From: Candidatus Babeliales bacterium
GTDB taxonomy: Bacteria; Babelota; Babeliae; Babelales; JANWKD01
DNA: 64,000 nucleotides
Assembly (NCBI GenBank): GCA_963701665.1
Contig: OY969622.1
Coordinates: 672,001 to 736,000 of the forward strand
Direction: 5' to 3'
Numbering within the stretch: position 1 is the stretch's first letter; every line of letters begins with the position of its first letter. The position numbers and the translations under genes are program-made. The notes beneath the pieces are model-generated. The model was not told where the DNA came from. It was given only the letters and a program-made list of their open reading frames with translations, and ran no database searches. Below are positions 1 to 64,000 of this stretch, in pieces.

Positions 1-1923
1 TAACCAAGTTTCCATTGCTACTGTTTGTTGTATGATGAGACGTTGCATAATACCAATAACTTTTTGTGGATTCAGTGTGGCACCTCTTTCTAATAAGTAT
101 TTTGCATCTCGAATATACTGCCATTCTAGCGCAATTTGAAGTGCATTTTTTCCTTTATTATTTTCTGCATTAATATCAACACCTGGTTGTTGTAACAGGA
201 GATCTATTTTTTCTTTACAATCTTGCGCGTCAGATGATTTTACAAGAACTAACAATGGTGTTTTCCCTGCGCTTGTTTTATCGTTCATGAGGCTTTCTAT
301 GCTAGTTGGGCATGTGCGTTGTATAAAACTAAGAAGATATTGTAAATTTTCAAAAGACCCTAAGACTGCATAATGTAAACCAGTACGGTTATTGTTATCT
401 TTTAAAGTTACATCGGCTCCTGAATTTAAAAGAAATTCTACGCCCTCATGAAATTCTTCTCGCAAACAAAGCATTAATGGTGTTTCGCCCAGATCATTCT
501 GATAATTAATGTTATTCTTTCCGCTATCTTTATTGGTTGACGTGACTATTTTTTTGAAAATTGGAAAATTTTTCTCCTGCATTGCAACAGTTAACCCATC
601 GTTACCCTCCTCATTTCGTTGGAAGATATCTAGATCATCTATTTCAAGAAGATCTAATGCGAATTCTGGAAATCGTATTATTGCTTTGATTAGGAAGCTA
701 TTTTCATACTTATCAAGAGCGTTGATATCTAATTCTTCCTGCGATAACAAAAGCGAACAAAGTTGAAGATTTTTCTGATTGATTGCTGCGAATAATGCTT
801 CTTCAAGATCTTTGCGATAATAGATACGATCTATCATAGGATCCATTTCTACGTCTTCATCAGTTTCACCTCTACGATAATCTAATAAAAAGCGAACTGC
901 ACCAATATTATTGTGTTCAGCGGCTGTTTCCATAAACTCTCGGGGATTTTCATCTAAGTACTCGATCATTTCTTGGGTAAATACATCTCTGAGTAGGTTG
1001 TTAAAACCAAATTTAATACAATAATCAATAACAAGAGGTTTTCCTTTTTTATCGGCCAATTTTGTTGTAGCGCCTGCTTTAATCAAAGCCTGAGCACATT
1101 CTGGCCTATTTTCTTTGAGATGGTATAAGAGCGCAGTGTCGCCCCAAATATCTTGATGATCTATGGGATAATTTTCGCTGACTAATTGATTTATTTCATC
1201 CGGTGTTTGGGCATAAAACAATGCTGTTCTTTGGGTAAGATGCCATGGCTGTAGAGTACCTTGCACATAGGCACTCGATTGATATTTTTTGAGGATTTTT
1301 AAAAGATCTATAATTTTGTTTATGAGATTTTGATAACCATTTGTTTCTAAATTTTCCCATAGCAATAACTTTTCGCATTCTTCTTTATCAGATGCATGCA
1401 TAACTTTCGCATTACGCTCAACGATTCTCTTAATTTTTTCTCTATGCAACGGAGTGAGCGAACGTAAACAATAATAAGCAAAGTCTTTTTCTGAGGTTTG
1501 CGTCTTTGCAACACCAAGGGCAGCTAATGTATCGAGTGCAGCATCACAGTTACCTTCTTCAATAAAATATTGCATAGGGCATATCTTTAATGTATCCCAA
1601 ACACCTATTTCAGCGCCGTAACGAATAAGTGGAGCAATGGCATTAGGAATGTTACTGGTAAAATAAATAGGCCTTCTTCCACGTTTATCAATCGGTTTAT
1701 TAATGTACTCATCAATCAATTCTCTTGGTGTTGCTTCAAAGCAAGCATCAATATTTGGTTGTTGGGGTAGAAGCTTGAACGCTACTTGCGCGGCTCTATC
1801 ACGTAGTGATTTTGGCTGGTAAATTTCTTGCGCTTTTTTATCTACATGCTTTGTATCTTTCATGCCATGTAGAGTATGCAAAAAGAGAACGGTACTAAGT
1901 GATAAAAATACCTTAAATTTCAT
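1..1923 (-). CDS. Exported ankyrin-repeat protein (3' end runs off the window)
   Basis: Absent from the ORF track. Manual translation from ATG 1923 (GGGAG RBS): MKFKVFLSLSTVLFLHTLHG-MKDT...; ankyrin motifs such as INYQNDLGETPLMLCL...FLLNSGADVTLKDNNNRTGLHYAVL; frame still open at base 1 in the segments read. Confidence 0.85.
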   Translation of the reverse strand, partial: MKFKVFLSLSTVLFLHTLHGMKDTKHVDKKAQEIYQPKSLRDRAAQVAFKLLPQQPNIDACFEATPRELIDEYINKPIDKRGRRPIYFTSNIPNAIAPLIRYGAEIGVWDTLKICPMQYFIEEGNCDAALDTLAALGVAKTQTSEKDFAYYCLRSLTPLHREKIKRIVERNAKVMHASDKEECEKLLLWENLETNGYQNLINKIIDLLKILKKYQSSAYVQGTLQPWHLTQRTALFYAQTPDEINQLVSENYPIDHQDIWGDTALLYHLKENRPECAQALIKAGATTKLADKKGKPLVIDYCIKFGFNNLLRDVFTQEMIEYLDENPREFMETAAEHNNIGAVRFLLDYRRGETDEDVEMDPMIDRIYYRKDLEEALFAAINQKNLQLCSLLLSQEELDINALDKYENSFLIKAIIRFPEFALDLLEIDDLDIFQRNEEGNDGLTVAMQEKNFPIFKKIVTSTNKDSGKNNINYQNDLGETPLMLCLREEFHEGVEFLLNSGADVTLKDNNNRTGLHYAVLGSFENLQYLLSFIQRTCPTSIESLMNDKTSAGKTPLLVLVKSSDAQDCKEKIDLLLQQPGVDINAENNKGKNALQIALEWQYIRDAKYLLERGATLNPQKVIGIMQRLIIQQTVAMETWL

Positions 1924-2062
1924 GTCTACCTACTCCCTAAAAATTCAATTTGAAATCTATATAATATAGTATTATTTTAATATATTGGGCAAAAATGTCA
2001 AATTGAAACAATTGGGGTAGGGAGGAGTATTGAACCTGAAAACAGGTTAAGATAAGGGTAGA

Positions 2063-3181
2063 TTACCAGCCGTTATAGGCCTGGTATTGGGCTTGGCGGC
2101 GATCAAATTTATTGCGGAACATCAAGGAGGTAAATGCTTTTTGGGATAAATAGAGATACCAATCAAAATAGCCTGAAAAATAGGTTCGATCCATGCCTAC
2201 AGCAAGGGGGAAACGCTCGAAATCAATAGGCACAATGATATCTTTTTGCCCTTGTTCAAAGCCGAAATTATTGATATGGGAATCAATGTGGTGCTCAAGG
2301 AAATTGCTCAGTGCCATGACAAGGTCTCGTTGTTGAGGGCTTTGTAGCGTAAAAGCCTCTTTCCAAACTATTTCATCACAAATAAGGGCGTACGTGCCGG
2401 GTATAACTGAACGAATATGTTTTTGTGGCCCGATATTATACCCATCTAATTGGATCCAGCGAGGGTTTTTTGGGAGCCAAAACCATTTGCGAGGGAAGTC
2501 AACTTTGGTGTTCCAATAAGGATCTGCCTGAACGAGTGCTTTTATTTCATTAAGATTTTTAATGCGCGTGAATCCTAAAAGGTGTCTGCTGATGCCACCC
2601 GCCATATGAAAAAAACAACTTGGCTCTAGCCCTTTTGCTAAGGGATCAACGAAACTCTCAGGGGTTTCAATAAAAAGCTTTAAGATAAAAGGGTAATCTT
2701 TAAACCGCAATATATAAAGTCCGGTATAATCAGAATTTTCTGTGTTTTGATCTTTGATTATAACAAAATGTTTAAAATTTATTTTTTTCTGGTTTTTAGG
2801 CAAATATTGTAGTTCTATAATGAGCTCTTCTATGAGCATACTCAAGGTTTTACCGAGTACAGATTTGTTTGGTTCATAGCGAAAGCTGATTGCATCATAA
2901 GGGAGCAGATTGTCATAAAAATGTTTTTTATCAAATATCTTAAAAATTACTTCTTCTAAATGAGAATTTTTTAATGTATATAATGCTGTATCATTAACAA
3001 AACGGGCATGCAAAGTTGGCATATGTCTGTCCGCAGGTCTATGTGGACTTCTGATGGCATAGCAAGAAATAGTTAGTAAAAAGAAGAGCGAGCGAAGGAG
3101 TGCCCGCCTATATATTGTTTTTTTTTTCACAAAACTTTTTTTACTCCAATATTGAAGCTCGAAACTATATGGGGGGGACAT
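2063..3181 (-). CDS. Hypothetical exported protein, possible atypical kinase fold; start uncertain (3181 ATG or 3130 GTG)
   Basis: Long ORF; hydrophobic N-terminal segment; FILKLF, IDSHINN and IDFE motifs. Confidence 0.6.
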   Translation of the reverse strand: MSPPYSFELQYWSKKSFVKKKTIYRRALLRSLFFLLTISCYAIRSPHRPADRHMPTLHARFVNDTALYTLKNSHLEEVIFKIFDKKHFYDNLLPYDAISFRYEPNKSVLGKTLSMLIEELIIELQYLPKNQKKINFKHFVIIKDQNTENSDYTGLYILRFKDYPFILKLFIETPESFVDPLAKGLEPSCFFHMAGGISRHLLGFTRIKNLNEIKALVQADPYWNTKVDFPRKWFWLPKNPRWIQLDGYNIGPQKHIRSVIPGTYALICDEIVWKEAFTLQSPQQRDLVMALSNFLEHHIDSHINNFGFEQGQKDIIVPIDFERFPLAVGMDRTYFSGYFDWYLYLSQKAFTSLMFRNKFDRRQAQYQAYNGW

Positions 3182-3415
3182 TGGAAGCCCCTTTCTTTGC
3201 CTTAGTGTACACAATTTATGCCATAAAAGTAATGAAAGGCAATGGTAATCAATATATTCTAAAGAAATGTTGATTTTATAATGATCAAAAATGTACGGTA
3301 TTTCTTAGGTAAAATTATGCTTAAAAAATTTGTGTTGATCAAGGATCGATCCCATAGTAGCTTGAAGTATGGAAGAGGATAAGTAGTATCACAACCTTAA
3401 AAAAAGGTGAGGCAT

Positions 3416-3946
3416 ATGAAGAACAAAGAGACGCAAAAACATTATGAGCTTCTTCAATTTTTATCAAACATACCGGGTAAGATTGTTGGGTTGCATGGAC
3501 TTGAAAATATAACTGAATTCGTGTTGCATGATTTATCAAGCAAGGATTGTTTTAATTTTATGAAAGTTGGGTATTTTGTTGATAATCCCGATTTTAATTG
3601 TTTCAAAGGCGTTACCGGGTATCATAGTAATCAACAATTTTCTCCCCATAATGTCATTTGGGATGATCCAGATATTTTTACTTCTCATATGCAAAAAGTT
3701 GATTTTAATAAACAAGTGAGAAATCTACAAACAAGTAGCCCGAAAAAATCATCAGTATGCGAAAAATCATTTGTCGATGAAGTAGCTGAGGAGTTAAATT
3801 TTGACAATCCCTCATATTATTGTTGGCGTATGAGGCATAATAATCACGGGTTAGTTATTTTCGAACATGTAAATGGTCATGATCATTGGGATGAACGTGA
3901 TCTGGCACAAGCCATGCATCTTTTGAGTTTGTGCCCAATTTTTTAA
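3416..3946 (+). CDS. Hypothetical protein, possibly GAF-like
   Basis: ATG 3416 preceded by AGGTGAGG; ~176-aa ORF; fold call is a weak inference. Confidence 0.65.
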   Translation: MKNKETQKHYELLQFLSNIPGKIVGLHGLENITEFVLHDLSSKDCFNFMKVGYFVDNPDFNCFKGVTGYHSNQQFSPHNVIWDDPDIFTSHMQKVDFNKQVRNLQTSSPKKSSVCEKSFVDEVAEELNFDNPSYYCWRMRHNNHGLVIFEHVNGHDHWDERDLAQAMHLLSLCPIF

Positions 3947-3954
3947 CTATTTCA

Positions 3955-5130
3955 TCACCCATAAAGAGCGACTAAGCCAGGTAACGGTTCATGTGCCAAA
4001 TAAGCGAGTGTTGATCCGCCACCTGTTGAAAGAAAATTCATATCATCTTGAAGCTTGCACTGCTTTACTGCAAGTACTGAATCTCCTCCTCCAACTACCT
4101 TATATGTGCTTGATTGCGCAATAAGTCTTAGCAATTCATAAGTTTGTTGTTGTGTTTCTTTATTATCGGCAAATCCCATCGCAGCATTAAAAAAAATTGT
4201 TTTAGCATTCTTAATAAAGTGTGCAAAATGTTCAACCGTTTTTGGCCCAATAGAAACTCCCATTCCTGTTGGCGGCATATCATGTGCAGATACGGTTATT
4301 AATTTTTTTCTGTCGTTGTTGAGAAAAATTCGATAATCATCCGGAAAAACTATTTCAGTATTTTTTTCAGTAGCTTCTTTGAGAATATTTAATGATGATG
4401 CGAGTGCGTCGTTATCAACAAGCGAAGTTCCTACGGCGTACGCTTGCGCTTTGAGGAATGTAAAAACGAGTGCAGGGCATAATAATATCGTATTAACAAT
4501 GCCAAGAAGATTTTTGATCATGGGTAATTTTGTGCTTACTTTGCCGCCACCCAGCATTATTAAAAAAGGATGGTTGGGATGCAGGAGCTTTTCGAGCGCA
4601 TTCAACTCCCGCTCAACAAGAAGGCCAATCGTGCGATGCTCGGCATTAAAAAATTGAGGCACTAACGTGAGTGAGCTATCAGCACGGTGTAAGGTGCCAA
4701 ACGCGTCGTTAACATAAAATTGCGCAAGAGATGCTAACGTTGCTGCGAATTTTTTATCATGCGTTTGTTCGCCGGGAAAAAAACGCAAATTTTCAAGCAA
4801 AATAAGTGGTGCATCTGATCGTGCTGCATCATCTAGAGTTGTGCAAAAAGTAACTGCATACCCTTTTTTTTCAAACCACGGCATTAAAATTTTTGTTGAT
4901 AATGATGCGTCAACGATGCCTTGCGGTCGGCCAAGATGTGTTGCAATGATGACTTTCGCGCCCTTTTGTATAAGAAGATTTAATGTAGGCTGTACCGCTG
5001 TCAAACGGAAATCATCCAAAATTGTGCCGTTTGACAGTGGTACATTCAAATCTGCGCGCAAGAATACTGTTTTTTGCTTAAGATTCCAATTTGGCAATAA
5101 TGAGGTATATTTTTTTTTCATGCTTTGCAT
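3955..5130 (-). CDS. pgk: Phosphoglycerate kinase
   Basis: RADLNVP, THLGRP, LLENLRF, NDAFGTLHR, GGGDS and STGGG motifs. Confidence 0.97.
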   Translation of the reverse strand: MQSMKKKYTSLLPNWNLKQKTVFLRADLNVPLSNGTILDDFRLTAVQPTLNLLIQKGAKVIIATHLGRPQGIVDASLSTKILMPWFEKKGYAVTFCTTLDDAARSDAPLILLENLRFFPGEQTHDKKFAATLASLAQFYVNDAFGTLHRADSSLTLVPQFFNAEHRTIGLLVERELNALEKLLHPNHPFLIMLGGGKVSTKLPMIKNLLGIVNTILLCPALVFTFLKAQAYAVGTSLVDNDALASSLNILKEATEKNTEIVFPDDYRIFLNNDRKKLITVSAHDMPPTGMGVSIGPKTVEHFAHFIKNAKTIFFNAAMGFADNKETQQQTYELLRLIAQSSTYKVVGGGDSVLAVKQCKLQDDMNFLSTGGGSTLAYLAHEPLPGLVALYG

Positions 5131-5429
5131 GTATGCCGTCTCCGAGCGTCATTTTTTATTTATCTTAGTGTTATCTACTACCATACCATGTTTTTATAGA
5201 AATGCTGAATATGTAATAATTTATGAAAATAATTTGAAAAAAAATAAAGAATCTATATCATGACAACCAGTTATTGACATCTTTTGTTTGGATCTATAAT
5301 GAAAGGATTATAATAGTATATACTTTTGGAAATAAATAATTTTCGAAAGCAAAAACTATGGATTTTTTTTTGATAATGTGACTACAGTAAACGTGTATAT
5401 ACACACTTTTAAACAAAGAGGAAGACATT

Positions 5430-5963
5430 ATGATATTACACAATAAATCCTTATATGCATTCTTAGGAATGATGGTTATGAGTCTATCATTGCAAGCCGC
5501 AGGACCTGATGCTGTTAAACCTGATGTACTCAAAGAACTTTTAAAAAGACCTGCAGGTACTAAGCTTACATTTGATAAAAATGGTAATGTGCAAGCTGTT
5601 GACCGAACAAAAATGGACAAAGCTAAAGCTGTTACAAAAACAGGGTTTTATGCAGTTGCAGTAGGCTTGCTAGCTCATGCGGCAGCACACAATGTTGCGC
5701 CACAAGGGTATGAAGAAATGGCATCTATACTTACTGGATTGGTAACAAATCTATACTTAAATCGTGATGTAGTTGATACCGTATTAAAAGATCGTTCTAA
5801 GTTGAAAGATCCTGAAACGTTGGCAACTTTAGCAGCACTTGTTGGCGGTAGTGTTGAAGGCAATTATGTTGGTGACCATATGTATCGTGGTACACAATGG
5901 GTTAAGGCAAAAATGAAACCCAGTAAAGGAAATGGCGGTTCAAGCACAGGCGGTACCATTTAA
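5430..5963 (+). CDS. Hypothetical exported/membrane protein
   Basis: GAGG RBS; signal peptide ending LQA; Gly/Ala-rich hydrophobic segments. Confidence 0.75.
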   Translation: MILHNKSLYAFLGMMVMSLSLQAAGPDAVKPDVLKELLKRPAGTKLTFDKNGNVQAVDRTKMDKAKAVTKTGFYAVAVGLLAHAAAHNVAPQGYEEMASILTGLVTNLYLNRDVVDTVLKDRSKLKDPETLATLAALVGGSVEGNYVGDHMYRGTQWVKAKMKPSKGNGGSSTGGTI

Positions 5964-5990
5964 TCATCTTTAAGTATCTTGAAATAAATA

Positions 5991-6025
5991 AAAGCGCGTG
6001 CATTTTCTAAAAGTGCACGCGCTTT
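5991..6025. terminator. Bidirectional intrinsic terminator
   Basis: aaagcgcgtgcat...gtgcacgcgcttt hairpin between convergent genes. Confidence 0.8.
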
Positions 6026-7238
6026 ATGTTTTTAAACTTGCTGCAATAGTCATCTCATTAAGTTTGCGCAACGAAAGTAGAGTTGCGCCACAACTTAATA
6101 GCATAACGACACAAAATACCATCAAAAAATAAAAGCCTTCTAAGGTAACGGGAAGGTGAGAAGCAAAATAAGCATCGGGTAGCTGGATTGAAATAAAATT
6201 TTTCAATATAAAACCAACACAGAAAGCAATCAAAAGTCCACAGATGCATGCACAGCACGATAAGCCTGCGCCTATAATAAAAAAGATTTTTTTTATCTCG
6301 CGGAATGGCGCGCCTAATGTTTGTAAGATGGCGATGTCATGTTTCTTTTGCATAATCTGCATGAATAACAATGAAATAATACTCATGCTTGCAACTAACA
6401 TAAGTAACGTGAGGACCAAAAAACTTGCATATTTTTCTAATGCCATTGCAGCAAGAAGTGCAGGGTAAAGCTCTTGCCATGCATAACAATCAAGATTAAA
6501 ACGATGCCGCAACTGCTGAGCATATTTTTTTTCATCGATATTTTTTGCTAATTTTAGTTGAATAGCAGTTGGTTCAGCATTACCAAAAAGTTCTTCCATG
6601 AGTTCAAATGAGCCGACAATGAGTGATGCATCAAACTCTTCGATGCCCGTCTTAAAAATACCACCGACCATTAAGTTTGTTGTGTCAAGATGAATGGTGG
6701 GCGACCATTCTTCAGAGTCATGAGCAAAATGTATCTGAAATTGATTTCCCTCACTCACCTGCAATCTGTGGGCTAATTTGTAGCCAACTGCAACAGAGTT
6801 GTTGCTTATAATTTCTTCTAATGATTTTTTTGTGATCAGTTTAGTGGCAAGCGAGGTTGTTTCCTTTTCAGCGTGCGGATCGATGCCTTTGAGCGTTACT
6901 AAATCACGTAAATTGCCACGATCATCTTGAATGAGTGCATAATTATGATACGAGGGACTTATGCCAACGACGTCAGGAAATTCCTTATGCAAAACGTGCG
7001 AGATAGCCTCAACATCTAAGGGCTGTTGCGTATATGATTGCATGATGACGTGCGCGTGTATACCTTGCAAATGATCGTGCGTTGCTTGTTCAAAACCGCG
7101 CATGATGGCAAGTACGAGTGCTAAGCTGAACGTGCCGAGCGCAATACCAATAAAACATATTTTTATCATGGTATCGATCGAGCGTTCTTGTTTTGTTTTC
7201 ATGATATAACGCCAGGCAAGCAGGAATGGAAGCGAGTT
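6024..7238 (-). CDS. LolC/E-type ABC permease (MacB/FtsX family); start approximate
   Basis: FLLAWRY, LAIMRGFE, KGID, VGGIFKTG..EFD, W..L, IAILQTLGA; four-TM LolC/E layout. Confidence 0.85.
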   Translation of the reverse strand, partial: NSLPFLLAWRYIMKTKQERSIDTMIKICFIGIALGTFSLALVLAIMRGFEQATHDHLQGIHAHVIMQSYTQQPLDVEAISHVLHKEFPDVVGISPSYHNYALIQDDRGNLRDLVTLKGIDPHAEKETTSLATKLITKKSLEEIISNNSVAVGYKLAHRLQVSEGNQFQIHFAHDSEEWSPTIHLDTTNLMVGGIFKTGIEEFDASLIVGSFELMEELFGNAEPTAIQLKLAKNIDEKKYAQQLRHRFNLDCYAWQELYPALLAAMALEKYASFLVLTLLMLVASMSIISLLFMQIMQKKHDIAILQTLGAPFREIKKIFFIIGAGLSCCACICGLLIAFCVGFILKNFISIQLPDAYFASHLPVTLEGFYFLMVFCVVMLLSCGATLLSLRKLNEMTIAASLKT

Positions 7239-7326
7239 CATGGAAGGCCTTATTAAGCTTGTCAATTTTTTTTGTTTTAATTAGGATACTAGTAACATGT
7301 TTTGATTGCAAAATAAAAGGTCATGT

Positions 7327-8031
7327 ATGAAGCATATTTTCAGAGCAGCGTTGCTTATCCTTGCGATACTCTCGTTCTCTAGTTGCTCGCGCTACATTTC
7401 GTGGGGAAAGGAAGTATTTAATCAAGGGAAAAAAGTTGAAACATATGCTGACATTGTGCAACCTTATATTCGTTCTGATCGCGTGTACGACCAATTTACA
7501 ACGCTCGGCAGCTTTGATGCGATGTGGCTTGCTGATCCTGTAAGACGCGCGTATGCCCGTTCGCACGCGCGCAAGCATGGATTCTCGGGCGAGCAATATA
7601 GCAAGTTTTTGGAGAATCAACTTGAGCAAAATGATGCAACAATCTCGTTTTACTTGTTAGCAGTTGTTGGCGGCCCGGGTGTCGTCGATTTAACTGATAA
7701 AAATGCAGTATGGACGGTGCAGCTCAAAATTGGTGATGATTATTTTAATCCTGTCAAAATTCAAACGATTGAACAATTGCCGCCAGAATATCAATACTTT
7801 TTTGGCAAAAAATGGACAGTTTTCAAAGCGATGTACTTAATTTCATTCAATGCGGTTGATGAAAATGATGATCGCTTGTTAGAATCATCACTTACCTCAA
7901 TTTCTTTAGTCTTTCGTCGTGTTGGTCATCGTTCGGAATTAGTATGGCCACTCGATGGTAATACGCACATTATACCGCGTTGCGGATTGAACCAAGATGT
8001 GCTTGCCTATGATCTTTATGATAATATTTAG
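7327..8031 (+). CDS. Hypothetical lipoprotein
   Basis: MKHIFRAALLILAILSFSS-C lipobox; probable start ATG 7327. Confidence 0.75.
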   Translation: MKHIFRAALLILAILSFSSCSRYISWGKEVFNQGKKVETYADIVQPYIRSDRVYDQFTTLGSFDAMWLADPVRRAYARSHARKHGFSGEQYSKFLENQLEQNDATISFYLLAVVGGPGVVDLTDKNAVWTVQLKIGDDYFNPVKIQTIEQLPPEYQYFFGKKWTVFKAMYLISFNAVDENDDRLLESSLTSISLVFRRVGHRSELVWPLDGNTHIIPRCGLNQDVLAYDLYDNI

Positions 8032-8040
8032 CGGTGTCTT

Positions 8041-8496
8041 ATGGTAGCTCAAAAAAAAATATCTGTAGTCATCGGTGCCGATCATCGAGGGTTTGAACTC
8101 AAAAACTTTTTAATCAAAACCTCGTTCAAAGATATTGATATCGCGTGGATTGATGTCGGCGCATTTAATGCAGAACGCTCGGATTATCCAGAATTTTCCA
8201 TTACTGCAGCTCAGGTAATGCTAGCAAAAAAAGCTGATCAGGGCATTTTGATCTGTGCATCGGGCGTCGGCATGGCGATTGCTGCTAATCGCTTTCACGG
8301 CATTTATGCGGGCGTCGCGTGGAATGAAAAAATCGCCACAGAATCAAAAGAAGACGATGGATGCAATGTCCTCGTTCTGCCTTCAGATTTTGTGAATCAA
8401 GAACAAGCATTGCGCATCGTTGAAGCATGGTTACATGCTGAATTCAAAGAAGGGCGCTATCAAAAGCGTCTTGATATGATTGATGCAATAAAGTGA
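8041..8496 (+). CDS. rpiB: Ribose-5-phosphate isomerase B
   Basis: GADHRG, SDYP, ICASGVGMAIAANR and FKEGRYQKR motifs. Confidence 0.95.
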   Translation: MVAQKKISVVIGADHRGFELKNFLIKTSFKDIDIAWIDVGAFNAERSDYPEFSITAAQVMLAKKADQGILICASGVGMAIAANRFHGIYAGVAWNEKIATESKEDDGCNVLVLPSDFVNQEQALRIVEAWLHAEFKEGRYQKRLDMIDAIK

Positions 8497-8530
8497 TACA
8501 TAATCATTTAATATAAGTAATGCGAATTCC

Positions 8531-8681
8531 GCGGAATATATGCCAGAAATGTCTTCCCGAGGAGCGAAGCGACGTGGGGATCCAGAACTTTAATTAGTTC
8601 CTTAAAAATGAACTATTTTATAAGCTGGGTTGCCACGCTTACGCTCGCAATGACATTTTTGTTTTTTAATGTTATTTTTGC
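8531..8681 (-). repeat. Palindromic repeat, copy 1 (core 8549-8656)
   Basis: Reverse complement of the core: atgtcattgcgagcgtaagcgtggcaacccagct...tctggatccccacgtcgcttcgctcctcgggaagacat; matches copies at 15866, 23974 and 43789. Confidence 0.9.
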
Positions 8682-8706
8682 ATAGCAGAATGTGATTTAA
8701 AGTATG

Positions 8707-8744
8707 AGAGACGATCAAGAAATAATTCTTGATCGCCTCTTTTT
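8707..8744. terminator. Intrinsic terminator between rpiB and the FtsH-like gene
   Basis: agagacgatcaagaa-ataa-ttcttgatcgcctct followed by a T run. Confidence 0.7.
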
Positions 8745-8761
8745 ACTTGGTAGCTAGTATG

Positions 8762-17555: not shown

Positions 17556-20500
17556 ATGAAACTGTTTTCAAGATCGTTGAGTGCCATACTATTTATGTCA
17601 TTACTATGGGTAGTACCATATATTTTCATACAACATAGTTACGCAATGGAAGCTGTAATAATAGAAGAAGGCATTAGTAGGTTGGGACTAGGACTTGAAG
17701 AAACTGCAGCAAGGGGGATGGCTGAAGCTGCAGAAGAAGCATTTGGAAGAGTTACTGGTGCCGAGTTAGAATCTGCAGGTGCAGGTATTAGAGGAGCGTT
17801 GGATACAAGTCTTGAAAAAGGACTAGCTAATCTTAAAGAAGAGATTGGGGCACTGAAAGCTGCTGGTAAAGAATTGACGCCGGAAAACTTGAAAAGTGCA
17901 GCGGCTAAAGCATTCGGCGATCAAAAATCCGTTTTTAGCAAAGATGTTGAGGGTATTTTCAAAGAACAAGGTGGATTTAGTCCTGCTGACAAAGCAGCGC
18001 TTAAAAGTGTTTTGCCTGAAAGTGCTTTTAGAGGCGAACCTATTCCTAATGTTTTAGCTCAAGGAAAAGTGCTTTCTGTCGACATAAAAACATTACCAGC
18101 AGTAGATCAGGCTACAAGCAAAAGTCTAGTTGCTTTTGATGAGGTTGAAGCTTCCGGTAAAAACTTGGAAGCTTTAAAAGAAGGTGGCGGAACAGAAGCG
18201 GAAATAAAGGGTGCCGAGGGTGAACTAAAAACTGCAAAAAGTGATTTAGCAACAGATCAACAAGCCAGAGCTACTCAAAGTGATACAGAAGTTAGTGCAG
18301 CCCAAAAAAAAGTTAACGCAGCGCAAGAAAAATTTGATAAAGCTACAACGATAGAAGGAAAAAGGGCGGCAGGTGAAGAATTATCGCAAGCGAAGAATGA
18401 GTTAAATGAAGCGGGCAAAGTAAAAGCTGCCGATAATAATGTAACCTACAAGCAGAAATGGCAAGAAGCAAGAAATGAGCGCATGGATAAACTTAGTGCA
18501 AATAAGCAGGCAGAGAAAGAATTAGGGGATGCTAAAACTGCTCGAAAAGCCCTTGATAACGATCCTAATGCGACGGCTGAACAAAAAGCTGCTGCGGATA
18601 AAACTGTTACTGAAAAGCAAGGTGCGGCTGAAAAAGCCGGAAAAGAATTAAAAGCCGCTGATGAGGCAGTCGTTAAACAAGAAAATGAGTTGATGGAAAA
18701 CTCTAGTATGTGGGGCGATCCCCGTAAAGGGCCCTTAGTTAACCGGGAGCACATAGAAATCACAGGTTCACGTATGGGGCGAAGTTCATGGGATGCATTA
18801 ACGGGTACTCCAAAATGGATTGGTTCAAAATTATGGGGCGGTATTACTGGCGCCATTGATCAAATGCTTATTGCCCTGTGGTTCACCGTGCCAAATATGG
18901 TAATCGAGGCATATAACACGGCTCAGGCAAAGAAAAAATTATTAGAGACGCAAAAAAAATATCAACAATGGGGTGGCATGTGGCTGAAAATTCCTGATTT
19001 CTTTATCAATGAAAATGAGCCTGCGAATTCTCTCCATATTTATGTCGGTGTCCCTAATGACGGCTTTCCAATCACTGAAGAGTTTTTAAAAACTGCAAAT
19101 TATTTTGTCGTGAAATCGGATTATGCGCCATGGGGCAGTTCATCTATCTTTGATAGTGTTTCTGCTATGGTGCATTTAAATACGGGTTATGTTTTTGTCA
19201 GTGATGGGCAACCTGCTGATCCAGATGAACCTACTATGCCTTTTGGAGAAATGGCAAAAGATCAAGCAGGCTTAATTGGACATCTAGATGATTTATCAGG
19301 AAAGGCAGGTACAGGGTTAAAAACTGAAGGTGTTCAATACTATGTTGATAGTTATGAAGCAGGATATAAAGGCAGTCATCTTGTTGCTACATTATTCAAA
19401 TCGAAGGGGGAGCCAGGGTCTGAACAAGAGCTAACACTTGAAATGATGCCACCGATTCTTGTGCCAACCTTTAATGCCTTAAAAGGTGGTACCAATTTTG
19501 GTACTGATAATGCAGGAAAGCCGCTGTATTTAGTCGAAGCTTTTAAAGGGTTCAATAAATCCGATCAAGATAACGGTAAGCAACTTATGGAAGCGCTTAC
19601 CGGAGCGCCACTTGATGATCCTTCTAATGAAGCTGCAGATGATGATAATTATGTTTTGCAAGGTGTGTATATTTATCAGACAAAAGATACACCCATTGTT
19701 GATCTGGTCAAAAAACAAATTTCAGCCAATGATCCGCAAGGGCAAATGCTCCGTGACGCTGTTACTGATTATGTGGTAATGCTTAATAGAGATAATAAGG
19801 TTGTGCCGCTTATGACGCCGCAGCCGATGGTGTTGCCTCCCGGTTCAAAAGATTCTGCTTTTGTACATTATGCGCTTAATCCAAGAGCCGATAAAATGAA
19901 AAGTTTAATTGATGGCGGTAGTAAAGCATATGATGCACATGGTAGCACTGAAGATGCGTCTATTCCAGATAAGCTTTCTGCTCCTGAAAGAATTGCTACT
20001 CAAATTAAAGCAATGCAAACATTCTTTGATACAAAAATTAAATATGGGCCGTTTACCTTTGGTGGTACAACGCTTACTATTGATAAACCTCTCGCTGACG
20101 CAAATGTTTTTGTATATAAAGCTGCTGGATTCTTGGAAGGTGGTTTTGATGATTATTTGATTGCTGTTGAAGCAGTAAAAGATGAAAAAACCGGAAAAAC
20201 AGTATTGGCAGTTACTTCTTTACCATCTAATGGGATTGCATGGTTTGTTAGTTTAGTTACTTCACGGTTCTACGATAAAAATTTACAACCATTTGCGCCA
20301 CCAATTGCACCAGAAAAAGATTATTACATTACGAAAGATAACACAGTTGCTACGGGCAAACCATCTGATGGTTCATTACCACAAGCACAAGCACCACTTT
20401 ATACTTTATTTGTGCAAGGTGAATATAATCCAAGTCCTAAACCAGCAGGCTATATTAATAAAGCTAATAAAAGTTGTAGTACATGTTTACCTATTGGTGC

Positions 20501-23500
20501 ATATTGGGCACTTGATGACACATCGCTTTTCTCATTACAAGGAATTTCGCCAATCAAGGATGCTCTTGCACAGTTAAAACAAGCAAGTTTAGATGGGACT
20601 ATTAGAAAAAATCACGAGAGTTGGACTGCTGTGCTTGATGTAAATGATCCCGGTGCGCTATCTAAAAAAATGGGGCCATTTGATTTTGTTACTGCCGGTG
20701 TTGAGCCAATTCGTTTACGTGCCTATAAACCTTCGGCAATTCAATTAGGCTATTATGTATATACGTCAAGCAGGTATCCTGATGAATTCTTAGTGCTTTC
20801 AAAAAATGCTGATGGCACAGATCGCTTTGAAGAATTTAGTGGCCAACAATATGCTATTAGCTTATCAAATGGCAATGTCTATGATGCGCAAGCAAATGGT
20901 AATGCCATTAAGCCAATTAATAATCCTGTTGTGCTTACGCAAAAACTTGGCTTAACGAATACTGGCGTTGACGCGCAGATAGCAAATGAGCAGAAAATTT
21001 TAGATGCTGCAAAAAAATCAGCAAAAGGTGATAGTAAAAAAATTGCTTCGCTTGATGCACAAATTGCTGCATTACCAAGTGTAAAAAATGCGGTTTACCA
21101 AGTTGTTGCTGATATTGGGCAATCGCAAACTGCGTTCAATAATGCTTTAAAAAATAAATTATATAGTGATGATCTCATATTTGCAGGACGTCAATTATAT
21201 CTGTCGAAAGACTCGTATCTTGCAGGACAATATATTTATGCGGATGTTACCGGCCTTGGTGATCCTCTTGATGGTAAAGGAAATGAAGTACCGAGTGTTG
21301 TTAATCAGATTAAAGATTATTACGTTACTTATGAAAAAGAAATAGACGCAAAAACGGGAGAAACATTCGATACCTTTGCCAATCCGATCAGTAAGAACAC
21401 TTTGCAAATTGTGAGTCTTGTTTCCGGAGCAGCCCTTGATCGAGGCGGTTCGTATGCAACCTCATATCAAGCTATAAAAATAGACAAAGCGAGTTATGAT
21501 GATCTGAATAATTTTGTTAACGCTATTTATGCTATTATTTCAACTCGCATGAGCTCAGAAGGGCGTTCTACAACAATTGTATTACAACCTAAAATTCAAC
21601 CACTTCTTGACGCTGCCTATGAAGCAATTAAAAGAGAATTAAAAGCCATTGCGGATGCTAAAAAAGGTTCACTCGCTGAATATTCCGAAAAAGGAAGTCT
21701 CGCAACAGATCTTTTTGCAGAATCAGCTGCATACGTTGCTCAAAGTCCGGCATTATTACCTCGTTACTTAAAACAACCTGTCCAAGGTGGTAAATATTTC
21801 CTCGTTACACCTGCTGCACCAATTGAATTAGGATCAGAAGAAGCAGCGACATATGATGCACAAAGAACCTTCATTGATTATGATATTAATGATCAAGATC
21901 ACGTAGGGGCTAACGCAAAAGGCATGGTCTATGATCGCAATGGTAAACCACTACAGTTGGTAACCGGCTGGCAATTGTTAGCGATGCGTGCGTATGCAGG
22001 AATTTTAGTTGATGCATCAGGTAAACAAACATTAGGTATTGGTGTTGATCATCCTGCATTGCCCTTAACCGTTACCTTCAAAGATAAGACAACACAAAAA
22101 GATATAACACAGAATGTAATGATTGATACGCAGTTCGATATTCCAAAAGATGGCCCGGCAAGTTTCAAATTCTTCTATAACACACAAATTGATAGTTATC
22201 TCGTGCAAATTACGACACAACAATCTAATTACTTTATAGATTTAGTATCAGGCTATGGCTACAACGTAGATGGTACACCACGCTACAGTGAATCTCCCGT
22301 ATTTACCGATGATAAAGGTGAAGTACTACTAGTTGGTACTGATAGTTATGGCCTTAAAAAAGTTGCCTTTAAAAAACAAGGTGCAACTAAATATCTTATT
22401 TATAATCAAATGGTAAGTTTCGGTGATTTTGGAACCTATTCCACCGTTAATGAGAATGGCCAGACGGTTACCAGAAAATTACAGGCATCGGGAAGTGTGA
22501 CTTTCTCCGAATATGGCGATGCACAAGGATCGTATTTTACTTTACTGAGCGATACTTTTGGAGATCCATTAAGTGCGCCTTCATTGTTAGAAGGTGAAAC
22601 GCCTTCGCTGCAGGAATTGCGTCTTGCGTATGCATTCCTTGATAAATATGGCAATCTTTTACCTGCACCATTCTATGTGGTATGGGAGCAGATACAAAGT
22701 CCGAACCCAAGCTTTAATAAAGATGCAGCAGAAGGGCCAGATAATCCAAAATATCTCATGAAAAATACGCTGGTAGGTAAATTTACTCCTGAGCCGGCAT
22801 TGAAGTTCTCATTATTAAACTATGTGCAAACTCGTCAATCAGCATCATCACTTTCTGGAACCTACCAAGCTGATGATTTATATAATTATCCTCGTGGAGC
22901 ATGTGCCCCTAACGATACATCATGTATCAAAACGCCAAAAGTTGTTGGCTTGATTTATTCTGTTGCAGGTAACAAACAAACTATGAAAGAAATTTTCTAT
23001 CAAAATCAGCGTTGTAAATTGACTGCACCAGGAAAAGATATTTATAAAGCAAGCTACAAAGATGAAAAAGGTTCAACAAAAACTGTTAATATTAAATTTG
23101 AAAGCTCACAATCTAAAGATTCCCCATTAACAGCACATTGGGTGAGCGTAACTGATGATACGAAAAAGATTCTAGATTTTGTACAGGAATCATTAGTGTG
23201 GGATACGCTACCATTAGCTACAGGCATCATTGATATAACAAATCTTAATTATAGAAAACGTAACACATGGAAATTGAACGTTACTAATTTTGTTACGAAT
23301 GCTGGATTGACAAAGGATTTCCCAGGAACTCATCTTAATGCCTTGGCAACAAATTTAAATGCCAATAAATCAGTCCAAGTGGGAGATCTTAAACAATGTA
23401 CTGGCATTGCTGCAAGTATCAAAGATCAAATCAGTCTAGGTCTTGGGTCAATTAAATTAGATGATGCCGGACAGCTTTATTTACCACATGCACCAAGCAA

Positions 23501-23837
23501 ACAAGATAAAGGAGCGCCGGTTATTAAACGCTTTATATACAAATTTGGCACAAATGCCCTTGAAGCATCGCAGCTTTCGTTCTATGATCCTGCTCTTAAA
23601 GATTGGTCGGTCGATCTAAATAACGGTATTCTCTACGAACCAAAATCTACATTTGGGGCGTATCCTATCGGCATGGCACTACAGCCATCTGCGCTTGCTG
23701 AACTTCTTGGCAAATTCTTACAACTTTATGTTGATCGTGATGAACAAGGAAATCCAAAAGGGTTGGGCATTATTCAATGTACGTTGCCTGAGCAAAAGGC
23801 AACTCCCGCACCGATGAAAGCTACTTCAAAGCGTTAG
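17556..23837 (+). CDS. 2093-aa exported protein with coiled coil and internal repeat modules
   Basis: AAGGGAG RBS; signal peptide ending SYA-M; A/E/K-rich helical region; recurring vSLvsG..yD motif. Confidence 0.9.
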   Translation: MKLFSRSLSAILFMSLLWVVPYIFIQHSYAMEAVIIEEGISRLGLGLEETAARGMAEAAEEAFGRVTGAELESAGAGIRGALDTSLEKGLANLKEEIGALKAAGKELTPENLKSAAAKAFGDQKSVFSKDVEGIFKEQGGFSPADKAALKSVLPESAFRGEPIPNVLAQGKVLSVDIKTLPAVDQATSKSLVAFDEVEASGKNLEALKEGGGTEAEIKGAEGELKTAKSDLATDQQARATQSDTEVSAAQKKVNAAQEKFDKATTIEGKRAAGEELSQAKNELNEAGKVKAADNNVTYKQKWQEARNERMDKLSANKQAEKELGDAKTARKALDNDPNATAEQKAAADKTVTEKQGAAEKAGKELKAADEAVVKQENELMENSSMWGDPRKGPLVNREHIEITGSRMGRSSWDALTGTPKWIGSKLWGGITGAIDQMLIALWFTVPNMVIEAYNTAQAKKKLLETQKKYQQWGGMWLKIPDFFINENEPANSLHIYVGVPNDGFPITEEFLKTANYFVVKSDYAPWGSSSIFDSVSAMVHLNTGYVFVSDGQPADPDEPTMPFGEMAKDQAGLIGHLDDLSGKAGTGLKTEGVQYYVDSYEAGYKGSHLVATLFKSKGEPGSEQELTLEMMPPILVPTFNALKGGTNFGTDNAGKPLYLVEAFKGFNKSDQDNGKQLMEALTGAPLDDPSNEAADDDNYVLQGVYIYQTKDTPIVDLVKKQISANDPQGQMLRDAVTDYVVMLNRDNKVVPLMTPQPMVLPPGSKDSAFVHYALNPRADKMKSLIDGGSKAYDAHGSTEDASIPDKLSAPERIATQIKAMQTFFDTKIKYGPFTFGGTTLTIDKPLADANVFVYKAAGFLEGGFDDYLIAVEAVKDEKTGKTVLAVTSLPSNGIAWFVSLVTSRFYDKNLQPFAPPIAPEKDYYITKDNTVATGKPSDGSLPQAQAPLYTLFVQGEYNPSPKPAGYINKANKSCSTCLPIGAYWALDDTSLFSLQGISPIKDALAQLKQASLDGTIRKNHESWTAVLDVNDPGALSKKMGPFDFVTAGVEPIRLRAYKPSAIQLGYYVYTSSRYPDEFLVLSKNADGTDRFEEFSGQQYAISLSNGNVYDAQANGNAIKPINNPVVLTQKLGLTNTGVDAQIANEQKILDAAKKSAKGDSKKIASLDAQIAALPSVKNAVYQVVADIGQSQTAFNNALKNKLYSDDLIFAGRQLYLSKDSYLAGQYIYADVTGLGDPLDGKGNEVPSVVNQIKDYYVTYEKEIDAKTGETFDTFANPISKNTLQIVSLVSGAALDRGGSYATSYQAIKIDKASYDDLNNFVNAIYAIISTRMSSEGRSTTIVLQPKIQPLLDAAYEAIKRELKAIADAKKGSLAEYSEKGSLATDLFAESAAYVAQSPALLPRYLKQPVQGGKYFLVTPAAPIELGSEEAATYDAQRTFIDYDINDQDHVGANAKGMVYDRNGKPLQLVTGWQLLAMRAYAGILVDASGKQTLGIGVDHPALPLTVTFKDKTTQKDITQNVMIDTQFDIPKDGPASFKFFYNTQIDSYLVQITTQQSNYFIDLVSGYGYNVDGTPRYSESPVFTDDKGEVLLVGTDSYGLKKVAFKKQGATKYLIYNQMVSFGDFGTYSTVNENGQTVTRKLQASGSVTFSEYGDAQGSYFTLLSDTFGDPLSAPSLLEGETPSLQELRLAYAFLDKYGNLLPAPFYVVWEQIQSPNPSFNKDAAEGPDNPKYLMKNTLVGKFTPEPALKFSLLNYVQTRQSASSLSGTYQADDLYNYPRGACAPNDTSCIKTPKVVGLIYSVAGNKQTMKEIFYQNQRCKLTAPGKDIYKASYKDEKGSTKTVNIKFESSQSKDSPLTAHWVSVTDDTKKILDFVQESLVWDTLPLATGIIDITNLNYRKRNTWKLNVTNFVTNAGLTKDFPGTHLNALATNLNANKSVQVGDLKQCTGIAASIKDQISLGLGSIKLDDAGQLYLPHAPSKQDKGAPVIKRFIYKFGTNALEASQLSFYDPALKDWSVDLNNGILYEPKSTFGAYPIGMALQPSALAELLGKFLQLYVDRDEQGNPKGLGIIQCTLPEQKATPAPMKATSKR

Positions 23838-23843
23838 AACAGA

Positions 23844-23876
23844 GTGGGGAACGTGAATTTTATTCATGTTCCCCAC
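23844..23876 (+). terminator. Stem-loop downstream of the giant gene
   Basis: gtggggaacgtgaat...attcatgttccccac; T run is displaced. Confidence 0.6.
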
Positions 23877-23951
23877 AAATTCTCAGTTTTTTTTGCATGT
23901 GGTTTGCGCTATACTCATAGTATTACATATAATCTGTGTGTAATTAGTTAA

Positions 23952-24107
23952 GCAGAAATAACATTGAATACATGAATGTCATTGCGAGCCAACATAGTTG
24001 GCGTGGCAACCCAGCTTATAAAATTAGTTCCTTAAAGGATATATTAAAATTCTGGATCCCCACGTCGCTACGCTCCTCGGGAAGACATTCGGTCGAATAA
24101 TTTCCTG
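23952..24107 (+). repeat. Palindromic repeat, copy 4 (core 23974-24090)
   Basis: gaatgtcattgcgagccaacatagttggcgtggcaacccagct...ctggatccccacgtcgctacgctcctcgggaagacattc. Confidence 0.9.
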
Positions 24108-24127
24108 TAAATGAGAAAAGGATATTC

Positions 24128-25636
24128 ATGGTAACCATACAACCTTCTGGTTCATCTTTGCTAACAACAAAGATGCCAGCAACAATTCTTTTTGTGCAAA
24201 AAGATTTTTCTCCCCAAGCATTAGAAAAAATAGCACAGCAGTATTTTCCTGCGTTAACAGCCTACTTAAAGGAAGTAGATTTTTCTGGCGCTGCAAAAGA
24301 TATCATCGCTATTCCATGCGGACAAAAAAACACAATTCACACGCTCATTATTGCGGGATTAGGTTCACCAACTGATCATCATTATGATATTGAAATGTAC
24401 CGCCGCTCATTAGGGCGCGCGATAAAGTTGATGCAAAGTAAACATATTGATAAAGCAGTGGTTGCGCTGCCTGAAGCAAAATTGTTTAAGGTTTCTGATG
24501 AATATCTTGCGCGTGAGACAGCAATCATTGCAAATATGGCAGCATATCGTTTTGATGAATATATTACCGATGAACATCGGCGCGTGAATCAAAACTTAAC
24601 GCTCGACTTAGTTGGTGAAGCTCATGATGCGCGTGCGCTTGAAAAAGGATTTAAAACCGGCATGATTGTTGCGCGTGCGGTGAATCGCGCGCGTCATTGG
24701 GTAGATTTGCCGCCTGTTGCGCTGCCGCCAATGGCGCTCGCTGATAAAGCGAATGCGATCGCTAAAGAGCATGGATTAAAAATTACCATTTTTAATGAAC
24801 CGGAAATTATAAAAATGGGCATGGGCGGTTTGGCAGCGGTGTCAGCCGGTTCAGAACAAGATTGTAAATTAGTGATCATGGAATATAAAGCATCGAAAAA
24901 AGATGCGCCAACAATTGCATTTGTTGGAAAAGGTATCACCTTCGATTCAGGTGGCTTAAGTTTAAAACCGGCTGCTTCCATGGAAACCATGAAAGAAGAT
25001 ATGTCCGGTGCAGCGGCGGTAATTGCAGCGATGGAAGCATTAGCGCAACTTAAACCTGAGGTGAATATCATTGCATTAACGCCGTTATCTGAAAACTTAC
25101 CGAGCGGCAAAGCAACAAAACCGGGTGACATTATTCGTTTTTATAATGGAAAAACTGCAGAAGTGCGCAACACCGATGCTGAAGGGCGTTTGATTTTGGC
25201 TGATGCACTTTCTTATGCGGTGAAACATTATAAACCTGATGCTATGATCGATCTTGCGACTTTAACTGGCGCGTGTGCCTATGCGCTCGGGCCATTTTAT
25301 AGTGGCTTGATGTCGCAACATGAAGATTTTTCAGATGCTGTAAAAAGCGCTGCGGATAGTTCTGGCGATCGCGTGTGGGCATTGCCATTCACTAATGATT
25401 ATAAGGCGGCGATTATTTCTGATGTTGCTGATATTTGCAATATTGGCAGTTCAAAATATAAAGCGGGTGCCATTACGGCAGGATTCTTTTTGCAAAATTT
25501 TGTCGATAAAACTCCATGGGTGCATTTAGATATTGCTGGAACCGCGTTTGATGTTCCTGACATTTCTTATTATTCAAAAGGTGCTACCGGGGTAGGCGTT
25601 CGTTTATTGGTGGATCTAGCGCTAAACTGGAAATAA
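24128..25636 (+). CDS. pepA: Leucyl aminopeptidase (M17)
   Basis: VGKGITFDSGG, MKEDMSGAA, NTDAEGRL, HLDIAG. Confidence 0.96.
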   Translation: MVTIQPSGSSLLTTKMPATILFVQKDFSPQALEKIAQQYFPALTAYLKEVDFSGAAKDIIAIPCGQKNTIHTLIIAGLGSPTDHHYDIEMYRRSLGRAIKLMQSKHIDKAVVALPEAKLFKVSDEYLARETAIIANMAAYRFDEYITDEHRRVNQNLTLDLVGEAHDARALEKGFKTGMIVARAVNRARHWVDLPPVALPPMALADKANAIAKEHGLKITIFNEPEIIKMGMGGLAAVSAGSEQDCKLVIMEYKASKKDAPTIAFVGKGITFDSGGLSLKPAASMETMKEDMSGAAAVIAAMEALAQLKPEVNIIALTPLSENLPSGKATKPGDIIRFYNGKTAEVRNTDAEGRLILADALSYAVKHYKPDAMIDLATLTGACAYALGPFYSGLMSQHEDFSDAVKSAADSSGDRVWALPFTNDYKAAIISDVADICNIGSSKYKAGAITAGFFLQNFVDKTPWVHLDIAGTAFDVPDISYYSKGATGVGVRLLVDLALNWK

Positions 25637-25656
25637 ATACTAATAATTTGATTCAA

Positions 25657-25700
25657 AAAAAGAGGGGACATTCAACATACATAGGATGTCCCCTCTTTTT
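25657..25700. terminator. Bidirectional intrinsic terminator
   Basis: aaaaagaggggacat...atgtcccctcttttt between convergent genes. Confidence 0.85.
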
Positions 25701-25712
25701 ATTGTTACAATC

Positions 25713-27752
25713 TTATTGCAAAATTTGTTTAACAGCTGGTGAATATACTTTTGGCGCCATAGGATTGTCGAGAGTGAATTGATCTTCTGAACGTTGCTCT
25801 TTGATCATATTCAGATAACACATTGCTAACGCATCTTGTGCCAGTGCTTTTGGATACTGTTTTTTCTCATGCATTAGCGTATGGCTAAATAGAGTACCGC
25901 TATCGGAGAGAACAGAATAATCACCCGCAACATGCAATTTTTTTCCATCTTGAGAATAACAACATGCTGCGACGCGCAATGAATTCAAATAACTTAAATC
26001 AAATAAATCTCTTCTTTCAAGTGCGATTTCTTGATCATTTAAATAATAAATTTGTGCATTGCCATTTTTAAATCTTGTAAAAAATTGTTGTCCTTCTGGA
26101 GAAATACGGCTTTCTAGAGGAGTACGATATTTTAGAAAAGAATATAAATTATACTCATAAATAGGCTTTTTATTTTTATCATCAATAAAGACTATTGCTT
26201 CATTGGTTGTAACAAGATGCGCATAATTAGAAGGGGTATGAGAAACTGTGTTCGTTGGAGCATCGTAAATAGTTTCATCTATCATAACATGTGTTCGTGT
26301 ATCATAGTGCTGTACCTTTTTACCAGTACAAAGACGAAATGCGTGATGATCGGGGGAGCATTCAACATCAGTTATCGGTTCTGGTAGACTAATTTTTTGC
26401 TTTGACGTGTGTGTAGTAAGATCCCATAGGTAAACTGAATTATCTTTAGCTGAAAAGAAACTAGAGTCTCCGCTTGCTGATAAGAGCGTATTATCATCAA
26501 GAAAAGAAACAGCATTAACATGGCTATTATGGCCAGATAAAGGAATTGGTTTAGGCTTTGCAGAACCGATATCGAAAATTCTAAGATATGGAGCTTGCGT
26601 TGATCCTGCGGCAATTGTATTGCCTAGAGCACGAAGTATAGTTATTTTTCCTGCGGGCGTGATATTATCATTATATATACATCCATGTGGCATTAATGCT
26701 GTTACCGTTTTACTTATATGACGAATAGCGCCATCAGAATACCCAAGCACTATTTTATTATTATTTGATAAAGCAGCCATCGCAGTGATGAATCCTCGGT
26801 CCTCATACCTCCAAATAGTTTCCGATATATTTTGCGGCTTTTCAGTAAGATTTTTTCTAAATATAATTTTCGCAACTTTTTCTGAAAATTCGGGGGATAA
26901 ATTGAGTGATTCTAACCATTCGTATGCTTGTGCACATTTAGCAGCTAAATATGGGCCAACAAAATCAGTCTTTTCCTTATTAAAAATATCGTGTAGCTTG
27001 TAATATGGATATTCCGTCGAAACTCGATCTAATTCAGCCTTTGACAATGCTTTATTTGCGACAAAACGAGCACATGCTTTGACAAAAAATTTTACTAATT
27101 TTTTGTCATATTTTTTATCATAAGTTCCATCGTGTAAATGCATAGCCTCAGTTGCATATTTATTCATGTAATGGCAGGCGATGCCCTCGACTTCGTAATT
27201 TTTATATACGTCCGGTAAGGCAAGATAACGAGAGATATTATTAGAAATATCATCGTATATAAAATTTTTCATTGCAGGATGGGCATTGATGTGATGTTGC
27301 TCAAGATGTTTTGCTATACTATTAAACAGCTTATACAATCCGTAGCTCGTGGTATTTTTTTCTTGACCCTTATCCTCTTCTTCTTTTTCTTTATCTTTAG
27401 TTTGCTTATTATGGGCGACATTATTGTTGTTATTTAGATGAGCTAATGTTTCTTTCAGTAAGCTACCAATGTTTCGTGTTTTCTCTAAGCCAGTATTTTC
27501 TAATGTACATGCTATTTCATATATGGTATCAAGTGACACTTTTTGTCGAGATATATATTCAAGGACAGCTTGTTGATGATTCTCGCCTTGATTATCGTTA
27601 AGGAGTCTTTCGATGTCCTGTACAATTTTAAAAGTTCTACTCGCAACTTCAAGCTGAGAGGGAATGTCTCTTTCTTTTTCTTTCTCTTTTTCCATGCTTA
27701 ATAGTTCGATGCTAAAAAACAAACTAGCTAGAAGGAAAAAATATTTTTGCAT
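25713..27752 (-). CDS. Exported WD40-repeat protein
   Basis: Signal peptide ending LLS-M; LSGHNSHVNAVSF...LLSASGD...VYLWDL. Confidence 0.85.
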   Translation of the reverse strand: MQKYFFLLASLFFSIELLSMEKEKEKERDIPSQLEVASRTFKIVQDIERLLNDNQGENHQQAVLEYISRQKVSLDTIYEIACTLENTGLEKTRNIGSLLKETLAHLNNNNNVAHNKQTKDKEKEEEDKGQEKNTTSYGLYKLFNSIAKHLEQHHINAHPAMKNFIYDDISNNISRYLALPDVYKNYEVEGIACHYMNKYATEAMHLHDGTYDKKYDKKLVKFFVKACARFVANKALSKAELDRVSTEYPYYKLHDIFNKEKTDFVGPYLAAKCAQAYEWLESLNLSPEFSEKVAKIIFRKNLTEKPQNISETIWRYEDRGFITAMAALSNNNKIVLGYSDGAIRHISKTVTALMPHGCIYNDNITPAGKITILRALGNTIAAGSTQAPYLRIFDIGSAKPKPIPLSGHNSHVNAVSFLDDNTLLSASGDSSFFSAKDNSVYLWDLTTHTSKQKISLPEPITDVECSPDHHAFRLCTGKKVQHYDTRTHVMIDETIYDAPTNTVSHTPSNYAHLVTTNEAIVFIDDKNKKPIYEYNLYSFLKYRTPLESRISPEGQQFFTRFKNGNAQIYYLNDQEIALERRDLFDLSYLNSLRVAACCYSQDGKKLHVAGDYSVLSDSGTLFSHTLMHEKKQYPKALAQDALAMCYLNMIKEQRSEDQFTLDNPMAPKVYSPAVKQILQ

Positions 27753-27998
27753 GATGTTCCTTTAAGAATTAGTTAAAAATCTAGTCAATAAAATAACTTT
27801 TCTACATTTTTTGTCAAACACAATGTGAAATTTTTTGTTTTTTAAAGTACTTAAATTAATTGATTATTATTTTCAATTGTTAACAAGAAACACTAAATGG
27901 ATTGGCAACAGTTTTTATTGACGTATAAAAAATTTTTGCAATAATATTAAGAAAAATAAATATTTAAAAAAATAACTTTTTTATACAAAAGGTATAAG

Positions 27999-28865
27999 AT
28001 GTATTCTAAGTCGTTAACAACAAAAACAAAATTATTATTAGTGTTGTTCGCATTTTCTTTTAAAGTTCAGGCAATGGATCAACTCAAAGAGAATCATTTT
28101 ACCAAGGTTCCGAGAGAAGTTAAGACAGCGGTATTTTTTGATCTTATTTGTTCATCAGAAACCATTCAAGAAGCTAGTAAAAATTGGCATGTACTTGAAT
28201 CGGTTGATCGGGAGTTTAATTGTGTACTGAATGATCCTATAGTGATTAAAGATATAGTAAAAACTTTGCATAAAAAATTTAAACACCGAAAACTATTTGT
28301 ACGCTATGCCCTTCACACTAAAGAAACTCAACAGAAATTAAAAGAAAGAATGAAGATCATCGGTCAATATGCCTTTTTACATCACAATGAAATAGTTTAT
28401 GAACAACAGAAAGATGGAGAGTCAACATCATCTCTATTAGAACGAACTTGCAATATCTTACACGCAAAAAGAAAAGATAACGCAGCGTTTTGGAAAAATA
28501 CTCAAAATATAACAGATGATTACAAGAAAATGACGCTACCGAGCCGTATTAGAGTGAATGTAGGCGCCTATAAATATATATTTGATGGCGAGTTGATCGC
28601 GCGATCTCTTTTCTATTTAGTAGAAAATATTTCCGGCAATAGGACTTTTTCTATTGGTCCCCGTTATTCAAACGAAGTTCCTGAAATTTTTGAAAATCCA
28701 AAACTGAAGGAAATGCTCGATGAAAGTCACAAATTTAGAGGGGAAAAAACCCTATTTAAAATGGTATGTTCTGAAATTTTTAATGATTTTTATCCAGGAG
28801 TATATGTAAACAGTGTTATGCATGATAGGATAAAAGAACGCATCGAGTGGTACGTTGGAGAATAA
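27999..28865 (+). CDS. Exported hypothetical protein with F-box-like N-terminus
   Basis: Signal peptide ending VQA-M; FTKVPREVKTAVFFDL...LESVDREF. Confidence 0.7.
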   Translation: MYSKSLTTKTKLLLVLFAFSFKVQAMDQLKENHFTKVPREVKTAVFFDLICSSETIQEASKNWHVLESVDREFNCVLNDPIVIKDIVKTLHKKFKHRKLFVRYALHTKETQQKLKERMKIIGQYAFLHHNEIVYEQQKDGESTSSLLERTCNILHAKRKDNAAFWKNTQNITDDYKKMTLPSRIRVNVGAYKYIFDGELIARSLFYLVENISGNRTFSIGPRYSNEVPEIFENPKLKEMLDESHKFRGEKTLFKMVCSEIFNDFYPGVYVNSVMHDRIKERIEWYVGE

Positions 28866-28902
28866 TCCTGTACTATCACAAATATACCTGGCATAAAATT
28901 AT

Positions 28903-28933
28903 AAGGCATGGTGAAAATACCATGCCTTTTTTT
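28903..28933 (+). terminator. Intrinsic terminator
   Basis: aaggcatggt-gaaaat-accatgcctt followed by a T run. Confidence 0.85.
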
Positions 28934-28986
28934 ATAGTGTTGATTTTTTATGGGCCGACTTTTTATAGTTACTTCTGGGTGAAGTA

Positions 28987-29640
28987 ATGGATAAAAAATC
29001 TTGTGTTGTAATAAGTATCATTCTTATTGCGAGTCTTATTGGGGTTATCAGTATGGCGCCGAAAAAAAGTAAATTATCTACCTATAAAAAAAAGCGTGAT
29101 TTTAGTGTCACGCCTGAGCCATCTGGCGGTCGTAAGAAAAAAACAAAAAAACCCATTTTTGTGGTACAAAAACACGCTGCTTCGCATTTGCATTATGATT
29201 TTCGATTAGAAATTGACGGCGTGCTTGTTTCCTGGGCAATTCCTAAAGGACCATCAACCGATCCTAATGTAAAACATTTAGCGGTTATGACAGAAGATCA
29301 TCCAATGGAGTATGCAAAGTTTGAAGGCATTATTCCCAAAGGACAATATGGTGGCGGGACGGTGATGGTATGGGATATTGGTACGTATGAAAATCTTAAA
29401 ACCCCGTACGATGTTTCAATGAAACAGGCGCTCAAAGATGGCAAAATTGAAATTGAACTTCATGGTAAAAAGCTGCAAGGTTCATTTGCACTGATTCGTA
29501 CCAAATTACACAATGATGAACGCAATTGGTTATTTTTTAAAATCAAAGATGGTAAAAAGAAGGTCGCAATAAAAAATAAAGAACGTTCAGCGCTTACTAA
29601 TCGCACTATGAAGCAGATTGAACAGGATGAAAAAGAGTAA
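28987..29640 (+). CDS. LigD 3'-phosphoesterase (stand-alone); alternative start 29053
   Basis: YKKKRDF..TPEP, FVVQKHAASHLHYDFRLE, SWAIPKGP, EDHP..Y..FEG. Confidence 0.93.
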   Translation: MDKKSCVVISIILIASLIGVISMAPKKSKLSTYKKKRDFSVTPEPSGGRKKKTKKPIFVVQKHAASHLHYDFRLEIDGVLVSWAIPKGPSTDPNVKHLAVMTEDHPMEYAKFEGIIPKGQYGGGTVMVWDIGTYENLKTPYDVSMKQALKDGKIEIELHGKKLQGSFALIRTKLHNDERNWLFFKIKDGKKKVAIKNKERSALTNRTMKQIEQDEKE

Positions 29641-30557
29641 TGGAAAAAACGTTATCCCAAAAAATAAAAGTTGGATCGTATACCATTTCAATTAGTAATC
29701 AAGATAAAGTGCTCTTTCCTGATGATGGCATTACCAAAGCTGATCTCATCAATTATTACTATTCCATTGCGCCGCTTATGTTGTTATACGTAAAAAACCG
29801 GCCTATTACGATGCATCGTTATCCTATGGGTATTAATCATGAAGGCTTTTATCAAAAAAACGCGGAAGATTATTTTCCTTCTTGGGTGAAACGTATACCC
29901 ATTAAAACTGAAGAGCATAAAACAGTAAATTATGTTGTTATTGATAAGGTTGCGACATTCGTCTATTTAGCAAATCTGGGATGCATCACGCCGCATATTT
30001 GGTTGAGCACATTGCGCGCGCTTGATAATCCCGATCGTTTAATTTTTGATCTGGATCCTTCAGGAAAAAATTTCGATTTTTCATTGATTAAAAAAACCGC
30101 ATTGAGTTTCAAAAAACTATTAGAAGATTTGGATTTAGTGCCGTTCGTTATGACGACGGGTTCACGCGGACTGCATGTTGTGGTGCCTTTAAAGGGTACT
30201 ATGAGTTATGATGTTGTGCGTCCCTTTGCTCGTTCGCTCGCACAACAATTAGTGCAACAAGATCCTGAGCATTTGACCGTTGATGTGAGCAAAAAAAAGC
30301 GCGGCAAAAAAATTTTTATAGATTATTTACGCAACTCGTTTAGTGCAACGGGCGTTGCTCCATACGCTGTGCGTGCAAGAAACCACGCGCCCATAGCAAC
30401 ACCGCTCGCCTGGGATGAACTTTCTGATCTGCGCTCGTCTGATATGTATACCATGAAAACAATTTTTAAACGTTTAGAAAAACATGGTGATCCTTGGCAT
30501 GATATTGATAAGCATGCAAGAACGTTAACGTACGCATTGAAAATGATGAAATCTTAA
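29640..30557 (+). CDS. LigD primase-polymerase (stand-alone)
   Basis: DKVLFP..GITK.DL..YY, FYQK, PDRLIFDLDP, TTGSRGLHV, IDYLRN. Confidence 0.93.
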   Translation: MEKTLSQKIKVGSYTISISNQDKVLFPDDGITKADLINYYYSIAPLMLLYVKNRPITMHRYPMGINHEGFYQKNAEDYFPSWVKRIPIKTEEHKTVNYVVIDKVATFVYLANLGCITPHIWLSTLRALDNPDRLIFDLDPSGKNFDFSLIKKTALSFKKLLEDLDLVPFVMTTGSRGLHVVVPLKGTMSYDVVRPFARSLAQQLVQQDPEHLTVDVSKKKRGKKIFIDYLRNSFSATGVAPYAVRARNHAPIATPLAWDELSDLRSSDMYTMKTIFKRLEKHGDPWHDIDKHARTLTYALKMMKS

Positions 30558-30634
30558 TAAATACCGATTGACCCACTCCGCTTTAAGAGCTAATAAATAT
30601 TTTTTTTGTCCCGGAAAAGCTTTTAAATTTTTAC

Positions 30635-30669
30635 TTGACCACATTCCCACATTTGTGGTATGCTATAAT
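30635..30669 (+). promoter_or_regulatory. TA promoter with probable operator repeats
   Basis: TTGACC and TGcTATAAT; CCACA, CCACA and TGTGG repeats between them. Confidence 0.55.
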
Positions 30670-30705
30670 AAGCTAAAATTGATAAAAATACCTAAGGAGT
30701 GAAAT

Positions 30706-30954
30706 ATGGCAAAGGAAAATATGTCTCGTATTTCTATTGATGTCACAAAGGAACAGCATAAGATGCTTAAAGCCCGGGCTGCTTTGAGCGGTAAAACATT
30801 ACAACAACTTATTTTAGATTCTGTTGGAGAAATTCCGGAACAAGAACTTTGGTTATATGATCCTGCAAACAAAGACCTAGTAGAGCGCCTTAAAAATAGC
30901 TTTAAAAAAGAGGCAACGATAGATTGGAATTCTATAAAACATAAGTTCGAATAA
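30706..30954 (+). CDS. Ribbon-helix-helix antitoxin
   Basis: SRISIDVTKEQHKMLKARAALSGKTLQQLIL; overlaps the start of the toxin gene. Confidence 0.8.
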   Translation: MAKENMSRISIDVTKEQHKMLKARAALSGKTLQQLILDSVGEIPEQELWLYDPANKDLVERLKNSFKKEATIDWNSIKHKFE

Positions 30955-31247
30955 TGACAAAGCTTAAGTTAAATGACGATGCTCTTAAAGACCTTGAAAT
31001 TTTAAAAAAAGATAAATCAAAATCTAGAATATTAAAAGATGTCGTTAAAGCATTAACCCTTATGCAAGAAAATTTACGCCATCCATCATTAAATACTCAT
31101 GAATATAAAGGAATAAAAGGCCCAAATGGAGAAAAGATTTTTGAAGCCTATGCCCAACAGAAAACATCAGGAGCTTATAGAATTTTTTGGCATTATGGAC
31201 CTGGGCAGACTACCATAACTGTAATTGCCATAGTGCCTCATCCTTAA
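30954..31247 (+). CDS. RelE/ParE-superfamily toxin
   Basis: HPSLNTH...IFEAY...YRIFW.YGP...ITVIAI.PHP. Confidence 0.8.
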   Translation: MTKLKLNDDALKDLEILKKDKSKSRILKDVVKALTLMQENLRHPSLNTHEYKGIKGPNGEKIFEAYAQQKTSGAYRIFWHYGPGQTTITVIAIVPHP

Positions 31248-31304
31248 AGTAAGAAATATAAATTCTTTTTTTTATAACTATCTAATTCCTAGAGAACCTC
31301 TGAC

Positions 31305-32042
31305 ATGAAAATTATATCCACACGGTACAATAAATTATTAGTTTTAATTGTGATTCTCTTTGGTTTTGCAAACTATCTCAATGCAATAGAGTGTCCTTTT
31401 AGTGAACAAGATGCTCAAGTTCAAGCTTATGATTTATTCAAAAAGTTTGGTTTAATGAATACCCCTTTTATTATAGAAAAGAATCTTTTAAATATAGTAG
31501 CTCAGTACATATTTGAAATAAATGAGAAAGGTGTACAAAACTCCGTTATTGTTAACCGCAAAGCTTGGAAAATGCTTAATGAAACTGAGCGTGAATTTGT
31601 ATTATGTCATGAAATTAGTCATATTAAGAGGAAACATTATATTGTAGCGTCGCTTTCTTACTTATTAAGAAATATAGCAATCACTTTAGCTCCTCTTCTG
31701 ACAATGCATCATCTGGATAAGCACAATTATAAAGTAGCGTCTGGTTTGATGACCAAAATATCTATATCTATTTTAAGTACAGCGATAATAAAATTTTGCT
31801 CTTTAGCTTTAGAAGCTAAAATAGCTCGTGAAACAGAATATCAAGCAGATAAAGATGCATTATGTATGACCAAAAATTTACAAGCTGCAATAGATGCCCT
31901 TAAAAAAAGGAATCTTATCATAAAAAGTGATGAAACAGACTTTTGGGGATCTCTTTTTGCAGATCACCCTAGCACTGATGAGAGAATTAAAAAACTTGAT
32001 CAGTTTGCCTCAAAAGTAATACAAAAGAATCAATCCAACTAA
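31305..32042 (+). CDS. M48-family zinc metallopeptidase
   Basis: HEISH, EYQAD, HPSTDERI; signal peptide and TM segments. Confidence 0.88.
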   Translation: MKIISTRYNKLLVLIVILFGFANYLNAIECPFSEQDAQVQAYDLFKKFGLMNTPFIIEKNLLNIVAQYIFEINEKGVQNSVIVNRKAWKMLNETEREFVLCHEISHIKRKHYIVASLSYLLRNIAITLAPLLTMHHLDKHNYKVASGLMTKISISILSTAIIKFCSLALEAKIARETEYQADKDALCMTKNLQAAIDALKKRNLIIKSDETDFWGSLFADHPSTDERIKKLDQFASKVIQKNQSN

Positions 32043-32055
32043 TTTTCAATTTCTT

Positions 32056-32092
32056 AAAGCCTTTAGCACGATAATTTGCTAAAGGCTTTTTT
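32056..32092 (+). terminator. Intrinsic terminator
   Basis: aaagcctttagca...tgctaaaggcttt followed by Ts. Confidence 0.8.
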
Positions 32093-32215
32093 AATAAGTA
32101 TCCAAGTTAATATTCAGCTCTCGAAACACTGTCTGGATGTGCTGTAACGTAAAATTAATAGTCAAAATATCGTTCCTGAATGAATCCACTATATGATGCT
32201 CAGAATGACATTATA

Positions 32216-33316
32216 TTAATAATCATCATGAACAATATTCATGATCAATCCGACCATAAACATGCAACAAATCAATGATGATTTTCCATAGCTGACAAAG
32301 GGAAGGCCAATTCCTTTGGTGGGCGCAAGTCCAGTAGTTACCGCTAAATTTATGATGGTTTGTAATGAGATGAGGGTGATGAATCCTGTGCACACTAAGA
32401 TGCCAAAAGGATTTTTTAATTGCCATGCAATACGCATGCCGCAATATAAAAAAAGTAAATAAAGGGTGATTAAGAGTAGTGAACCGACAAAGCCGGTTTC
32501 TTCGGCAATAATTGAGAAGATAAAATCAGTATGTTGCATGGGCAGATAGAAGAATTTTTGTTTGGAATGAGAAACGCCGATGCCAAGCCAACTTCCTGAT
32601 CCGATTGCAATAAGTGATTGAATAATTTGAAACCCGGCGCCCTGCGGATCATTCCATGGATTTAAGAAGGTTATGACTCGTTTCCAACGATAGGGCCGTA
32701 AATAAATCAGCATTGCCAAGGTAGGTAACAAAGTAAGTAACGTTATGAAAAGATATTTGACGCTAAATTGTACTAGAAAATACATGATGCATGCTGTAAT
32801 GACAACCGTAACGGTCATGCCAAAATCGGGTTGTTTTAATAGTACCCATGCGACAAGGCACATGATACCGACAAAAGGCAAAAATTTATTTTTGAATTTC
32901 AGCGAAGTTTCTTTGGTAAGCCAATAAGAAAGATATAAAATTAATGAAATTTTTAAAAGCTCGCTCGGTTGAAAGGTCAGGCCAAAGAGTGTGAGCCAAC
33001 GGCTTGAACCATGAATGTGTTCTGCCAAGGTAGGAATTAACGTGAGGGCAGTTAGTGCAAGCGAGGCACAAAAAAAATAGGGGCTGGTAATTTTCAAAAA
33101 TTCGAGCGGTACTAAACGGCCAATAATAAGAGCACATACACCAAGCAAAATACCAATAATCTGTTTTTTTACAAAAAAGGTGGCCGAGCCAAATTTTTCG
33201 AGTGCAAATACGGAACTTGATGAGTAAATAAATAATAGGCCAATGATGGTGAGCGCACCAATCACGGCCAAGAAAATTTTTAAATCAGTGTTTAATCGTT
33301 TCTGGTGACTATACAT
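32216..33316 (-). CDS. ftsW: SEDS peptidoglycan polymerase FtsW
   Basis: GSSRW, FQPSELLK, QPDFG, HTDFIF, KGIGLPFVSYG; same strand and downstream of murD. Confidence 0.92.
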   Translation of the reverse strand: MYSHQKRLNTDLKIFLAVIGALTIIGLLFIYSSSSVFALEKFGSATFFVKKQIIGILLGVCALIIGRLVPLEFLKITSPYFFCASLALTALTLIPTLAEHIHGSSRWLTLFGLTFQPSELLKISLILYLSYWLTKETSLKFKNKFLPFVGIMCLVAWVLLKQPDFGMTVTVVITACIMYFLVQFSVKYLFITLLTLLPTLAMLIYLRPYRWKRVITFLNPWNDPQGAGFQIIQSLIAIGSGSWLGIGVSHSKQKFFYLPMQHTDFIFSIIAEETGFVGSLLLITLYLLFLYCGMRIAWQLKNPFGILVCTGFITLISLQTIINLAVTTGLAPTKGIGLPFVSYGKSSLICCMFMVGLIMNIVHDDY

Positions 33317-33434
33317 GCATCAAACTTTGTAATGTGGTGTATTGGTTGTACGTTCAAATTACTATGATGCATGTACCGTGTCAATTGAATTGAGGCAATC
33401 AGTAAACTAAGGTATTAACATAAGAAGTTATATA

Positions 33435-34049
33435 TTATTGCTCACCTTTTTCGCCGCTAATTGCGCTTGAAAGTTTTGAAAGATATTCTTTAGATTCGGC
33501 TTGAAGAGCTAATAAAGTCTCTTTAATTATTACCAAATCCTCTTTAATTGAAGATATATCACAATCATTCTTAAGTTCTATCTTAAATTTTAGGTGTTCT
33601 ATTTTAGTAGATAATAATTTCAACATACTATCATAATGTCTAATTTCTTCAGCAAAAGGATATTGTTTCGTATCTTCTTTGTTATCGTTGATATTTGTCT
33701 GAAGAAGTTCTAAATCAACCTTAATTTGTTTTAAAGTATTCTGCTCAGCAACTCTTTTTGCGAAGTTAAAACAAAGAAGACTCCCGATACCAAGTGCAAC
33801 TGGAATGACTAACGCTTTTCCGGTTTCAAGAGCTGGATGAGAAGAAATCGTGTTTTGATAAGCAATTGCAGCGCCACTACCAATACTTGCTAGCAAACAC
33901 GCGCTTCCTGCAATTGACCATGCATTTTTAACTAAAGAATGTGCTGTTGATGAAACTTTTTCTTTTATAGATCTAAAAGAAAATTCTGCATGTGCAACAG
34001 GCGCTAAGCCAAAAAGCAGTACGCTTGAGAATAAAACTAATTTTTTCAT
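33435..34049 (-). CDS. Hypothetical exported protein with two hydrophobic segments and a coiled coil
   Basis: GGAGG RBS; signal peptide ending AHA. Confidence 0.75.
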   Translation of the reverse strand: MKKLVLFSSVLLFGLAPVAHAEFSFRSIKEKVSSTAHSLVKNAWSIAGSACLLASIGSGAAIAYQNTISSHPALETGKALVIPVALGIGSLLCFNFAKRVAEQNTLKQIKVDLELLQTNINDNKEDTKQYPFAEEIRHYDSMLKLLSTKIEHLKFKIELKNDCDISSIKEDLVIIKETLLALQAESKEYLSKLSSAISGEKGEQ

Positions 34050-34204
34050 ATAACCTCCAAATAATAGCGTGGCTCTATAAATACCACGTATTATAAAAAA
34101 TAGCAGAAATTATAGAAAAATCAAATTCAATCTGTAAAATAAGTCTTTTAAAACAGGGCAAATCCAGGTTCAAATGTCGCATAATCCTTAATTATGACAA
34201 TTCC

Positions 34205-35605
34205 CTATAAAAGCGAGGTTTCTTGGAGCTTTTCAACGAGTTTTTTAAAGTAGTTTCCTCGTTCTTCATAGTGGGAAAACAGGTCAAAACTAGCTCCGCT
34301 CGGGGAAAAAAGGATCTGCTCGCCGGGTTGCGCGTGCGCCACAGCCGTGTGGAATGCCTCGTCTAGGGAAGAAAACGCGTGGCAGGGAATGTGAGCGGCA
34401 GCGGCACCTTGCCCGAGGGAATTGGCTTCGGCGCCGAAACAATATACGGTTTTAACGAGGTTTTTTAGCTCTTTGAACGCGTGCGAACGGTCAACACCCT
34501 TGCTTATACCACCCATAAAAAGAAGGATAGGTTTTCCTTGCAGTTTTTTGACGGCTGCCAGGGTGGCTTCAATGACCGTCCCTTTGGAATCATTAAAGAA
34601 ATCGACCCCTTTAATTGAGGCAATTTTTTCAACCCGATGCGAGGGCAATGTAATAGTTGCAGCAGTTTTTAAAGCAGTTTGTGGGATACCAAGCAATGAA
34701 AGGCTGGCAGAAATTGTAAGCCAATTTTGTGCAAAAGTAAGCGAGGGTAGTTCTGTTATGTTAACGAGTGCATGTTGTGTTGAGGGGGTTGCCTGTATAA
34801 CATGATTATCTTCAATCCAGAAATAGTGAGCGTTCGGAAATTCTTGGTGATACAGTTCACGCGGTTTTTGTTCACTAAAAAAATGAATATTGTTGCGAGG
34901 GTTTGCAAACGCGCGTTTGAGCTGTGGAGCGAGGGCAATAGGAACGAGCGCGTGTTGATGCGGCTGTTGGCGGGCAAGAATCATATATTTTGCATTAAAA
35001 TAGCTCTCAATTGTTTCGTGCCTATCAAGATGATTGGGATAAAAATTTGTCCAAATTGCTAAATCCGGTGCAAAGGCGTTGCAATATTCTAACTGGAAAC
35101 TGGAAACTTCTAGTAACGCGCCATCAGCGGCATCTTTTTGATCAAGCAATGAAAGCATGCCAGTGCCGATATTGCCGCCCGTGAGCATTTTTTTGTGTGG
35201 CGCTAAAATTGATGAAAGAAGATGCGTGACACTCGTTTTGCCTACAGTGCCTGTGATCGCGATGATTGGTTTTTTAAATTCTTGAAAAAACAGATCGAGT
35301 TCAGTGATAAATTTATGTCTATAGATGGCAAAAGGGTGAAGATCAATGCCAGGACTTGCCAAAATATAATCATGATTATGCAAAAACGATTCATAATCTT
35401 TTTGTAGGACAAAGGTGCTGTGATATTTTTCAAGGAGGTGTGCATTTTCAGAGGATACGGGTTTTGCATCCATGATCGAGGTTGTATAGCCGCGTTGTGC
35501 AAAATAGTGCAATGCAGTTTTGCCCACAATGCCAAAGCCCCAAATGCCAATTTTCTTTGTATTCATAAAGGTTTTTATTGAAAAATTTTTTATAGGGTGT
35601 ACCAT
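34205..35605 (-). CDS. murD: UDP-MurNAc-L-Ala:D-Glu ligase
   Basis: ITGTVGKT, GGNIG, EVSSFQL, NHLDRH, NDSKGT, SFDLF..YEERG. Confidence 0.95.
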   Translation of the reverse strand: MVHPIKNFSIKTFMNTKKIGIWGFGIVGKTALHYFAQRGYTTSIMDAKPVSSENAHLLEKYHSTFVLQKDYESFLHNHDYILASPGIDLHPFAIYRHKFITELDLFFQEFKKPIIAITGTVGKTSVTHLLSSILAPHKKMLTGGNIGTGMLSLLDQKDAADGALLEVSSFQLEYCNAFAPDLAIWTNFYPNHLDRHETIESYFNAKYMILARQQPHQHALVPIALAPQLKRAFANPRNNIHFFSEQKPRELYHQEFPNAHYFWIEDNHVIQATPSTQHALVNITELPSLTFAQNWLTISASLSLLGIPQTALKTAATITLPSHRVEKIASIKGVDFFNDSKGTVIEATLAAVKKLQGKPILLFMGGISKGVDRSHAFKELKNLVKTVYCFGAEANSLGQGAAAAHIPCHAFSSLDEAFHTAVAHAQPGEQILFSPSGASFDLFSHYEERGNYFKKLVEKLQETSLL

Positions 35606-35656
35606 TTTTAAGAGAAAACAAGTATACCAAGTATATTTTTACATCAAAAGGTTTTT

Positions 35657-35959
35657 ATGAAGTTGTTTTTTAACGTACTTCTTTTGCTAGGCTTTTTCTG
35701 TGCATTACAAGGTATGGAAAAAAAAGAAGGTACGCTGAGGCGAAAAAAATCTGAAGATGGATCAATTGCCTATATCCAGCGGACGAGCGATGAAATAACT
35801 TTCGCAGAAAAAAAAGGAAAAAAAGGTAAAGAAACCTTTGAGGGTTATAAACGTCCAATCAAAGAAACTCAAGACAAGAGTAATTCTTTAAGCGAGGAAG
35901 AAAAAGCAAAGCTTTGGCATGAATTGCATGCAAAATATGAAAAAAATCTGCAACATTAA
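35657..35959 (+). CDS. Small exported protein, paralog family member 1
   Basis: Signal peptide ending LQG-M; shares a motif with its neighbours. Confidence 0.75.
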   Translation: MKLFFNVLLLLGFFCALQGMEKKEGTLRRKKSEDGSIAYIQRTSDEITFAEKKGKKGKETFEGYKRPIKETQDKSNSLSEEEKAKLWHELHAKYEKNLQH

Positions 35960-35984
35960 AAAAAATAACAGCAAAAGGGTTTTC

Positions 35985-36305
35985 ATGAAATTGTTTTTTC
36001 GAGTAGTTCTTTTACTTGGTTCTTTTTCATTAAGGGGAATGTCGAATGAAGCAACTATTGAACGATTGATGTCACCAAGCGGCACTTGTGTAGCGTATTG
36101 TGGCAAAATCGATTCAAAAAAAACTTATATACAAAAAGTTCAGGAAGGTGCCAACGAGCGTTTTGTGGGTTATATAGAAGCTAGCGATGGTACAAGAAAT
36201 ATTTATCGTAACAACATGAGAACAAAAGAACTATGGCATACGTTCGATTCTCTTTATGAAATATTACATCACATTGACTTGCTAGATCGTACATTAAAGA
36301 AGTAG
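35985..36305 (+). CDS. Small exported protein, paralog family member 2
   Basis: Start ATG 35985, MKLFFRVVLLLGSFSLRG-M; DNA homologous to the 35657 start region. Confidence 0.75.
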   Translation: MKLFFRVVLLLGSFSLRGMSNEATIERLMSPSGTCVAYCGKIDSKKTYIQKVQEGANERFVGYIEASDGTRNIYRNNMRTKELWHTFDSLYEILHHIDLLDRTLKK

Positions 36306-36333
36306 GGTGGTTATCAAATTAAAAGGAGTATAA

Positions 36334-36693
36334 ATGAAGTTTTTAAAGGGGATTGTCATTGCGATGTTGATGTCAGCTGAACTATCTGCAATGGACAGCA
36401 ACCAATGCGGAACGATAGGAAAAAATCCTGATCGGGGTGATGGTGTTGTAACGTATAATAGAATAACTATGTTAGGCAAAAGGATTGTCGTCTCGCGTAA
36501 AGAAAAAGATGGGGAAGAATATTTTGGAGGATATTCAAATAATATTTTTGGAGGGCGGACTGAACCATTATCTTATAATCGTGCTAAAACAAAATGGTAT
36601 AAATTGCGTGATGAATGTGAAGGATTGATCAAAATGAATGAGGATGTCAAAAATCTCATGAAAAATTCACGAAGCAATGCTCAAGAAAAATAA
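36334..36693 (+). CDS. Small exported protein, paralog family member 3
   Basis: AAGGAG RBS; signal peptide ending LSA-M. Confidence 0.75.
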   Translation: MKFLKGIVIAMLMSAELSAMDSNQCGTIGKNPDRGDGVVTYNRITMLGKRIVVSRKEKDGEEYFGGYSNNIFGGRTEPLSYNRAKTKWYKLRDECEGLIKMNEDVKNLMKNSRSNAQEK

Positions 36694-36801
36694 TAAAATC
36701 TGATTATGTAGAGATAATGGCTATTTGTAAAAAGCTTGCAAAGCATTAAAATATCGGGCAAAATTGAACTTAGTGTGTATTTTTAATGTAAGGATTGGCG
36801 C

Positions 36802-36919
36802 ATGTCTTTTGACCTAAAATCATGTTTTCAACTGCAAATGATGCATCAAAAATCTATCCCTATTTTCTCTTCCTTTATTATTGTGCGCTAAGCACAATAA
36901 TATTCTCTTTTTCATTTTT
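36802..36919 (+). promoter_or_regulatory. Candidate ileS leader-peptide attenuator
   Basis: 29-aa ORF 36802-36891 with TAAGGA RBS and 4 Ile codons near its end; 11-bp hairpin 36876-36902 followed by a T-rich tract. Confidence 0.6.
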
Positions 36920-36991
36920 TTATACAATTTCTGATATTCTTATAGTTCTTCTTACTTGAACTTATTGCGAATTATACGCTAAGGAAAAAAA

Positions 36992-39925
36992 ATGGCTGAA
37001 AAAAACACTGAGCAAGAAACGGGTGCCGTAAATTTTAAAGATACCTTAAATTTGCCTCGCACTGATTTTCCTATTCGTCCTGATGCCAAGCATGATGATA
37101 AAGCATTGCTTGAGCGTTGGGAACGAGAAAATCTTTTTTTTAAATCATTTATGCAGAACGAGGGAGCACAAAAATTTATTCTCCATGATGGTCCCCCCTA
37201 TGCCAATGGCAATATTCATTTAGGGACCGCCTATAATAAAATTATCAAAGATATTATTGGCAAATCGCAGCGCATGAAAGGTATGCACGCACCAATTACG
37301 CCTGGATGGGATTGCCATGGATTGCCGATCGAATTAAAAGTTACTAAAGAATTTTCTGAGTTGAAAGCGCAAGATTTAAAAAAAGCATGTCGTGAGTACG
37401 CAAAAAAATGGATTGATATACAAAAGGCTCAATTTAAAGGGCTTGGCGTTCTCATGGATTGGGATCGGCCGTATTTGACCATGAATTATGGCTACGAAGC
37501 ATCAGTGTTACGAGCTTTTGCAGATCTTGTGCAAAAGGGATATATCGAAAAAAAGAAAAAAACCGTGGCTTGGTGTTTTAATGATCAAACAGTACTTGCA
37601 TCTGCTGAAATTGATTATAAAGAACGTAAGGATCCTTCAATCTATGTTGCTTTTCGGCTTGCCTCGGATGCTGTTGCGCAATTAGTGCCATCGCTTAAAA
37701 ATAAACCAGTCAACCTACTAGTGTGGACAACAACACCATGGACATTGCCGCTCAATCGTGCGGTGCTTGTCAAACCAGAAACAGAATATAGCGTATTAGA
37801 AATCAATGATCACTATTATTGTGTTGCTTGCGCGCGCGCTGAAGCTGTATGCACGCTTTTGAATGTCCCTAAAAAAGTTGTGGCGACTATTAATTCCGCG
37901 GATTTTGTTAATGCGCGCGTGCATCATCCATTTATTGATGATTTGATGGTGCCTGTGTTGCTTGATAATTCTGTTTCAACGGACGATGGTACAGCCGTAG
38001 TGCATTGTGCGCCAGGGTGTGGGCCCATCGATTATGATGTTGCGCTTAAAAATAACCTTGAAATATTTTCACCAATTAGCCCTGATGGCAAATACACGCT
38101 TGGCATTGAACCGGCTGAATTAGTTGGTATGCCGGTAATGGACGGGCAAATTTGGGTGCTCAAAAAATTGACCGAAAAAAATGCACTCGTTTATAAAACC
38201 TCAATTCGGCACTCGTATCCTCATTGTTGGCGATGTGGCGAGGGGCTCATCTTCCGCGCGACTAACCAGTGGTTTTGTGATTTAGAACATGACAATTTAA
38301 AAGAACGCTCGCTCGATGCGATTGAAAAAATTACGTTCTTACCACCAAAAGCAATTAACTATTTAAAAGCAACGGTTGGCGGGCGTTTGGAATGGTGCCT
38401 TTCTCGCCAGCGCGTGTGGGGTGTGCCAATTCCCGCGTTATTGTGCAAACATTGTGATTATGTATATACAAATGTTGATTTGATACGCGCGGTTGCTGAT
38501 GGTGTTGAGCAACATGGCATTGAATATTGGGATACCGTTTCGCTCCATGACCTTGGTCATAAGCTTGATCATTGTCCGAACTGTAGCTCGCCAGATATAG
38601 TTAAAGAAAAAGATATTCTTGATGTGTGGTTTGATTCGGGTGTAAGCCATTATGCGGTGCTTGAACAAAATCCCCATTTAGCATTTCCTGCCGACATGTA
38701 TTGTGAAGGGGTTGATCAACATCGTGGTTGGTTTCAAAGTTCACTATTAACCAGTATGGTTATAGAAAATAAAGCCTGCACAAAAGCATTTTTGACGCAC
38801 GGATTCATTGTTGATGAGCGTGGACAAAAGATGTCCAAATCGTTAGGCAATGTTGTACTGCCAGAAGAGATTATTGAACAACTTGGCGTTGACGGTTTGC
38901 GCTTATGGGCTTCAAGTATTGATTATGGTGGTGATATTGTGGTGTCAAAAGTTGTACTCCAGAATGTTGCGCAAGTATACCGTAAAATCCGCAACACCTG
39001 CAGATTCTTACTTTCAAACTTGTATGACTTTTCCTATGAAAATGATGCACTTTCAGTGCATGAGCTTTCAGTGCTCGATCTTTTTGCATTGCAGGAATTG
39101 CATGAAGTTAATGCCGCGATTTTAGAAAAATATGCTGTCCATGATTTTACGGCGGTGTTTCATATGCTCAATGATTATTGTTCGGTGAACTTGAGTGCTC
39201 TGTATCTTGATGTGCTTAAAGATCGCTTGTATACGGAAAAAGCCCATGGTAAAGAACGTCGCGGTGCGCAAACATTGTGTTGGTTAATTTTAGATTCAAT
39301 TACCAAGGCCATGGCGCCAATTTTGTCATTTACGGCGGAACATGTTTCAGATTTTTATCAAAAAGATAAAGAGAGCTCAATCCATTTACAAAATTTTAAT
39401 AACGTGCCATCAAGTTGGTTGTTGCTTCTAGAAGAAAGTAAAAAAGAACAATCATCATCAATTCCATTACATTATCAGCCTTTTGCACAAAAAATTCAGC
39501 AAAAAGGACATGAGCTTGAACTACTTGCCATGCGCAAAAAGCAATGGGAATTTTTGCTCTCGATTCGATCAGCGCTGTTAAAAGCTATTGAACTACAGCG
39601 AGAGAAGGGACTTATCAAACACTCGTTAGAAGCTCATTTGCGCGTTTATTGTAATTTTAGTGATGAACAAAAAGAATTATTTAATGATTTTGTGAAATTG
39701 CTTGGAAAAAAGAATCAAACGCTTGAAGCTTTCTTGAAAGAATTTCTCATTGTTTCTCAAGTTACGATAGAACAACATGATCAAGGATTGATGTCATCTG
39801 AAATGCCAGGGCTTTCAGTGCTCGTTGAACATGCAAAAGGGAAGAAATGCCCTCGCTGCTGGAACTGGGATGAACACTATGATGCTGATGGTTTGTGCCA
39901 ACGGTGCCAACGAGTATTGAAGTAA
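36992..39925 (+). CDS. ileS: Isoleucine-tRNA ligase (type 1)
   Basis: HDGPPYANG, GWDCHGLP, WCLSRQR, KMSKS, C-terminal CPRCW...CQRC. Confidence 0.98.
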   Translation: MAEKNTEQETGAVNFKDTLNLPRTDFPIRPDAKHDDKALLERWERENLFFKSFMQNEGAQKFILHDGPPYANGNIHLGTAYNKIIKDIIGKSQRMKGMHAPITPGWDCHGLPIELKVTKEFSELKAQDLKKACREYAKKWIDIQKAQFKGLGVLMDWDRPYLTMNYGYEASVLRAFADLVQKGYIEKKKKTVAWCFNDQTVLASAEIDYKERKDPSIYVAFRLASDAVAQLVPSLKNKPVNLLVWTTTPWTLPLNRAVLVKPETEYSVLEINDHYYCVACARAEAVCTLLNVPKKVVATINSADFVNARVHHPFIDDLMVPVLLDNSVSTDDGTAVVHCAPGCGPIDYDVALKNNLEIFSPISPDGKYTLGIEPAELVGMPVMDGQIWVLKKLTEKNALVYKTSIRHSYPHCWRCGEGLIFRATNQWFCDLEHDNLKERSLDAIEKITFLPPKAINYLKATVGGRLEWCLSRQRVWGVPIPALLCKHCDYVYTNVDLIRAVADGVEQHGIEYWDTVSLHDLGHKLDHCPNCSSPDIVKEKDILDVWFDSGVSHYAVLEQNPHLAFPADMYCEGVDQHRGWFQSSLLTSMVIENKACTKAFLTHGFIVDERGQKMSKSLGNVVLPEEIIEQLGVDGLRLWASSIDYGGDIVVSKVVLQNVAQVYRKIRNTCRFLLSNLYDFSYENDALSVHELSVLDLFALQELHEVNAAILEKYAVHDFTAVFHMLNDYCSVNLSALYLDVLKDRLYTEKAHGKERRGAQTLCWLILDSITKAMAPILSFTAEHVSDFYQKDKESSIHLQNFNNVPSSWLLLLEESKKEQSSSIPLHYQPFAQKIQQKGHELELLAMRKKQWEFLLSIRSALLKAIELQREKGLIKHSLEAHLRVYCNFSDEQKELFNDFVKLLGKKNQTLEAFLKEFLIVSQVTIEQHDQGLMSSEMPGLSVLVEHAKGKKCPRCWNWDEHYDADGLCQRCQRVLK

Positions 39926-39931
39926 ATTGAT

Positions 39932-40165
39932 TTACTTGTGAGTCTTGGAGCCATTCTTTTTTTGTTCTTCCAAGTAACACAATGCGCGGAAATGATTTTG
40001 TTGAAAGGTACAAACATTAGGTGGTCTTAAAGGATGTGGTTGTACATATTGTTCTGAATTTTCTTTCATTTGCTCACGTGTCGGTTCATGTTCTTCCTGC
40101 ATGCATGCAAGGAAAGATACATTACAACAAATAGTGAGTACTGCTACAGAATAAAAGAAATTCAT
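39932..40165 (-). CDS. Small exported protein
   Basis: Start 40165 after AAGGGG; MNFFYSVAVLTICCNVSFLAC-MQEE. Confidence 0.55.
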   Translation of the reverse strand: MNFFYSVAVLTICCNVSFLACMQEEHEPTREQMKENSEQYVQPHPLRPPNVCTFQQNHFRALCYLEEQKKNGSKTHK

Positions 40166-40237
40166 ATGATCCCCTTTGTAATTATTTTGGTACAAAATAC
40201 TACAAAGGGGATTTATATTGTAAGAGTATGGTATTAT

Positions 40238-42280
40238 TTAATCTTCTGCTTTTTCTGTAGGTGCTTTATACGTATCTTTGAGCTGTTTAATGGCATTAGT
40301 GCGTACTGAAATTTTCTTAGGCAACCCTGTTATTGGATCAATTTCTTTCGTTTCTTCTTCTTTCAAAGGATTAATTTGATTTAATTTTGCTGCTTCAAGA
40401 TCAGTAGAATCATTGAGATTGAGGCCAGCCTGAGTACCCGGTAAAAAGTCTCCAGTGAGCGCAAAAACAGCAACAGGATCAAGCGGTTGAATTCCAGCAT
40501 CAACTTTTGGTTGCAATTGTTTTGTTGCATCAAATTTAAGTACTGGCTCGATGAGCTCATACGCTGTTAATTCTTGAGGCTTTTCAGGATCACGTTTCTT
40601 TTTTTCAAAATCTTTAAATTCTTGTACAACTGCTTTTTTATACGCAGCAAGATCAGCTTTGTTATCTTTAAATTCTTTTTTGAAAGCATCTCTCATTATT
40701 TTATTTGGAATATCGGTAAGAATGTTTGTTATCTTAACGATTGCTGCTTTGGTATCACTAATTTTCTTTAATGCTTCTTCAGAATATGGTTTTGCTACTG
40801 GCGTTGTCATAAGCTCTTTGAACTTCCACCCAAAAAGATCTTTATTGTCAGTAATTTCACTGCTGAAATCTTTGAGCTTTCGCTTAATGATACCAACTTG
40901 TTCAGAAACTTTTGATGATAGTTCTGCTTGTGCTTTTTTGTCGCCTGCCTTGGTTGTTTCTTCCCCTTTCTTTTTTTCCTCTTCTTTTTTCTTTTTTTTG
41001 TCTTTCTTTTTCTTCTTCTTCTCTTCTTTAGCTTTTTTTTCTCCAGCAGAACCTTCGCCACCACGAGGTTTGATGCCGGCAGATGCGGGTGGTGCGAGTG
41101 GTGCATTAGCATTAAAACTTTCATAAGGTGCTGGGAAACCGAACTCTCCGCCGGGAAGCGGGGGTTCATAGCCACCGAGTGGTGGTTGAGGCGGTGGCAT
41201 AGAAAATACCATGCGACCTGGGAGCGCGCGTTTTTTAAGTGCTTCTTCTTGTGCTTTACGCGCTTCAGCTTCTAATTTTTCGCGCTCTTGTTGTGCTTTC
41301 AATGCTTCAGGGTCATGTTTTTTGAATAATTTTTTTATATCTTCAAGGATTATGCGTTCATCAGTTGCTTTTGACAAAGCATAAAGAATTTGATCAAAAA
41401 TATATCGTGATTCTTCTTGATTACGTATTTCTGCATATGAGCCATTGATAAGCGTAAATTTATTTTTTGCTTCGCTAAGTGCTTTATCAATTTCGTCTTT
41501 GGTTTTTCCTTGCCGAATAAGCTTGACTTCAAGTAATTGTGGATTGGTGTCTGCAACGAGTTTTTGATACGATGTTACAATTTCATCTTGTGTAGCAGTG
41601 CGTGCAACATTGAGAACTTCGTAAGGATTTTTCCCTTCGAGACTGAATTCTTCAATGGTCAGCTGAGGTTCAAGAGAGCTTAAGCTTGTATGTAATTCTT
41701 TCAGATTCGTTAATAATGGCTCAAATTCTTTATCTGAAAGAAATTTTATGAGCTTTTCACTCGTGAGCAAGTTTAAATAATAAACTAAATCATCTAAACG
41801 ATATTTAAAGGGGATGAGATCGTTAGAAAAATCTTTATTATTTGCAGCCTTTTGGCGAATATCACCAATTAAACGAATAAGATCTTTTAACATTTGAACA
41901 TGAGAAAGATCAACAACAGGGGCTTTTTTTTCTGGTTCGGCTGGTTTTGTAGGTGCGGGTTTCTCCGGAGCTGCAGCAGCTTCTTTTTCAAAATCTTCTT
42001 GCAGCTGAGCTTGAAGTTCAATGTAGTCAAATGGGTCTATGCCAAGTTCATCGGCTTCTTTAATAATTTCTTCGCCGATAGCAGTAAGTGCATCGATGGT
42101 TTCCTGATCCAAGCTTGAGATAAAATCTTCAAACATTTTCATATCTTGTTCAGATAGTTCGGGCATGCCAGCAGGAGGTGCAGCAACAGGGGGTTTTGAA
42201 GGTCCTGCTGATGCATATATCGTACTATATGAAGCACTTATCAAAGAAAGAAAAAGAAAAATAATTGATTTGATTTTCAT
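40238..42280 (-). CDS. Exported protein with degenerate J-domain, Pro-rich and poly-Lys tracts
   Basis: Signal peptide; NPYEVLNV..TATQDEI..SY..L...NPQ...KF..IN.SY. Confidence 0.8.
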   Translation of the reverse strand: MKIKSIIFLFLSLISASYSTIYASAGPSKPPVAAPPAGMPELSEQDMKMFEDFISSLDQETIDALTAIGEEIIKEADELGIDPFDYIELQAQLQEDFEKEAAAAPEKPAPTKPAEPEKKAPVVDLSHVQMLKDLIRLIGDIRQKAANNKDFSNDLIPFKYRLDDLVYYLNLLTSEKLIKFLSDKEFEPLLTNLKELHTSLSSLEPQLTIEEFSLEGKNPYEVLNVARTATQDEIVTSYQKLVADTNPQLLEVKLIRQGKTKDEIDKALSEAKNKFTLINGSYAEIRNQEESRYIFDQILYALSKATDERIILEDIKKLFKKHDPEALKAQQEREKLEAEARKAQEEALKKRALPGRMVFSMPPPQPPLGGYEPPLPGGEFGFPAPYESFNANAPLAPPASAGIKPRGGEGSAGEKKAKEEKKKKKKDKKKKKEEEKKKGEETTKAGDKKAQAELSSKVSEQVGIIKRKLKDFSSEITDNKDLFGWKFKELMTTPVAKPYSEEALKKISDTKAAIVKITNILTDIPNKIMRDAFKKEFKDNKADLAAYKKAVVQEFKDFEKKKRDPEKPQELTAYELIEPVLKFDATKQLQPKVDAGIQPLDPVAVFALTGDFLPGTQAGLNLNDSTDLEAAKLNQINPLKEEETKEIDPITGLPKKISVRTNAIKQLKDTYKAPTEKAED

Positions 42281-42353
42281 AAAATTCTCATACTGTGTAA
42301 TGTACTATTAGTACAAAGAAAAACATGTACCTTCAGATGATGATTTTAGTGGT

Positions 42354-42752
42354 ATGGCTATGCGAAGTCAATTAAAGCGCTCATTACAAAGATCTGGTTT
42401 TATGATTATTGAATTACTAGTAACCATTTTAATTCTCTCAGTTTTTACTTTTATTATTGCTTGTTATCAGAGCATGAGCATTAGAGCAAGTTATGAAGCG
42501 ATCGAGCGATGGAAAGCGGTCAATGCCGTACATACATTTTTGGTTAAAGCATCATGCGATCGTTCATTATTAACCAAAACAACTATACAAGAAGATTCAT
42601 ACAATATTACGTGCGCTCGATTATCATTAGCACTCGAGGGGCCTGCTCAATTTACCAATGCCAAGAAACATTCTTTCTATGAGGTTGCTGCTTCATGGAA
42701 AGGATATCACAAACAATGTACGTACTCATGCGTTGCTGGAGTCATGTCATGA
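42354..42752 (+). CDS. Type IV minor pilin/pseudopilin (PilV/GspI-like)
   Basis: Prepilin motif G|FMIIE followed by a hydrophobic helix. Confidence 0.8.
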   Translation: MAMRSQLKRSLQRSGFMIIELLVTILILSVFTFIIACYQSMSIRASYEAIERWKAVNAVHTFLVKASCDRSLLTKTTIQEDSYNITCARLSLALEGPAQFTNAKKHSFYEVAASWKGYHKQCTYSCVAGVMS

Positions 42753-43279
42753 AAAGTAAGAGCGACGGTTTTTTGATGATTGAATTTTTGGTCTACTTTT
42801 TTTTGGGGACGTGTCTATCCTACTGCGTTGTTCATTTTATCGTTGCATCATCACTTCATATGTGCCGAGAACATAAAAAAATAGGGGCAATTACTGAATT
42901 GCTTACAGCACTGGATTATTGTGGCTACACGCTTGAAAATGCTCCATGCGATAAAAAACTTTGGAAAAAAATGGAGCCTAAGCTTCTCATATGGCATGAT
43001 GCGCACGATACTATTGATATTGGATTACGTTTGGCACACGATAAATTAGTACGGATTAAAGGAACCTATTCATTATTTAAAAAATCGTGGATCTCAAAAA
43101 AGAAAGCGATACTTGCTCGAAATATCAAGGATGTTGAGTTTACGTGGTATGAAGATTCTGTCGCTTCTAAAAAAAATATTCGCTATATTTCTTGTCAATT
43201 AAAAAGGGTGTTGCCTGATAAAGATGATGATTATTCAGTATGCAAATCCGTCGCATTAGAAAATAGAATTTTAGTATGA
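42749..43279 (+). CDS. Type IV minor pilin/pseudopilin (PilW/GspJ-like)
   Basis: Start ATG 42749 overlapping the previous stop; G|FLMIE. Confidence 0.75.
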   Translation: MKSKSDGFLMIEFLVYFFLGTCLSYCVVHFIVASSLHMCREHKKIGAITELLTALDYCGYTLENAPCDKKLWKKMEPKLLIWHDAHDTIDIGLRLAHDKLVRIKGTYSLFKKSWISKKKAILARNIKDVEFTWYEDSVASKKNIRYISCQLKRVLPDKDDDYSVCKSVALENRILV

Positions 43280-43737
43280 AGCTACATAATGAAGGATCGA
43301 TGTTACTGACTTTTTTTCTCGTGCTAAGCTCGTTGACCCTCGCATGTTCAATTGTATGGCTTGCTGCTACCTTATTTTTTGATGCAGCCATACAAAAACA
43401 AAATTATGAGTCGTCATACCAACAAACGGCGGGTATGCTCAAGTATGGTATTTCATTATGTACCCATAATTTTGATAACGTACGTACTTATTTAAAAAAT
43501 AACAAAGTTCTTACGTTGAGTGGGCCATTCGACACCATGAGCAAAAAAAATTACCGTGCAACAATGCGTATGACCTTGCGTGATGAACAATGCGTACTAC
43601 TCAATGCCCGTGTGCACGACCATGAAAAGACCATTTTTGAAAGTTCTTGTGAATTAATTAAGTCTGTAGAGTCGACATCGAATGATAAAGTATCAGAATA
43701 TTTTGCTATAAACGCATGGAAAAAAAACAGTTCTTGA
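43276..43737 (+). CDS. Minor pilin (PilX/GspK-like)
   Basis: G|SMLL plus hydrophobic helix, lacking Glu5 as is typical of PilX/GspK. Confidence 0.65.
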   Translation: MKLHNEGSMLLTFFLVLSSLTLACSIVWLAATLFFDAAIQKQNYESSYQQTAGMLKYGISLCTHNFDNVRTYLKNNKVLTLSGPFDTMSKKNYRATMRMTLRDEQCVLLNARVHDHEKTIFESSCELIKSVESTSNDKVSEYFAINAWKKNSS

Positions 43738-43768
43738 TGTTTGAGTAAAATGGTTTCTTCTAGGAAAA

Positions 43769-45286
43769 ATGAACGTTAAAAACAGTAGTGTCATTGCGAG
43801 CCCTCAGAGAGGGCGTGGCAACCCAGCTAATAAAATCAAATCCTATTATGGATCTATTAAAGTTCTGGATCCCCACGTCGCTTTGCTCCTCGGGAAGACA
43901 TTCCTGGGTTCTTTTCAAAGTTTCTATCGAAAGCACTTTCTCCTAATCAGTTTGAGCGTATCAGCTCTTGCGGGCGTATTACCGTATATTTTCCCTTACC
44001 TATGTGCAGAATTAGTATTTGTTTTCTTAGTACCACTCTTCATCCTCATAGGAAACTCCGTGCGTCTTGGCTTTCGGGCAGGATTTTTCTGGGGCATTTT
44101 ATTTTATAACATTTATTTTTTGGGTTTGGGCGATATCATTTTTCGGCATGGTGCCGGACCTTTACGATTATGTGCCTACAGCGCGCTCGTTTTCTACGGA
44201 GCATTTTTTTCTGCTGTATGGTTTTATGTAAGTGCAACATGTATGCGATGGCTGCACCGTACAAATTCTGAATGCAAAATTTTCTGCTGCGCGGGTATAA
44301 CAATGGGTTATATGTGGTGGCACGATCGATTATTTTTTTGGATATTCGGTCAGATGGAAGGGGATACATTACATTCTTTTGTTGTGCCGCTTGCAGCGCG
44401 TCCTGCATGGTTGCTCATAAGTTCCTATGCAACTCATCTTGGGTGTTTATTTTTGATAATATTCTTTGCCGCGTGTTTGGCATCTTTTTTTACCGCGCGC
44501 AATTCATTTTTGTCTCTAACGGGTGCCTTCGTATGTTTTATCCCTTTTGCAAGCGGGTGGCTGTTTCATGGACAAACGCGTGCAAAGCCTGGTTTTTTAG
44601 AAAAAAGCGTGTGCCTTATACCGCGCGTGGAGCATGATGACCCTTGGCAATGTCATGAGCAGATATGTGAACTTTTAGAAACGTGTGCGAAACATGCTGA
44701 TTATATAGTGCTGCCGGAATCATCATTGCCATTTATTTTATCTGAATATCAACGGTGCATTACGAGTTGGTACGATATCATACAGAATGATAATGCCTAT
44801 ATTATTATGGGTTCGCACCGAAAAGAAGATAATAATCTCTATAATTCTTTTTTTATTTTGCACCGACGTCGCATAATTCATCATTATGACAAAACTCATC
44901 TCATGTTCTTTACTGAACGAGTGCCTTCCCATTTAAAAGGTTTGAAAAACTTATTTTTAAAAAGCAAAACCCCGTTTTCTCAAGGCAAAATGACGCGCGC
45001 GCCAATTCATTTACCTGAGCTCGGAGCTCTGGTGCCGTACGTATGTTCAGAGTTATTTTTTGAGCCACTCGCCTACTGGTCGTATGGTGATCGTACTGAG
45101 CAACTTTTTTGTTTGGTGAATGATAGTTGGTTTTTCTTCTCATACGTACCTGAACTTATGTTTTTATATGCGGTAAATAAAGCTATTTTCGAGCGTAAAA
45201 CTATCCTCTATGTAAGCCATAGAAAAGGGGTGTGCATTATGCCCGATGGCACCTTGTTCCATCTGACTAGGGCAGGTTCTTCCTAG
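43769..45286 (+). CDS. lnt: Apolipoprotein N-acyltransferase with repeat-derived N-terminus
   Basis: Multiple TMs; LPES, YNS, YDKTHL..F.E, CSE (Glu-Lys-Cys triad), NDSWF. Confidence 0.88.
   Translation: MNVKNSSVIASPQRGRGNPANKIKSYYGSIKVLDPHVALLLGKTFLGSFQSFYRKHFLLISLSVSALAGVLPYIFPYLCAELVFVFLVPLFILIGNSVRLGFRAGFFWGILFYNIYFLGLGDIIFRHGAGPLRLCAYSALVFYGAFFSAVWFYVSATCMRWLHRTNSECKIFCCAGITMGYMWWHDRLFFWIFGQMEGDTLHSFVVPLAARPAWLLISSYATHLGCLFLIIFFAACLASFFTARNSFLSLTGAFVCFIPFASGWLFHGQTRAKPGFLEKSVCLIPRVEHDDPWQCHEQICELLETCAKHADYIVLPESSLPFILSEYQRCITSWYDIIQNDNAYIIMGSHRKEDNNLYNSFFILHRRRIIHHYDKTHLMFFTERVPSHLKGLKNLFLKSKTPFSQGKMTRAPIHLPELGALVPYVCSELFFEPLAYWSYGDRTEQLFCLVNDSWFFFSYVPELMFLYAVNKAIFERKTILYVSHRKGVCIMPDGTLFHLTRAGSS
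43789..43900 (+). repeat. Palindromic repeat, copy 5, in frame within lnt
   Basis: tgtcattgcgagccctcagagagggcgtggcaacccagct...ctggatccccacgtcgctttgctcctcgggaagaca. Confidence 0.92.
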
Positions 45287-45380
45287 CATTTCAGAGCCGG
45301 GAAACATATTGGTTTCCAGATGGCTACTTTTTTTGTATACTAAAGAAAAAAATAACCTCTCATACCACAAAGGTATCTTC

Positions 45381-45845
45381 ATGAAAGTATTCTTAACCAA
45401 AAACGTTGAAAAAATAGGCCTCGCTGGAGAAATTTTAAAAGTTGCTGATGGGTTTGCTCAAAACTTCCTTTTTCCCCGAAAATTAGCAGTGCAAGTTACC
45501 GCTGAAAATGAATCTTTCTATACGGCTAAAATTAAAAAAGTTGAACAAAGAAAAGAAGTCATTGCTTCTTCGACTTCGATGCTCGCTGAGAGAATCAAAT
45601 CAATCTCTATTACTATAAAAAGAAAAATACATGATGACGGCAAATTGTATGCTGCCGTTTCCCCTCAGGAAATTGTTGACGCCTTGGCATTGATTCCCGA
45701 TAAGGTTTCAATCAGAAAGAGCCAAGTAGAATTTGATAAGCCTATCAAAGCAAAAGGTACCTACGAAAATATAGTTACTATTACACTTTCTTCTACATTA
45801 AAACCAAAATTAAAACAGCTCAAAGTAGTGCCTGCACCTGAATAA
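45381..45845 (+). CDS. rplI: 50S ribosomal protein L9
   Basis: MKVFL..NVEKIG..GEI.KVADGFAQNFLFP; GKLY..V. Confidence 0.95.
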   Translation: MKVFLTKNVEKIGLAGEILKVADGFAQNFLFPRKLAVQVTAENESFYTAKIKKVEQRKEVIASSTSMLAERIKSISITIKRKIHDDGKLYAAVSPQEIVDALALIPDKVSIRKSQVEFDKPIKAKGTYENIVTITLSSTLKPKLKQLKVVPAPE

Positions 45846-45855
45846 AGTTCGCTCT

Positions 45856-47244
45856 ATGCGCAAAGAATTTTCTGGTGTAATGACTCTTGATGGAGCACAA
45901 AAAAGCAAACAAGCAGAGCATATTTTAGGGCAACGATTGCCCTATAGCGAACAAGCAGAACGTGCTGTTCTAAGTGCTTTATTGCTTAATGATCAACAGA
46001 TTCATGAAGTTGCTGAATTGTTGTTTGCCCAAGATTTTTATCAGCCAGCTCATAAAGTTATTTTCCAAACATTGCTTGATCTGACGCAACAGTTAAAGCG
46101 TATTGATATGGTTATGCTACAAGATGAGCTTGAAAAAAAGGATCAGCTTATTGCTGTTGGTGGCGTCGTCAATCTTATTGCTTTGCAAGAAGATATTCCG
46201 GCGGTTGGGATGCTTCTCCATCATGCTCGTATCATTAAAGAAAAAGCAGTGTTGCGTGATCTGATTAGTTCTGCAACGGATATCATTACCAATTGTTATT
46301 CGCAGAATGATCAAGATATTGATGCAGTTCTTGATGAGGCTGAAAAAACGATTTTTACTATAGCCAACAAACGCTCGCAACAAAGTTTTGTGCAGCTCAA
46401 TATTTGGTTGAAGAAGACATTCCAGCATCTTTCTGATATCAAAGGACACAGCAAAGGTATTACGGGCGTTGCGAGTGGTTATAAAAAATTGGATCAATAT
46501 ACCTCTGGCTTTCAAAAAAGTGATCTGATTGTGCTCGCTGCACGTCCTTCGATGGGTAAAACAGCCTTTGCGCTGAATATTGCTATTAATGCTGCCAACA
46601 ATGGGCAAGTTGTTGGCTTTTTTTCATTAGAAATGTCTGCTGAACAATTAACGTTGCGCCTTCTTTCAATGCAATCTGGTATTGCGCACCATAATATACG
46701 TAATGCAACAATCACCTCAGACGAGTGGCTTGAATTAACGCGCGTTGCAGGTCATTTAGCAAATTTAAAGTTCTTCATTGATGATACTGCTATGGTAAGC
46801 ATCATGGATTTGCGCGCTAAGGCACGAAAACTAAAAGCTGAACATAACGTGCAATTTATTGTTATCGATTATCTACAACTGTTGCATAGCAGCAAAAAAC
46901 ATGAAAATCGCCATCAAGAAGTTTCTGATATTTCCCGTTCTTTAAAAGCATTAGCAAAAGAATTGGGCATTCCTATTATTGCACTTTCCCAATTATCACG
47001 CGCCGTGGATAGTCGTACCGATAAACGCCCCATGCTTTCAGATTTGCGCGAATCCGGTGCTATTGAACAGGATGCGGATGTTATTATGTTCTTATATCGT
47101 GATATCGTGTATAACCAAGATACCGAGCATCCCTTACTCGCCGAACTTATTATTGGCAAACAAAGAAACGGGCCAACGGGTACCGTTTTTCTCAATTTCT
47201 TGCGCGAATATGCTTGCTTTGAAGACGCTGAATTTGAAGAGTAG
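45856..47244 (+). CDS. dnaB: Replicative DNA helicase
   Basis: AARPSMGKT, FSLEM, IDYLQL, LSQLSR, DLRESGAIEQDAD, KQRNGP. Confidence 0.98.
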   Translation: MRKEFSGVMTLDGAQKSKQAEHILGQRLPYSEQAERAVLSALLLNDQQIHEVAELLFAQDFYQPAHKVIFQTLLDLTQQLKRIDMVMLQDELEKKDQLIAVGGVVNLIALQEDIPAVGMLLHHARIIKEKAVLRDLISSATDIITNCYSQNDQDIDAVLDEAEKTIFTIANKRSQQSFVQLNIWLKKTFQHLSDIKGHSKGITGVASGYKKLDQYTSGFQKSDLIVLAARPSMGKTAFALNIAINAANNGQVVGFFSLEMSAEQLTLRLLSMQSGIAHHNIRNATITSDEWLELTRVAGHLANLKFFIDDTAMVSIMDLRAKARKLKAEHNVQFIVIDYLQLLHSSKKHENRHQEVSDISRSLKALAKELGIPIIALSQLSRAVDSRTDKRPMLSDLRESGAIEQDADVIMFLYRDIVYNQDTEHPLLAELIIGKQRNGPTGTVFLNFLREYACFEDAEFEE

Positions 47245-47257
47245 ACTATTAATTCAG

Positions 47258-47587
47258 TTAAACTTTTTTAGATTTTGTTTTATTTGTTGATGTCTTTTTA
47301 GGGGATAAAGAAATTTTCATCGAATAACCCAAGGCATCGGCAACCTGAGCTAATTTTCCAACAGACGTTGTAGTGTACCCACCCTTTTCTAGTCGTGCAA
47401 TAGCAGGTTGTTGAAGATGAAGACGCTTAGCAAGTTCTGATTGAGAATAACGCGCTTTTTTTCTTGCCCTTATAAACTTTTCAAGTAATGCAAATTCTGG
47501 TTCCAATAAGTCATACGCAGCTTTAAGTTCTTCATTTTCTAAAGATCTTTTTTTATATGCTGCAAAGCTTGGTCTCTTATTCTTCAT
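47258..47587 (-). CDS. XRE-HTH antitoxin (HigA-like)
   Basis: SQSELAKRL...QPAIARLEKG; downstream of the toxin gene. Confidence 0.88.
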   Translation of the reverse strand: MKNKRPSFAAYKKRSLENEELKAAYDLLEPEFALLEKFIRARKKARYSQSELAKRLHLQQPAIARLEKGGYTTTSVGKLAQVADALGYSMKISLSPKKTSTNKTKSKKV

Positions 47588-47909
47588 TTTTTACCTCTTT
47601 CATGCGCCGTATTGCTATTTCCATTTCCCTTGGCGGAGTTTTTTGTGTTTTCTTTATAAATTCGCTCAGTACTATTACAATTTTCCCCTTTATAGTACAA
47701 AAAGGAGCACGGGCGATGCCCTCAGGTCCCTTTACTCTAATCTCAAAAAGTCCTTTTTTTAAAGGCTTAATATGTGGCATTCCTAATTCATCAGGACCCA
47801 TCTTTTCAATCAGTTCAGCTATTTTTAAAAATTTAGCTCTTAAATGTACTGGCCATTCATCAATACCATCTTGAACCTTACTATTATAAAACTCTATTTT
47901 CCAGCCCAT
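47577..47909 (-). CDS. RelE/HigB (Gp49-like) toxin
   Basis: MPHIKPL..GLFEIR...FIKKTQKTP..E...A..R. Confidence 0.88.
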   Translation of the reverse strand: MGWKIEFYNSKVQDGIDEWPVHLRAKFLKIAELIEKMGPDELGMPHIKPLKKGLFEIRVKGPEGIARAPFCTIKGKIVIVLSEFIKKTQKTPPREMEIAIRRMKEVKNEE

Positions 47910-48126
47910 ATAAATCTCGCTTTTTTAATAAAAACACCTTAAAATTATAACAAATATATTATATTTTAGCAATATAAATTAGCAATAATTCAAGAAAGCC
48001 AGAAGGAATGACATTAAGCAAAAATAATTTTGATAGGTAAAGGAATAAGCAAGATGCTGACTTAATCAATATAATGTTTTGAGTGATATTAATTTTGTGT
48101 TTTTTTATTTTTAACAGAGTAGCAAA

Positions 48127-48618
48127 ATGATTATTTTAGGTATCGATCCAGGATTTAGTTTTACCGGTTTTGGTATATTAAAAAAAGAAGGGCAGAAATC
48201 ATATCTGCTTGATTGTGGTTATTTGAAAATGTCATCAACAAAGACGTTATCTCAACGTGTTGGCATTTTCCATCAATTTTTTATCGAAAAAATTACAGCG
48301 CACAATGTTACTATCATTGCACTCGAAACACCATTCTTAGGGAAAAATGCACAAAATTTTTTAAAACTTGGTTATTTGCGCGGCATTGTTTATTTATTAG
48401 CTGATACACATCATCTCACGTTACATGAATTTGCTCCGCGCGAAGTGAAACTATCAGTGACCGGTTTTGGCGGCGCTGATAAAGAACAGGTTGCGCGCGT
48501 TATTTTGCGCCTTTTTCCAATGCTTACTGCCCCAGATAAGGCTGATGTTACCGATGCACTCGCCGTTACCTTGTGTTGTTTGTGGCAAAATACTAAACTA
48601 ACGCAGAAAATGTCATAA
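48127..48618 (+). CDS. ruvC: Holliday junction resolvase
   Basis: ILGIDPG, ALE, VK..VTG.G.ADKEQV, DVTDALA. Confidence 0.96.
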   Translation: MIILGIDPGFSFTGFGILKKEGQKSYLLDCGYLKMSSTKTLSQRVGIFHQFFIEKITAHNVTIIALETPFLGKNAQNFLKLGYLRGIVYLLADTHHLTLHEFAPREVKLSVTGFGGADKEQVARVILRLFPMLTAPDKADVTDALAVTLCCLWQNTKLTQKMS

Positions 48619-48635
48619 CTACACGAAGGAGCAAT

Positions 48636-48980
48636 ATGAAAATAGTGATTTTTGTAAGTATTTTTTTAGTGATAACTGTTAGAGCAATGGATAAAGAGGG
48701 AGAAATCCTTTTTTATAGAAAGTTTAATGGAACTGAAAAAGTTAGAAAATTTAAGCAGTCAACCGAAGGCAAGCGATACATAGTTTCAAGAATAGAAGAT
48801 GCGTCTACGAAAAAAGTGATATGGAAAGGTAAAGTGGTTAACGAGGTGTCACCATTTAAAAAAACTCCAAAGCCAATGTTACTTGAAGCATCTAGCGCAA
48901 AAGAGAAATACGATAAATTATTCCTGGAATTCAAAGAAACAGTATTAATACCTGCACAGATCTTAGAATATTACCAATAA
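48636..48980 (+). CDS. Small exported protein, distant member of the 35657 family
   Basis: AAGGAG RBS; signal peptide ending VRA-M. Confidence 0.7.
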   Translation: MKIVIFVSIFLVITVRAMDKEGEILFYRKFNGTEKVRKFKQSTEGKRYIVSRIEDASTKKVIWKGKVVNEVSPFKKTPKPMLLEASSAKEKYDKLFLEFKETVLIPAQILEYYQ

Positions 48981-49025
48981 GGAAATTCTCTCCTCAAAAG
49001 AGGGGATTTTTTTAATAAAAATTTT

Positions 49026-49053
49026 ACGTCTGATAATATATATTATGTTAAAA
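49026..49053 (+). other. dif site (XerC/XerD recombination site)
   Basis: ACGTCTGATAA-TATATA-TTATGTTAAAA versus E. coli GGTGCGCATAA-TGTATA-TTATGTTAAAT; intergenic. Confidence 0.85.
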
Positions 49054-49072
49054 TAATAGCTAAATAAATGGA

Positions 49073-50683
49073 TTAAAAAGAAGAAAAAGAACTCAATGGA
49101 TTCAGAACAGAATTAAGTCGTTGCTGAATCCATTGAGAATTAGAAGAAAAAAGTAGCGGTAATAAGGAGAACTTATCAGACTGTACCTGCACAAACATCT
49201 TCTCAACAATATACTCAACACCATCGGAAAGAGATTCAAAACAAGGAACTACATCAGAACTCATAAAATTTATTAATAAGGTATTAATCATTATTAATAA
49301 ACGATCAAAATCCCTATCAAAATCACATAAAAACCTCGATTCTAACATCATTCTTTCCCTAAAACGACACAGGGCATGCATTATAAACAGTGCACAACGC
49401 ATATCTATCGTGCCCAATAAGGTTTTTGTAACCCACTCCTGCGTTGGCTCAAGCCGTACCGTTGCTTGATAACAGATCTTCAAAATTTGTTCCCGAGTCA
49501 AACGCGTGCCAAATTCACCCAACACTAAAGCCATGAATCCTGTTATCATAGCAGCTGCACATGATGTCCCATGAAAAAAAGCATACTCCTTCTTGAAATT
49601 ATCAGTGACTAAAGTAGTTATGATGTCACATCCTGGTGCGACTATTTTTGGCCCTTGATAGCGTTCGTACTGTGAAAATGGCGCTATGCAATAATGCTGA
49701 GTATCATCAAGCTTAAAAGCCCCGACATCAAAAGCGATATGCGCTAAACGAGCGGGATACGCTTCATGCGCCATACCTACCCCATTGCCAGAAGATGCGA
49801 CAACATAGGCAATACTCCTCATTACGCGCGCAATTTCATTATCAAGAATTTCATCGCGCGCACTTCCTTCATCAATTTTCAAACTAATATTAACTAAGGG
49901 AATGTTGAGCTCCTGAACTTTTTTAACTGATTGGAGCAGTATTTTTTTAGTACTGTTACCATAATCATCACACGCGCGAATGATAATAACATCAGCATTT
50001 GGCGCAATGCCTATTGGCCCTAAGAGCGGATGCTCTTTGCCTGCTATAATGCCGCACAATGCCGTGCCATGTTGAGCGCGCATATCATTAGTGGTAGTGA
50101 TGGGCAGCAATTCACGCACATACCAATTTTTGTCTGTGCCGATTCTACACAAATCAAAACAATGTTTTTTATGCGCATCATCTATTAGTTCTTTACAATC
50201 CAAAGGAAAAGTAACATCACGAGAATTATAATACGCGTGTATCATTTCCACTGGCGTACGTTCAGGCATTGGATGCACGCGTTGGGCAATATCAAGAACG
50301 AGTGCATAAGCATCTTGGTTGGCAAAATTTAAGAAGTCACTCGTTCCTAAGGAAATATGCGGCAAGGCAGAATGTAAGGCATAACGGTTATCATTCGTTT
50401 TGCGCACACAAATACCGGTATCGATAACCGCGATCTTGACACCCGCGCCTTTTTTTGGTGCGAGTTGCCACAAACTGAAAGTATGAGCGAGTGGACTATT
50501 TTTTGACGCGCGCGTTGCGCGTAAACCGACCGTCGGCACGCGATGATGCCAAAAAAGACATTGTTGTGCACGCGTTTGACTTGTAGAGGTGCGTATGGCA
50601 TCAAGTTCATGGGCGGTAAATGAATGCCCTTGTAGATGGCTTACCGTTATACACATGAGTATCAGCTTTTTTGCGCGCTGCAT
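49073..50683 (-). CDS. Exported subtilisin-like (S8) serine peptidase
   Basis: IAVIDTG, HGTALCGII, SSGN, GTSCAA. Confidence 0.9.
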   Translation of the reverse strand: MQRAKKLILMCITVSHLQGHSFTAHELDAIRTSTSQTRAQQCLFWHHRVPTVGLRATRASKNSPLAHTFSLWQLAPKKGAGVKIAVIDTGICVRKTNDNRYALHSALPHISLGTSDFLNFANQDAYALVLDIAQRVHPMPERTPVEMIHAYYNSRDVTFPLDCKELIDDAHKKHCFDLCRIGTDKNWYVRELLPITTTNDMRAQHGTALCGIIAGKEHPLLGPIGIAPNADVIIIRACDDYGNSTKKILLQSVKKVQELNIPLVNISLKIDEGSARDEILDNEIARVMRSIAYVVASSGNGVGMAHEAYPARLAHIAFDVGAFKLDDTQHYCIAPFSQYERYQGPKIVAPGCDIITTLVTDNFKKEYAFFHGTSCAAAMITGFMALVLGEFGTRLTREQILKICYQATVRLEPTQEWVTKTLLGTIDMRCALFIMHALCRFRERMMLESRFLCDFDRDFDRLLIMINTLLINFMSSDVVPCFESLSDGVEYIVEKMFVQVQSDKFSLLPLLFSSNSQWIQQRLNSVLNPLSSFSSF

Positions 50684-50834
50684 GAACGTACCTCCTCAAG
50701 AAACTGCCCGCATTCATCATACAAATAGCACATCACTAGACACAAGATTCGCGTGGGAATCGCAATTTTATTGCGCGCTGTAATTTCTATTTGTTAATAT
50801 TTGTATGAAGTTCAAGAGAGGTGAAAGGAGTTAT

Positions 50835-51494
50835 ATGATAAAGAGACCATTGTTAAGTACTTTGCTAGCGTTAGTGATACTGCCCCAATGTTACAATGTA
50901 CCATCATCATTGAAAGAGGAAATCAATGAATTGTATGGGGCTATTTCAGGATTTGGCATATCCAATGAAGATACTAATCTCATAGAATCACATGGATGTG
51001 CTTCCACCTACGGCGAGATTACCTTTGAAGGCGTTGAAACGCTGCTTAAACTCCTCAAATTAAAAGATACCGACGTTTTTTATGATTTGGGGTGTGGCGT
51101 AGGCAAGATGGTTGTTCAAGTATATTTAGATTCGCCCGTAAAAAAGAGCGCTGGCATAGAACTTTCTAGCGAACGTGCCGAAAGTGCCCTCAAGATCAAA
51201 CAGCAATTACAGGTAGATAATAAGATAAAAGCGGGAAGAACCTTAGTGTTTTATAAAGAAAGCTTCTTGGATGTAGACTTATCGGATGCAACCGTTATCT
51301 ACTTAGCCTCAACGTGCTTTTCCGATGATATTATGAAAAAAGTTACCGATAGACTAGCAACACTCAAAAAAGGACTGCGCGTTGCAACGCTCAAAAAATT
51401 GGCTGAAAATGATAAATTTGCCTTGCTTGATCAGTTTATTTTACCAATGACCTGGTCTGATAGTACCCCCGTCTACCTCTATGAATTACAGTAA
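50835..51494 (+). CDS. DOT1-like class I SAM methyltransferase with signal peptide
   Basis: Start 50835 after GAAAGGAG; YGEIT, DVFYDLGCGVGK, GIELS..R, ATVIY. Confidence 0.8.
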   Translation: MIKRPLLSTLLALVILPQCYNVPSSLKEEINELYGAISGFGISNEDTNLIESHGCASTYGEITFEGVETLLKLLKLKDTDVFYDLGCGVGKMVVQVYLDSPVKKSAGIELSSERAESALKIKQQLQVDNKIKAGRTLVFYKESFLDVDLSDATVIYLASTCFSDDIMKKVTDRLATLKKGLRVATLKKLAENDKFALLDQFILPMTWSDSTPVYLYELQ

Positions 51495-51585
51495 AAAAAA
51501 ACCACCGCATTGATCGAAATCAATGCGGTGGAAAAAAGGAGAGTAGTAATGAAGCCTAATTAAAATCAGTATAATTGTTACTGAT
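51493..51585 (-). ncRNA. Candidate ~93-nt sRNA with anti-SD/anti-AUG segment
   Basis: TTGACA-16-CATACT promoter; 5' hairpin; cuucauuacuacucuccuu; 13-bp hairpin with UUCG loop and U9. Confidence 0.6.
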
Positions 51586-51745
51586 GGTTAAAGTATGAAG
51601 TTTATTATAATAATGTCAAATTTTATAGAAAAAAAACTATGTTATTATTGCTATAAAAACTTTACTTATTACTAGTAGGTTATAGTCTTTTTTATTACCT
51701 GTCAATAGGCCACAAAATGAAAAGTATCACCAGGAGCCAAACATT

Positions 51746-52819
51746 TCACATTGTCAATTTTATATGCTGCGTATCACGCGATAGGAGAAATTCTTCAAAG
51801 GCACCGTCTGTCGATGGAGAGGTAAAAAACAGTTGATTGTTCATTGTTTGTAATATGCCAAGGAGAATTTTACTGCGGATGGGATCAAAATCTGTCATAA
51901 AATCGTCGAGTAAAAAAATCGCAGAACCTTTATGAGCAAGAATAAGTTTCATCTGCGCTATTTTTAGCAATATAAGAATCAATTTTTGTTGCCCGCGCGA
52001 GGCAAATGATCGCGATGTTTTATGACAAAATTCAATAGCAATGTCATCTAAATGAATACCAAAAAGTGATCTTTTAAACCGTTGCTCTTGCAAAAAAAGA
52101 TCGTTATGCCCCTGCATAAATTGGTCAAACGTATCATAAAGATTTTTTTTGGGTTGGTAGGTCAAACGAATCGTAATTGTATCATCAAACCATGTATGGA
52201 GCAATTCATTAGTTTGGCATTGTAATTGATGCAAAAAAATAGTTCGTTGTTCTTGAATGCGTTTTGAATATTCCCATACTTGCTGAGTCCACAAGGTAAA
52301 CATATCCCGATGATGATACCCTTTTAAGATAAGTGCGTTGCGATTATCTAAAACATGTCTATATTTTTTCAACTCGGTAAGATATTCAGGAAATGCTAGT
52401 GCCACTGCTTGATCAATGAATAATCTTCTTTGTTCTGGTCCGCCTTTTATAATATAAAGATCATCTTCGGTAATGGTAATAATACGGTATTGTTGTGCAA
52501 GATCTTTATACGAGGTAATAACTTTTTCATCGATTTTAACGAGTCGCTTTGTTCCCGAGCAGCCAACATGCAGTGTGTATGGCACTAAATCTTGATCGAT
52601 AGCCATTTTAATAAAAAAATTTGTTGCATCAAACTGTATCAGTTCGCGCGGCAGATGGGTACGAAACGAGCGCAGATAACACGCGTAATGGATCGCTTCT
52701 AATAATGATGATTTACCAGATCCATTTTGACCAGTCACCAGAACGAGTGGCTTTTCAATAGTAAACGAGCTGTCTTGAAAGCAGCGAAAATTTTTGAGAA
52801 CTATATGATATATGCGCAC
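51746..52819 (-). CDS. recF: DNA repair protein RecF
   Basis: KNFRCF, GQNGSGKSSLLEAI, GGPEQRR, SRGQQK, LLDD. Confidence 0.95.
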   Translation of the reverse strand: MRIYHIVLKNFRCFQDSSFTIEKPLVLVTGQNGSGKSSLLEAIHYACYLRSFRTHLPRELIQFDATNFFIKMAIDQDLVPYTLHVGCSGTKRLVKIDEKVITSYKDLAQQYRIITITEDDLYIIKGGPEQRRLFIDQAVALAFPEYLTELKKYRHVLDNRNALILKGYHHRDMFTLWTQQVWEYSKRIQEQRTIFLHQLQCQTNELLHTWFDDTITIRLTYQPKKNLYDTFDQFMQGHNDLFLQEQRFKRSLFGIHLDDIAIEFCHKTSRSFASRGQQKLILILLKIAQMKLILAHKGSAIFLLDDFMTDFDPIRSKILLGILQTMNNQLFFTSPSTDGAFEEFLLSRDTQHIKLTM

Positions 52820-52838
52820 AATACTACTGCAACAATTA

Positions 52839-53960
52839 TTAGGTCGTCGTTGGGGAAACGGGCATGACCAAATAGGTCATCGTATAAGAATCGTGCACTG
52901 CTTCAAAAATAATAGGCTTTGAAGAGCTCTTTAAATAAAATTTGATTTGTGCATCTGAAAATGCTTGCAACCCATTTAATAAATAGGGCGCATAAAAGCG
53001 AATGTCCAACGCAGAACCTAAAAAGCCGTGGAGGGGCAAACTTTCTTGCAATTTACCAACTTCCTTATTTTGCATGGCAACTTCAAGAAGTTCTTTATCA
53101 AAAGCAAATTTAGTTGCTAAAAACTGTCCTGATAATAAACAGGCTGAACGGCGCAATGTTTTAATAAAATGGGAGCGATCAACAACAGCAGGCGTAAACT
53201 CATTTTTCTGCAAAATAGCTTGATAATGGGGAAATTGATCAACAAGTAACTTGGTAAAAAAGTTAAATGATTCACCAGAAAAAACAAGCTGATTGCCACA
53301 AATGCCAACAAAAATCATTTTTGTCGTATTATTTTCAAGCACTTTTTTAATTTCAAAAATAGCTCGGCGTGGGAGTAACCATTTTTTTTCTTCATGTAAG
53401 GTAACTGTTGCTGTATGCACTTGTGCAAGACAATGACCATCGGTAGTTGTCATAGTTAAACCTTGTGGCGAAATTTCTAATAAGAGCCCATTGAGTGCCG
53501 GGTTAGCATTATTTTGTGGAATTAAAAAAGCAACTTTTTCAAGCATATCAACAAAGAACTGTGCATCTAAATGCATAAGATTTTCGATGCGCTCAGGAAA
53601 TGGTGGAAATGTTTCTGCATCTTTAATATGTAATGAAAGTTGCACCTGGCCTGATTGTAAAGAAAGCTGGTTATCTTCGAAGGTAAATACAATTTGATCG
53701 TACAGTTCTTTTACAAGATCAAAAATACGTTTGCCTGATACTAAAAATGATTGCGAATCATCAATATCACTGCTCTCAAGCATACAGTTTGATTGTAAAC
53801 TTATTTCTAAATCAGTTGATTTAAGAATTAATTCTCGATGGCCTATTTGGAACAATATTGATGCAGTCGTATCAAGGGTAGTTCGCTTTGTGCAAATTGG
53901 TTGCATAGAAGAAAGCATCCCCAGCATCGTTTTTTGATCAATAGTAAACGTATGAGCCAT
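52839..53960 (-). CDS. dnaN: DNA polymerase III beta clamp
   Basis: STDLEI, LNGLL, TTDGH, FP.Y, YLVMP; adjacent to recF. Confidence 0.95.
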   Translation of the reverse strand: MAHTFTIDQKTMLGMLSSMQPICTKRTTLDTTASILFQIGHRELILKSTDLEISLQSNCMLESSDIDDSQSFLVSGKRIFDLVKELYDQIVFTFEDNQLSLQSGQVQLSLHIKDAETFPPFPERIENLMHLDAQFFVDMLEKVAFLIPQNNANPALNGLLLEISPQGLTMTTTDGHCLAQVHTATVTLHEEKKWLLPRRAIFEIKKVLENNTTKMIFVGICGNQLVFSGESFNFFTKLLVDQFPHYQAILQKNEFTPAVVDRSHFIKTLRRSACLLSGQFLATKFAFDKELLEVAMQNKEVGKLQESLPLHGFLGSALDIRFYAPYLLNGLQAFSDAQIKFYLKSSSKPIIFEAVHDSYTMTYLVMPVSPTTT

Positions 53961-54062
53961 GAAAATTGTTCCTTGAAAATGAAATTCTGAAATACAAAGA
54001 GCAGCTAGAGTAACATGATGTATGTAAGTATACTATACTACTCTTTTGTGTGCAAAATTATA

Positions 54063-55067
54063 TCAAGAAACGGTGACATTAAAGGCGCGCAATATACCCA
54101 AAATTTCTTTCACACCAATACCAGCTTTATGTACTAATAAATATGACGGAACTATGGTAGGAGCAAACTTTTGCCAATATTGTTTTCGTTTATAAAGTTT
54201 CAGTATTTTTTTCGTAAGATTAAAACAGTATGGAGCGAGAAATGTTGCGCATCTTCCTAATCCTTCGATCGTGCGCAATTGCGCAACAGGTAGCGTACCA
54301 AAAGAAAAATAATTGCATCCTTCCGCGCGTAACACGGCGAGCGTTTGTAACAATATATATTCAGATGTGTATTTTGGCGCATCGGGTGCATAAAAGAGTG
54401 CGTTTATCGTCCATCCGTTAAAGATATCAAGTCTATTTAAAATAAGGGCACCAATAAAATTATCATTATTTTTCACATAAAAAAATCGCTTATTAGCGCG
54501 ATGAGAAAAAATATTAACATTCATCAGTGATGTTTGAGGGCCTTTGCGTTCTTGCAACCAACTTTGGCCTAACGCTTCCATGGAATGTTCAAGTTGATTA
54601 TCAATGCCACGATACTCGTGAAATTGTAGATTATGTTTTTGGAGAATGCTTGCGATATTGCGCAAAGAAGAAGCATGCTTGCCACGCAAAGAAAGTGGGT
54701 CAACTTGGGGATTAACAATAATCTCATCGCCCATACTCAATGCCGTTTTTATGTAACCGTGCTCAGATGCCCACTTTTTAAAATGGTCAGAAGCTAATAA
54801 ATACATAATACTTTTTTTCTGAGCAAGGAAATGAGCATGAAATTTTGCTACCAATAAAGGCATATTGTGCGGATCACAAAGAGGGTCACCAAAAACCAAT
54901 ACACAACCAGCTTCATCTTTATAGCCCATAATACCATCAATACCAGGAGCCTGGAAAATTTTCATGGTACTATCAAAAATAGCTATTGAGGGCGCTCTGC
55001 CCCATTTCTGTATGTAAGGTAAGACGAGGTGTTCTTCTTGCAGTGTAGCAAAGGTATTTTGATTCAT
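54063..55067 (-). CDS. Stand-alone MprF C-terminal-like (DUF2156) aminoacyltransferase
   Basis: LVFGDPLC, LRG...LRN, W..KFAP; no flippase TM domain. Confidence 0.8.
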   Translation of the reverse strand: MNQNTFATLQEEHLVLPYIQKWGRAPSIAIFDSTMKIFQAPGIDGIMGYKDEAGCVLVFGDPLCDPHNMPLLVAKFHAHFLAQKKSIMYLLASDHFKKWASEHGYIKTALSMGDEIIVNPQVDPLSLRGKHASSLRNIASILQKHNLQFHEYRGIDNQLEHSMEALGQSWLQERKGPQTSLMNVNIFSHRANKRFFYVKNNDNFIGALILNRLDIFNGWTINALFYAPDAPKYTSEYILLQTLAVLRAEGCNYFSFGTLPVAQLRTIEGLGRCATFLAPYCFNLTKKILKLYKRKQYWQKFAPTIVPSYLLVHKAGIGVKEILGILRAFNVTVS

Positions 55068-55312
55068 TAAAGCCCCCAATTTTATTCCATATTAGTATAC
55101 CAAAGAGGATAAAAAAAGATAGGGGACAAAAAATAGCTTTTACCTAAATTCCCTGATATTCTGAGTACATAAAAACCTTCTTATTTTTCTTTAAAGACTA
55201 TGAAAATCAATACTATATTCTTAACCTCTCCTCATTATATTCCCGCATAGGGTATAAATTTACTATTTTTCACTAGAGATGAGTTACTTGGTTAAAGAAT
55301 TAAAGGATTTTC

Positions 55313-56746
55313 ATGTATATTCAATTTATCATTTCATTTGCCGTTTATCTGACTATTGTTTTAGCAATAGGCCTTGTTGCTGCACGCGCTGCTGCTAGCA
55401 AAAATAAACACTCGCCTGACTTTTTATTGGGTGGACGCTCGACTCACTGGTTTTTAACCGCGCTTTCAGCGCACGCTGCTGACATGAGCGATTGGCTTTT
55501 TATGGGGTTACCTGCCGCAATATATCTTCAAGGCGGTTATCAAATATGGATTCCTATCGGATTATTAGTAGGTATGTTTTGCGTGTGGCACTTTATTGCA
55601 AAGCGATTACGCATTTCCTCAGCCTACTATCGAGGCGTCACTCTCGCTTCCTATTTTCAAGAACGATTTAACGATAGATCAGGTATTATAATTGTCATAT
55701 GTGCCTTAATTTCATGTTTCTTTTTTTCTATCTATCTTTCCGTAGGATTAAAAGGAATTGGGTATGTATTAAAATCAGCATTTAACCTTGATTATCATCT
55801 TGGTACGTTGTTTGCTGTGCTGGTTGTTTTGACGTATACCGTTCTAGGTGGGTTTATCTCCGTTGCATGGATTGATCTCTTTCAAGGAATTTTTTTATTA
55901 ATAATGCTTATGATTGTACCTATTGTCGGTTTTTTTTCTGTAGGCGGCTTTTCAGCAATTTTCAATGCTGCACAGCAAAAAGCGATTTCATTATCCCTTA
56001 TTCCTGATTTTTCATTGCATACAATGCTCTCAATTCTTTTGAACCCTTTTGCATGGTGTCTGGGCTATTTTGGCATGCCGCATGTATTAACAAAGTTCAT
56101 GGGCACTGAAAATGCAGAGGATCTTCATAAAGCAAAATATGTTGGCATAACATGGCAACTATTAGCAACATCCGCTGCTGTAGGTGTCGGGTTAGTTGGT
56201 ATCGCATATTTTATGCAGGGCGTACCTGGCAAACCAGAATTCATTTTCATTGAAATGACAAAGCAGTTATTTAATCCATGGTTTGCTGGCATTGTATTGT
56301 GCGCAATTTTGGCAGCAACTATTTCTACCGTGGATTCACAACTTTTAGTACTCGCCAGCATTATTGCCCACGATTTTTATAAAAATATTTTTTGCAAACG
56401 CGCGACTCAAAAACAGGTTATGTGGGTCTACCGCGCGTCATTAATTGTTACCGCGTGTATAGGCTATGCAATCGCGTGGGATGAACATAGCACCATCATG
56501 TCATTAGTGAAATATGCCTGGTCTGGCCTTGGCGCCTCGTTCGGACCCCTTATGATTCTTTCACTCTATTCAACGAGTATTAATAAATACGGTGCCATTG
56601 CAGGCATTCTTGCAGGCGCTTTTGTGGCTGCAACATGGGATTTGATAAATCCTTATGTTACGAGCATGCCTGTTTACTCAATCGTTCCAGGGTTTATTAT
56701 AGGTCTCATAACTATTTATACCGTGTCATTGGCAACAAAAGAGTAA
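55313..56746 (+). CDS. putP: Sodium:proline symporter
   Basis: FLLGGR, ALSAHAADMS.WLFMGLP, LGYFGMPH, AA.ISTVDSQLL, AWSGLGASFGP. Confidence 0.92.
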   Translation: MYIQFIISFAVYLTIVLAIGLVAARAAASKNKHSPDFLLGGRSTHWFLTALSAHAADMSDWLFMGLPAAIYLQGGYQIWIPIGLLVGMFCVWHFIAKRLRISSAYYRGVTLASYFQERFNDRSGIIIVICALISCFFFSIYLSVGLKGIGYVLKSAFNLDYHLGTLFAVLVVLTYTVLGGFISVAWIDLFQGIFLLIMLMIVPIVGFFSVGGFSAIFNAAQQKAISLSLIPDFSLHTMLSILLNPFAWCLGYFGMPHVLTKFMGTENAEDLHKAKYVGITWQLLATSAAVGVGLVGIAYFMQGVPGKPEFIFIEMTKQLFNPWFAGIVLCAILAATISTVDSQLLVLASIIAHDFYKNIFCKRATQKQVMWVYRASLIVTACIGYAIAWDEHSTIMSLVKYAWSGLGASFGPLMILSLYSTSINKYGAIAGILAGAFVAATWDLINPYVTSMPVYSIVPGFIIGLITIYTVSLATKE

Positions 56747-56866
56747 ATTCTTAGCCCACAACACAAAAATATAGGTTGACACTCTTTTGCTTTATTTTAT
56801 AATAGTAAATATATAGCAACTGCTAGTATGGGTATATTGTGGTATAAAATTAGGGGACAATTCTAT

Positions 56867-57841
56867 ATGAAAATAGGTAAATTTCTAATGCTTTCTGTTG
56901 CCTTTCTCTCTTTTTTAAGCTGTTTTGGCATGCAAGAAAAAAAAGAAATAACCGTTCCGGGAATTTCTAAAAATATATCTTGCATGAAGGCTACTGATTA
57001 TTTTAGTTCAAAAAGGAGCAGCTCAAGGGCTTTAGATCTTATAGAAAAGAAATCATATTGGGATAAGCTGCAAGATGCCGCTGTATCGTCTATGGGATTT
57101 GGCGTACTTCTTGCAGGAATATATGCTATTGCCATTCCATTAGAACGAAGACATCTTATATCATTTGAACAGCTTAAACATACTGATGGAGATCTTGCCA
57201 AACATATCGAAAAAGTTGCTAAGGCAGTTAATATTGATCCATCTTGCATAGAATATAATCTTTCTGGTAGAGAATTTGCTGCCGTGAGTCCAACAATTTA
57301 TCCTAAAATTTTGAATCTTGACCCTGCAGGACTTAAAAAGATAACCAATGACATGGCGTCATTTTGTATCGCGCACGAGTTAATACATATTAAAAAATAT
57401 CATATCGCTAAAAATCTTATATTTTGCTTGATGGCGCCGGTTACGGATTTACATCTTGAACTTGCAGGTAAATACTATTCAAAATTTGTTGACCGATCTA
57501 TATTTTCTCTTCAAAAAAAATTTGGTTATGAAAATAATTGGTTAATCAATCACTTTCGCAGTTTTCATAATTCAGTTGCAACTTCACAAATTACCCATTT
57601 CTTAATTCAAGCTTATATATGGAAAAAAATGATGACATCTTTTGAAAAAGAAGCGGATATTGAAGCGGCGATAGCATTAAAAAGCGCCAAAGGTGGAATG
57701 GATTTATTTGCTTCAATAGTACGTACCCCTTCAAACTTTTTTATGGGATTCTATAATAAATTTATTGACCCTCACCCTGCAAATTACGATAGATATATGT
57801 ATCTACTTCGACTTCAAAAACAATTCGATGTACAAAAATAA
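56867..57841 (+). CDS. Exported M48-family metallopeptidase
   Basis: Start 56867; signal peptide ending CFG-M; HELIH, EKEAD, HP...R. Confidence 0.82.
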   Translation: MKIGKFLMLSVAFLSFLSCFGMQEKKEITVPGISKNISCMKATDYFSSKRSSSRALDLIEKKSYWDKLQDAAVSSMGFGVLLAGIYAIAIPLERRHLISFEQLKHTDGDLAKHIEKVAKAVNIDPSCIEYNLSGREFAAVSPTIYPKILNLDPAGLKKITNDMASFCIAHELIHIKKYHIAKNLIFCLMAPVTDLHLELAGKYYSKFVDRSIFSLQKKFGYENNWLINHFRSFHNSVATSQITHFLIQAYIWKKMMTSFEKEADIEAAIALKSAKGGMDLFASIVRTPSNFFMGFYNKFIDPHPANYDRYMYLLRLQKQFDVQK

Positions 57842-57860
57842 AATTTATAAAATTGTTTAA

Positions 57861-58757
57861 TTACGATCGAGGGTGTTTTTTATCATACACATGCCGCAAA
57901 TAACTAACCTCAACATGCGTATAAATTTGTACGGTAGAAATATTCTCATGACCCAAAAGCATTTGAAGCGAGCGCAAATGGGCACCATTTTTAAGCAAAT
58001 GGGTAGCTAAAGAATGGCGAAGCGTGTGCGGGGAAATTGCTTTTTGAATGGTTGTCTTTTTGCAAAGATCTTTTAAAACTTGCCAAAATGATTGGCGCGT
58101 GATTGGTTTAATTGCACTCGCATATAACGTGGGAAACAGATAATCGGTTTGCCCGTGCGCTTCAATAAATTTTTTATGCACCGATTCCAAATACGCGCGT
58201 ATCATATCAAGCGTAGGAGTAGGAAGTGGAATCACTCGTCCTTTTCCGCCTTTACCATGCACTTCGAGAATGCCTGTGTCAAAGTGAATATTTGAAATAA
58301 TCAATGAAACCAATTCTGTAATGCGCAAACCCGTAACATATAAAAGATACAGCATAACTTTATTGCGAATGCCAATATCAGAAGTATCGCCATCAGCAGC
58401 TTGCAACAATTCCTGTATTTCGTGTTCAGTAAGAAAATTGGGTAATTTTTTTTCCAATTTAGGGAAAGTAAGGTCTTGTGCGTGATCTGGCCATTGTAAG
58501 GTGGTATGCGCCCACGAGAAAAAATTTTTTATTGCCGATATTTTGCGCGACATGCTAGTCGCTGATATTTTTTGCTTTTTAAGCATTGCTAAAAATGATA
58601 TAAGCATATCGTGTGTAGCAGTTTGTAATATCCGTTGTTCTTGATGCAAAAACTGCTCTAATTGCCGCATATCATTCATATAGGCTTGGGATGTATTGCG
58701 CGCAACACAACGCTCGGTGAGTAAATATGCTTGATAGTGAGAAAGTATTTTATCCAT
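57861..58757 (-). CDS. xerD: Tyrosine recombinase XerD
   Basis: LYVTGLRITEL, GKGGK, TRQSFW, SPHTLRHS.ATHLL, LGH..ISTVQIY, HPR. Confidence 0.9.
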   Translation of the reverse strand: MDKILSHYQAYLLTERCVARNTSQAYMNDMRQLEQFLHQEQRILQTATHDMLISFLAMLKKQKISATSMSRKISAIKNFFSWAHTTLQWPDHAQDLTFPKLEKKLPNFLTEHEIQELLQAADGDTSDIGIRNKVMLYLLYVTGLRITELVSLIISNIHFDTGILEVHGKGGKGRVIPLPTPTLDMIRAYLESVHKKFIEAHGQTDYLFPTLYASAIKPITRQSFWQVLKDLCKKTTIQKAISPHTLRHSLATHLLKNGAHLRSLQMLLGHENISTVQIYTHVEVSYLRHVYDKKHPRS

Positions 58758-58902
58758 ATAATGCTCGTAAGAATTGTTATCTAACGTAGCTATATTACCA
58801 TAAAACTATACATAAAAAGCAAGCTCATGAAACTTGCCAAAGAAAGAGGAATGAAGTAGAAATTGAATACAATCTTATTCACTTTAAAAAAAAGGATTTT
58901 TC

Positions 58903-59382
58903 ATGAAAAAATCGCTCGTCTTTTATACACTTTTCTTAGTTATTGGCTCATCATATGGCATGGGAAAAAATCATTCAGGCACCATGAGTTTATCAGCAAA
59001 TGCACGTTCAATCTGTAATGGTATAGATGAAGTTTGTCCTAGACCTCTAGAGTCAATTCTCTGTGCCTGGGGATGGAATGATGTTACTTCCAATCATGGT
59101 CTTTTTAATGCATCAAGTTTAAGAGATCCTCAAGTAACCGGTGCCATAGTTGGAGGTATGATTGGTTCAGCAATCCGTGCAACAATTACTGATGCATCAT
59201 TGGATAAGACGTCACCTCTTATCAGACCAATTGTTAATGTAGCAGCGAAACATCCATTTTTAGTGGCTTACACAGGACTTCATGCATGGTACCGTTGGAA
59301 TGAAATAAAAAGTAACCCTTGGCCATTTATAGGAGAAACTAGCCTTATAGCGCTCCATTTATATAATGAAAGTAATTATTAA
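58903..59382 (+). CDS. Exported hypothetical protein
   Basis: Signal peptide ending SYG-M; Gly-zipper-like GAIVGGMIG. Confidence 0.7.
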   Translation: MKKSLVFYTLFLVIGSSYGMGKNHSGTMSLSANARSICNGIDEVCPRPLESILCAWGWNDVTSNHGLFNASSLRDPQVTGAIVGGMIGSAIRATITDASLDKTSPLIRPIVNVAAKHPFLVAYTGLHAWYRWNEIKSNPWPFIGETSLIALHLYNESNY

Positions 59383-59397
59383 CATACTGATAATACA

Positions 59398-59421
59398 AAA
59401 GCCGCAGTAACCTGCGGCTTT
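59398..59421. terminator. Bidirectional intrinsic terminator
   Basis: aaagccgcag-taac-ctgcggcttt between convergent genes. Confidence 0.8.
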
Positions 59422-59427
59422 CATTTT

Positions 59428-60849
59428 TTAATATGCTTTTGCAATAAGAATATCTGATTGAGAAGTATCATCACAATTAAAGCAGTGTGCAAAAGTAACT
59501 TCATCGAGTAAACAACGAATAGTTGCTTTGAACTGTTTTACTTTTTCTTCACAAGAAGCTTTGCGGCACCAACCGGTTTGATAAAAACCACCATGTTCTT
59601 CTAATGTTGGCCCAAATTCTTGTAGCTTTGCACCCGAGTGCCATTGTTTCTTAAGTCTTTCTTCTGCCCGTTTATACATTTCAGTATGCAAAAGTTGTAG
59701 CCGTCCCTGAACAACTTCGATGATATTTGCTAGAGGAACCATTTCTTTTGCAAGCCCTAATCGATCTGCAACAACCACCGTGCCATTCGCAACATCACGA
59801 GGCCCTATTTCAATACGTACAGGAACCCCTCTTAATTCCCAGTGAAAGAATTTTTCTCCGGGGCGTTTATGTTCATCTTCGTCAACAACAACGCGAGCAA
59901 CCGTTTTTAATCGTTGTGCAACATTTTGTACCGTAGCAAGCAACGTTTTTTTATCTTCATCAGTTTTGAAAATAGGTATAATAACTACTTGAATAGGCGC
60001 AACTTTTGGTGGCAGCACCAAGCCTTTTTGATCACCATGAACCATAACGAGTGCGCCAATGGAACGCGTGGTGAAACCCCAGCTGGTTAAATACGGATGA
60101 TCAAGGCCTCCGTCGCGCGTTTGAAACGTAATGCCGAACGCTTTTGAAAACGAGCGGGAAATAATGTGAGACGTACACATTTGCAATGCTTTACCGTCTT
60201 GCATTAATGCTTCTATGGTCAAGGTGACATCAGCACCCGCAAATTTTTCACTTTCTGATTTTTTGCCCGCAATAGCAGGAATGGCAAGATAATTCTTAAT
60301 AACATCCAAATATTCACTGAGCATTAAACGCGCTTCATCTTCAGCTTCTTGTTCAGTTTCATGGGCAGTATGACCTTCTTGCCATAAAAACTCTGTCGTA
60401 CGCAAAAATGGACGCGTACGCATTTCCCAGCGCACAACATTGCCCCATTGATTTATTTTCAATGGTAAATCTCGCCACGAGGTAATCCACTTAGCAAACA
60501 TATAATGGATAATGGTTTCAGAAGTAGGTCGTACAACGAGTGGCTCTTCTAATTCCTTGCCCCCACCGAAGGTAACGATCGCTAATTCTGGCGAAAAACC
60601 CTCGACATGCTTTTTTTCTTTTTCAAGGAATGATTTTGGAATAAAAATGGGAAAATAAGCATTTTGATGGCCGGTATCTTTTATTTTTTTATCAAGAATA
60701 TCACGGATATTTTCCCATAAGGCATACCCGTAAGGGCAAATAACCATGCAGCCACGCACGGGAGATTGATCCGCTAATTGTGCTTCATACACAACATCTT
60801 GATACCATTCAGGAAATTGGGTAGTAATATCAGAAAGTTTTTTGTTCAT
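59428..60849 (-). CDS. proS: Proline-tRNA ligase, archaeal/eukaryotic type
   Basis: RPTSET, FLRTTEFLWQEGHT, TSWG; C-terminal AKAY; no editing insertion. Confidence 0.96.
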   Translation of the reverse strand: MNKKLSDITTQFPEWYQDVVYEAQLADQSPVRGCMVICPYGYALWENIRDILDKKIKDTGHQNAYFPIFIPKSFLEKEKKHVEGFSPELAIVTFGGGKELEEPLVVRPTSETIIHYMFAKWITSWRDLPLKINQWGNVVRWEMRTRPFLRTTEFLWQEGHTAHETEQEAEDEARLMLSEYLDVIKNYLAIPAIAGKKSESEKFAGADVTLTIEALMQDGKALQMCTSHIISRSFSKAFGITFQTRDGGLDHPYLTSWGFTTRSIGALVMVHGDQKGLVLPPKVAPIQVVIIPIFKTDEDKKTLLATVQNVAQRLKTVARVVVDEDEHKRPGEKFFHWELRGVPVRIEIGPRDVANGTVVVADRLGLAKEMVPLANIIEVVQGRLQLLHTEMYKRAEERLKKQWHSGAKLQEFGPTLEEHGGFYQTGWCRKASCEEKVKQFKATIRCLLDEVTFAHCFNCDDTSQSDILIAKAY

Positions 60850-60925
60850 CGCTCGAGCATTTTTAATGATTTGTTACGCTATCGTATTAAAAATAGCGTA
60901 TATTTTTGATATTGTAAAAAATGCT

Positions 60926-62332
60926 TTAAGCTATGTCACACCGCTTTTCAACTTTTTTACTGGCCGTTTCATAATAAAACCGCTCTTCGGCTAGTTCTTC
61001 GGGGGTCTTAGTAGATGTGGCTTCTGGGACAACATCAACAAACTGCTTAGCAGATAATGGTGTTAAAGGTTTTTTTTCTTCGCCTGATGAAATATCAATT
61101 GCATCACCATCTTCTGTTACAAAATAATCATCTGAAAATTCTCCGGAATCTTTAGCTGCTTTAGCGGCTTTTCCCTTTTTTAAATCTAACAATTCCTGAC
61201 AAGAATTTGATTTGTTAAGTCTTGTTGTTTTTGGTGTTCTTATCAATGAACCTGGCGCACTCCAAGAAGGTATCGAGGGTTTACTCTTTTTTTTTGTTGA
61301 ATATTTTCTCAAAGGCGATGGCAACCTTGATGCATTGCGAGGGGTCTCCCGCGTACCATTATCATCAAATAAATCTTGCCTATCTTTTTCTTCACTTACA
61401 TCAAACGCTCGTTTGCCCCCTTCAAAACCTCGTTTGTTATCTAAACTGTGCGGGGTATTTGTGGCGGACGTTCGCGCTGAAGAGTCGTCTGGCGTTGTCG
61501 CTGACGTACGCGTGCTGGCAGTAAGACTCTCCATATCCGAAGAACTTGATGAAGAATCTTCTTCTGAAGTTTCAGTTGAATCTGAGTTGTGTCTTGTAGG
61601 TCTTGTAGTTGTTCGTTCATGTAATCTTTGTAATGTCGCCTGTCCAGGTATTTTAATCCCAGCATTTATTCGAGCCCGTTTATTACGAATTGGCGAAGCT
61701 GCTTCTGTTTCATCAGGGAGCCAGATACGCGGAACAATAGAAGGTCGTACAGGTACTGATGCCCTCTTGTATGGCTGAGATATTTTTCCAATCTGTTTTA
61801 GTTTTGTATTAACCTGTTGGGATTTAACAGCAGCACTTATAGCAAGCCTTTGACATACAGCAGTGTCCTTTTTTATTTCTATATGTTCCTTCTGCATTTC
61901 ATCTAAAGACAAATTAATCTTTTTTAAAACAGAATATATTTGCTTCATTTGACGGCTCTCGGCCATTCTATCTTCTGAGTTTTCTTCTTCATCCTGATTT
62001 CGGGCTTGCCATGATGCAAGACGCTCGTTAATCTGTCGAATATCCACTCGCATTGCAGTTACTTCTTGAGAGACAGGTTCGGAGGATCGAGAAGATTTCC
62101 TAAATAGAAAATTCCATGTGCCTTTAGTAATTGAAATACATTTATCGAAAGCGGCAATGCCGACGAGCACACAAACTGTTTTTTTCCAAACATCAAGATC
62201 GTTAAATTGTGCAGCATATTCTTTACATGAAGCGACGCATGAATCAACAAGCCATGAAAAAGAATACCCTTGAGCATTGTGGTTATGAGATAATAGTAGT
62301 AAAGATAACATTATAAGATTAAATCTTTTCAT
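60926..62332 (-). CDS. Exported protein with coiled coil and long disordered S/T/R/K-rich tail
   Basis: Signal peptide; low-complexity composition. Confidence 0.75.
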   Translation of the reverse strand: MKRFNLIMLSLLLLSHNHNAQGYSFSWLVDSCVASCKEYAAQFNDLDVWKKTVCVLVGIAAFDKCISITKGTWNFLFRKSSRSSEPVSQEVTAMRVDIRQINERLASWQARNQDEEENSEDRMAESRQMKQIYSVLKKINLSLDEMQKEHIEIKKDTAVCQRLAISAAVKSQQVNTKLKQIGKISQPYKRASVPVRPSIVPRIWLPDETEAASPIRNKRARINAGIKIPGQATLQRLHERTTTRPTRHNSDSTETSEEDSSSSSSDMESLTASTRTSATTPDDSSARTSATNTPHSLDNKRGFEGGKRAFDVSEEKDRQDLFDDNGTRETPRNASRLPSPLRKYSTKKKSKPSIPSWSAPGSLIRTPKTTRLNKSNSCQELLDLKKGKAAKAAKDSGEFSDDYFVTEDGDAIDISSGEEKKPLTPLSAKQFVDVVPEATSTKTPEELAEERFYYETASKKVEKRCDIA

Positions 62333-62418
62333 TGCGTATGCTCCACATAAGATTTGTTAACGTCTGCTTACGAGCCTAGTCAATTTATTCCATACGGCGC
62401 AATATTATGAATCAAAAA

Positions 62419-63216
62419 TCATTTTTTTACAGAACGTGAACGCGTTACTTTTTTAGTACGAGCAAGGCTTGCGTGCAACGATTCAACGAGTGAACCGTGC
62501 GCTTTTTTCTTAACAGTTTTAGGAGAAACGAGCTTTTTTCTGCCATGTTTGCTCAAAAATGTTTTAAGCCGCAGTGCAAATGTATCTTTGAATTGTTTCA
62601 TATCAAATGTTTTTTTTGTAAGTCGATCAATAAGTTCAATCGCTAATGATACTTCTTGTGTAGTTATTTTTGGTATGTCGTCTAAAGTTTCAATATTGTT
62701 AATATCATTGATTTCATACGAATAGTTCAATGTGGTTAATAACAATGCATGTTTGTAGGGAGAAATAATACATACATGTTCTTTATCTTTCATCACAAAT
62801 GTACCAACCGCCGCTTTCTGCGTCTTATTAAGAGCCGCTGCAAACAGAAAATATGCTTTTTCTTTGTGCTTTTTTGGCGCAATATAATAATGTTTTTCAA
62901 AATAAATGGGATTTATGAGAGCAACATCAACGAACTCGATGATTGTTAATGCTTCTGTTGTTAACGGTTTTAAGGCTTTTAAATTTTCTTGCGTCAATAC
63001 AAAATAGGTATCGCCTTTAAGTTTAAGCCCTTTAACAACATTCTCCCACGCAACTTCTTTTTTGCAATGATTACACCACCGTTTATAGGAAATGGGAGTG
63101 TTGCAAGTACTACATAATAAGGTAAAACCTAATGGATGCGCTTTAACAGCTGTATAAAGTGCAATAGGAATATTAACTAATCCAAAAGAAATGGAACCTT
63201 GCCACACTGCTTTCAT
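62419..63216 (-). CDS. ku: NHEJ protein Ku
   Basis: MKAVWQGSISFGLVNIP; I.EFV...I.PIYF..YY..P; basic C-terminal tail. Confidence 0.95.
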   Translation of the reverse strand: MKAVWQGSISFGLVNIPIALYTAVKAHPLGFTLLCSTCNTPISYKRWCNHCKKEVAWENVVKGLKLKGDTYFVLTQENLKALKPLTTEALTIIEFVDVALINPIYFEKHYYIAPKKHKEKAYFLFAAALNKTQKAAVGTFVMKDKEHVCIISPYKHALLLTTLNYSYEINDINNIETLDDIPKITTQEVSLAIELIDRLTKKTFDMKQFKDTFALRLKTFLSKHGRKKLVSPKTVKKKAHGSLVESLHASLARTKKVTRSRSVKK

Positions 63217-63278
63217 GATACTCCTCTGTTATCTTATAAAAGATGTATCACGAACTAATCATGTAAGGCAAGAATACG

Positions 63279-64000
63279 TTATTCGTACCGTTCTAAGCGC
63301 GCAAGGCCACTGCGTTTGCTTTTTTCAAAGCAATAATAAAAAAAAGCAAGCGACAAGCCAAAATAAATAATGCTCAGAAAAAAACCTTTCATGAGCAAAT
63401 GTGTTGGCATGATTCCTGTTTCAATATATGCTCTAATACCGTCAAATAAATAAGGTTGTGGTAAACAATAAGCAATTCTCTGCGCATAAGTCGGCAATAC
63501 AGAAATAGGAAAGAAAATACCGCTTAATGGCACAAATCCCCAAACGACAACCCACATTAAACCTTCTACGTGTTGACCCCAGCTTATAATACATGATGCT
63601 GTCAAAAACCCAACGCTCCAACCAACAACAATAATCAACAATAAGAACGGTATCAAATGCCATCCGAGTGATATAATCTGCAATGCATATAAAAGCCAAA
63701 TACAGAAAGCTCCAAAAGCAAAGGTAAAGAAGGATTTCAGAAAACCGATCCCAATAACGGCAAGCATCCATTCGGGTAACGTAAGTGGTGTAGAAAATAC
63801 ATTACAAAAATTATTGGACCGTAACTCATCAAGTAAGCTGTAACATACTTCCATATTGGCGCGGAATAAAATTTGCCATAATAATAATGCTGTCAAAAGC
63901 ATGAACGTGACTTTTGGGGATTCAGACTGCTGATGCCAAAGACTATTGCAACCCCATAAAATTATATTCAACAAGGGCCAATATACAATATCAATTGTTC
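63279..64000 (-). CDS. ABC-2 type transporter permease (5' end beyond the window)
   Basis: Frame open to the window edge (TIDIVYWPLL); SGIFFPISVLP...IAYCLP..Y.FDGIR. Confidence 0.85.
   Translation of the reverse strand, partial: TIDIVYWPLLNIILWGCNSLWHQQSESPKVTFMLLTALLLWQILFRANMEVCYSLLDELRSNNFCNVFSTPLTLPEWMLAVIGIGFLKSFFTFAFGAFCIWLLYALQIISLGWHLIPFLLLIIVVGWSVGFLTASCIISWGQHVEGLMWVVVWGFVPLSGIFFPISVLPTYAQRIAYCLPQPYLFDGIRAYIETGIMPTHLLMKGFFLSIIYFGLSLAFFYYCFEKSKRSGLARLERYE

Follow-up and report, generated by a model that had tools for sequence, protein, structure and literature searches.

Directly 3' of recF in the genome of a member of the Dependentiae (TM6, Babeliales) lies what is probably, from sequence comparison, the gene for a new trans-acting anti-TIR sRNA, a stand-alone gene fixed at this place across the phylum. 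The locus was found in a 64,000-nucleotide stretch of that genome (GenBank assembly GCA_963701665.1, contig OY969622.1, positions 672,001 to 736,000), here called the window. The anatomy of the sequence, the conservation of seed, promoter, and synteny, the compensatory changes in the terminator, and an excess of complementarity to mRNA start regions were observed directly. The sRNA would be transcribed from a predicted +1 at 51585, and the likely pairing partners of its G-poor segment, which is both invariant and unpaired, are initiation regions (an A-rich tract, GGAG, the spacer GUAGUA, AUG, and AAG). Such pairing in vivo would block binding of the 30S subunit and thereby translation of the mRNA, with repression as the outcome. 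The targets appear to be lineage-specific, with no one universal mRNA, and to be mostly genes for signal-peptide proteins.

Anatomy of the predicted RNA gene

On the minus strand of the window (51619-51493), a promoter-like site comes first, then a 5' hairpin of 7 bp, a CU-rich segment that stays unpaired, and a terminator with a 13-bp stem and U9. The predicted promoter (51592..51619), of the sigma-70 type with a score of 10/12, consists of a -35 TTGACA at 51619-51614, a 16-nt spacer, and a -10 CATACT at 51597-51592. The predicted +1 (A at 51585) opens a stem-loop that folding placed at 51565..51585 (minus strand; AUCAGUA-ACAAUUA-UACUGAU), in which 51585-51579 pairs with 51571-51565 (7 bp, AUCAGUA/UACUGAU). 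The 33-nt single-stranded seed, UUUAAUU-AGGCUUCAUUACUACUCUCC-UUUUUU (51532..51564, minus strand), was unpaired in the MFE structure; it includes the stretch CAUUACUAC, lacks any G between GGC and the terminator, and reads in the order anti-AAG, anti-AUG, anti-spacer, and anti-Shine-Dalgarno. The intrinsic terminator (51493..51531, minus strand), identified by local scan and fold, has a 13-bp stem (51531-51519/51514-51502), a UUCG loop, and U9 (51501-51493). By these predictions, a short noncoding transcript is enclosed by its own promoter and a Rho-independent terminator. Its predicted length was ~93 nt in the window genome and a median of ~108 nt in relatives, and the 93-nt fold, composed of hairpin, single strand, and terminator, had an MFE of -26.8 kcal/mol (z = -6.6), with 0 of 200 shuffles as stable. 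An earlier sequence-only reading of the window had listed the promoter, the +1 A, the 5' hairpin, the unpaired part, the 13-bp UUCG hairpin, and U9, and all were found there on the minus strand. In a local scan, promoter-like sites were at chance level (6 versus 7.6 expected) and terminator-like sites were near chance (2 versus 1.2 expected). The feature is therefore called real on the basis of its conservation across genomes and not of the local scan, which does not beat chance.

The plus strand across the locus reads AAAAAAGGAGAGTAGTAATGAAGCCTAATTAA, which brings up the alternative that the functional unit lies there, either as a micro-ORF, MKPN*, whose Shine-Dalgarno sequence is perfect, or as a type I toxin opposed by an antisense RNA. 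Sequence comparison already contradicts this alternative, and we give it almost no credence. The ORF comprises 4 aa here, and its counterparts in other genomes (MKPC*, MKPKLNL.., MKPMLNV..) have different lengths and sequences, so that the micro-ORF named in the sequence-only reading as a possible functional unit is not conserved; no conserved small toxin ORF lies opposite the RNA, and comparison of the copies gave no conserved ORF on either strand. Nor did the plus strand have a conserved promoter (15/130 copies), and it has no U tract, as had been noted earlier; A6 follows the hairpin there.

Conservation and synteny in Dependentiae

A covariance model of the RNA (R1) matched 148 of 151 sampled genomes (E ≤ 0.001), and BLAST with the intergenic region matched 35 of 41 relatives, over window positions 51566-51493 only. 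The seed 14-mer was present in 104 of 121 genomes of the order, compared to 3 matches for the reversed control. Among one-genome-per-species GTDB contigs, the exact 19-mer occurred in at least 119 stretches listed (~160 estimated); the full architecture was present in all listed stretches except one (L074). Record titles of the 19-mer matches that gave a taxon mostly read Dependentiae, TM6, or Babeliales; many read "uncultured bacterium" or "uncultured Pseudomonadota," which were taken as mislabels.

Conservation of the anti-Shine-Dalgarno segment in relatives had been set beforehand as a test. The segment AGGCUUCAUUACUACUCUCC together with U5-6 and C(C) was invariant across 121 distinct copies, a 20-nt stretch was letter-identical in more than 100 Dependentiae genomes, and the invariance extended to positions outside the 19-mer by which these copies were collected. 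In all, it covered more than 26 nt in at least 19 families; divergent versions in families f8 and f16 kept only the CUCC-UUU-CUCC-U part. The seed was also mostly accessible; in 82 of 116 folds, at least 80% of its 26-nt segment was free of pairing. On either side of it, structure was retained. The 5' hairpin persisted in relatives despite changed sequence (mean MFE, -9.6 versus -4.7 in shuffles), and the z score of the 5' part was below -2 in 74 of 115. In the terminator, 12 of 13 pairs showed changes on both sides while 99.4% of cells in the 121 copies were paired, a value that 0 of 500 shuffles reached and that compares with 24 to 53% paired in slid controls.

The syntenic anchor, recF (51746..52819, minus strand; Pfam SMC_N/AAA_23), was the upstream gene, on the same strand, at all 39 loci compared, which come from 36 distinct genomes; its distance from the seed was 130 to 357 nt. 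Identity of these RecF proteins to that of the window genome was 32 to 51%, and 71% within the genus. Upstream of dnaN is a gene for an LPG_synthase_C-type protein and not dnaA, so that the earlier naming of that gene did not hold. An origin-of-replication element was rejected, with no DnaA-box cluster near the RNA locus.

The constant position after recF, on the same strand, together with the lack of a separate terminator-like site reported between recF and the element in the window, fits an alternative without an independent RNA. In that case, the dnaN-recF transcript would simply end at the hairpin and have the conserved stretch as its 3' UTR, possibly processed. However, a promoter-like site of the form TTGACx-16/17-xAxxxT was found upstream of 116 of 130 distinct copies, compared to 15 of 130 in the reverse-complement control, and for this reason the element is regarded as a stand-alone RNA gene and not as a mere dnaN-recF terminator, in agreement with the earlier view that the hairpin is more than the end of that mRNA. 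Moreover, families f7 and f12 have tandem paralogues, each extra copy with its own promoter-like site and terminator and away from the recF stop, and an invariant 26-nt single strand is not needed by a plain terminator. A 3' UTR reading thus appears improbable. Tandem paralogues are typical of sRNA genes.

Predicted pairing with start regions and other partners

Complementarity of the seed to start regions was above chance. In its own genome, 36 of 1,109 start regions paired with the seed at ≤-20 kcal/mol, while 25 shuffles of each kind gave means of 7.5 (maximum, 18) when shuffled in full and 15.8 (maximum, 31) when the anti-Shine-Dalgarno tail was kept; at the same cutoff, 2 internal gene windows paired, versus 39 of 1,244 start regions. 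In G116, a genome of another family, 11 of 944 start regions reached -20 kcal/mol, where shuffles gave 3.4 (maximum, 10) and 3.4 (maximum, 7). With cutoffs of -20 and -18 kcal/mol, no shuffle equaled the seed in either genome; at -16 kcal/mol in G116, it did no better than the best shuffles (59 versus maxima of 60 to 62). The enrichment was modest, ~3- to 5-fold. The GGC/UUAAUU part of the seed is left unexplained by start regions. Since about one 13-nt exact complement is expected by chance in a 1.3-Mb genome, by our estimate, matches in a single genome mean little. Across 121 genomes, 28 further exact 14-mer matches were found, and 21 of them stood in the Shine-Dalgarno-spacer-ATG register of an ORF, compared to 3 in the control. 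Fifteen of these 21 ORFs were at least 78 aa long or open for at least 101 codons, and the majority of the 21, a short secretin included, had signal-peptide-like N termini. This accords with an earlier guess that exported proteins were among the targets, although the bias is confounded because signal-peptide genes share the AUG-AAG (Met-Lys) start.

Four start regions that had been singled out as similar to an ideal target fared unequally. Those with ATG at 36334 (aaaaggagtataaATGaag; 36304..36351, plus strand) and at 17556 (aagggagtagttgtATGaaa; 17526..17573, plus strand) gave predicted duplexes of -21.0 and -20.7 kcal/mol, which ranks these candidate targets within roughly the top 3% of the genome's start regions; pairing was moderate at 1923 (-16.9 kcal/mol) and poor at 48636 (-11.7 kcal/mol). 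A 78-aa secreted ORF in the window genome (G000; minus strand, ATG at 146852 of that genome) is a further candidate. In families f7, f12, f14, and f20, the candidate is the short secretin (Pfam Secretin), whose start keeps G(G)GAG(A)GUAGUAAUGAAG in genomes G111, G118, G060, G103, and G023 (-29 to -40 kcal/mol) while the flanks diverge; pairing was also strong in G049 (-32.3 kcal/mol) and G051 (-26.0 kcal/mol). As a universal target, the short secretin was rejected, as only 5 of 21 orthologues reached -20 kcal/mol. For a 59-aa Zn-ribbon gene, 17 of 23 orthologues had a start region that paired well (mean, -21.9 kcal/mol); because most of the bases involved belong to a strong but generic Shine-Dalgarno sequence plus AUGAAG, the gene is kept as no more than a candidate. 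Between G000 and G116, no convincing conserved target was found, the best of 447 reciprocal-best pairs being unremarkable and the energies of orthologous start regions being correlated at only r = 0.22. The earlier idea of an RNA that blocks many mRNAs is thus favored insofar as the start-region match beats shuffles in two genomes, but no single phylum-wide target came with it.

Several other partners were considered and set aside. Apart from its own antisense, the genome held no site with ≤3 mismatches to the 19-mer that could be a single long perfect target, and neighboring start regions (subtilase, DOT1-like gene, recF, dnaN, ruvC, and orf48636) paired weakly (-7.7 to -16.7 kcal/mol). In a genome-wide duplex search with an ungapped prescreen, the 16S and 23S rRNAs reached only -24.6 and -24.7 kcal/mol, both at sites in structured regions. 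The tmRNA (55331-55769) and SRP RNA (853591-853685) were located elsewhere, and a search for 6S RNA did not find it.

To our knowledge, sRNAs with many targets usually show no invariance over 20 to 30 nt across a whole phylum, and the seed may be under some further constraint, for example, from a partner protein or the ribosome. It is conceivable, at a rather low probability, that the RNA is real and that such a partner, rather than mRNAs, is the main one; the CU-rich stretch could titrate a protein such as S1 or could compete with 16S rRNA for Shine-Dalgarno sequences generally. Invariance beyond that of usual multitarget seeds, the lack of G between GGC and the terminator, and the missing universal mRNA target all fit this possibility, as do the f8 and f16 versions in their reduced form and the CUCCUUU that the seed has in common with the canonical 16S 3' end (..CACCUCCUUUC). 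Against it, real gene starts repeatedly show the precise anti-AUG/anti-AAG register together with the complement to the spacer, which would be unexpected for a protein platform, and no candidate protein was identified. A search of the window's genome, which is 93.6% complete, found no Hfq, CsrA, or ProQ (PF17209, PF02599, and PF04352), and this also sets the RNA apart from sRNAs that depend on these partners; a long seed would thus act without those chaperones.

A second small conserved element (element 2), located 3' of an rluA-like gene in 28 of 30 loci, consists of a promoter plus AAGAAGGAAUUGUAGUAAUGAAGC and carries a 13- to 14-nt perfect complement of the sRNA seed. With a degenerate pattern it was found in 30 of 121 genomes (about a quarter), once in each, versus 2 control matches; it is distinct from the tmRNA and the SRP RNA. 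The ORF behind its start (4 to 90 aa) is not conserved, and 8 of 9 variant loci had an A-to-G change inside the 13-nt complement that is G·U-compatible with the invariant sRNA. Element 2 thus resembles a start region without a conserved gene and may be a decoy, a sponge, or a further target. From its separate synteny, its single occurrence per genome, and its variants, it could be argued that the conserved function is the RNA-RNA pair with element 2, for sponging or regulation, and that other mRNA matches are secondary. We give this a rather low probability. Element 2 was not found in families f2, f5, and f14 and was found in 1 of 10 genomes each in f6, f7, and f12, and the sRNA seed is just as invariant in all six; the variants would equally fit a real start region, since AUG to GUG keeps a start codon. 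The structure of element 2 is also weakly supported, with its 13-mer only 46% unpaired in MFE folds.

Relation to known sRNAs and significance

No Rfam family reached its gathering score anywhere in the window, the element itself included, and there was no match to the LhrC or RsaE/RoxS families or for the regions of element 2, the Zn-ribbon gene, and the 78-aa ORF. Among the CU-rich anti-Shine-Dalgarno sRNAs of Firmicutes, LhrC1-5 of Listeria and RsaE/RoxS bind Shine-Dalgarno regions through C/U-rich motifs that are left unpaired; the LhrC genes are present as tandem copies, with mRNAs of surface or secreted proteins as their targets, and RsaE/RoxS is unusually widely conserved. The seeds of those RNAs are short UCCC or CCCC motifs, often repeated and in loops, whereas the Dependentiae seed is continuous over at least 26 nt, spans the spacer, AUG, and second codon as well, and is phylum invariant.

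At relaxed E values, only Ref84, VrrA, MicF, and GcvB appeared, all below threshold. Ref84 (RF02846) was the only family with a full-length match (1-87), at exactly 51494-51586 on the minus strand, with 31.4 bits against a gathering cutoff of 52 and E values of 0.02 to 0.05 (0.047 and 0.024). The likeness consists of a shared ..UACUCCUU-UUCCACCG..CGGUGGUUUUUUU, an anti-Shine-Dalgarno-like CU stretch running directly into the terminator; the inner helix of the Ref84 model is not formed in the alignment. Ref84 is described as an intergenic sRNA, encoded in trans, that is conserved throughout one family and specific to Enterococcaceae, where two conserved hypothetical genes flank it; it up-regulates adhesins, its loss lowers cell-surface proteins, and after a conserved, single-stranded 5' end it forms two stem-loops that lead into poly-U (PMC12642391). 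The Dependentiae element differs in its order (hairpin, 33-nt single strand, and terminator), in its place 3' of recF, and in its phylum. Thus, by score, architecture, taxon, and location it is not a Ref84 member, and the likeness is most simply explained by convergence. IhtA of Chlamydia, also from an obligate intracellular bacterium, is an sRNA that is conserved across the lineage and that prevents its target, hctA, from being translated (PMC3469542, PMC4355289). It is a functional analogue of the proposed sRNA with no sequence relationship, and its targets hctA and ddbA were defined by experiment, whereas those of the Dependentiae sRNA are predicted.

A literature search found no paper on regulatory RNAs in Dependentiae. 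This phylum is widespread and almost uncultured and comprises obligate intracellular bacteria of protists. Bacterial sRNAs usually turn over within families; an sRNA gene in 148 of 151 genomes, at one fixed place, with at least 20 nt identical while RecF falls to about a third identity, is exceptional among them. A more far-reaching possibility, which we hold to be doubtful, is that the sRNA is a phylum-wide master riboregulator that reads the start regions of mRNAs whose products are exported or belong to the secretion machinery (secretin, pseudopilin-like, and small secreted proteins), with element 2 as a buffering decoy in a chaperone-free RNA-RNA switch. If true, such a switch could gate an envelope and secretion program, for example, between replicative and transmissive stages. 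The gene is a ready marker and an entry point to posttranscriptional control in a phylum apparently without Hfq, ProQ, and CsrA, and it lends itself naturally to the question of why a seed can remain frozen as its targets change.

Anatomy and surroundings of the predicted minus-strand RNA

The sequence-only reading had placed a small RNA (sRNA) gene on the minus strand at positions 51619-51493, and all of the anatomy that it described is present there. A promoter-like site (TTGACA, 16 nt, CATACT; 10/12 in a consensus scan) is followed by a predicted 5' hairpin (AUCAGUA-ACAAUUA-UACUGAU), opened by the A at 51585, seven bases past CATACT, by the segment UUUAAUUAGGCUUCAUUACUACUCUCCUUUUUU, unpaired in the fold, and by a terminator that the same scan recovered with 13 pairs (CCACCGCAUUGAU-UUCG-AUCAAUGCGGUGG, then U9). 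The consensus scan by itself is no better than chance, with 6 promoter-like sites in the window versus 7.6 expected from shuffles. The 93-nt RNA folded into exactly two hairpins with an unpaired middle (MFE, -26.8 kcal/mol; z, -6.6), and none of 200 shuffles folded as well. The unpaired stretch, here called the seed, had been described as the exact complement of an idealised start region, and its exact complement is indeed AAAAAAGGAGAGUAGUAAUGAAGCCU, made up of an A-rich tract, an SD, a 7-nt spacer, AUG, and AAG.

The gene is flanked by recF (51746-52819) and dnaN (52839-53960), both on the minus strand; dnaA was ruled out as the gene upstream of dnaN, as the open reading frame (ORF) at 54063-55079 (minus) encodes an LPG_synthase_C (DUF2156-type) protein. 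Convergent with the sRNA is a DOT1-like methyltransferase gene (50805-51494, plus), which in this genus only (G001 included) is inserted between the sRNA and an S8 subtilase gene. Its 229-aa product matched Pfam DOT1 at an E value of 3.9e-22 and, since this is a eukaryote-like domain (histone H3K79 methyltransferase family) in an intracellular bacterium, is an effector candidate. The genome itself is a 1.34-Mb single contig whose cumulative GC skew peaks at ~731 kb, adjoining the dnaN-recF locus, and reaches its minimum at ~158 kb; gene-strand bias is weak (plus-strand genes, 326/563 versus 325/681).

No Rfam family reached its gathering score. The best subthreshold match, Enterococcus Ref84 (RF02846), was full length and coincided exactly with the predicted RNA but scored 31.4 bits where 52 are required, and as described in PMC12642391, its architecture, context, and taxon are all unlike those of the Dependentiae sRNA. 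Both tmRNA and SRP RNA were rejected as identities, being located elsewhere in the genome, and a full-text literature search for small RNAs in Dependentiae/TM6 found nothing relevant.

Conservation across the order

When the recF-distal intergenic region was used in BLAST searches, 35 of 41 relatives matched at 77 to 100% identity, and only over positions 51566-51493. The exact 19-mer GGCTTCATTACTACTCTCC occurred in at least 119 stretches (~160 estimated, at one genome per GTDB species). Those with a named taxon were mostly from Dependentiae, TM6, or Babeliales, and many others were labelled merely "uncultured bacterium" or "uncultured Pseudomonadota," which were taken as mislabels. One match in a Patescibacteria record (L074), with neither terminator nor context, looks like chance. 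The 14-mer GGAGNGTAGTAATG was present in 104/121 genomes of the order (reversed control, 3 matches). A covariance model (R1) built from 121 distinct copies matched 148 of the 151 sampled phylum genomes, all belonging to one order, at E<=0.001; the three misses were in families f8 and f16, where there is a weaker relative in which just (G/A)CUCCUUUCUCCUUUU and a terminator are retained.

The invariant columns of the 121-copy alignment were A-GGCUUCAUUACUACUCUCC, then U5 and C. Invariance of the 19-mer in this alignment arises because the copies were collected by it; the flanking A, U run, and C were likewise invariant though unselected, and the BLAST and model searches, which imposed no such selection, point to the same seed invariance. 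In the terminator stem, 99.4% of cells were paired, with both-side changes at 12 of 13 pairs, a covariation reached by none of 500 shuffles (slid controls, 24 to 53% paired). The seed next to a terminator, which the sequence-only reading had proposed seeking in other genomes, recurs across the order. One outcome that would have counted against that reading was not observed: the anti-SD segment is conserved, with the seed invariant in the 121 distinct copies. The plus-strand micro-ORF, considered as an alternative functional unit, is not conserved among relatives.

The 5' part varies in sequence and length and is more stably folded than its shuffles (mean MFE, -9.6 versus -4.7 kcal/mol; z below -2 in 74/115). 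A TTGACx-16/17-xAxxxT site lay within 150 nt upstream in 116/130 distinct copies, compared to 15/130 in the reverse-complement control. In 39/39 loci (36 distinct genomes), recF was the immediate upstream gene and shared the strand of the sRNA, with RecF identity to that of the window's genome at 32 to 51% (71% within the genus). The gene 3' of the sRNA varied, the products including S8 subtilase, ankyrin, WD40, and RuvC/DnaB proteins. Two to four copies, in part arranged in tandem, are present in some f7 and f12 genomes, and among these only the bases 5' of CUUCAUUACUACUCUCC differ. Extra copies in tandem or close by lie at G015:C10:13078-13424, G049:C1:114954-115210, G073:C4:62065-63061, and G030:C56:42817-43092; in some of them the anti-SD is duplicated (CUCUCCUUUCUCCUUUUUU) and bases immediately 5' of CUUCAU are altered. 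We regard it as nearly certain that the sRNA gene is real.

Predicted seed pairing with start regions and candidate targets

The 16S 3' end in the window's genome (G000) is canonical, and its start regions show an excess of AAAAGGAG(A) and of (A)GUAAUGAAG(C) but no excess of the GCCUAAUUAA end. Pairing was compared, on a crude gene set, with 25 full shuffles and 25 shuffles keeping the anti-SD tail. At -20 kcal/mol or below, 36 of 1109 start regions paired with the seed, versus means of 7.5 (maximum, 18) and 15.8 (maximum, 31), respectively; at -18 kcal/mol or below, the counts were 88 versus 21.9 (maximum, 44) and 40.6 (maximum, 76). Only 2 gene-internal windows reached -20 kcal/mol, versus 39/1244 start regions. 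The enrichment was replicated in a complete genome from another family, G116, at -20 kcal/mol (11/944 versus shuffle means of 3.4 [maximum, 10] and 3.4 [maximum, 7]), but when the cut-off was relaxed to -16 kcal/mol, the count for the actual seed there did not exceed that of the best shuffles.

The top hits fit the earlier suggestion that exported proteins may be among the targets: 27 of the 36 best G000 start regions passed a lenient signal-peptide heuristic versus 457/1109 overall, although Met-Lys starts confound this excess. Genome-wide, the seed's strongest non-self pairing (-31.6 kcal/mol) falls at ~146.85 kb, where a 78-aa signal-peptide ORF begins. When 447 reciprocal-best pairs of G000 and G116 genes were compared, no universal target stood out. 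Beyond one match per genome, the 121 genomes held 28 extra 14-mer matches (reversed pattern, 3 in total), of which 21 were in start-region sense with an ATG opening an ORF; 15 of these ORFs were at least 78 aa or open for at least 101 codons to the locus end, and 6 were 6 to 21 aa. The rest were five extra sRNA copies and two unclassified matches. Nearly all ORFs behind start-register matches had signal-peptide-like N-terminal sequences, and three, each from a different f7 genus, encode orthologous versions of a single ~570-aa protein, a secretin by Pfam. The start region G(G)GAG(A)GUAGUAAUGAAG is kept by 5 of 13 orthologues (G111, G118, G060, G103, and G023; -29 to -40 kcal/mol), around which flanks and coding sequence diverge, and is not kept by the others. 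In a wider short-secretin set, 5/21 reached -20 kcal/mol (G049 of f12, -32.3; G051 of f14, -26.0).

Two large tandem secretin genes (~750 to 1070 aa) were present in all 61 genomes sampled order-wide, and a third, short secretin (~450 to 640 aa) in f2, f4, f5, f7, f12, f14, f15, f18, and f20, as well as in a single f3 genome out of four. Separately, a 59-aa zinc-ribbon protein (CxxC..CxxC; MKCKKCSGLMVLQSFFDHF...), encoded outside the window at G000:C1:1308757-1308933 (also L225:558-734) just upstream of a TsaB/TsaD-like gene, is single-copy in 118/121 order genomes at 59 to 100% identity. It matched no Pfam or NCBIfam family above its cut-off and is unusually conserved without an assigned function.

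A second element and possible partners of the seed

Genome-wide seed scans of both G000 and G116 turned up a second conserved, intergenic element (element 2; G000:C1, ~234983-235110, outside the window; loci L224, L239, and L263). A promoter-like CTTG(A/C)TTTTTT..TAGCAT is followed ~8 nt on by AGCUAAGAAGGAAUUGUAGUAAUGAAGC, an SD-like stretch, spacer, and AUG-AAG, in which 13 bases, GUAGUAAUGAAGC, are a perfect complement of the seed. Its exact 14-mer occurred in 21/121 genomes, once each (control, 1 match), a purine-degenerate pattern in 30/121 (control, 2 matches), and a sequence model matched 44/121 at E<=0.01. Full-length matches were mainly in f1, f11, f13, f17, f19, and f21; the families with the third short secretin are largely the ones that gave no match to element 2. 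In 28/30 loci element 2 immediately followed an rluA-like pseudouridine synthase gene, and the ORF behind the start codon (4 to 90 aa; median, ~17; MKRPYFF* in G000) is not conserved. The structure of element 2 is weakly supported, and its region had no Rfam match. Element 2 probably represents another small RNA gene; it could serve as a decoy or sponge for the sRNA, be one of its targets, or do both.

A live rival explanation is that the sRNA forms an RNA-RNA pair with element 2. Variants of the 13-nt complement in 30 loci comprised AUG to GUG in five, GUAGUA to GUGGUA in two, AAG to GAG in one, and one terminal C to G; the A-to-G changes, in 8/9 variant loci, still permit G.U pairing to the invariant sRNA and so fit pairing. 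However, AUG-to-GUG changes preserve a start codon too, and in several families the sRNA is just as invariant but no element 2 was found; element 2 alone cannot account for seed invariance. Antisense occlusion of start regions does not fully explain so extreme an invariance either. A protein or ribosome partner of the sRNA is a live rival as well.

Searches of the window's genome (93.6% complete) recovered no member of the Hfq, CsrA, or ProQ families. The sRNA represents a new sRNA family, and we somewhat favor its acting by chaperone-independent antisense: the seed would pair with and occlude mRNA start regions, and its targets, for the most part mRNAs of exported or secretion proteins, would differ from lineage to lineage.
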